From Candidatus Sysuiplasma jiujiangense (GTDB lineage Archaea; Thermoplasmatota; Thermoplasmata; Sysuiplasmatales; Sysuiplasmataceae), in the NCBI GenBank assembly GCA_019721075.1, contig JAHEAD010000009.1, forward strand, positions 1 through 29,887: 29,887 bases of DNA. Reading direction: 5' to 3'. The position numbers were made by a program, and so were the translations under genes. The notes under the pieces were generated by a model that saw nothing but the letters and a program-made list of their open reading frames with translations, did not search any database and was not told the origin of the DNA. Shown here piece after piece: positions 1 to 29,887 of the stretch. The stretch's first letter is position 1; each line of letters begins with the position of its first letter.

Positions 1-2
1 TG

Positions 3-1076
3 GAGAAGGTGTTTCCGGGCACACCCATCGGACTGTGCAAATTCCATTTCCTCAGGGATCTAGGCAGGGACATCATGGAATACAGGCACACGCTGCTCGG
101 CAAGACGCTCGGGCGTCTCGGAACAAAGAGTGCACTGAAACGTGTGCTGCAGTCGCTGCCTGCATACGACACAAAACTGCTGCGTGAGGTGGGCGAGGAC
201 TACTGTTCGGACGGCGCCGGTCTCGCGAGAATGGTCGTGAGGCACACGCTGGAGGAACTGGTCTATACCGGTGAAAGCAGCGGCCGCGGCTTCCCGTTCT
301 CCCTCAGGCACCTCGAATTCGTGACGGACTGCCTGTCGGCGCTTCCGTCGCTCAGGGAGATGGACGCAGTCACGAACGACGCGCCGATTGCACAGGCGAT
401 AGCGGCGCTGGAACTGCTTGCCGCAGACGCGCTCGCGACGAGACTCACCAAAGAACTCACAGGCATAAACGGCGTATTCTGCAAACTGAGGATTGCCATG
501 TACCCGAAGCACGGGGGCACGCCGCTTTCAGACGAGCCGAAACGCACCAATGGGGAGATGGAGGAGGACTGCGAAACTGTCATCGGCACACTGGATGTGT
601 ACATGAAGACAAACATACCTCCATACATGCTGGAGGCTGCAAAGCACATAGTCGAACAGTACAGTAAATGGAAGAGCCATCTCTTCGTGAGGGAACTCGA
701 CGGCATTGCCCACACGAACAACTCGCTGGAACAGCTGTTCAGGAGGGTGAGGCGCAATGTCAGGCGCAGGTGCGGCGACATGGCAACGGGCCACCAGCTC
801 ACGCTGAACGGGGAGCGCCTGCTGCTCTTTCAAAACATATCGAACAGGAAATACATCGCGGCAGTATTCGGCAATGAGGACATTGCCTCCGTGTTCGGAA
901 GGGAGAGGGCACTCCTTCCGAAAACTGTTGCCATGACTCACAGGAAACGGGCGGAACTGCTGGAAAAGGGCAGGCGGATGCTGCACTCGGGCAATGTGCC
1001 CGTCACTGTCTATACGGATAAACTGTGGGATGAGGCGCAGGCCGCGAGGCAGGCGCAGGCGGCACAGCACGGCTGA
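3..1076 (+). mobile_element. DDE transposase (IS256/Mutator-like or ISNCY-type), 5'-truncated by the window edge
   Basis: Frame is open from position 3 (EKVFP...). Contains the VFP-x5-C-K-F-H (CxxH) motif and the TNNxLE-x-F-RR-x-RR segment carrying the third catalytic acid. Visibly more GC-rich than downstream genes. Confidence 0.8.
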
Positions 1077-1509
1077 CACTGCTCCTGCAAGAATGGAAGG
1101 TCGGTCATGTTTCAGAAGCTGATGTATCTGCGGCACTCATTGCCTAACCCTTTATGTCCGCCATAGGGGCGCTTCATCCCATGAATGAATTCTCGGGCTT
1201 TCGCGACCTTTTTAGGTAATCATTTCTGTCCGCGCTGACCAGCGGCACGGTGCAGTAATTCATCCTTTCCAGCGCCGGAAATGCGGCGTATGCCGTATCG
1301 TGTGTCTGTTGCAACTGTCTGAATGTGCGCACAATCTCTGTTTCATCATGAATCGGCAGGCAGGCAAAAGGACTGCGGTCGCAGGGACATTACGCATCTG
1401 CCGGCTCTGCATTTGTGCCGTCATGTTTTGTTACCGTGACAGTTCTACTCCGGATAACGTCTTTGGAACAAACTCTGCGCCACTGTCTGGCAGTCATGTC
1501 AGTGGAGAA

Positions 1510-2448
1510 TCACCTGCCGTGAAGCGCCGCCGCAACGATCAGCGGCAGTGTTATGGTTGCATCGCCTTCGACAGTCACATGCCTTGCATCAGTCCTGAGT
1601 TTTCCCCAGGAAATCGCCTCCCTGGTCTGTGCGCCTGACAGGCTGCCGTCAAATTCGTTCGCGGTAGTGAGATAAACAGCGTAATCCAGACCGCCCCTGA
1701 ACTGATTCCACCAGATTGTATGGTGCTTCGATATTCCTCCGCCTATCATGATGGCACCTGTTTTCTTTGCAGAAAATACAATATCGGATAGCATGTGCTC
1801 ATCCTTCAGCAGATCCACATTGAAGTCTCTGTGTTTCTGCCAGAACATCCAGAGTTGCGAACCTACCGCGCCGTCTGTTATCCCGGGCACGAACACAGGT
1901 ATACTGTTTTTGCTTGACCAGTAAAGCAGGCTCTGCCTGCTGCCTGCAAATTCGCCCAGCCTGTCCAGCAGCTCGGCGGTCGAAGGTTTTCTGATGCCTT
2001 CTGAATAGATTTCCTCAAGGAATTTCTGCATTTTCTCTTCTATTATTGGGCCGTATGATCCTTCGGGGATGAGTATGTTTCCGAGACGGTGGATGCCCTT
2101 CTTTTTAAGCTCCACGTCGTCCATCTCGAAACTGCCATGGTAATAGTCTTTCCAAATCCTTGCAAGGTCGTGATCAAGGGTGCCGCAGGTGGTAATAACA
2201 GCCGAAACGGTTTTGTCCCTGATCAGCTTGAGAAGAACACCGCGTGTACCGGTAGACACTATGTCGGCTGGAAAGGAGAGGAAAATATATGCATGCGATG
2301 AAATCATCTTCCGGACAATCCTCACCGCCTCCCCTACCTTCCTGGCAGTGAATCCGCCGGATCTGTACATCTGCTCCGTCAGATCGTGGAAGGTTGAACA
2401 TCTGTCAATATCCATGTCGACGACTTTTTCGGCATTAATGTGCTTCAT
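1510..2448 (-). CDS. dys: Deoxyhypusine synthase
   Basis: Motifs GGFTA, TTCGTLDHD, RLGNI, PGITDGAVG, GGGISKHH, DGSLSGAxxxEAISWGK (catalytic Lys), GDATI. Confidence 0.96.
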   Translation of the reverse strand: MKHINAEKVVDMDIDRCSTFHDLTEQMYRSGGFTARKVGEAVRIVRKMISSHAYIFLSFPADIVSTGTRGVLLKLIRDKTVSAVITTCGTLDHDLARIWKDYYHGSFEMDDVELKKKGIHRLGNILIPEGSYGPIIEEKMQKFLEEIYSEGIRKPSTAELLDRLGEFAGSRQSLLYWSSKNSIPVFVPGITDGAVGSQLWMFWQKHRDFNVDLLKDEHMLSDIVFSAKKTGAIMIGGGISKHHTIWWNQFRGGLDYAVYLTTANEFDGSLSGAQTREAISWGKLRTDARHVTVEGDATITLPLIVAAALHGR

Positions 2449-2549
2449 AGCCTGAGTGAATGTAAACGGATAGAAATATTATTACAATCCGCTGTTCAAA
2501 AGATTGATTAACCAAATCGCCGGTAGGACGGACTATGGTGACATCGTAG

Positions 2550-2747
2550 GTGACGGAGCGGATTCCCCCACACAAGCACTGCAAGCAGTGCGGAAAGCCC
2601 GTTTCAATGGACGAAACATTCTGCTCGAACGGGTGCCGCGACGACTACAGGAATATGCTGCGGAAGAGGAAGAGGCAGCTCTATCTCTATTACGTCCTGA
2701 TCATGATAATTCTTCTACTTGCCCTGACCTACGTGAGCAGGTTATGA
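2550..2747 (+). CDS. DUF2116-family Zn-ribbon membrane protein
   Basis: IPPHKHCxxCG...FCSxxC followed by a basic stretch and a C-terminal hydrophobic helix. GTG start with upstream GGTGA. Stop overlaps the next start (ATGA, 2744-2747). Confidence 0.85.
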   Translation: MTERIPPHKHCKQCGKPVSMDETFCSNGCRDDYRNMLRKRKRQLYLYYVLIMIILLLALTYVSRL

Positions 2748-3760
2748 CCGGAAAAACAATATGTCTCGGTGGAACATTCAACGTCCTGCATGACGGTCAC
2801 AGGATGCTGCTGAGGACCGCGTTTGAAAGCGCAGACAGTGTGATTATCGGCCTGACATCAGACTTGATGGCTTCAGGAAGGAGGAAATTCGTGAGGCCGT
2901 ATGATCACAGATACAGCTCGCTAAGAAACTTCTGCTCGAAATTTGGCAGTGAATTCGGCATTTACAGGATCGATGATCCGTACGGCCCCTCGATCGAGAT
3001 AAGCGCCATAGACGCCATAGCAGTAACAGAAGACAACTCGTTCAGGGCGGCGGAAATCAACAGGATAAGGGTGAAGAAGAGCATGAAACCTCTGCGTATT
3101 ATCGAAGTACCCGTTATCCGGGCGGCTGACGGACTTCCGTTGAGCTCAACTCGCATACTGAACGGCGAGTGCGACAGGCATGGCAATGTTCTGTCTGAGT
3201 TGCGCATAGGCATAGGGTCCTCGAATCCGTCGAAGATAGAAGGGATTGAAAGGGCGTTCCGGCGTTATGGAAGGGATTTCTCCAATCCTGTTTTCCTGCC
3301 CGTTGCAACGGAATCGCGCGTTCCTGACCAGCCGCTGGACAGAAGAGATACAGTAAGGGGTGCACTGAACAGAGCGACGCAGTCACTGAAGGGAAACGAC
3401 ATCGGCGTCGGCATTGAGGCCGGTCTTATGGAAAGCGGAATTAAGGGTGTTTTCCTTGATGTCCAGTTCTGCGTAATTATTGACAAAGCCGGAGGAAAAA
3501 CCTGCGGTCAGGGGATCGGTTTCCAGTATCCGGCATCCGTGACAGGTATGCTGACATCCGGCAAAGGCTCGGCCGGAACCGTCATGTCGGAGCTTTCCGG
3601 CATAACAGATATAGGCAGGAAAAACGGCGCCATAGGTTATCTTTCGCGCGGCGTTCTGAGCAGGAGTCATATCACCGAGGATGCTGTCATCGCCGCTCTC
3701 CTGCCGAGGATTAACCGTGAATTGTATGCCATCCCTGCACATCATGCGGCGAAATGGTAA
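2744..3760 (+). CDS. coaD: Bifunctional archaeal phosphopantetheine adenylyltransferase / non-canonical purine NTP (ITP/XTP) phosphatase (YjjX-like)
   Basis: N-terminal GGTFNVLHDGH (HxGH), DPYGP, LSSTRI. C-terminal GSSNPSK, VPDQP, GALNRA, GIEAG, GAIGYLS. Start placed at ATG 2744, not at the 2504 ORF-track start that runs across the DUF2116 gene. Confidence 0.88.
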   Translation: MTGKTICLGGTFNVLHDGHRMLLRTAFESADSVIIGLTSDLMASGRRKFVRPYDHRYSSLRNFCSKFGSEFGIYRIDDPYGPSIEISAIDAIAVTEDNSFRAAEINRIRVKKSMKPLRIIEVPVIRAADGLPLSSTRILNGECDRHGNVLSELRIGIGSSNPSKIEGIERAFRRYGRDFSNPVFLPVATESRVPDQPLDRRDTVRGALNRATQSLKGNDIGVGIEAGLMESGIKGVFLDVQFCVIIDKAGGKTCGQGIGFQYPASVTGMLTSGKGSAGTVMSELSGITDIGRKNGAIGYLSRGVLSRSHITEDAVIAALLPRINRELYAIPAHHAAKW

Positions 3761-3847
3761 AATTCGATGATACTGCAGCACATTCTGCATATACATGCCT
3801 GTTGCCGGCTGATGTTCCGCCGCAATGCATACAGTTACCGGCGGAAG

Positions 3848-3947
3848 CGCTGAGGGGGAGATTTGAACTCCCGAGTCGCAGAGCGACACCGGCTTACTCG
3901 ACTGGTACTCAAGGCCGGCGCCTTGAACCGGGCTTAGCTACCTCAGC
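3848..3947 (-). tRNA. tRNA-Ser(TGA) with 13-nt intron at 37/38 (3895-3907)
   Basis: Minus strand: acceptor GCTGAGG/CCTCAGC, discriminator G, anticodon stem CCGGC/GCCGG, loop CT-TGA-G[TACCAGTCGAGTA]A, long variable arm GTCGC-TCT-GCGAC, T-arm GGGAG-TTCAAAT-CTCCC. CTTG pairs with intron CGAG as the BHB/BHL central helix. Confidence 0.93.
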
Positions 3948-5566
3948 TTTATCAGTTCGGTTACGTCGAGTTCGAACCCCACCACGGGGTTGAATAAATT
4001 AAAGTTTGTTATCACTTCCGGATGCAATTCTCCGAAAATTCCGATCGCCTTGTTGCCGCTGTGAATTTCTGCCTGTCTTCCGGCGATGAATCTTTCATCG
4101 GTCGAAGCGATAAACTCGCCGCCGAACTTCAGATCCCTCAGCAGCGCATCAACAAGCGATTTGCTCTCCGAAAAGGTTGCCTTCGGATGTATGCTGAGTG
4201 CGGCAAGATGTTTTCTCCTGGAAGGTGTGTGTACATCGCCTATCTCGTAAATGCGCTGTGGGAGCTCGTTGTGCTTGTTTGCCTCGAACAGTTTCAGGAG
4301 TCCGGGAAGCAGCGAAAGCCTCAGTATTTCTGTGTCCTCTGTTACCGGGTTGATCAGACGAACGGCATCTTTTTCACTCAGGCGCATCATTCCGAACTGC
4401 ATTCTGACCGAACTGAGCATGAAGGAAACTGTCTGCATGTAGCCGTAGCCGGCCATAAGTTCGAAAATCAGGTTCGAGAATATCGTAGCCGGCAGCATGG
4501 TTCCGTTTGTCTGTCTCTTTGACTGAGTGTTTCCGAAATTTTCATAGCCGTAGGCAATTGCAGCATCTTCGGCTATGTCGACGGGATGCATGATATCCAT
4601 CCTGTAGGGAGGTATGCCGGCGACAATGGCACTTTTTTCATTCTGCACTGTGTAACCCATCCTTTCTAGCAGGTCCGCCAGTCTGTCCTGTGAAAACTTC
4701 AACCCGGTTACTGAATTGACCAGCGAAGACGGAACGGTCATATGATCGAAGGCCATGTCTGGATAGCGCTCCGTGCTGCCGCCGCTTTCAACTACTGCGG
4801 ATTCGATGATGCCGCCGCGTTCCGAAAGCGCGGAGCAGAGAATATTGAGCACCCTGCTGCATACGGCGGTATCTACGCCATTCACGTCGAAGAGAACATT
4901 TCTTGTCTTTTCCGTCAGAGCGGAAACTGTTCCGTTGATGATCGGGGGCATTGACAGCACTTTTCCCCTCGCATCAGTTATGCAGGGATAAGGACCGCCG
5001 CCGAGGAGTGGCCCGTATTCAATGCCTTTTTCATGTCCTCTGACAATTTCATCGGGGGTCATTACATCAGTCATTCCGAGCGGCTCGAAACTGATTTCCT
5101 TTCCGCCGTACGCCCTGAACAGGAACGGCGGCGTTACCCTGTCAAGGTCATGTATCCCTATCGATACCTTTTTCCTCCGCCTTCCTACTGTAAGATGTAG
5201 TTTTTCCTGTAGATCTATCAGCGACTTCAGCGCGCCGTCGTCCATGACAATGTTCCTCACCACACCGCACAGCATCACGGGCCTGAGGTTTTTGACCGAA
5301 TCATCGACGGTCATTCTCACCTTTCCCTCATTCACGGCGAATACCTTAGGCCTCGACAGTCCGTACAGATGTTTCAGGGAGCGTGCCACTCCTTCTACGG
5401 AATAATGATCCGGCCTGTTGGGGAAAAACTCGAACCTGAGTATTCCCGCTTCGCTGCCTTCAAAACTTGCCCCCATCATCGGAATGGCGGACTGGAACCA
5501 CTCTGAATCCTTATCCAGTCCTGAAAGACTGACCAGATCCCGGAGCTTCAAATCAATTACTGGCAT
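3938..5566 (-). CDS. pheT: Phenylalanine--tRNA ligase beta subunit
   Basis: MPVI start, PNRPD, LIDLQEKLH, IGIHD, LSMPPIING, PPYRMDIMHPVDIAED, LRLSLLPGLL, FGELHPEV. Confidence 0.96.
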   Translation of the reverse strand: MPVIDLKLRDLVSLSGLDKDSEWFQSAIPMMGASFEGSEAGILRFEFFPNRPDHYSVEGVARSLKHLYGLSRPKVFAVNEGKVRMTVDDSVKNLRPVMLCGVVRNIVMDDGALKSLIDLQEKLHLTVGRRRKKVSIGIHDLDRVTPPFLFRAYGGKEISFEPLGMTDVMTPDEIVRGHEKGIEYGPLLGGGPYPCITDARGKVLSMPPIINGTVSALTEKTRNVLFDVNGVDTAVCSRVLNILCSALSERGGIIESAVVESGGSTERYPDMAFDHMTVPSSLVNSVTGLKFSQDRLADLLERMGYTVQNEKSAIVAGIPPYRMDIMHPVDIAEDAAIAYGYENFGNTQSKRQTNGTMLPATIFSNLIFELMAGYGYMQTVSFMLSSVRMQFGMMRLSEKDAVRLINPVTEDTEILRLSLLPGLLKLFEANKHNELPQRIYEIGDVHTPSRRKHLAALSIHPKATFSESKSLVDALLRDLKFGGEFIASTDERFIAGRQAEIHSGNKAIGIFGELHPEVITNFNLFNPVVGFELDVTELIKLR

Positions 5567-5668
5567 TCAACTGACCAACAACTGTTAGATGTATTTTAAT
5601 CTAAAGTGAGTCGGCTTCCGAACATGGAATAAATACAAATTGGTGCAGCCGATGTTGTCCTGACTCCA

Positions 5669-6481
5669 ATGAAGTGGAACGTAGCTGTTCTCGGCGCGGG
5701 AAAGATAGGGGAGGCCGTGGCAAGATGCCTCTCTGCCTCGGATTTGACTGCTTCTGTGACTGTAACGAAGAGGAATCCCTCAACCCTGAAACTGGAAGAC
5801 AGGAAGATACTCATCTCAGACAGGAATGACGAAGCGTGCAAACGGTCGGAAATTGTCGTGATAGCTGTAAAGGCAGGCGATGCGATGAAGCTCATTTCAC
5901 AGATCGGCGAACATGTCCGCGGCAAACTCGTCATTTCGCTGATGGCTGCAATAAGCATTGATCGGCTGCAGCAGCATCTGCCTGAAAGCAAGATAATAAG
6001 GGCGATGCCGAACATAGCCGCATCCATAGGCGAATCGATTACAGCGTTCTGCGTCGGCCGGACTGTCACGGATGAAGAAAGGCGCACGGGAATTTCCGTT
6101 CTCGGTACGTTTGGTGACACGGTGGAAGTTAAAGAATCGCAGATGGACGCTGTGACGGCGTTGTCGGGGAGCGGACCTGCATATATTGCAATAATCATCG
6201 ATGCCATGATTAGCGCGGGACTCAAGGTAGGACTGTCGAGGGAAATCGCATTCAGGCTGGTGACCAGAACACTGACAGGAACAGCCGATCTGCTGAACAG
6301 GCACCCTCTGCATCCCGCAGAACTCAGGGACGCTGTCACAACTCCCGCGGGAACGACGATTGCAGGCATATATGAACTTGAAAAGGGATCGGTGCGCACC
6401 AGCATCATGAATGCAGTGGAGGCAGCCACAGAGGCATCTAAAAAGGTGGCCCTCCGGTTCGACGGAGAGTTTAATGTGTAA
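5669..6481 (+). CDS. proC: Pyrroline-5-carboxylate reductase
   Basis: GAGKIG Rossmann motif, IAVK, RAMPN, TALSGSGPAY, VTTPAGTTIAG. Confidence 0.95.
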   Translation: MKWNVAVLGAGKIGEAVARCLSASDLTASVTVTKRNPSTLKLEDRKILISDRNDEACKRSEIVVIAVKAGDAMKLISQIGEHVRGKLVISLMAAISIDRLQQHLPESKIIRAMPNIAASIGESITAFCVGRTVTDEERRTGISVLGTFGDTVEVKESQMDAVTALSGSGPAYIAIIIDAMISAGLKVGLSREIAFRLVTRTLTGTADLLNRHPLHPAELRDAVTTPAGTTIAGIYELEKGSVRTSIMNAVEAATEASKKVALRFDGEFNV

Positions 6482-6534
6482 TGCAGCGGAAGGCTCAGTT
6501 CATTTCGTCCGGATTGGAAGCAGGAGGCTGAAAA

Positions 6535-7431
6535 TTGCAGTCATCCCCGAAAACTGAAATGACTGTTCCGTACAGGAAATGCGATCTCTTTCCCGGACCT
6601 GGCCAAATTGCATTCTACCACGGAGACGCGGGCGCAATTCTCAGGGAAATCGTTGACGAGAGAAGCGTTGATGTTGTCGTCACATCCCCGCCGTACAACA
6701 TCGGCAAGCCCTACGGTCCATATCAGGACAGACTGCCAAGGGAGAAATACATTGACTGGATTGCCGAAATATGCACATCTGTCGGCAGGGTGCTGTCTGA
6801 CGGAGGTTCCTTTTTTCTGAACCTCGGCCAAATACCGAAGGATCAGTTCCTTCCTCTGGAAATTGCACTACGGCTTAAGGAAAATTTTCACCTGCAGAAC
6901 ACAATCCACTGGGTAAAATCGATATCTGTGCAGAAGAAGGATCAGGTAAATGGAGGCACCGTTACCGAAACTGTGGGGCATGTTAAGCCTCTGAGGAGCG
7001 ACAGGTATCTCAATGACGAACATGAGTACATTTTCCATTTTACACTGCATGGCGATGTCAGCATTGACAAACTCGCAGTCGGTGTGCCCTACAAGGACAA
7101 ATCGAACATAGGCCGATGGCGGAGTGTCCGGTCAGATCTCAGGGACCGTGGAAATGTATGGCACATACCATACAAAACAATACAGAGCAGGAAGCAGAGG
7201 CCGCATCCTGCGACGTTTCCCGTGATGCTTCCCGAATTCTGCATCAAGCTGCATGGGCTCTCAAAGACACGCATGGTGATGGATCCGTTCAACGGCACAG
7301 GAAGCACGGCGCTCGCCTGCGCTTCCCTGAGCAGGAATTATATCGGCATTGACATAAACAGCGCATATCTAGACGAGTCATTCAATGCGGTGAACGACTT
7401 CCTCAGGGAAAAAAGGAACAGAATGTCCTGA
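6535..7431 (+). CDS. Site-specific DNA methyltransferase, beta class (probably N4-cytosine)
   Basis: Catalytic TSPPY precedes HPATFP and the SAM-binding DPFNGTGST. Start uncertain (TTG 6535 or ATG 6559). Confidence 0.9.
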   Translation: MQSSPKTEMTVPYRKCDLFPGPGQIAFYHGDAGAILREIVDERSVDVVVTSPPYNIGKPYGPYQDRLPREKYIDWIAEICTSVGRVLSDGGSFFLNLGQIPKDQFLPLEIALRLKENFHLQNTIHWVKSISVQKKDQVNGGTVTETVGHVKPLRSDRYLNDEHEYIFHFTLHGDVSIDKLAVGVPYKDKSNIGRWRSVRSDLRDRGNVWHIPYKTIQSRKQRPHPATFPVMLPEFCIKLHGLSKTRMVMDPFNGTGSTALACASLSRNYIGIDINSAYLDESFNAVNDFLREKRNRMS

Positions 7432-7444
7432 TTCTCCGTATCGT

Positions 7445-8650
7445 TCAGGGTCTCTTGTTCACCCTCATGTACAGGTAGATATCGGAGACGTTTGTCCCCG
7501 AATCGCCGATCCTGAACGATGTGCCGGTAATGTCGAAAAATTTACCGGAATTAAAACTGTCCAGGAAACAGGCAGCCTCGCTTCTGCCGATGGCAGACGT
7601 GACGGCACCTGCATTAGTTGTATTTCCGTCATGACCGTCCGTTGCCAGGGCCACGACAAATTCCCCTTTTTTCAGGAGCATTCCTGCCTCAATGGCGAAG
7701 TGCTGGCATCTCCCTCCATAACCCCTGGACAGGACATTGACGAGCGCTTCACCGCCTGAGATAAAAATACCATCCCCCCTCAGTGCACGCCGCGCTCTTG
7801 CGATGAAACCCGGAACTTCGGCTTCAGTCCGTGAAGTGATGCGCCTGCTGTCGACGGCTGCAGGCAAGCCATTCCTCCTTGCAAACGACACAATTCCGGA
7901 AACGGCAGTCGAATTGTCTGCTATGATGGTGTTGCGGGCCGACGAAAGCATCCTGTCCCCCTTTCTGACCGTTTCCCATTTTCCGGACGCCAGTTCATCT
8001 ATCCTTTCACTGGAAAACATCTTCGTGACATCGTATTTTCTCATGATTGCCAGCGCATCGCTAACAGTTGTGGGATCACCGCACATTGGCCCCGATCCTA
8101 TGTCCTCGAGACGATTCCCTGTGACGTCGGAAATGAGAAGGGACTGGACTTTCCTCGGAAAGCAGTGCTTTGCCAGCTTCCCTCCCTTTACATCCGAAAT
8201 GTGCCTTCTCACGCAATTGAGCTCTCCGATGCTGGCAGCCGACATGAGCAGTTTTTCGGTTATGTTCCTTTTCTCCTCGATCGCGACTGGTTCAATTGGC
8301 ACGGAAAGCATGGCGGATGCTCCTCCGCTCAGCAGAAATATTATTGCGGACGATTCAGGCAGGGAGTCTATTTCGTCAATCATAGCCTCTGTATTTTTTA
8401 CAGAGGAGATGCTGGTAAGCGGATGGGAGCATTTCTTCAGGGATATTCGCCCGGACCGGCCGTTCTCCAGGCAGTTGATCTGCCCGCCCGCAAATTCGAA
8501 ATCCGATGCGGGCAGTGCCCTCAGCATACCTGCGGATGCTTTACCAGCTCCGTAGCAATACAATTCCGCCGCATTCTCTGCCGCAAATCTGCGTACTGCC
8601 TTTCCCCTGCGAGAAGCCAGAAATTCACGGAGTACGGATGAAGGACTCAC
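7445..8650 (-). CDS. Glycerate kinase class II (GckA/TtuD; DUF4147 + MOFRL) family protein
   Basis: GAGKAS, SHP, LLSGGAS, RRHISxVKGG, SDV, SGP, GGE, GGR, TDGxDG, GTNV motifs. True start probably lies upstream of GTG 8650 (see findings). Confidence 0.85.
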   Translation of the reverse strand: MSPSSVLREFLASRRGKAVRRFAAENAAELYCYGAGKASAGMLRALPASDFEFAGGQINCLENGRSGRISLKKCSHPLTSISSVKNTEAMIDEIDSLPESSAIIFLLSGGASAMLSVPIEPVAIEEKRNITEKLLMSAASIGELNCVRRHISDVKGGKLAKHCFPRKVQSLLISDVTGNRLEDIGSGPMCGDPTTVSDALAIMRKYDVTKMFSSERIDELASGKWETVRKGDRMLSSARNTIIADNSTAVSGIVSFARRNGLPAAVDSRRITSRTEAEVPGFIARARRALRGDGIFISGGEALVNVLSRGYGGRCQHFAIEAGMLLKKGEFVVALATDGHDGNTTNAGAVTSAIGRSEAACFLDSFNSGKFFDITGTSFRIGDSGTNVSDIYLYMRVNKRP

Positions 8651-8751
8651 TGCGTCGATTGCAGACCTTATGCAGCCTTCGATGATTCTCGTTACGTTCT
8701 CGCCGAATGCACTGCTTATCCCGGCAAAACCAACGCCCTGGCCGCTATGGT

Positions 8752-9900
8752 CTATCTTGCCAGTTTCATGTGGGCGGATGCCAGTTCCCCCCTGGCCTGT
8801 GCGGCGAGCGTTGACAGTTCACCTGCCAGAATTACTGATGCTGCTATCTCGGCAAATTTCACAGCCTTTCCGCTTCCGCTGCAACCGATCATCTGCAGCG
8901 CTTCCCGCTGAGTCGGAAGTGAAGTGCCTCCTCCTACCGTGCCAACCTCAAGGGAAGGCAGTCTGATGGAAACATACAGTCCGCCGTCAATGTGCTCTGC
9001 AGTGGAAATGCCCATGCTGGCCTCGACCACCTGTGCTGCGTCCTGTCCGGTGGCTATGAATAACGCTGCGGCCATGTTGGCAAAATGGGAGTTGAACCCG
9101 TAGGCCAGGGAGATGGCACTTCCGAGCAGATTCTTCCTGTATGCAGTTTCGGCGATCTCCGCGGAGGTGGCATGCAGCCTCCTCCTCACAATCCTCTCAG
9201 GTATCGTTGCCTCGGCCACAACCGTCTTCCCTCGGCCCAGAATATAGTTGATCGCAGAGGGCTTCTTGTCTGTGCAGACATTTCCTGAAACCGAAATGGT
9301 GACTGCACCCGTTTCCCTTTCAACGATATCACATATCCTCTGCGATGCAAAGGTTGCAATATTCATACCCATCGCATCGCCCGTTCGGAACGATAGGCGG
9401 ACGTGCAGTGTCCTGCCGGAAATGAACGGCAATGCAGACATAAGCTCACCATGTTGTGTGACCTTTTTCACTTCACTTTCAAGTCTGAGCAGGTTGTTCT
9501 CAATCCATTTCGATGTCTGAATACCATGTTCTATACCTTCGACACGAAAGACAGGAGCCCTGGTCATTTCGTCCTTAAGGACGCGGCTGTACGCGCCGCC
9601 GGAATCCGTTATGACAGAACAGCCGCGGGCGATTGTTGCGATAAGCGCTCCTTCGGTCGTGGCCAGAGGGATGAAAAAATCCCCTTTTGCCTTCTTCCCT
9701 CTTATTCTCAGCGGACCAACCACTCCCATCGGTACCTGGGCAACGCCTATAAAATTCTCGCAGTTCTTTGAAGCCGCTTCGGGTTCGAACGAACCGGCTG
9801 CAATGTGGGAAAGTTTTGTGTTTGTCTCCGATTCGATTGTTCTCCTTCTCTCTTCTGTCTCCTCTCTTCCGGCGCCCCGCGGAAGCGAAATGCGCTTCAT
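8752..9900 (-). CDS. hmgA: Hydroxymethylglutaryl-CoA reductase (NADPH), class I
   Basis: CENFIG, PLATTEGAL, MTRAPVF, TGDAMGMN, SGNVCTDKKP, GQDAAQ, GTVGGGT, AGELS and C-terminal catalytic His (AHMKL). Start placed at ATG 9900. Confidence 0.96.
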   Translation of the reverse strand: MKRISLPRGAGREETEERRRTIESETNTKLSHIAAGSFEPEAASKNCENFIGVAQVPMGVVGPLRIRGKKAKGDFFIPLATTEGALIATIARGCSVITDSGGAYSRVLKDEMTRAPVFRVEGIEHGIQTSKWIENNLLRLESEVKKVTQHGELMSALPFISGRTLHVRLSFRTGDAMGMNIATFASQRICDIVERETGAVTISVSGNVCTDKKPSAINYILGRGKTVVAEATIPERIVRRRLHATSAEIAETAYRKNLLGSAISLAYGFNSHFANMAAALFIATGQDAAQVVEASMGISTAEHIDGGLYVSIRLPSLEVGTVGGGTSLPTQREALQMIGCSGSGKAVKFAEIAASVILAGELSTLAAQARGELASAHMKLAR

Positions 9901-9957
9901 GAAGTTGAAATGAAACAACTGATATAATAAGCATTGATGAGTTTCGACCCGGTAATG

Positions 9958-9965
9958 TTTTAATA
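9958..9965 (+). promoter_or_regulatory. TATA box of tRNA-Ile
   Basis: TTTTAATA lies about 25 nt upstream of the tRNA 5' end. Confidence 0.55.
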
Positions 9966-9987
9966 AGAGCCCTCTTTTCAGTTTCGA

Positions 9988-10062
9988 GGGCCCGTAGCTT
10001 AGCCTGGCTGGAGCGCCCGGCTGATAACCGGGAGGTCAAGAGTCCAAATCTCTTCGGGCCCA
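9988..10062 (+). tRNA. tRNA-Ile(GAT), no intron, no encoded CCA
   Basis: GGGCCCG/CGGGCCC acceptor plus discriminator A, D-stem GCTT/GAGC, CCCGG-CT-GAT-AA-CCGGG, T-arm AAGAG-TCCAAAT-CTCTT. Confidence 0.93.
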
Positions 10063-10144
10063 TTTGCTGGAGAATCCAGATCCTGGTGCCCGTACTGTTA
10101 ATTAACCCGTTTCCCTTGATAACCCAGAGCAGGGGCTGAAAACT

Positions 10145-10738
10145 ATGGCTGAATGGGTTAAACCGGTAACGCTGAAAAGCAGGCATCTCACTGTCAGGCC
10201 CATGAACATCGATGATTCAGACGCGCTGAGCCGAATTATCGAAGTGGGCGACTATGCCCTTCTGAGGCAGGGCGGACCGGAAAACAATACGGCCGAGGCT
10301 TTCAGAAGTTATTTTCAGGGTATTATCGGCGAACCAGGGCGTCTCGAATTCGTCATAATAGACAACGGTACGGGGAAGATGGCCGGTCATACGGGTTATC
10401 TCGATATCAGAGAACATGACAGGGCACTGGAAATCGGGCACACCGTTCTTGCCAGACAGTTTCGAGGCGGATATGTCAATCCGGAGTCCAAATACCTGCT
10501 GCTGTCGCATGCTTTTGAGACACTGAATGCCGTCAGAGTCCAGATCAAGACAGACACCAGAAATGTGAGGAGTCAGAAAGCGATTGAAAAGATCGGCGCA
10601 GTCAGGGAGGGCATACTCCGTTCACATGACATCACTGCATACAATGTTGTCAGGGATGTTGTCATGTACAGCGTCATTTCAGGCGAGTGGCCAAGTGTGA
10701 AGCAAAAATTAATAGAGAGGATCGAGCAGACATCATGA
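10145..10738 (+). CDS. GNAT N-acetyltransferase, RimJ/RimL-like
   Basis: LEIGHT, NPESKYLLLSHAFE, RVQIKTDTRNVRSQKAIEKIGAVREGILR, RDVVMYS. Confidence 0.92.
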   Translation: MAEWVKPVTLKSRHLTVRPMNIDDSDALSRIIEVGDYALLRQGGPENNTAEAFRSYFQGIIGEPGRLEFVIIDNGTGKMAGHTGYLDIREHDRALEIGHTVLARQFRGGYVNPESKYLLLSHAFETLNAVRVQIKTDTRNVRSQKAIEKIGAVREGILRSHDITAYNVVRDVVMYSVISGEWPSVKQKLIERIEQTS

Positions 10739-10810
10739 CTGTTTCTGCTGAATCCGGGAATCACCACTTCTGGTTTGTTCTGTCGCGTGCGGCACCACGT
10801 CTCTTCTGAC

Positions 10811-11061
10811 GAGTATTCCGTTCTAGTACAGGTTAAATTTTTCCACAGCCACATTTACTTCAGTTCCCGGTTCATAATATCTCGCAGCCTTGACTATGAA
10901 GTGTTCTTCGCCGATACCGCAGAACAGATAATGAGTGTCTCCGATTGTCTCCGTGCTGAGAATATCCGCCCTGATGCCGTCCGGAGAAAAATGAGTCCAT
11001 TCAGGTCTGAATCCTGCTTTCATAGCGCCGTCTCCGAAACCAAAAATTTGGCAGATATGAA
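10811..11061 (-). pseudogene. Remnant of a sugar ABC transporter ATP-binding protein (C-terminal TOBE region only)
   Basis: Reads FISAKFL / frameshift / GFGDGAMKAGFRPEW...ETIGDTHYL...KFNLY * NGIL. GFRPE and ExxG are MalK-type TOBE features. The ATPase domain is absent. Confidence 0.65.
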
Positions 11062-11097
11062 TTTTTCCAATTGTGTCAAGGTTTAAAGTGTGCCGGA

Positions 11098-12003
11098 TTA
11101 CGAATTGACGGCGTGCCCGCCGAACAGTCTCTTTCTTGTGATTTCGACAGCCGCAGGAGAGACGTCGGCAGCAATCCAGTGTCTCTTCATCTGCCTGGCG
11201 ACAAATGCAGTTGTTCCGGATCCAGAGAAGAAGTCTGCCACAGTGTCCCCTTCGTCCGTTGATGCTGCGATAATTCTCCGGAGCAGTGCTTCCGGTTTCT
11301 GGGTGGGATAGTCGATCTTTTCAGGCTGGTTTCCTCTCAATGCCGGTATATCCCAGACATCGCGCATTTTCACTTCGTTGTAGTAACCGTGCGCATCCTG
11401 CTTTAAGTCGATGTTTCTGAAACCGTATCTGTACATCAGGTACGACTTTTCCTTCAATCTGTTAAATTTATATTTCCCCGTTCGTGAATAGAATAAAATC
11501 GAGTCGTGTTTGCGGCTGAAAGTTTTGTTCCCCGCGCCACCTGTTTTGTAATGCCAGATAATTTCATTCCTGAAGTTTCCATACCCGAAAATTCTGTCCA
11601 TCAGGATCTTCACGTAATGCGAAGCATGCCAGTCGAGATGGACGTAAATGGAACCCGTACTTCTGAGCAACCTCCTCATTTCGAGAAGTCTTGGGTTGAG
11701 CCAGTCCAGGTACGATGAAATACCCCCTTCCCATCTGTCGGCAAATACTTCCGACTTCTTCAATTCGCTGCCAGTCTTGCTGTATCGTCTGTTTGTAAAA
11801 AATGGAGGATCGGCATATATGAGATCCAGAGATTCTGACGGAAGGCCCCCCATTATATTCAGATTGTCACCGCAATAGATGACATCGACCATACCGCGTT
11901 TGACAGCGTCATTGCATAGGATGTCTGGTGCCCGCCCCTCATTTTGAATTTCGACGGAAGACATGAGATAATCGGTCATCGATCCTACTGGATGAACAAG
12001 CAA
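11098..12003 (-). CDS. Site-specific DNA methyltransferase, beta class (probably N6-adenine)
   Basis: GDNL, DLIYADPPF, GSIYVHLDWHASHY, NEIIWHY, YPTQKPEALL, DFFSGSGTT. Start uncertain; conserved part begins near ATG 11892. Confidence 0.9.
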   Translation of the reverse strand: MLVHPVGSMTDYLMSSVEIQNEGRAPDILCNDAVKRGMVDVIYCGDNLNIMGGLPSESLDLIYADPPFFTNRRYSKTGSELKKSEVFADRWEGGISSYLDWLNPRLLEMRRLLRSTGSIYVHLDWHASHYVKILMDRIFGYGNFRNEIIWHYKTGGAGNKTFSRKHDSILFYSRTGKYKFNRLKEKSYLMYRYGFRNIDLKQDAHGYYNEVKMRDVWDIPALRGNQPEKIDYPTQKPEALLRRIIAASTDEGDTVADFFSGSGTTAFVARQMKRHWIAADVSPAAVEITRKRLFGGHAVNS

Positions 12004-12232
12004 CTAGTTATCACTTACCCATATCTCCTGAAACAGCGCCGTCTGAAAAGGCAACTTATACAGAAACTGAAGCCGCCATCGGCATGGCCGGAGACAGTAT
12101 CCTGGAAATTTCTGAGCATGGTGACAGTCAATGGAGTTATGGAGGCACATTCTTCGCAGCCCCTGAGGCCAGTCTGCCAATTATATTGTGTTCGACATGT
12201 AGGTGAAACCATCAATTGAAATTTTGAACCCA

Positions 12233-12244
12233 TTATTTAAATAA
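12233..12244. promoter_or_regulatory. Palindromic AT-rich element, candidate bidirectional TATA box
   Basis: TTATTTAAATAA is a perfect 12-bp palindrome between the divergent MTase region and the kinase gene. Confidence 0.45.
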
Positions 12245-12259
12245 CTCTCAAACCGAACG

Positions 12260-14887
12260 TTGAGTGACATTCGGGGCGGTTCGGTGGCGAAATGGAGCAA
12301 TGATATGTCAGGCAGATTCATCCGCAGAATTTCTGCCTCATATAACGAACCGCTCCATGGATTCATCCCGCCGGTTGCAGCAACAATTGCACTGCTGCTC
12401 ATAGGTCTTTACAGCCCTGTTGCATATACAATGGGAACTGTAATCTATGCAGATGATTTCGGCTACTTTCTTACTGCAGTTATCACCTTAGCAACAGTCG
12501 TGCTTTATTTTGCGCGTTACAGAAAGACGATGTTTCTGCAGGATCTTTTCGTTGCCGCCGCACTGATTCAGTCGGCAATCTTCATCGCCGGCACAATATA
12601 CGTATCCATACTCTTCAACGGACTCCAGGTGAACAGTTTCTCATTTCTATATACCATACTTGATGCTGCGAGGCTCCTTTTAGTGCTCCTTCTCCTGTAT
12701 TTCGGGCTCTTCAATGCAAGAGTTGCAGATATCAGAAAATCCGTCATTTACTCGGTGTTTGTTGTTTCAACAACAGTGTTCGGCATACTGCTGGTCGCTC
12801 TGATAATATACAGCAGGGCAATCGAAAGCATTACCTTTGCTATTGTGTCAGAGCTTTTCGTTTTCCAGGACATAGCGCTGCTGTTAACCGCATCCCTTGT
12901 GCTGTTTTTCCTGCTTCTGGAAAGGACTGTAAACGTCCATAGGACACGTAACAGCATGTTCGGTCTCTCAGTTTTCGTCGTGTTCCTCCTGATCGGCAGA
13001 ATTTTTTATGACTCCTCACAATTTTATTCGCCTTACACGCTCTCTTATGCACATTTGTTCAGCTGGACTGGTGTGCTGTTTCCCCTGTGGGGAATAATGC
13101 TTGATGCCAGGAATGATGCAGACATAAGCCTGAGATTTGAAAGGAATATTGCAGATATTGGATTGTACTGGAAAGCATACAAATCTGGTGGTTCAAAAAG
13201 CGGCTGGAGCAATTTTCTCTCGGCATGTCTTTCCACTCTTTCAGATGCAACAAGCGGTGCTACTGCCTATGTTTACGAGTCCGAAGGCAGTAACAGCTGG
13301 AAACTTCTGTCGACCGGAGGAAAGGACGGGAATTCGTGCGTGCAGCATGTGACTCTTCCTCCCGTTCATGCTGACATACTCAGCGGCGGCCTGATGATAA
13401 ACGCAGCGACGCTGTCGCACGACGAAATGAATTACAACTCATTCAGGGATTTCGGAAATAATTTCCTGCTTAGCTTTCAAAGGAGCGGTGATACAGTGCT
13501 GATGACCGGAATCACCATTCCGGACAAGCAGCCGCTCTTCAATGATTACGCAGCCAGACTGGAGCGCGTTTCCACCCTGCTGTCCGTGGATTTGAGCAGC
13601 CGCAGGGATGAGGAAAAACGTGAGAAAATGACGCTGAGACTGCTTGCACTCATAGATGTCGCGCAGAAGCTGAACAATGCAAGAGGCAAGGATGAACTCT
13701 ATGAATCGGTCTGCAGGACGATCACTGAAAATATCGGCTTTTCATATGTCTCTGTATGGGAGGTGGGAGAAGACAGAATGATCCGGCTCAAAGCATGGGA
13801 CTGGCCGGAAGAGTTCAGCTCTCTGCTCAGCAGGGACATTACGCTGACCCCAGGACGCGGCATCATAGGGACATGTGCTCTCACGAAAAAACCGTACATG
13901 TCCAATGATGTTTCAAAGGATCCGGTTTTTCTGAATCTTGACATATCAAGAGTCGAGAGTGAGCTTGCAGTTCCAATCGTAATCAGCGGCGAATGCACCG
14001 CTGTGCTAGATATTGAATCCGCCTCCCTCAATGCATTCGACAGATTTGATTACGACACACTTGTCATATTTTCCAATCTCATGTCGATGTCGCTGCGCAA
14101 TATTGATCTTTACAGAGGTCTCGAAGAGAGCGAAAGACTCGCCGAAATGAGGGCGCACATGCTTGTCCATGACATAAAGAACCTGTTTCAGTCAATTACA
14201 CTCAATCTCGAACTGCTTTCCGGCAGAACCTCACAATCCAGGCAGATTACCGAGGCTGACATAAAGCTTTTTCAGAACCTTAATTCAGTTATAGCAAAGG
14301 GCAATAAGTTTGTAAACACTGTTCTGGAAATTGTAAGGCTCGGGAGCAAAAGGGACGTGGTGACGCAGAATTACAGCCTTCATTCACTGCTGAGTTCTGC
14401 CCTTTCGGCAGTCAGATCATCCTTTTATCCGAGAGAGATAGACATGGAGGCCGACCTGGATCCAGGGGCAGCGGAAATCTGCAGTTCGGATCTTGTCGAA
14501 GAAGTGTTCATCAACCTGTTCGCGAACTCTGCTAAATACAATGAAAATGTAATTGTCAATATCAAGGTGAAGTCCTATTTGATCAATGAAAGGAACAAAA
14601 AAATGATAAGAGTGGAGATCAGGGACAACGGGATTGGTTTGAGTGCCACAGACCCGGACATTATTTTCGAGAGGTTCAGGAAGGGCTCGAAGGGTACCGG
14701 CCTGGGTCTTTCTCTTGTAAGGGCAATAATGGAGAGCAGCGGCGGAAGAATTTTTGTAAAGGAAACCTCGACATCCGGTCCGGAAAGAGGCACCACTTTT
14801 GCACTGGATTTTCCGCTGGCTGAAGGAGTATTGAACCGGCTTCCGAATGAACCTGATGCCGCAGTCCAGGGCATCAGCGCTGAATGA
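12260..14887 (+). CDS. Multi-pass membrane sensor histidine kinase with GAF domain
   Basis: About 8 hydrophobic N-terminal segments; GAF (GRGIIG...SELAVPI...LDIES...F); H-box LVHDIKNLFQ; N-box VFINLFANSAKY; G1 DNGIG; F-box IFERF; G2 GTGLGLSL. Start uncertain (12260-12305). Confidence 0.92.
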   Translation: MSDIRGGSVAKWSNDMSGRFIRRISASYNEPLHGFIPPVAATIALLLIGLYSPVAYTMGTVIYADDFGYFLTAVITLATVVLYFARYRKTMFLQDLFVAAALIQSAIFIAGTIYVSILFNGLQVNSFSFLYTILDAARLLLVLLLLYFGLFNARVADIRKSVIYSVFVVSTTVFGILLVALIIYSRAIESITFAIVSELFVFQDIALLLTASLVLFFLLLERTVNVHRTRNSMFGLSVFVVFLLIGRIFYDSSQFYSPYTLSYAHLFSWTGVLFPLWGIMLDARNDADISLRFERNIADIGLYWKAYKSGGSKSGWSNFLSACLSTLSDATSGATAYVYESEGSNSWKLLSTGGKDGNSCVQHVTLPPVHADILSGGLMINAATLSHDEMNYNSFRDFGNNFLLSFQRSGDTVLMTGITIPDKQPLFNDYAARLERVSTLLSVDLSSRRDEEKREKMTLRLLALIDVAQKLNNARGKDELYESVCRTITENIGFSYVSVWEVGEDRMIRLKAWDWPEEFSSLLSRDITLTPGRGIIGTCALTKKPYMSNDVSKDPVFLNLDISRVESELAVPIVISGECTAVLDIESASLNAFDRFDYDTLVIFSNLMSMSLRNIDLYRGLEESERLAEMRAHMLVHDIKNLFQSITLNLELLSGRTSQSRQITEADIKLFQNLNSVIAKGNKFVNTVLEIVRLGSKRDVVTQNYSLHSLLSSALSAVRSSFYPREIDMEADLDPGAAEICSSDLVEEVFINLFANSAKYNENVIVNIKVKSYLINERNKKMIRVEIRDNGIGLSATDPDIIFERFRKGSKGTGLGLSLVRAIMESSGGRIFVKETSTSGPERGTTFALDFPLAEGVLNRLPNEPDAAVQGISAE

Positions 14888-15081
14888 TACTGTGACATCT
14901 CACTCCAGCCGTAAACGTTTGGTGCGTATACGCCTGAACCCTCATTGCCCCTGTATCCGCCAGTCACTATCATATGATTTTGGACCTTGACTGCCATATG
15001 TGTATGTTGCTTGCCGTTTGACAATATTATCGTTCATTTATTATCGAAATACTTATAATGTACTTATTCGGATGCAAGATC

Positions 15082-15555
15082 ATGCCTCTTGTCGGCGTCA
15101 TCATGGGAAGCAAGAACGATTACGAACACATGTCGGCAGCAGTGGAAACGCTTAGAGAATTCGGCGTAGATGTTGAACAGAAAATTGTTTCGGCACACAG
15201 AACACCGCAGTTCATGTACGATTATGCATCCGGTGCTGCAGCGAGAGGAGTGGAGATCATAATCGCAGGCGCGGGGGGCGCGGCACATCTTCCGGGAATG
15301 GTTGCATCCCTTACATATCTGCCCGTCATCGGAGTCCCAATACCGGCAGGGCATCTGAGGGGGCTGGATTCCCTCCTGTCAATCGTTCAGATGCCCGCCG
15401 GTATTCCCGTGGCGACGGTTGCCATAGGCAATTCAAGGAACGCTGCTCTGCTTGCGCTCAGAATACTTGGTTTGAAACACAGAGATATTGCCGAGCGGAT
15501 GATATCCTTCATGAAGAAGCAGACATCGGAAGTGCTTAATGAGAAGCGCGACTGA
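15082..15555 (+). CDS. purE: N5-carboxyaminoimidazole ribonucleotide mutase
   Basis: [28 protein letters not shown], SIVQMPxGIPVATV. Start at ATG 15082. Confidence 0.96.
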
Positions 15556-15570
15556 GTTCCGGGTGTTGCA

Positions 15571-16665
15571 ATGAATATCGGGATCATCGGATCCGGACAG
15601 CTCGGATGGATGATGATAATAGAGGGGAGGAAGCTACAGAACAGTTATTACATTCTGGACAGTGACCCGGGACCCGCGTCACGTGTTGCAGACGGATTCC
15701 TCCCCTTGAAGGAATACAGGAAGTTCGTGGACAGCTGCGACGTTGTGACATTTGAATTCGAGCACGTCGATGAGCATGCTCTTCTCTACGCCGAGAAGAA
15801 ACATAAGCTTCGTCCTTCCATTGATGCGATAATGCTGAAAAGGGAAAGGGCGGCAGAAAAGGAATTTCTCAGTTCCGTTGGTGTACCGCTTGCGCGGTAT
15901 ACAATAGCCGACTCGGGAGAGGAGGCCATGAGGGATGCGAACAAATTCAAAAGAGCAGTGATAAAGGCGTCCCGTGGAGGCTATGACGGCAAGGGACAGT
16001 ACTATTTCGACGCTTCGAAACCATATGCCGGCAGAATGCGGCTTCCTGCCGGAGAACGCTATGTGGTTGAGGAACACATAGACTTTGATTGCGAAGCATC
16101 CATAATAGCATCGAGGGATGAGAACGGCATAAAGAGATTCCACACGCCTTCCATGAACCGCAACGAGGGAGGGATCCTTTTCTATAACGATGCTCCGTTT
16201 GAAGACTTCGGCATGCGGGGTGTAGCCTCAAAAATACTCGACGCTCTGGATTATGTTGGCGTAATGGGGATAGAATTCTTCATCACTGGCAGCAGATGCA
16301 TTGTGAATGAAATCGCTCCGAGGGTACACAACAGCGGCCATCATACACTGCACGGTTCGTCGATATCACAATTCGAGCAGCATCTCAGAACCATCACGGG
16401 CCTGCCGATTCCTGAACCTGTGCTGTACAAGCCCAGCGGGATAGTCAATTCTGTTGGAACAGAGATAACAAGGGAGGTTGAAATGAAGCTTCTCAAAATC
16501 CCGGAAACGCATTCATACCCATATGGCAAAAGGGAACTGAGGAAGAGGCGTAAAATGGGGCACGTGAACATCAATGCCGGCAGCAGGAGGGAGCTAGCCG
16601 AGCGAAGGAATGATGTGATCAGCGTGCTTTACGGGAAAGAGCCTCTGGATTTTTTCCTGCCCTGA
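15571..16665 (+). CDS. purK: N5-carboxyaminoimidazole ribonucleotide synthase
   Basis: GSGQLGWM, TFEFEH, GGYDGKGQ, NEIAPRVHNSGH, SQFEQHLR, RKMGH; directly follows purE. Confidence 0.96.
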   Translation: MNIGIIGSGQLGWMMIIEGRKLQNSYYILDSDPGPASRVADGFLPLKEYRKFVDSCDVVTFEFEHVDEHALLYAEKKHKLRPSIDAIMLKRERAAEKEFLSSVGVPLARYTIADSGEEAMRDANKFKRAVIKASRGGYDGKGQYYFDASKPYAGRMRLPAGERYVVEEHIDFDCEASIIASRDENGIKRFHTPSMNRNEGGILFYNDAPFEDFGMRGVASKILDALDYVGVMGIEFFITGSRCIVNEIAPRVHNSGHHTLHGSSISQFEQHLRTITGLPIPEPVLYKPSGIVNSVGTEITREVEMKLLKIPETHSYPYGKRELRKRRKMGHVNINAGSRRELAERRNDVISVLYGKEPLDFFLP

Positions 16666-17713
16666 TCTTCAGGAAATCGTCAAATGCAACCGAAGCCCTC
16701 CTCAGCCTGTTCATTACAGCCAGACCGATCCCTCTTTCGCTGAATCCCTCGGCAACGATGACGTCGAAACGGGCTGAATCCGCCTCTCTTATCGTTCTGA
16801 ACAGGTTGCTGCCGACAGTTGCCAGATCATTCCTGCTCCCTATCCTCACGACATTCCCGCCTGTTATACCGCATTCATCGGAAACCATTGCGCATACCTT
16901 CAGCCCCATGCTGCGGGTCTTTTTCAGCATTTCATCCATCCTTTCATCGACATCTTCGCCCGGTTCAACAAGAAGCAGCACCGCATTTGAAGGCGAATAG
17001 TGCCTGTGTTTCATACCCGGAGACGGCGCAGTTCCTTCTACCGGAGCTGACTGCAAAACGGCCGGGTGTACCTCCACATCTCCTATAAACGACATAAGCT
17101 GTTCTACTGTTACTGCGCCCGGCCTGAGAATCCTGGGTATATCGCGTGTAACATCGAGCACGGTTGATTCCAGCCCTATTTCGCTACGACCGCCGTCAAT
17201 TATGAAATCAACGAGTCCGGACAATTCCATGATTGCCTGTGATGCTTCAGTGATACTGGGCATGCCCGAAAGATTTGCGCTCGGAGCGGCTACCGGCACA
17301 CCCGCATACGCAATGAGTGTCTGCGCAACGCGCGCTGACGGCATCCTGACCGAGACTGTTTCCAGACCGCCGGTCACATTGCAGGGTATAAGCCTGCTCT
17401 TGCGCATAACCAGCGACAGCGGGCCAGGCCAGAATTTTTTCATCAATTTTTCCGCCGTATCCGGGACAGAATCCACAACTGCACTGAGCTGGTCGTAGTC
17501 GGAAACATGGACAATCAGAGGATTGTCAGCAGGTCTGCCCTTAACCCTGAATATACCAGAGACCGCTTTCTCCGAAAGTGCGTTTGCTCCCAGTCCGTAG
17601 ACGGTTTCTGTCGGGAATACCACAAGTCCTCCCTTGCGGAGGCAATCCGACGCCTGCCTCAGCAAATCCGCACTGGCGTTGTCATGGATCCTGACTATTT
17701 TGGTTTCCTGCAT
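16619..17713 (-). CDS. sua5: L-threonylcarbamoyladenylate synthase (Sua5 type, with C-terminal SUA5 domain)
   Basis: FPTETVYGLGA, KGRPADNPLIVH, FWPGPL, AAPSANLSG, GLESTVLD, SPGMKHRHYSP, AVMNRLRRA. Confidence 0.95.
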   Translation of the reverse strand: MQETKIVRIHDNASADLLRQASDCLRKGGLVVFPTETVYGLGANALSEKAVSGIFRVKGRPADNPLIVHVSDYDQLSAVVDSVPDTAEKLMKKFWPGPLSLVMRKSRLIPCNVTGGLETVSVRMPSARVAQTLIAYAGVPVAAPSANLSGMPSITEASQAIMELSGLVDFIIDGGRSEIGLESTVLDVTRDIPRILRPGAVTVEQLMSFIGDVEVHPAVLQSAPVEGTAPSPGMKHRHYSPSNAVLLLVEPGEDVDERMDEMLKKTRSMGLKVCAMVSDECGITGGNVVRIGSRNDLATVGSNLFRTIREADSARFDVIVAEGFSERGIGLAVMNRLRRASVAFDDFLKIRAGKNPEALSRKAR

Positions 17714-17766
17714 TTACCCGGGACGTATCATTACAGCGCGTGGTTAAAAAAGGTTTGATATCCCTT

Positions 17767-19818
17767 TCAGAGCAGATGGAACGTCAGTATAATTGCAATG
17801 AACAGTATGGAAACAGTATTGACCACCTTGATGAGCGGGTTTATGGCAGGTCCGGCAGTATCCTTTGTTGCATCACCCACTGTATCCCCAACAACAGCTG
17901 CCTTGTGTGCGTCAGATCCCTTGCCTCCGTAATTTCCCTGTTCTATCAGCTTCTTGCCGTTGTCCCAGGCAGCGCCGCCCACAGTCATCATGATTGCAAG
18001 GCCAAAACCGCTCAGCACAACACCGATGAGCAGACCGCCGAGCGCAAGCGGTCCCAGAACGAATCCGACGATGAGCGGCGAGAGTATGCCGATCATTGCT
18101 GGCACAGCCAGCTGTCTCAGAGCCTCCTTTGTCACTACATCGACACACTTTCCGTAATCCGGCTTGTCCTTTCCTTCGAGTATTCGTGGATTGTTCCTGA
18201 ACTGGTTCCTGACCTCGACAACAATGGCCTGCGCCGCCTTACCAACTGCGCCCATAAGGAAAGATGTGAAAAAGAACGGAAGCGTTGCCCCTATCAGCAG
18301 ACCGCTCAGCACGAGCGGATTGTTAATTTCGAGGTCGGTAAATCCATGACCGGATATGTATGCATAATATGCCGCAAACAGCGCGAGAGCACCGAGCGCC
18401 GCCGAACTCACTGCATATCCTTTGGTCACTGCCTTGGTCGTGTTTCCAACGGCGTCCAGGGGGTCTGTTCTTTCCCTGACTTCCTCCGGAAGTCCGGCCA
18501 TCTCCGCAATTCCGCCGGCGTTGTCTGTTATGGGACCGAATGCATCGACGGAGATTATCATTCCCGTAAGGGAAAGCATAGCCGCCGCAGTTATGCCGAT
18601 GCCGTAAAGCCCGAAATCAGAAATGCTGTTTGTTATACCGCCACCCGTAATCGTATATGAGATGAGAACAGCACCGACAATCGTCAGGCTCTGCAGAAAT
18701 GAGGATTGAAGACCCCAGCCGAGTCCCGTAATTATGTTCGTTCCGGCACCGGTTGTGGATGCCTTCGCTATTGATCTTACTGGTCTGAAGGGTGTGTCCG
18801 TATAATAATCGGTAATACCCATGATCAGGCCGACGACTATTATGCCTATTATTGAATCAACGAAGAGAGGCTCCACGTATTTCGCCGGGAGCAGGTAACT
18901 TGCGACGAAATAGAATCCGACTGCGGCTATCACCGCAGTTGCAATAATGCCCTTGTAGAGGGCGTTCATTATTTTCTGCGACTTGCCGAGCCGAACGAAG
19001 AAGACCCCGATGATAGACGCAAATATGGAAACAGATGCTATCCCCAGCGGATAAATGACGCCGTTGGAGCCGAGGGCAGTGTGGACGCTTACCAGCGTAT
19101 ACCCCAGGACCATTGTCGCCACTATTGTGACAACATATGACTCAAAGACATCGGCTCCCATCCCCGCGCAGTCACCGACGTTATCACCTACGTTGTCGGC
19201 TATAACTGCCGGATTTCTTGGATCGTCCTCAGGAATACCGACCTCCACCTTGCCTATCAGGTCGGCACCAACATCCGCGCCCTTTGTGTATATGCCTCCT
19301 CCCACCCTTGCGAACAGGCTGACGAGAGAGGCTCCAAACATGTAGCCAAGCATGTCTACCGGATTCCCGTTGTAGAAGAGGAACAGAAGCGACAGGCCGA
19401 TAACCGCAAAGCCCACTATCGTAATGCCCGTCACGCTGCCTCCTCTGAACGCGACAGACAGACCGTCCTTCAACGATTTTCTTGCAGCGTTGGCTGTGCG
19501 GACGTTTGCCCTTATTGATACATTCATGCCGACGTAGCCGGCTATTGCCGAACTCGCGGCACCCACGGCGAATCCAATTGCCTCCTTCCATCCCAGCTGA
19601 TGAACAAACGCTATTATTGCTGTTAAGATGATTGCAAATATGGCCACGGTGGAATACTGCCTGTTGAGGAATGCCTTCGATCCCGCCTGTATTGCCCTGG
19701 CGATATCTATCATCTTTTCACTGCCTTCATCCATTCTGAGAATTGTCAGTGTCTGCACGACAGCATAGATGAGAGCGATCAAAGCTGCAACTATCACGAA
19801 ATCAATAAAATCCGACAT
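17767..19818 (-). CDS. hppA: Membrane-bound pyrophosphatase, K+-independent H+-translocating type
   Basis: GGGIYTKGADVGADL, EDDPRN, DNVGDNVGD, DAFGPITDNAGG, GAAWDN, GDTVGDxxKD. GNTTKA (Lys) is the K+-independent signature. Start ATG 19818 or GTG 19830. Confidence 0.95.
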   Translation of the reverse strand: MSDFIDFVIVAALIALIYAVVQTLTILRMDEGSEKMIDIARAIQAGSKAFLNRQYSTVAIFAIILTAIIAFVHQLGWKEAIGFAVGAASSAIAGYVGMNVSIRANVRTANAARKSLKDGLSVAFRGGSVTGITIVGFAVIGLSLLFLFYNGNPVDMLGYMFGASLVSLFARVGGGIYTKGADVGADLIGKVEVGIPEDDPRNPAVIADNVGDNVGDCAGMGADVFESYVVTIVATMVLGYTLVSVHTALGSNGVIYPLGIASVSIFASIIGVFFVRLGKSQKIMNALYKGIIATAVIAAVGFYFVASYLLPAKYVEPLFVDSIIGIIVVGLIMGITDYYTDTPFRPVRSIAKASTTGAGTNIITGLGWGLQSSFLQSLTIVGAVLISYTITGGGITNSISDFGLYGIGITAAAMLSLTGMIISVDAFGPITDNAGGIAEMAGLPEEVRERTDPLDAVGNTTKAVTKGYAVSSAALGALALFAAYYAYISGHGFTDLEINNPLVLSGLLIGATLPFFFTSFLMGAVGKAAQAIVVEVRNQFRNNPRILEGKDKPDYGKCVDVVTKEALRQLAVPAMIGILSPLIVGFVLGPLALGGLLIGVVLSGFGLAIMMTVGGAAWDNGKKLIEQGNYGGKGSDAHKAAVVGDTVGDATKDTAGPAINPLIKVVNTVSILFIAIILTFHLL

Positions 19819-20000
19819 TCCTGAAGGCACCAGTCGGAGGAAATTGAGAACCGATTAAATAATTTTCCTATAACCCTGTCCGAAATAACGCGAATTCTGG
19901 CGTTCAGCGATTTTTACTCACATTCGAACCATTCCCGCTTGGAGCGCCAGGCTCTCCTTCGGAGACGGCTCCACTCTCCGCGGACGTGATGCGAATGGGC

Positions 20001-20014
20001 AAAAGGCTTATTAA
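20001..20014 (+). promoter_or_regulatory. BRE/TATA promoter upstream of the rpoE1 operon
   Basis: AAAAGG-CTTATTAA: purine-rich BRE followed by a TATA-like box. Confidence 0.5.
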
Positions 20015-20047
20015 CAGGACAACCTTGATGCGTTGAATCGCAGTAGG

Positions 20048-20128
20048 ATGCCAAGAAGCCGCCGCACTTTACGCGCTTCTGCGGCAAAACGCCTTTGCAG
20101 AAGGCAAAAAATGCAAAGCATGAAGTAA
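20048..20128 (+). CDS. Candidate 26-aa highly basic small protein (MPRSRRTLRASAAKRLCRRQKMQSMK)
   Basis: ATG lies about 34 nt after the TATA box; 10 of 26 residues are Arg/Lys, none acidic. Not in the ORF track (too short). Confidence 0.3.
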   Translation: MPRSRRTLRASAAKRLCRRQKMQSMK

Positions 20129-20198
20129 TATCTGGCGGGTAGAGTAAACTGCTTGCAGTAACGGTGTCCATAATCAGAATGTCTGGAAGGTAGTCGGT

Positions 20199-20780
20199 TT
20201 GTATCAGATTCAATCGAGGCATGGTGTCATAAGGGCTCCCCCGGAACGGCTGGGGGAAGATTACGAATTGCTCATATCTGAGCTGGCTCGTTCCACGTTT
20301 GAAGGAAAGCTGGATACAGAGGGAAAACTGGTCGTCATGGTTTCAAACATAGAACCCGACGGAAACGGGCGTGTCGTTCACGGCGATGGAGGCGTTTTCC
20401 AGTCGCTTAACTACGATGCGCTGCTTTTCCAGCCTTTGCTTCAGGAAGTCGTCGACGGGTATGTTGTCGACGTTATTAAATTCGGCGCATTCGTCAGGTT
20501 TGGCCCTTTCGACGGACTATTGCACATCAGCCAGATCATGGATGATAAACTGGATGTTGATGAAGGCGGAAAGAGAATAATCGGCAAGGAGACAAAGAGA
20601 GACATTAAAGTCGGCGACCGTGTAAGGGCACGCATAATATCCGTCAGCCTCAATGACAAAAATGTCAAGGAGAGCAAGATCGGCCTGACAATGAGACAGA
20701 CGGGGCTCGGCAAGTTCGAATGGATCGAGGAAGACAGGAGCAAGAAGTCCAGGAAGGAGAAGGGAGAAATACCGGCTTAG
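20199..20780 (+). CDS. rpoE1: DNA-directed RNA polymerase subunit E' (Rpo7)
   Basis: MY start (TTG), GDGG, S1 domain FGAFVRFGPFDGLLHISQI, KIGLTMRQxGLGKxEW. Confidence 0.96.
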   Translation: MYQIQSRHGVIRAPPERLGEDYELLISELARSTFEGKLDTEGKLVVMVSNIEPDGNGRVVHGDGGVFQSLNYDALLFQPLLQEVVDGYVVDVIKFGAFVRFGPFDGLLHISQIMDDKLDVDEGGKRIIGKETKRDIKVGDRVRARIISVSLNDKNVKESKIGLTMRQTGLGKFEWIEEDRSKKSRKEKGEIPA

Positions 20781-20790
20781 GGTGACACCA

Positions 20791-20985
20791 ATGGCAAACG
20801 TGAAGCAGCTCAAGGCCTGCAAGAATTGCAGTTATATTTCGGAAGAGGATACCTGTCCTCTGTGCGGGGGCCAGACTTCAAGGGAGTTTCAGGGGTATCT
20901 CATTGTCATAGATTACCAGAAGTCGGCAATCGCAAAGCAGATGGGAATTAATGTCAATGGCAAATTTGCGCTCCGGGTCAGATGA
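20791..20985 (+). CDS. spt4: Transcription elongation factor Spt4 (RpoE'')
   Basis: ACKNC...CPLCG, SAIAKxMGI, GKFALRVR. GGGTGA RBS precedes ATG 20791. Confidence 0.95.
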   Translation: MANVKQLKACKNCSYISEEDTCPLCGGQTSREFQGYLIVIDYQKSAIAKQMGINVNGKFALRVR

Positions 20986-21511
20986 ATTCGATCCGAAGGA
21001 GGATCTCTTCCTTCCGCCGGAACTCAGGAAGGAGCTTTCGAAGCAGTACCAGCCGCTGATAACACCGGGGGAGATTGCTGCGATATCGGAGAGTTGCGCG
21101 ATCGTTGCCGTCGGTGACATGGTCTGCTACACTCTGGTTTCCAGCAGGGTGATCCCAAAGATTTCAGTTTTCGATTTCATGACGGAAAGGCACCGGATAC
21201 CTGAGACCTGGTCCGATACCCTTCTTTCCACGCCAGGGGCGCAGCTGAGTGTCCGCAGTCCTCCCGGCTACCTCAGCCTTGAGATGTGGAACGCGCTGAA
21301 GCTTGCATGGGAGTTTCCCGGTCGGACAAAGATGATTGTGGACGGCGAGGAGGATCTCGCAGGCCTTGCGTCGATTTACCTGATGAAAGGTGCGATTGTT
21401 GTTTACGGCCTTCCTGGCATCGGCATGACGGCGATAAAATCGGACGAAACATCAAGGCAGACGGCATATTCGATACTTGCTGAAATGATACCTGTCTCCA
21501 GAATGAGATGA
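20951..21511 (+). CDS. GTP-dependent dephospho-CoA kinase (DUF359 family)
   Basis: LPPELRxEL, VGD, SPPG, VDGEEDL, VYGxP; conserved position after spt4. Start at 20951 or 20957. Confidence 0.9.
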   Translation: MSMANLRSGSDEFDPKEDLFLPPELRKELSKQYQPLITPGEIAAISESCAIVAVGDMVCYTLVSSRVIPKISVFDFMTERHRIPETWSDTLLSTPGAQLSVRSPPGYLSLEMWNALKLAWEFPGRTKMIVDGEEDLAGLASIYLMKGAIVVYGLPGIGMTAIKSDETSRQTAYSILAEMIPVSRMR

Positions 21512-21601
21512 ACTGATTCCACGGCGCCGGAGGGTCTATACGCAGAATTTAAATGTTAGTTAGATGTAGTGAGTAGAGGAATAAAGGTCGGAGCGATTTA
21601 A

Positions 21602-21937
21602 ATGGACGTTGAAATTACATCAAGGAAGGAAAATCCGCTGCTCAACAGGATTGAAGTCAAGGCAGTGGTAAGGCATGCCAATTCACCCACGCCGGGGAGG
21701 GACGAAGTCAGGGAAGCAGTATCCAGATCACTCGGAAGCGCAAAAGAGGGCGTTGTCGTAGATTCAATGAAGAGCGTATTCGGAAAGCATGAAACTCTTG
21801 TCTTCGCGAAGATATACCCGAAGAAGGAAGATGCGCTCAAACTCGAAAGACGGCACATACTCGTCAGAAACAAGCTTGCGGAAAAGAAGCAGGCGGCACA
21901 GAAAGCGGTAAAGGCAGCGAAGCAGCAGGCGAAGTGA
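21602..21937 (+). CDS. rps24e: 30S ribosomal protein S24e
   Basis: ENPLLNRxE, TPGR, FG, AKIY, ExxHILxRN. Confidence 0.96.
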   Translation: MDVEITSRKENPLLNRIEVKAVVRHANSPTPGRDEVREAVSRSLGSAKEGVVVDSMKSVFGKHETLVFAKIYPKKEDALKLERRHILVRNKLAEKKQAAQKAVKAAKQQAK

Positions 21938-21942
21938 TTTAA

Positions 21943-22101
21943 TTGGCAAAGGGCAGGAACAGCATTTACGAAGTAAAGGACGGAAAGTTGAGCAGAACCA
22001 GGCGTACATGCCCGAAGTGCGGTCCCAGCGTGTTTCTGGCAAAACACAGGAACAGGGTGTCATGCGGAAAATGCGGATACGCTGAATTCGAGAAGAAATA
22101 A
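21943..22101 (+). CDS. rps27ae: 30S ribosomal protein S27ae (52 aa, not in ORF track)
   Basis: Manual translation from TTG: MAKGRNSIYEVKDGKLSRTRRTCPKCGPSVFLAKHRNRVSCGKCGYAEFEKK. Confidence 0.96.
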   Translation: MAKGRNSIYEVKDGKLSRTRRTCPKCGPSVFLAKHRNRVSCGKCGYAEFEKK

Positions 22102-22105
22102 TCCC

Positions 22106-22116
22106 TTTTTTTATAC
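22106..22116 (+). terminator. Oligo-T terminator of the rpoE1-rps27ae operon, overlapping the TATA box of tRNA-Arg
   Basis: T7 run 5 nt after the rps27ae stop continues into TTTATAC, about 25 nt before the tRNA. Confidence 0.5.
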
Positions 22117-22140
22117 AGGAACAGCAGTCACCCGCTATCA

Positions 22141-22248
22141 GGGCCTGTAGTGTAGCGTGGATATCACAGGGGCCTCCGGTTCGTCAGGAGAAAGCCCCGG
22201 ACCCGGGTTCAAAAGAGTGTATTCATTCTGAAACTCCCGGCAGGCCCG
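22141..22248 (+). tRNA. tRNA-Arg(CCG) with two introns: 37/38 (22180-22192) and 59/60 (22214-22234)
   Basis: GGGCCTG/CAGGCCC acceptor plus G; GGGGC-CT-CCG-G[13 nt]A-GCCCC; CCGGG-TTCAAA[21 nt]T-CCCGG. Both insertions fold into BHL/BHB motifs. Confidence 0.9.
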
Positions 22249-22312
22249 CTTATTTGCCTCTGCTTTCCGTTTCATACCGCAGGCGCGTTTCACAGAACCG
22301 GCAAAGTTAAAA

Positions 22313-23065
22313 TTGTTGCAGCGGTGTTCCGATATCGTGCTGAGACTCCAGGGACGTGGACTGGCGGGAGGTTCGATTTCAGGCAGCGCAACACTGATCG
22401 ATATGGATTCCGCCGTAACCGATGACAGGGTTGAATCAGGCATATTCATAATACGCGGCAATCTGTCTGAGGATATCCTGTCTTCGCTTCCGTTCAGGTG
22501 CGGCAAAGATGAGTGCGGCATGGTAATGTGTTCCGGCGTCCTGCCGAACACTCCCGGTTTCGGAAACGGAAACACGGTCGTGGCGGCCTCCGGATTTGAC
22601 TGGGAGTATTTCAGGAATGGCGATTTCGTCCGCATTGACGGAACAAGCGGAACGGTTGAGATCGAGAACGTGACGGGGAAGGAGGTGGTAAATTGCGCTG
22701 TGAAGTATAACGACAGGCTTCTGCTTCTCAAGAGAAGCGGGCTTGTGGGCTCATTCCGGGGAAAATGGGCTTCCGTAAGCGGTTATGTGGAGGAGGGTGA
22801 AACGCCGTATGCTGCCGCCCTGAAGGAACTAAGGGAGGAAATATCGGCGGAAGGAGTCTCCCTGTTAAGGGCGGGGAAGCCGGTGGTAACCAGGAAGGAA
22901 GCCACCGTGTGGATATCCTATCCCTTCCTTTTCACACTCGAAAACGATTCCATCACGATTGACTGGGAACACACTGAATACAGATGGGTAAAACCCGATG
23001 AACTTCCGGCATATGATACTGTCCCGGGTTTCGGAAAGGGCCTGGCTGCACTCGGAATCATCTGA
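22313..23065 (+). CDS. Nudix hydrolase with N-terminal swivel (AcnX small-subunit/DUF126-like) domain
   Basis: N-terminal LQGRGLAGGSISG...GDFVRIDGTSGTVEI; C-terminal LLLLKRS...GKW..VSG and Nudix box GYVEEGETPYAAALKELREEI, DWEHTEYRW. Start uncertain (TTG 22313 or GTG 22337). Confidence 0.8.
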   Translation: MLQRCSDIVLRLQGRGLAGGSISGSATLIDMDSAVTDDRVESGIFIIRGNLSEDILSSLPFRCGKDECGMVMCSGVLPNTPGFGNGNTVVAASGFDWEYFRNGDFVRIDGTSGTVEIENVTGKEVVNCAVKYNDRLLLLKRSGLVGSFRGKWASVSGYVEEGETPYAAALKELREEISAEGVSLLRAGKPVVTRKEATVWISYPFLFTLENDSITIDWEHTEYRWVKPDELPAYDTVPGFGKGLAALGII

Positions 23066-23067
23066 AT

Positions 23068-26000
23068 TCAGATGATTTTGTCGACCTCTTTCTGCAGAAC
23101 CTTCAGATCCTTCTCATTCATGGACTCGGGATTGACCGAAAGCAGAAGTATAGACTTAGATTTTGCCGCTGTATCCTTCAGGTACTGGATCAGCCGGACA
23201 ACTGAAGCAAATGTGTTGTTTGATATCAGATATTCTGTACCGTCAATAAACGCAATTCCCGAGTCCTTTGAGAAGAAGTCATTGACCTGGAGGGAGATTG
23301 TCTCCAGATCACTCGGTTTCACTGCATTTTTACCGCCGACCGCGGTAAGCCATATTATCCTGCAGTTGCTGACACCGTATTTCTTTTCGAGCTTCTCCGG
23401 GAATTCCCTTGTGATAAGAAATCCGTTCAGGCCGCTCTCCATGGCAGATCTGAATATCGCCATTCCTTTGTCGGGCTTGTCCTCGAAAATCGCATACGTT
23501 TCACCTGACTCAATGACGAATGTTTCATCCTCCTCCGTAGCCGCTGGAGCCTGCTGTTCCGGCGCAGTCTCGGCCGCACTCTTTTCCTGCGCAGGCTGTG
23601 CGGCTTCGGGCTGTGCGGCAGCCTTCGTCCTGGAAAGAGCTATCACGAGATCATTCCTGTCTATCTTCCAGGCTTCCTTCAATTCACCCGCGGCATTTGC
23701 TACAATCTCGAGAGATCCTATCCTGCACTCCGATGAGATTACGCTGTTCCATTCAACTATCGCTTCAAGGAGCGACCCGGATGTTGCTATCTGTGCGTGC
23801 ACGTACTCGTCCACGTTCAGGCCCATTTCCTTTCTCATCTTCTGTATCCTGCGCATGACCTCCCTTGAGAGTGATTCAAGCTCCAGTTTCCTGTCCATGT
23901 TGAAATCAACATAAACGGTTGCGAAAGGAAGATCAATCTGGGCGACATTGCGCGGAAGCGTGTAGCTGAAAGACACCATGTTCTCCTCGATCTTGATTGT
24001 CTGTCCCTCTATACCGAGGGAATAAGAACCTCCCTTGATGCCGTTTATAACCTCCGCTGCCGGTCTTATCTTGAGCATCATTGCAATTTTACCTGACCAC
24101 TGCCGGTAAACCTTTCCTATTGCGTTTGGATCCGGCACAACAGTGAGAACGAGTTCCTCCCATTCCTGCGCCGGCTGAAGCAGTTTGCTCGACTTTGCGT
24201 TGCACTGCTTCTCAATGATATCGAGCATCCTGCCTATGCTCTTCCTGTTACTGTCGTCGACCGGCTTTATGACGATCCTCGAAAGGGGCCACCTGAGCTT
24301 CATACCCGTCTCCTGTCTTGATTTCAGGACCGCCTCGACGATCTGCCTGGCAAGCACCATATCGGCTTCCAGTTTTGCGTCCCTGAGCACATCGATGACC
24401 TCCGGCCATGTGGAAAGATGAACGGAGAGCGCTTCAGGATTCATGGCCCTGAATATTTCCTCAGAAATAAAAGGCGTGAACGGCGCCAGCAGTTTTGATA
24501 CCGCAGTAAGGACATAATGCAGAACTGTGTATGTTTCCGCTTTTTCCCTGCTTTCCTCTTCAGTCCATGTCCTGTCCCTCACCATTCTGACGTACCAGCG
24601 GGAAAGGTCCTCCACAATGAAATCATCAATTGAGCGCAGTGCCTTATGGACCTCCAGTGCATCGATTAAACCTGTGGCATCTCCAATAACGGACTGCGTC
24701 TTCGAAAGTATCCATCTGTCTTCGATCTTCAGCGATCCTGCAAGAGCCTTCCAGTCAACGGGTGAACTCTTGAAATTATCAAGCGACATATACGTGGATG
24801 CGAAATTGTAGACATTCCAGAGTATGTTGAGCGTCTTTCGTGCATTCTTCGGACCATCCTGCTGAAATGAAATATCATCCCATGGGGCCCTTGAGCCGAG
24901 AATATAGAAGCGCAGGGCATCTGCCCCGTCGCTTTCTATTACTTCCATCGGGTCGACAACGTTGCCGAGGCTCTTGTGCATCTGCCTGCCTCTCGAATCG
25001 TTGACCCAGCCATGCAGAAGAGCCGACTCGAACGGTGCCCTGTTGAACATAATCAGCGATGTGGCAATCTGGGAATTGAACCATCCCCTTGTCTGATCTC
25101 CTGCCTCGGTTATCCATTTGCCAGGCCACCAGATGTCGAATTCCTTCCTGTCGGCGTTGTAATTGAGGGATGCCCATGAGCAGATGCCGGAATCGAACCA
25201 GACGTCAAGCACATCCGGTACTCTATTCATCTCCCCCCCGCACTTCTCGCACTTGAATACAACAGCGTCAATCGATGGTCTGTGCAGGTCCATTCCTTCG
25301 ACGTAGTTGCGCCCGCCTGAAAGTTCCGAGACAGAGGATATCAGCCGTTCCGAGCTGCATTTGGCGCATCTCCACACGGGAATTGGTGTCCCCCAGAAGC
25401 GCTGACGCGAAATGCACCAGTCCTTCAGGTTCCTGGCCCATTCTGCCTGTCTGGACGAGCCGGCCCAGTCAGGCACCCATTTTATCCTGTTTATCTCCTC
25501 AAGCATTCGTTCCCTGAGCTCTGTGGCCCTTATGTACCACTGCATCGTGGAACGGTAGATTATAGGCGTTTTGCATCTCCAGCAGTTGCCGTACCTGTGT
25601 TTTATCCTTCCGGAATAATAAAGCAGCCCCGTCCGTTTCAGTTCGCCGATTATTAAGTCGTTGCACTGGCTTACCCGTTTTCTGCTGATGTCTTTTCCTG
25701 CATCATCTGAATAGGTACCGTCGTCCAGCACGGGACAGTATATATCCAGATTGAATTTTTTCCCGAGATTGAAATCTTCAGGCCCGTGGCCAGGGGCAGT
25801 GTGGACAAGCCCGGTGTATTCCAGTTCCACGCTATCCGACGGTATTACCTTCCAGCTCCATTCCCCTTCCTTGCCTTTTTTGGCAAAACCCTCCAGCGGA
25901 AATGTGTATGCTTTGCCCACCAGATCGCTTCCCTTCATCACCCTGACGATCTCGTATTCCTCCTGGTCAGACAGCGAGCCTATTTCCTCTGCCTTCTGCT

Positions 26001-26778
26001 CCAGAACGATGAGTTTCTCGGTAATCTGCCCCTTCTTTCTGTACTCCACCTCTGCATAATCCATATCGGGGTGCACTGCGACTGCCATGTTGGCAACCAG
26101 TGTCCAGGGAGTGGTCGTCCAGATGAGCAGCGAATAATCGCTGTCCTTCAGGGGAAAGCGGACATAAATGCTCGGATCTTCTTTCTCGACGTACTCTATC
26201 TCCGCCTCTGCAAGCGCTGTTCCGCATCTGTAACACCACTGGGTGCTCCTCTCGCCAAGGAACAGGAGTCCGGCATCCATTGCCTTTTTGAGAGTCAACC
26301 ATGCCGTCTCGGTGAATGAGCGCTCGATTGTCATGTACGGCTTGTCCCAGTCCATCCAGACACCCAGACGCCTGAACTGCTGCGTCATATTGTTGAGATT
26401 CTTAAGCGCGAATTTTCTGCATTCGGAGACAAACCTGTCAATGCCAATCTTCTCTATATCCTTCTTTGTCTTTATGCCGAACGACTTCTCGACGTTGACT
26501 TCAATGGGAAGGCCATGCATGTCCCAGCCCGGCTGATCGCGGACATTGTAGCCGTTCATCCGCCAGAAGCGTATCCTCAGATCCTTGAGCGACTTGTTCA
26601 GGGCGGTGCCCGCGTGGATGTCGCCGGTAGTGTACGGAGGCCCGTCCAGAAAATAAATTTTCTGTCCTTCGCTGCGCATGCTTTTGAGCTTGCCGTAAAT
26701 GTCGCTGTTTGACCAGTATTCGGCTATTTCCCTTTCCACCTTGGCGGGATCGTAATTTCCTTCAGCTTTCTTTATCAT
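23068..26778 (-). CDS. ileS: Isoleucine--tRNA ligase (archaeal/type 2) with C-terminal DUF835-like domain
   Basis: DGPPY..G.IHAGT, GWDMHGLPIE, WTTTPWTL, GLVHTAPGHG, DWCISRQRFWG, DVWFDSG, DQTRGWF, QMHKSLGN. Start placed at ATG 26778 (GGTG RBS); 26790 also possible. Confidence 0.96.
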   Translation of the reverse strand: MIKKAEGNYDPAKVEREIAEYWSNSDIYGKLKSMRSEGQKIYFLDGPPYTTGDIHAGTALNKSLKDLRIRFWRMNGYNVRDQPGWDMHGLPIEVNVEKSFGIKTKKDIEKIGIDRFVSECRKFALKNLNNMTQQFRRLGVWMDWDKPYMTIERSFTETAWLTLKKAMDAGLLFLGERSTQWCYRCGTALAEAEIEYVEKEDPSIYVRFPLKDSDYSLLIWTTTPWTLVANMAVAVHPDMDYAEVEYRKKGQITEKLIVLEQKAEEIGSLSDQEEYEIVRVMKGSDLVGKAYTFPLEGFAKKGKEGEWSWKVIPSDSVELEYTGLVHTAPGHGPEDFNLGKKFNLDIYCPVLDDGTYSDDAGKDISRKRVSQCNDLIIGELKRTGLLYYSGRIKHRYGNCWRCKTPIIYRSTMQWYIRATELRERMLEEINRIKWVPDWAGSSRQAEWARNLKDWCISRQRFWGTPIPVWRCAKCSSERLISSVSELSGGRNYVEGMDLHRPSIDAVVFKCEKCGGEMNRVPDVLDVWFDSGICSWASLNYNADRKEFDIWWPGKWITEAGDQTRGWFNSQIATSLIMFNRAPFESALLHGWVNDSRGRQMHKSLGNVVDPMEVIESDGADALRFYILGSRAPWDDISFQQDGPKNARKTLNILWNVYNFASTYMSLDNFKSSPVDWKALAGSLKIEDRWILSKTQSVIGDATGLIDALEVHKALRSIDDFIVEDLSRWYVRMVRDRTWTEEESREKAETYTVLHYVLTAVSKLLAPFTPFISEEIFRAMNPEALSVHLSTWPEVIDVLRDAKLEADMVLARQIVEAVLKSRQETGMKLRWPLSRIVIKPVDDSNRKSIGRMLDIIEKQCNAKSSKLLQPAQEWEELVLTVVPDPNAIGKVYRQWSGKIAMMLKIRPAAEVINGIKGGSYSLGIEGQTIKIEENMVSFSYTLPRNVAQIDLPFATVYVDFNMDRKLELESLSREVMRRIQKMRKEMGLNVDEYVHAQIATSGSLLEAIVEWNSVISSECRIGSLEIVANAAGELKEAWKIDRNDLVIALSRTKAAAQPEAAQPAQEKSAAETAPEQQAPAATEEDETFVIESGETYAIFEDKPDKGMAIFRSAMESGLNGFLITREFPEKLEKKYGVSNCRIIWLTAVGGKNAVKPSDLETISLQVNDFFSKDSGIAFIDGTEYLISNNTFASVVRLIQYLKDTAAKSKSILLLSVNPESMNEKDLKVLQKEVDKII

Positions 26779-26856
26779 CGAAAGCACCATCGACTTTCTA
26801 ACCACTACAGGGCTTCTGTATTTAATTATCACCCATTGAGTTAGCCTTTCTGACCT

Positions 26857-27873
26857 TCACATCCACCGGTCAAGGCTTTCCTGCGAGCCGATATCGGCAG
26901 AAGCAAGGCTTTCGACCGCCTGAAGCACATTGCTCTCCGAGAATTCATGCTCCCTGCAAAGGAAACTGATGAGCCCGTCTCTGTCCGGACGCCTCCATCT
27001 TAGCGCATAGCTTTCTATGAATTTCGGCTTCAGAAAAATCGAACGGACATCCTTGACATTGTCCTGCCCAATCTCTTCAATAAAAGGTGTGTTTTCTATA
27101 GCCCCTTTTTCCTTTATGAGCTTGAGGGCCTTCTTTGGCCCTATTCCAGACACGCCTTCGTTGAAATCCGTTCCTACAAGTATCGCAATGTCGACAAGCT
27201 GATCGCGCGTGATATCTAGTTTCCTCAGCGTTTCCTCGAGATACATGATTTCAACGCTCACTTCTCTGAACGCCTTCCTTCCAGGCATCTTTCTCCTGTT
27301 TGAAAGCGTCAGGTTTCTTACGCATCTCGGAGCGCCAAAAAGCAGGCTGTCAAAATCCTGGGAGCCTATGGCCCACACATCGCCCCTTGCCGCCATGACG
27401 CTTGCCTGCGCTTCCCCGTCTTCAGGGGCGGTGAGGAACGGTATGCCCATCAGTTCGAGGATTCTCATGGACTCCGTTATTATCTGTTCGTTGAGTCTGG
27501 TGGTCTGCATGGCGAAGCTGTAAGCTTTTTCCATGTCCTTTTTTTCTAGCGCCTCCCTGTATTTGGCCTCAGCAGCCATCTTTGACTCTTTCCTCTTCTC
27601 AAGCGTCTTTGCCTTCATGCTGTTAGGTATGCCATCGAAGACGTACACAGGCCGTATACCTGCGAGAAGCAGCCTGGCATTTCTGTGGAGGAGTCCTATC
27701 AGATGTGAAGTCGGCCTGCCGTCTTTATCCGAAAGTGGTCTTCCGTCCAGCTGCCGGATAGCCGAAACAAACTGGTAGATTGCATTGTACGCGTCAATTG
27801 CAATTACCCGTCCCCTGAGCGATTCGAGGTCTATTTCGCTCCTTTCCACAATTGAAGCAATATTGACGCCCAA
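26857..27873 (-). CDS. fen: Flap endonuclease-1
   Basis: MGV start (TTG), AIDAYN.IYQF..IRQ.DG, VFDG, GEAQA, SQDFDSLLFGAP, GTDFNEG..GIGPKKA, C-terminal PIP box QESLDRW. Confidence 0.97.
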   Translation of the reverse strand: MGVNIASIVERSEIDLESLRGRVIAIDAYNAIYQFVSAIRQLDGRPLSDKDGRPTSHLIGLLHRNARLLLAGIRPVYVFDGIPNSMKAKTLEKRKESKMAAEAKYREALEKKDMEKAYSFAMQTTRLNEQIITESMRILELMGIPFLTAPEDGEAQASVMAARGDVWAIGSQDFDSLLFGAPRCVRNLTLSNRRKMPGRKAFREVSVEIMYLEETLRKLDITRDQLVDIAILVGTDFNEGVSGIGPKKALKLIKEKGAIENTPFIEEIGQDNVKDVRSIFLKPKFIESYALRWRRPDRDGLISFLCREHEFSESNVLQAVESLASADIGSQESLDRWM

Positions 27874-27890
27874 AGCATTTCACTTCATTG

Positions 27891-28064
27891 TCAATGGCTC
27901 TTTGTTTCGCTCCCGTAAAACGTGAATACGACCGCAAGGGTATATGTCAGCAGTATTATGATGAAGAGTATGTTGACGTTGAAATAGACAAAAAGCACAA
28001 AGAGCACTGCCGGAATAATCACACCGAGCAGCACATACAATCCGTTTTCCAGTTTCCTGCTCAT
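27891..28064 (-). CDS. Small two-helix membrane protein (57 aa, not in ORF track)
   Basis: Manual translation: MSRKLENGLYVLLGVIIPAVLFVLFVYFNVNILFIIILLTYTLAVVFTFYGSETKSH. It fills the gap co-directionally and ends 17 nt before fen. Confidence 0.65.
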   Translation of the reverse strand: MSRKLENGLYVLLGVIIPAVLFVLFVYFNVNILFIIILLTYTLAVVFTFYGSETKSH

Positions 28065-28116
28065 AAGATCCTGCGCTCCATTTTATCTGGTCTGAGTACT
28101 TAATAATTGCCGGTGT

Positions 28117-28998
28117 TCACAGGTAGCCGGATTTCTGGAGAAGCATGATATCCTCGGTGCTCAATTTTTCACCCTTCTTGAATCGTTCAAACACTTCCTG
28201 CGCCTCCCTGTTTACCCTTTCCATGTCTTCCATGCCGTACGGTCTCTTGAGTTTCTGCCTTATGCCGTAGAGGAGTTTGTCATAGTCGTGGACCTGGTGG
28301 ATTGCTTCAATATGCTTCCTGTGTTCCTCGTCGGCCTTAATCTTTGCCTCCACGAATTTTGCCTGGAATTCGTCGGCCCTTTTCCTCACTTCATCGGCGG
28401 TATCATACAGCTCCATCATACGATCATGCTCATTCTGTGCCTCTTCTGCAAGCTCCGACACCCGCCTATGAAATTCTTCTGCCTTGTCCCTGGCCTCGTT
28501 CACCTGCTTGAAAAGCTCAGAATATTTCGGGTTTGCCTGCAGGGATGACTCCCTCTTCCTGATCTCTGTCTGCACTTTTGACATCTGTTCCACGATTTCC
28601 TTTTCCTTTTCCGGCGTGAGAACAGATGTCATCTGCTTGAATTCGAGTGCTTTCAGATCCCGTTTAAGTTTTGAAATGGGGGCGCCTGTCCTGGGCGACA
28701 TGGTACGCCGCAGTTCGACGAGTTCTGCGGCAAGATCCGTGTACTTTTTGTTCCATATCTCCCTCTGCTCCTTTGCCTCCTTCACCTGCTCGTTAAGTTC
28801 GTCCCTTCGTCTTTTGTGCTCCCCGGCCTCCTCAATGAGTTTGCGCACCTCGCTGTTATGTTTGTCTCTCTGATCGGCAAATTGCCTTGTAACATCGTTC
28901 AGCTCATCCCTGCTTTTCCTTCTGCGTTCCGCTTCGAGATTGAGCAAATCTCTTTTCTGTTCTATTTCTTCAACAGAAATCTCTTCGGCTTCCAACAA
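28117..28998 (-). CDS. Archaeal coiled-coil protein (COG1340-like)
   Basis: E/K/R-rich heptads, RDELN repeats, LEFKQMTSVLTPEKEKE, ADEEH, FKKGEKLSTEDIMLLQ. GGGAGTG RBS precedes the TTG start. Confidence 0.88.
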   Translation of the reverse strand: MLEAEEISVEEIEQKRDLLNLEAERRRKSRDELNDVTRQFADQRDKHNSEVRKLIEEAGEHKRRRDELNEQVKEAKEQREIWNKKYTDLAAELVELRRTMSPRTGAPISKLKRDLKALEFKQMTSVLTPEKEKEIVEQMSKVQTEIRKRESSLQANPKYSELFKQVNEARDKAEEFHRRVSELAEEAQNEHDRMMELYDTADEVRKRADEFQAKFVEAKIKADEEHRKHIEAIHQVHDYDKLLYGIRQKLKRPYGMEDMERVNREAQEVFERFKKGEKLSTEDIMLLQKSGYL

Positions 28999-29267
28999 TA
29001 CACTCCCTGGCGCCTAGGGCACAGAACAACGTTTATTATGCACATATAAATAAGATTTGCCTACAGGCTTTTGCATCCAAAAATCCAATCTGCTTCCGCT
29101 TCCAAAATCAAATAGGACAGAGATGAACCGGTCATCAGGTCTCTATCCCTGGGCAAGACGGCGCAGCGGTTGAATACAGAATTAAATTGAAATACTGCCG
29201 CGACTCCTAATCATTTTTAGTGCAGGAACTGGTATTGGGGAAGATTTCAATTACCGGGCAGGAAGGC

Positions 29268-29296
29268 TGAATCAGCTCTTTGAATCAGCTCTTTGA
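29268..29296. repeat. 13-bp tandem duplication (TGAATCAGCTCTT x2 + TGA)
   Basis: Identical units at 29268-29280 and 29281-29293. Confidence 0.85.
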
Positions 29297-29881
29297 CTTG
29301 TCCAGATCTTCCGCTCTCTTCATGTAGTGGGCGGAATTGACTTCATGCGTTCTCTGTTTCTGCAGATACGCGATCGATTTCTGCTTCAGCCTGGTTGCCT
29401 TCTCTGTCAGGGACGCGGCCTTTGCCAGATAGTTGTTGGCCTGTTTCTGGAGTTTTGCCTCCTCATGCTCAAGTCTTGTGATCTTCATATCCCTGTCATC
29501 TGCATTGGGCGCAGAACCAGCAGCGCCCTGACTGTTGCTCCCGGCCGGAGAATTCCGCAGGTCTGCGGCCGATTTTCCTTTTGTCTTCGCCTGTTCCTGA
29601 ATGGCAGTGGCCTCCTGTCTCAACTGGTTTGCCTTGTGAAGCATGGCCGCCGCCCTCTTTTCGGCTTTCTTTGATTTGAGAAGGAATTTCGATGCTTTGT
29701 TCCTGTGCCTCATACCTTTGGATCTGAGCTTGGCTACCTGCCGGTGGATGTCGGCATTGTGTTTCGCCCTGGCCATGTCGTAAATGTTGTTATCCTGATC
29801 TGTATATTCCGCTGAAATGGCATCCCCGCCGCCTGTGACCTTGTTTGAATCACCATCGCCGCCTGACTGATTGCCTGACAT
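29285..29881 (-). CDS. Hypothetical basic coiled-coil protein (possibly 5'-partial)
   Basis: 198-aa ORF with K/A/Q/R-rich helices split by a G/S/A/P linker. The frame stays open to the window edge. Confidence 0.7.
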   Translation of the reverse strand: MSGNQSGGDGDSNKVTGGGDAISAEYTDQDNNIYDMARAKHNADIHRQVAKLRSKGMRHRNKASKFLLKSKKAEKRAAAMLHKANQLRQEATAIQEQAKTKGKSAADLRNSPAGSNSQGAAGSAPNADDRDMKITRLEHEEAKLQKQANNYLAKAASLTEKATRLKQKSIAYLQKQRTHEVNSAHYMKRAEDLDKSKS

Positions 29882-29887
29882 ATCTGA

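Follow-up and report, generated by a model that had tools for sequence, protein, structure and literature searches.

A tRNA-Arg(CCG) gene with a canonical and a T-loop intron in Candidatus Sysuiplasma jiujiangense and its counterparts across Thermoplasmata

We analyzed a tRNA-Arg(CCG) gene of Candidatus Sysuiplasma jiujiangense that lies on the forward strand of the window, the 29,887-nucleotide stretch of contig JAHEAD010000009.1 to which plain coordinates refer. The gene is interrupted at the canonical position 37/38 and, a second time, at position 59/60 in the T-loop. It is very probably a real, spliced gene of old standing, whose expression and cleavage we infer. By itself it represents no new type of element: such genes are known and occur across the class, and 59/60 is a common intron site, also in lineages with an alpha'2 splicing endonuclease.

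Anatomy and folding of the gene

The first-pass annotation had described a double-intron tRNA-Arg(CCG) at 22141-22248 (+), and its coordinates and pairings were confirmed. Excision of 22180-22192 and 22214-22234 yielded a 74-nt cloverleaf that ARAGORN calls as tRNA-Arg(CCG). Each of the two cuts has a single possible register, and the cut in the T-loop leaves a loop of 7 nt. ARAGORN made no call on the precursor, nor on the form retaining the T-loop insert. The gene and its neighbors are laid out as follows.

20199-20780, rpoE (NCBIfam NF006333)
21943-22101 (+), rps27ae, the upstream neighbor (NCBIfam NF001669, above cut-off), which ends the rpoE ... rps24e-rps27ae cluster
22106-22117 (+), T-run or TATA-like box, about 24 nt 5' of the mature end, read from the sequence
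22141-22179 (+), exon 1, tRNA positions 1-37, with anticodon CCG at 22176-22178 and G37 at 22179
22180-22192 (+), intron 1, 13 nt, canonical 37/38, relaxed hBH/BHL
22193-22213 (+), exon 2, positions 38-59: 3' anticodon stem, variable loop, 5' T-stem, TTCAAA
22214-22234 (+), intron 2, 21 nt, non-canonical 59/60 in the T-loop, strict hBHBh'
22235-22248 (+), exon 3, positions 60-73, with discriminator G73; CCA is not encoded
22337-23065 (+), NUDIX-domain protein, the downstream neighbor (Pfam PF00293, E 1e-16)

Intron 2 has all the elements of a strict hBHBh' motif. The exon helix h is the 5-bp T-stem (22203-22207/22236-22240), the central helix comprises four Watson-Crick pairs (TTCA 22208-22211/TGAA 22229-22232), and the outer helix h' comprises five pairs, including one G-U (22215-22219/22224-22228). 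Its two 3-nt bulges read AA/A and AC/T, and the predicted cut falls after the second bulge base. Four Watson-Crick central pairs together with five outer pairs appeared in just 19 of 200,000 shuffles of the 21-nt intron. Intron 1 also has a central helix of four Watson-Crick pairs (CTCC/GGAG), which was reached by 1,078 of 200,000 shuffles; its outer helix consists of a single pair, which makes it a relaxed hBH/BHL motif and not a strict BHB, in line with the BHL-like reading first given to it.

We folded the naked precursor with ViennaRNA under the nearest-neighbor model. The BHB conformer of intron 2 lies 2.3 kcal/mol above the minimum free energy, because the first intron base lengthens the outer helix instead. 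The central helix of intron 2 has a pairing probability of about 5% and is thus a predicted minor state; the outer helix of intron 2 and the central helix of intron 1 both exceed 99%.

The first-pass annotation had suggested that standard tRNA finders may miss or miscall this gene, and ARAGORN and Rfam did miss it. At the default threshold ARAGORN failed to report it in the window and in the whole genome, with or without the -i option, and Rfam returned 0 matches at E<=1 on 21500-22800. A relaxed ARAGORN threshold (-ps85) gave mostly noise, and -i assigned wrong anticodons to many intron-bearing genes. Many tRNAs of this family escape ARAGORN and Rfam or are assigned wrongly by them, which makes the genomes look less complete.

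A T-rich box lies at a comparable distance in the family relatives L004-L012, and judging from its sequence the box at 22106-22117 may also terminate the rps24e-rps27ae transcript. A scan for sigma-70 promoters and terminators, which is unsuited to archaea, gave a single terminator-like match at chance level. We take 21602-21937 to be S24e; NCBIfam gives no match there. The 1254-aa open reading frame (ORF) at 23068-26832, which is presumably IleRS-like, carries a C-terminal extension of about 200 aa behind a low-complexity linker. Elsewhere in the window, an ORF of 355 aa (9-1076) at the end of the contig resembles a transposase by eye, although Pfam gives no match. N6/N4 DNA methyltransferases are encoded separately at 6535-7431 and 11098-12003.

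tRNA introns and splicing endonuclease gene of the genome

An intron-tolerant profile search of the whole genome (2.29 Mb, 97% complete) detected 48 tRNA genes, which together account for every one of the 46 anticodons expected in archaea. tRNA-Arg(CCG) occurs once among them, at 22141-22248, and its spliced form fills an anticodon gap; an intact second copy was looked for among the 48 genes, and there was none. Half of the genes (24/48, 50%) bear introns, 27 in total. Twenty-one lie at 37/38, with a median length of 14 nt, three at 59/60 (Arg CCG, Lys CTT, Lys TTT), and three in the D-loop at 20/21 (Ala CGC, Thr GGT, Lys TTT), so that the non-canonical introns are spread over five genes. For the D-loop introns, placements at 20a/20b or 19/20 were replaced by 20/21, where the central helices are equal and the outer helices longer, in agreement with a tRNAscan-SE call.

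The two classes of intron differ in their motifs. Four central and at least two outer pairs are found in 6/6 non-canonical introns versus 4/21 canonical ones (Fisher p 0.0007, a value that overstates the difference because the orthologs are related and introns were placed with a BHB bonus). Among the canonical introns, 17/21 lack the strict motif and the central helix is mismatched in 8/21. Two of the three D-loop introns lack a contiguous exon-side helix and belong to the relaxed HBh' type.

Several other tRNA genes of the genome are unusual. The tRNA-Lys(TTT) gene (C23:35639-35746) has C instead of U55 (TCC at 54-56), as does L012. In tRNA-Lys(TTT) this C55 occurs in 10/10 family genomes, and the intron partner is altered to match (TCCG/CGGA), so the C is present at splicing; it may reflect loss of Psi55 or later C-to-U editing. 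A C also replaces the near-invariant U55 in the T-loop of tRNA-Ile GAT in the window (9988-10062; TCC at 54-56). An initiator-type tRNA-Met (C6:62345-62432) has a 13-nt intron at 37/38. The tRNA-Trp gene (C3:63359-63533) has a 102-nt intron of box C/D guide type, with motifs identified by eye; in families f2, f17, f25, and f40 the tRNA-Trp gene also has a 59/60 intron. An extra, divergent, intron-less tRNA-Asn(GTT) lies at C8:33525-33596, and tRNA-Gln(CTG) is present in two identical copies (C9:8230-8302 and C12:213820-213892). The second tRNA-Asn(GTT) and the duplicate tRNA-Gln(CTG) are possibly borne on mobile elements or duplicated at integration sites.

The genome has one RtcB gene and a single EndA gene (C23:48326-49387), whose 354-aa product matches PF01974 and PF02778 in two stretches each; tblastn at E<=1 found no EndA paralog in the genome, and there is no separate beta subunit. 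The first-pass annotation had suggested classifying the enzyme, and by its sequence EndA appears to be of the alpha'2 type, with tandem structural and catalytic units in one gene. Its best PDB matches are the fused enzyme of M. kandleri (5x89, E 4e-32) and the enzymes of A. fulgidus and M. jannaschii, and Y293, H301, K332, and R325 align to catalytic and bulge-stacking residues. Loop positions were taken from PMC3488258 and PMC5829648. At the ASL graft site the protein aligns to A. fulgidus without insertion, the CSL of A. pernix and PDB 2cv8, 10-11 residues long, is missing, its Y-to-H loop (the L3 site) is short and without insertion, and no insertion of more than one residue was seen relative to M. 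jannaschii and M. kandleri. The CSL (L1), ASL (L2), and L3 of broad-specificity EndA thus appear to be absent. Both units retain full N-terminal subdomains, unlike the 289-305 aa enzymes of T. acidophilum and A. fulgidus, on which much EndA biochemistry rests.

According to our model, the precursor would be transcribed from the TATA-like box at 22106-22117, and both introns would be excised by the genome's sole EndA, a two-unit alpha'2 enzyme without a specificity loop. The T-loop intron, as a self-contained strict BHB, would be cut first, and its removal would restore the T-loop and the tRNA body. The relaxed BHL at 37/38 would be cut afterwards, in the full-length-tRNA mode described for A. 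fulgidus alpha'2. RtcB would then join the exons, and CCA would be added. Ordered splicing is suggested by the non-canonical introns keeping their helices while the 37/38 introns are relaxed. We give an even chance to the proposal that the enzyme treats the two introns differently, in an ordered two-mode splicing that would proceed from the T-loop to 37/38.

Published work bears on both modes. A review (PMC6379350) credits the alpha'2 enzyme of A. fulgidus with the removal of BHL introns at 37/38 from full-length pre-tRNA. A relaxed 59/60 intron was hardly cleaved by the wild-type EndA of this species (PMC3488258), and an intron of HBh' type was cut poorly by A. fulgidus EndA in vitro (PMC5829648). 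The D-loop introns suit the two-mode model less well: because two of the three lack a contiguous exon-side helix, an enzyme confined to strict motifs cannot explain everything. The view of alpha2 enzymes as strict is weakened by a report that homodimeric and heterotetrameric forms cut BHL-like motifs (PMC8707768).

Alternatively, the alpha'2 EndA of about 350 aa could be broadly specific by other means or through a helper factor, and the introns could be cut independently and in any order. We regard this as a serious, though somewhat improbable, alternative. It would accommodate the canonical introns, with the strict motif missing from 17 of 21 and the central mismatch in eight, as well as the D-loop introns without a contiguous exon helix. 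The full N-terminal subdomains in both units, not shared by the T. acidophilum and A. fulgidus enzymes, also speak for it, as do two families, f13 and f18, whose EndA is short (299 and 292 aa) and divergent, like the T. acidophilum enzyme, and in which none of the 5/5 genomes gave a match to the T-loop pattern. However, relaxed specificity would free the non-canonical introns from strictness, yet 6/6 of them keep both helices. No insert or residue separates the enzymes of genomes with the Arg 59/60 intron from those of genomes without it; an alignment of the enzymes of 30 relatives contained no lineage-specific EndA insert that tracks the intron. Methanosarcina also has the long form of the enzyme and gave no paired T-stem match.

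Relatives and origin of the 59/60 intron

Both introns of tRNA-Arg(CCG) occur at the same sites in 9/9 family relatives, where the intron interiors have diverged and the exons have not; the equivalents of intron 1 are 11-15 nt long. The tRNA-Arg(CCG) gene of L041 (Ca. Sysuiplasmataceae) is identical to that of the family member L010, and other close matches come from records titled Thermoplasmata. Metagenomes holding the gene derive from mine drainage, tailings, and sediment.

We examined at least 150 loci as Arg(CCG) orthologs, with a search pattern that favors genes resembling this one. The matches listed contain 96 distinct archaeal-type Arg(CCG) genes: 30 are intron-free, 12 have the 37/38 intron only, 32 have 37/38 and 59/60, 5 have 59/60 only, 10 have D-loop and 59/60 introns, 3 have a D-loop intron only, and 4 have three introns. 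An insert exactly at 59/60 is consequently found in 51 of the 96. In these 51 listed orthologs, exon base 57 and its intron partner form G-C in 27, A-T in 20, and are unpaired in 4, so that the pair is kept in 47/51; in one listed ortholog TTCA/TGAA has become TCCA/TGGA. The 51 orthologs are related, which leaves few independent changes, and pairing is kept through them. This covariation argues for selection on the T-loop BHB motif despite its weak predicted fold. Among the same matches, an all-Watson-Crick central helix is present in 42/51 introns at 59/60 versus 19/48 at 37/38; the difference is smaller for at least two outer pairs (45/51 and 36/48).

In a panel of 41 genomes, the Arg(CCG) 59/60 intron was found in eight families (f1, f3, f4, f10, f12, f14, f15, and f16), that is, the organism's own family and seven other Thermoplasmata families. 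Where seen, Arg(CCG) lacks it in f2, f6, f9, f11, and f17. Of the 18 Thermoplasmata families sampled, 14 have a verified 59/60 intron in at least one tRNA; none was found in f5 and f7 (78% and 74% complete) or in f13 and f18. The family of the organism has the shortest introns, with a median of 14 versus 22.5 nt at 37/38 (10 versus 38 genes) and of 19 versus 28 nt at 59/60 (10 versus 41 genes). The degenerate T-loop pattern gave 120 matches in the 41 genomes, of which 90 were examined: 52 were tRNAs with a 59/60 intron, 2 were intron-less tRNAs, and 36 were uncalled. Of the uncalled matches, 14 were read by eye, and 4 of these proved to be tRNA-Trp genes whose length exceeded what the finder accepts. 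Because the pattern is noisy, phylum-wide pattern counts were not used as intron counts.

A stricter scan beyond Thermoplasmata gave at least 120 loci, and 73 of the 80 named loci examined were tRNAs with 59/60 introns. Twenty-five of the 73 belong to records labeled Thermoplasmata, Thermoplasmatota, Methanomassiliicoccales, or Methanoplasma, and the rest to DPANN, Asgard, Nitrososphaerota, Hadarchaeota, and others. We distrusted the label "uncultured Methanosarcinales", since in our judgment several of the tRNAs so labeled are unlike methanogen tRNAs. In the class of Methanosarcina, one shared paired match was found in 9/31 genomes. All six loci fetched (L418-L422 and L425) are tRNA-Ser(CGA) genes with D-loop and 59/60 introns, and genomes of this class with the tRNA-Ser(CGA) introns have a two-unit EndA without CSL in 3/3 tested.

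The survey also turned up genes of other layouts. Three-intron tRNA-Arg(CCG) and tRNA-Lys(TTT) genes (D-loop, 37/38, and 59/60) occur in Thermoplasmata-related genomes (L024, L036, L077, L133, L136, L214, L220, L235, L236, and L407). The tRNA-Arg(CCG) of L108, a Ca. Proteinoplasmatales record, has a 146-nt intron at 59/60, long enough to leave room for a guide RNA or a repeat. Three records with bacterial titles (L034, L303, and L323) contain archaeal-type tRNA genes, two of them with 59/60 introns; these are probably mis-binned or mislabeled contigs. In some genomes (L401, L402, and others of f21 and f50), identical or near-identical 59/60 introns are found in different tRNAs of one genome, which points to probable intron copying in that group.

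The first-pass annotation had proposed that this lineage has acquired non-canonical introns, possibly by intron transposition. The distribution goes against a special acquisition and removes the novelty: 59/60 introns are present in 9/9 family genomes and in 14/18 families, and in the same tRNA in the seven other families. Transposition found no support in this genome. The best explanation is that the Arg(CCG) 59/60 intron is old in much of Thermoplasmata and was inherited and shortened here, with no recent local gain; common ancestry of the introns is inferred. On a tree of EndA the Arg 59/60 state changes 4 times, the base is open, and the starred branches force only 1 change, in an analysis in which 6/32 rows are unlabeled and G031 (truncated) and the Thermoplasmatales-type enzymes were excluded. 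There may have been one origin with losses.

A recent gain by copying from another tRNA gene is very unlikely. In its favor, the 59/60 site is common to three tRNAs of the genome, and copying happens elsewhere, as tRNA-Ala CGC and tRNA-Leu CAG of the more distant G096 have identical 13-nt introns at 59/60. Against it, 38% of shuffles scored at least as well as the best pair among the 26 short introns of the genome, and a search allowing up to 3 substitutions found the 21-nt intron nowhere else in the genome; membership in the transposed-intron group of Thermoproteales type was considered and dropped, as no introns of the genome are more similar between tRNA species than chance would give. Furthermore, the intron resides in the same tRNA across eight families, and intron interiors have diverged within the family while the exons have not.

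The inserts also recur in other sequencing data. An assembly artefact was sought, and both inserts were present in contigs from 3/3 DNA runs examined (X8, X12, and X13, from three other studies), with one change inside the T-loop intron, 22219 G to A, in X8 and X12; X12 is near-identical and may lack independence. The RNA run X20 (share 0.10) yielded one 186-nt contig, covering 21725-21908, in the upstream ribosomal-protein gene, and it is uninformative on splicing because this contig stops short of the tRNA. No joints turned up in any of the runs, and neither spliced RNA nor a circular intron was observed. That the T-loop insert is an artefact, or the gene a pseudogene whose CGG codons are read by tRNA-Arg(UCG), is extremely improbable: tRNA-Arg(TCG) is present in the genome and could serve CGG, which tRNA-Arg(UCG) could read via wobble, and the only RNA run does not reach the tRNA, but the T-loop insert is found in independent DNA contigs, every stem is intact, and position and covariation are kept in the 51 distinct orthologs among the matches listed.

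Known systems and significance

One of the closest published cases is the tRNA-Lys(TTT) of Ca. Methanomassiliicoccus intestinalis, in which tRNAscan-SE 2.0 calls an equivalent 59/60 intron, in the layout 20/21 plus 59/60 (PMC8450103). This is a double-intron gene of the same class, with an intron after GGTTCGAA (59/60), and its layout is that of the tRNA-Lys(TTT) of the genome studied here. Its introns are longer (34 and 31 nt) and the tRNA is a different one, whereas the partner intron in Arg(CCG) is at 37/38. The case is a database row (File S1) that the available text portions do not discuss. ARMAN-2 (Ca. Micrarchaeum acidiphilum) has 59/60 introns in pre-tRNA-Cys(GCA) and -Pro(GGG) (PMC3239211). 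It shares with our organism the 59/60 site, the acid mine habitat, and a high proportion of disrupted tRNA genes (56% versus 50% here). However, ARMAN-2 has a three-unit epsilon2 EndA with ASL and a relaxed hBH at 59/60, and our organism a loop-less two-unit alpha'2 enzyme and a strict 59/60 motif.

Other systems combine part of these traits. Methanopyrus kandleri pre-tRNA-Glu(UUC), with introns at 20b/21 and 37/38, is a multi-intron gene alongside a loop-less EndA, as here (PMC5829648); it is one exceptional gene with an (alpha-beta)2 enzyme, in contrast to five genes and what appears to be a natural two-unit homodimer type. Archaeoglobus fulgidus resembles our organism in its alpha'2 EndA and relaxed canonical introns (PMC6379350); its structural unit is shorter, at 305 aa versus 354 aa here, and T- or D-loop introns are unreported in the available text portions. 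Korarchaeum cryptofilum likewise combines a two-unit alpha2 EndA with non-canonical and multiple introns, but its enzyme bears the CSL that this EndA lacks (PMC4033280).

According to the same paper, no alpha2 archaeon other than Korarchaeum has non-canonical introns, and multi-intron tRNAs are known from Crenarchaeota, N. equitans, M. kandleri, M. thermautotrophicus, Korarchaeum, and ARMAN (PMC4033280). Euryarchaeota with alpha4 or alpha2 enzymes are described as having introns in <10% of tRNA genes, each a single canonical intron (PMC4090602). With 24/48 interrupted genes, 6 non-canonical introns, and a loop-less alpha'2 enzyme, this genome and its relatives contradict these statements, as they stand in the available portions of the two papers. 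Other studies describe coevolution between EndA loops and introns (PMC5829648, PMC12397907). An Asgard preprint reports that intron load is not explained by EndA and, in its available text, has no mention of Thermoplasma or words built on it (10.64898/2026.10.13.758758); the available portions of a Methanomassiliicoccales genome paper mention just a group II intron (PMC4153887). A search of the non-subscription literature, which covered papers on Sysuiplasma poorly, found no paper devoted to non-canonical tRNA introns of Thermoplasmata.

We tentatively propose, at somewhat less than even chances, that non-canonical and multiple introns characterize Thermoplasmata as a class, along with part of the class of Methanosarcina, and are handled by a loop-less alpha'2 enzyme under the two-mode rule. 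With a strict and a relaxed intron in one 108-nt substrate, tRNA-Arg(CCG) offers a convenient single test of a fixed splicing order. If the proposal is true, intron position would be set by the two-mode rule and not by enzyme architecture. Introns outside the anticodon loop would have to retain central and outer helices; those at 37/38 may decay to a minimal BHL, read together with the tRNA body, and splicing would be forced into an order. The family studied here would be extreme, with half of its tRNA genes interrupted, mostly by relaxed, eukaryote-like introns of 12-15 nt, and the textbook rule would stem from a reduced exception, the well-studied Thermoplasmatales.
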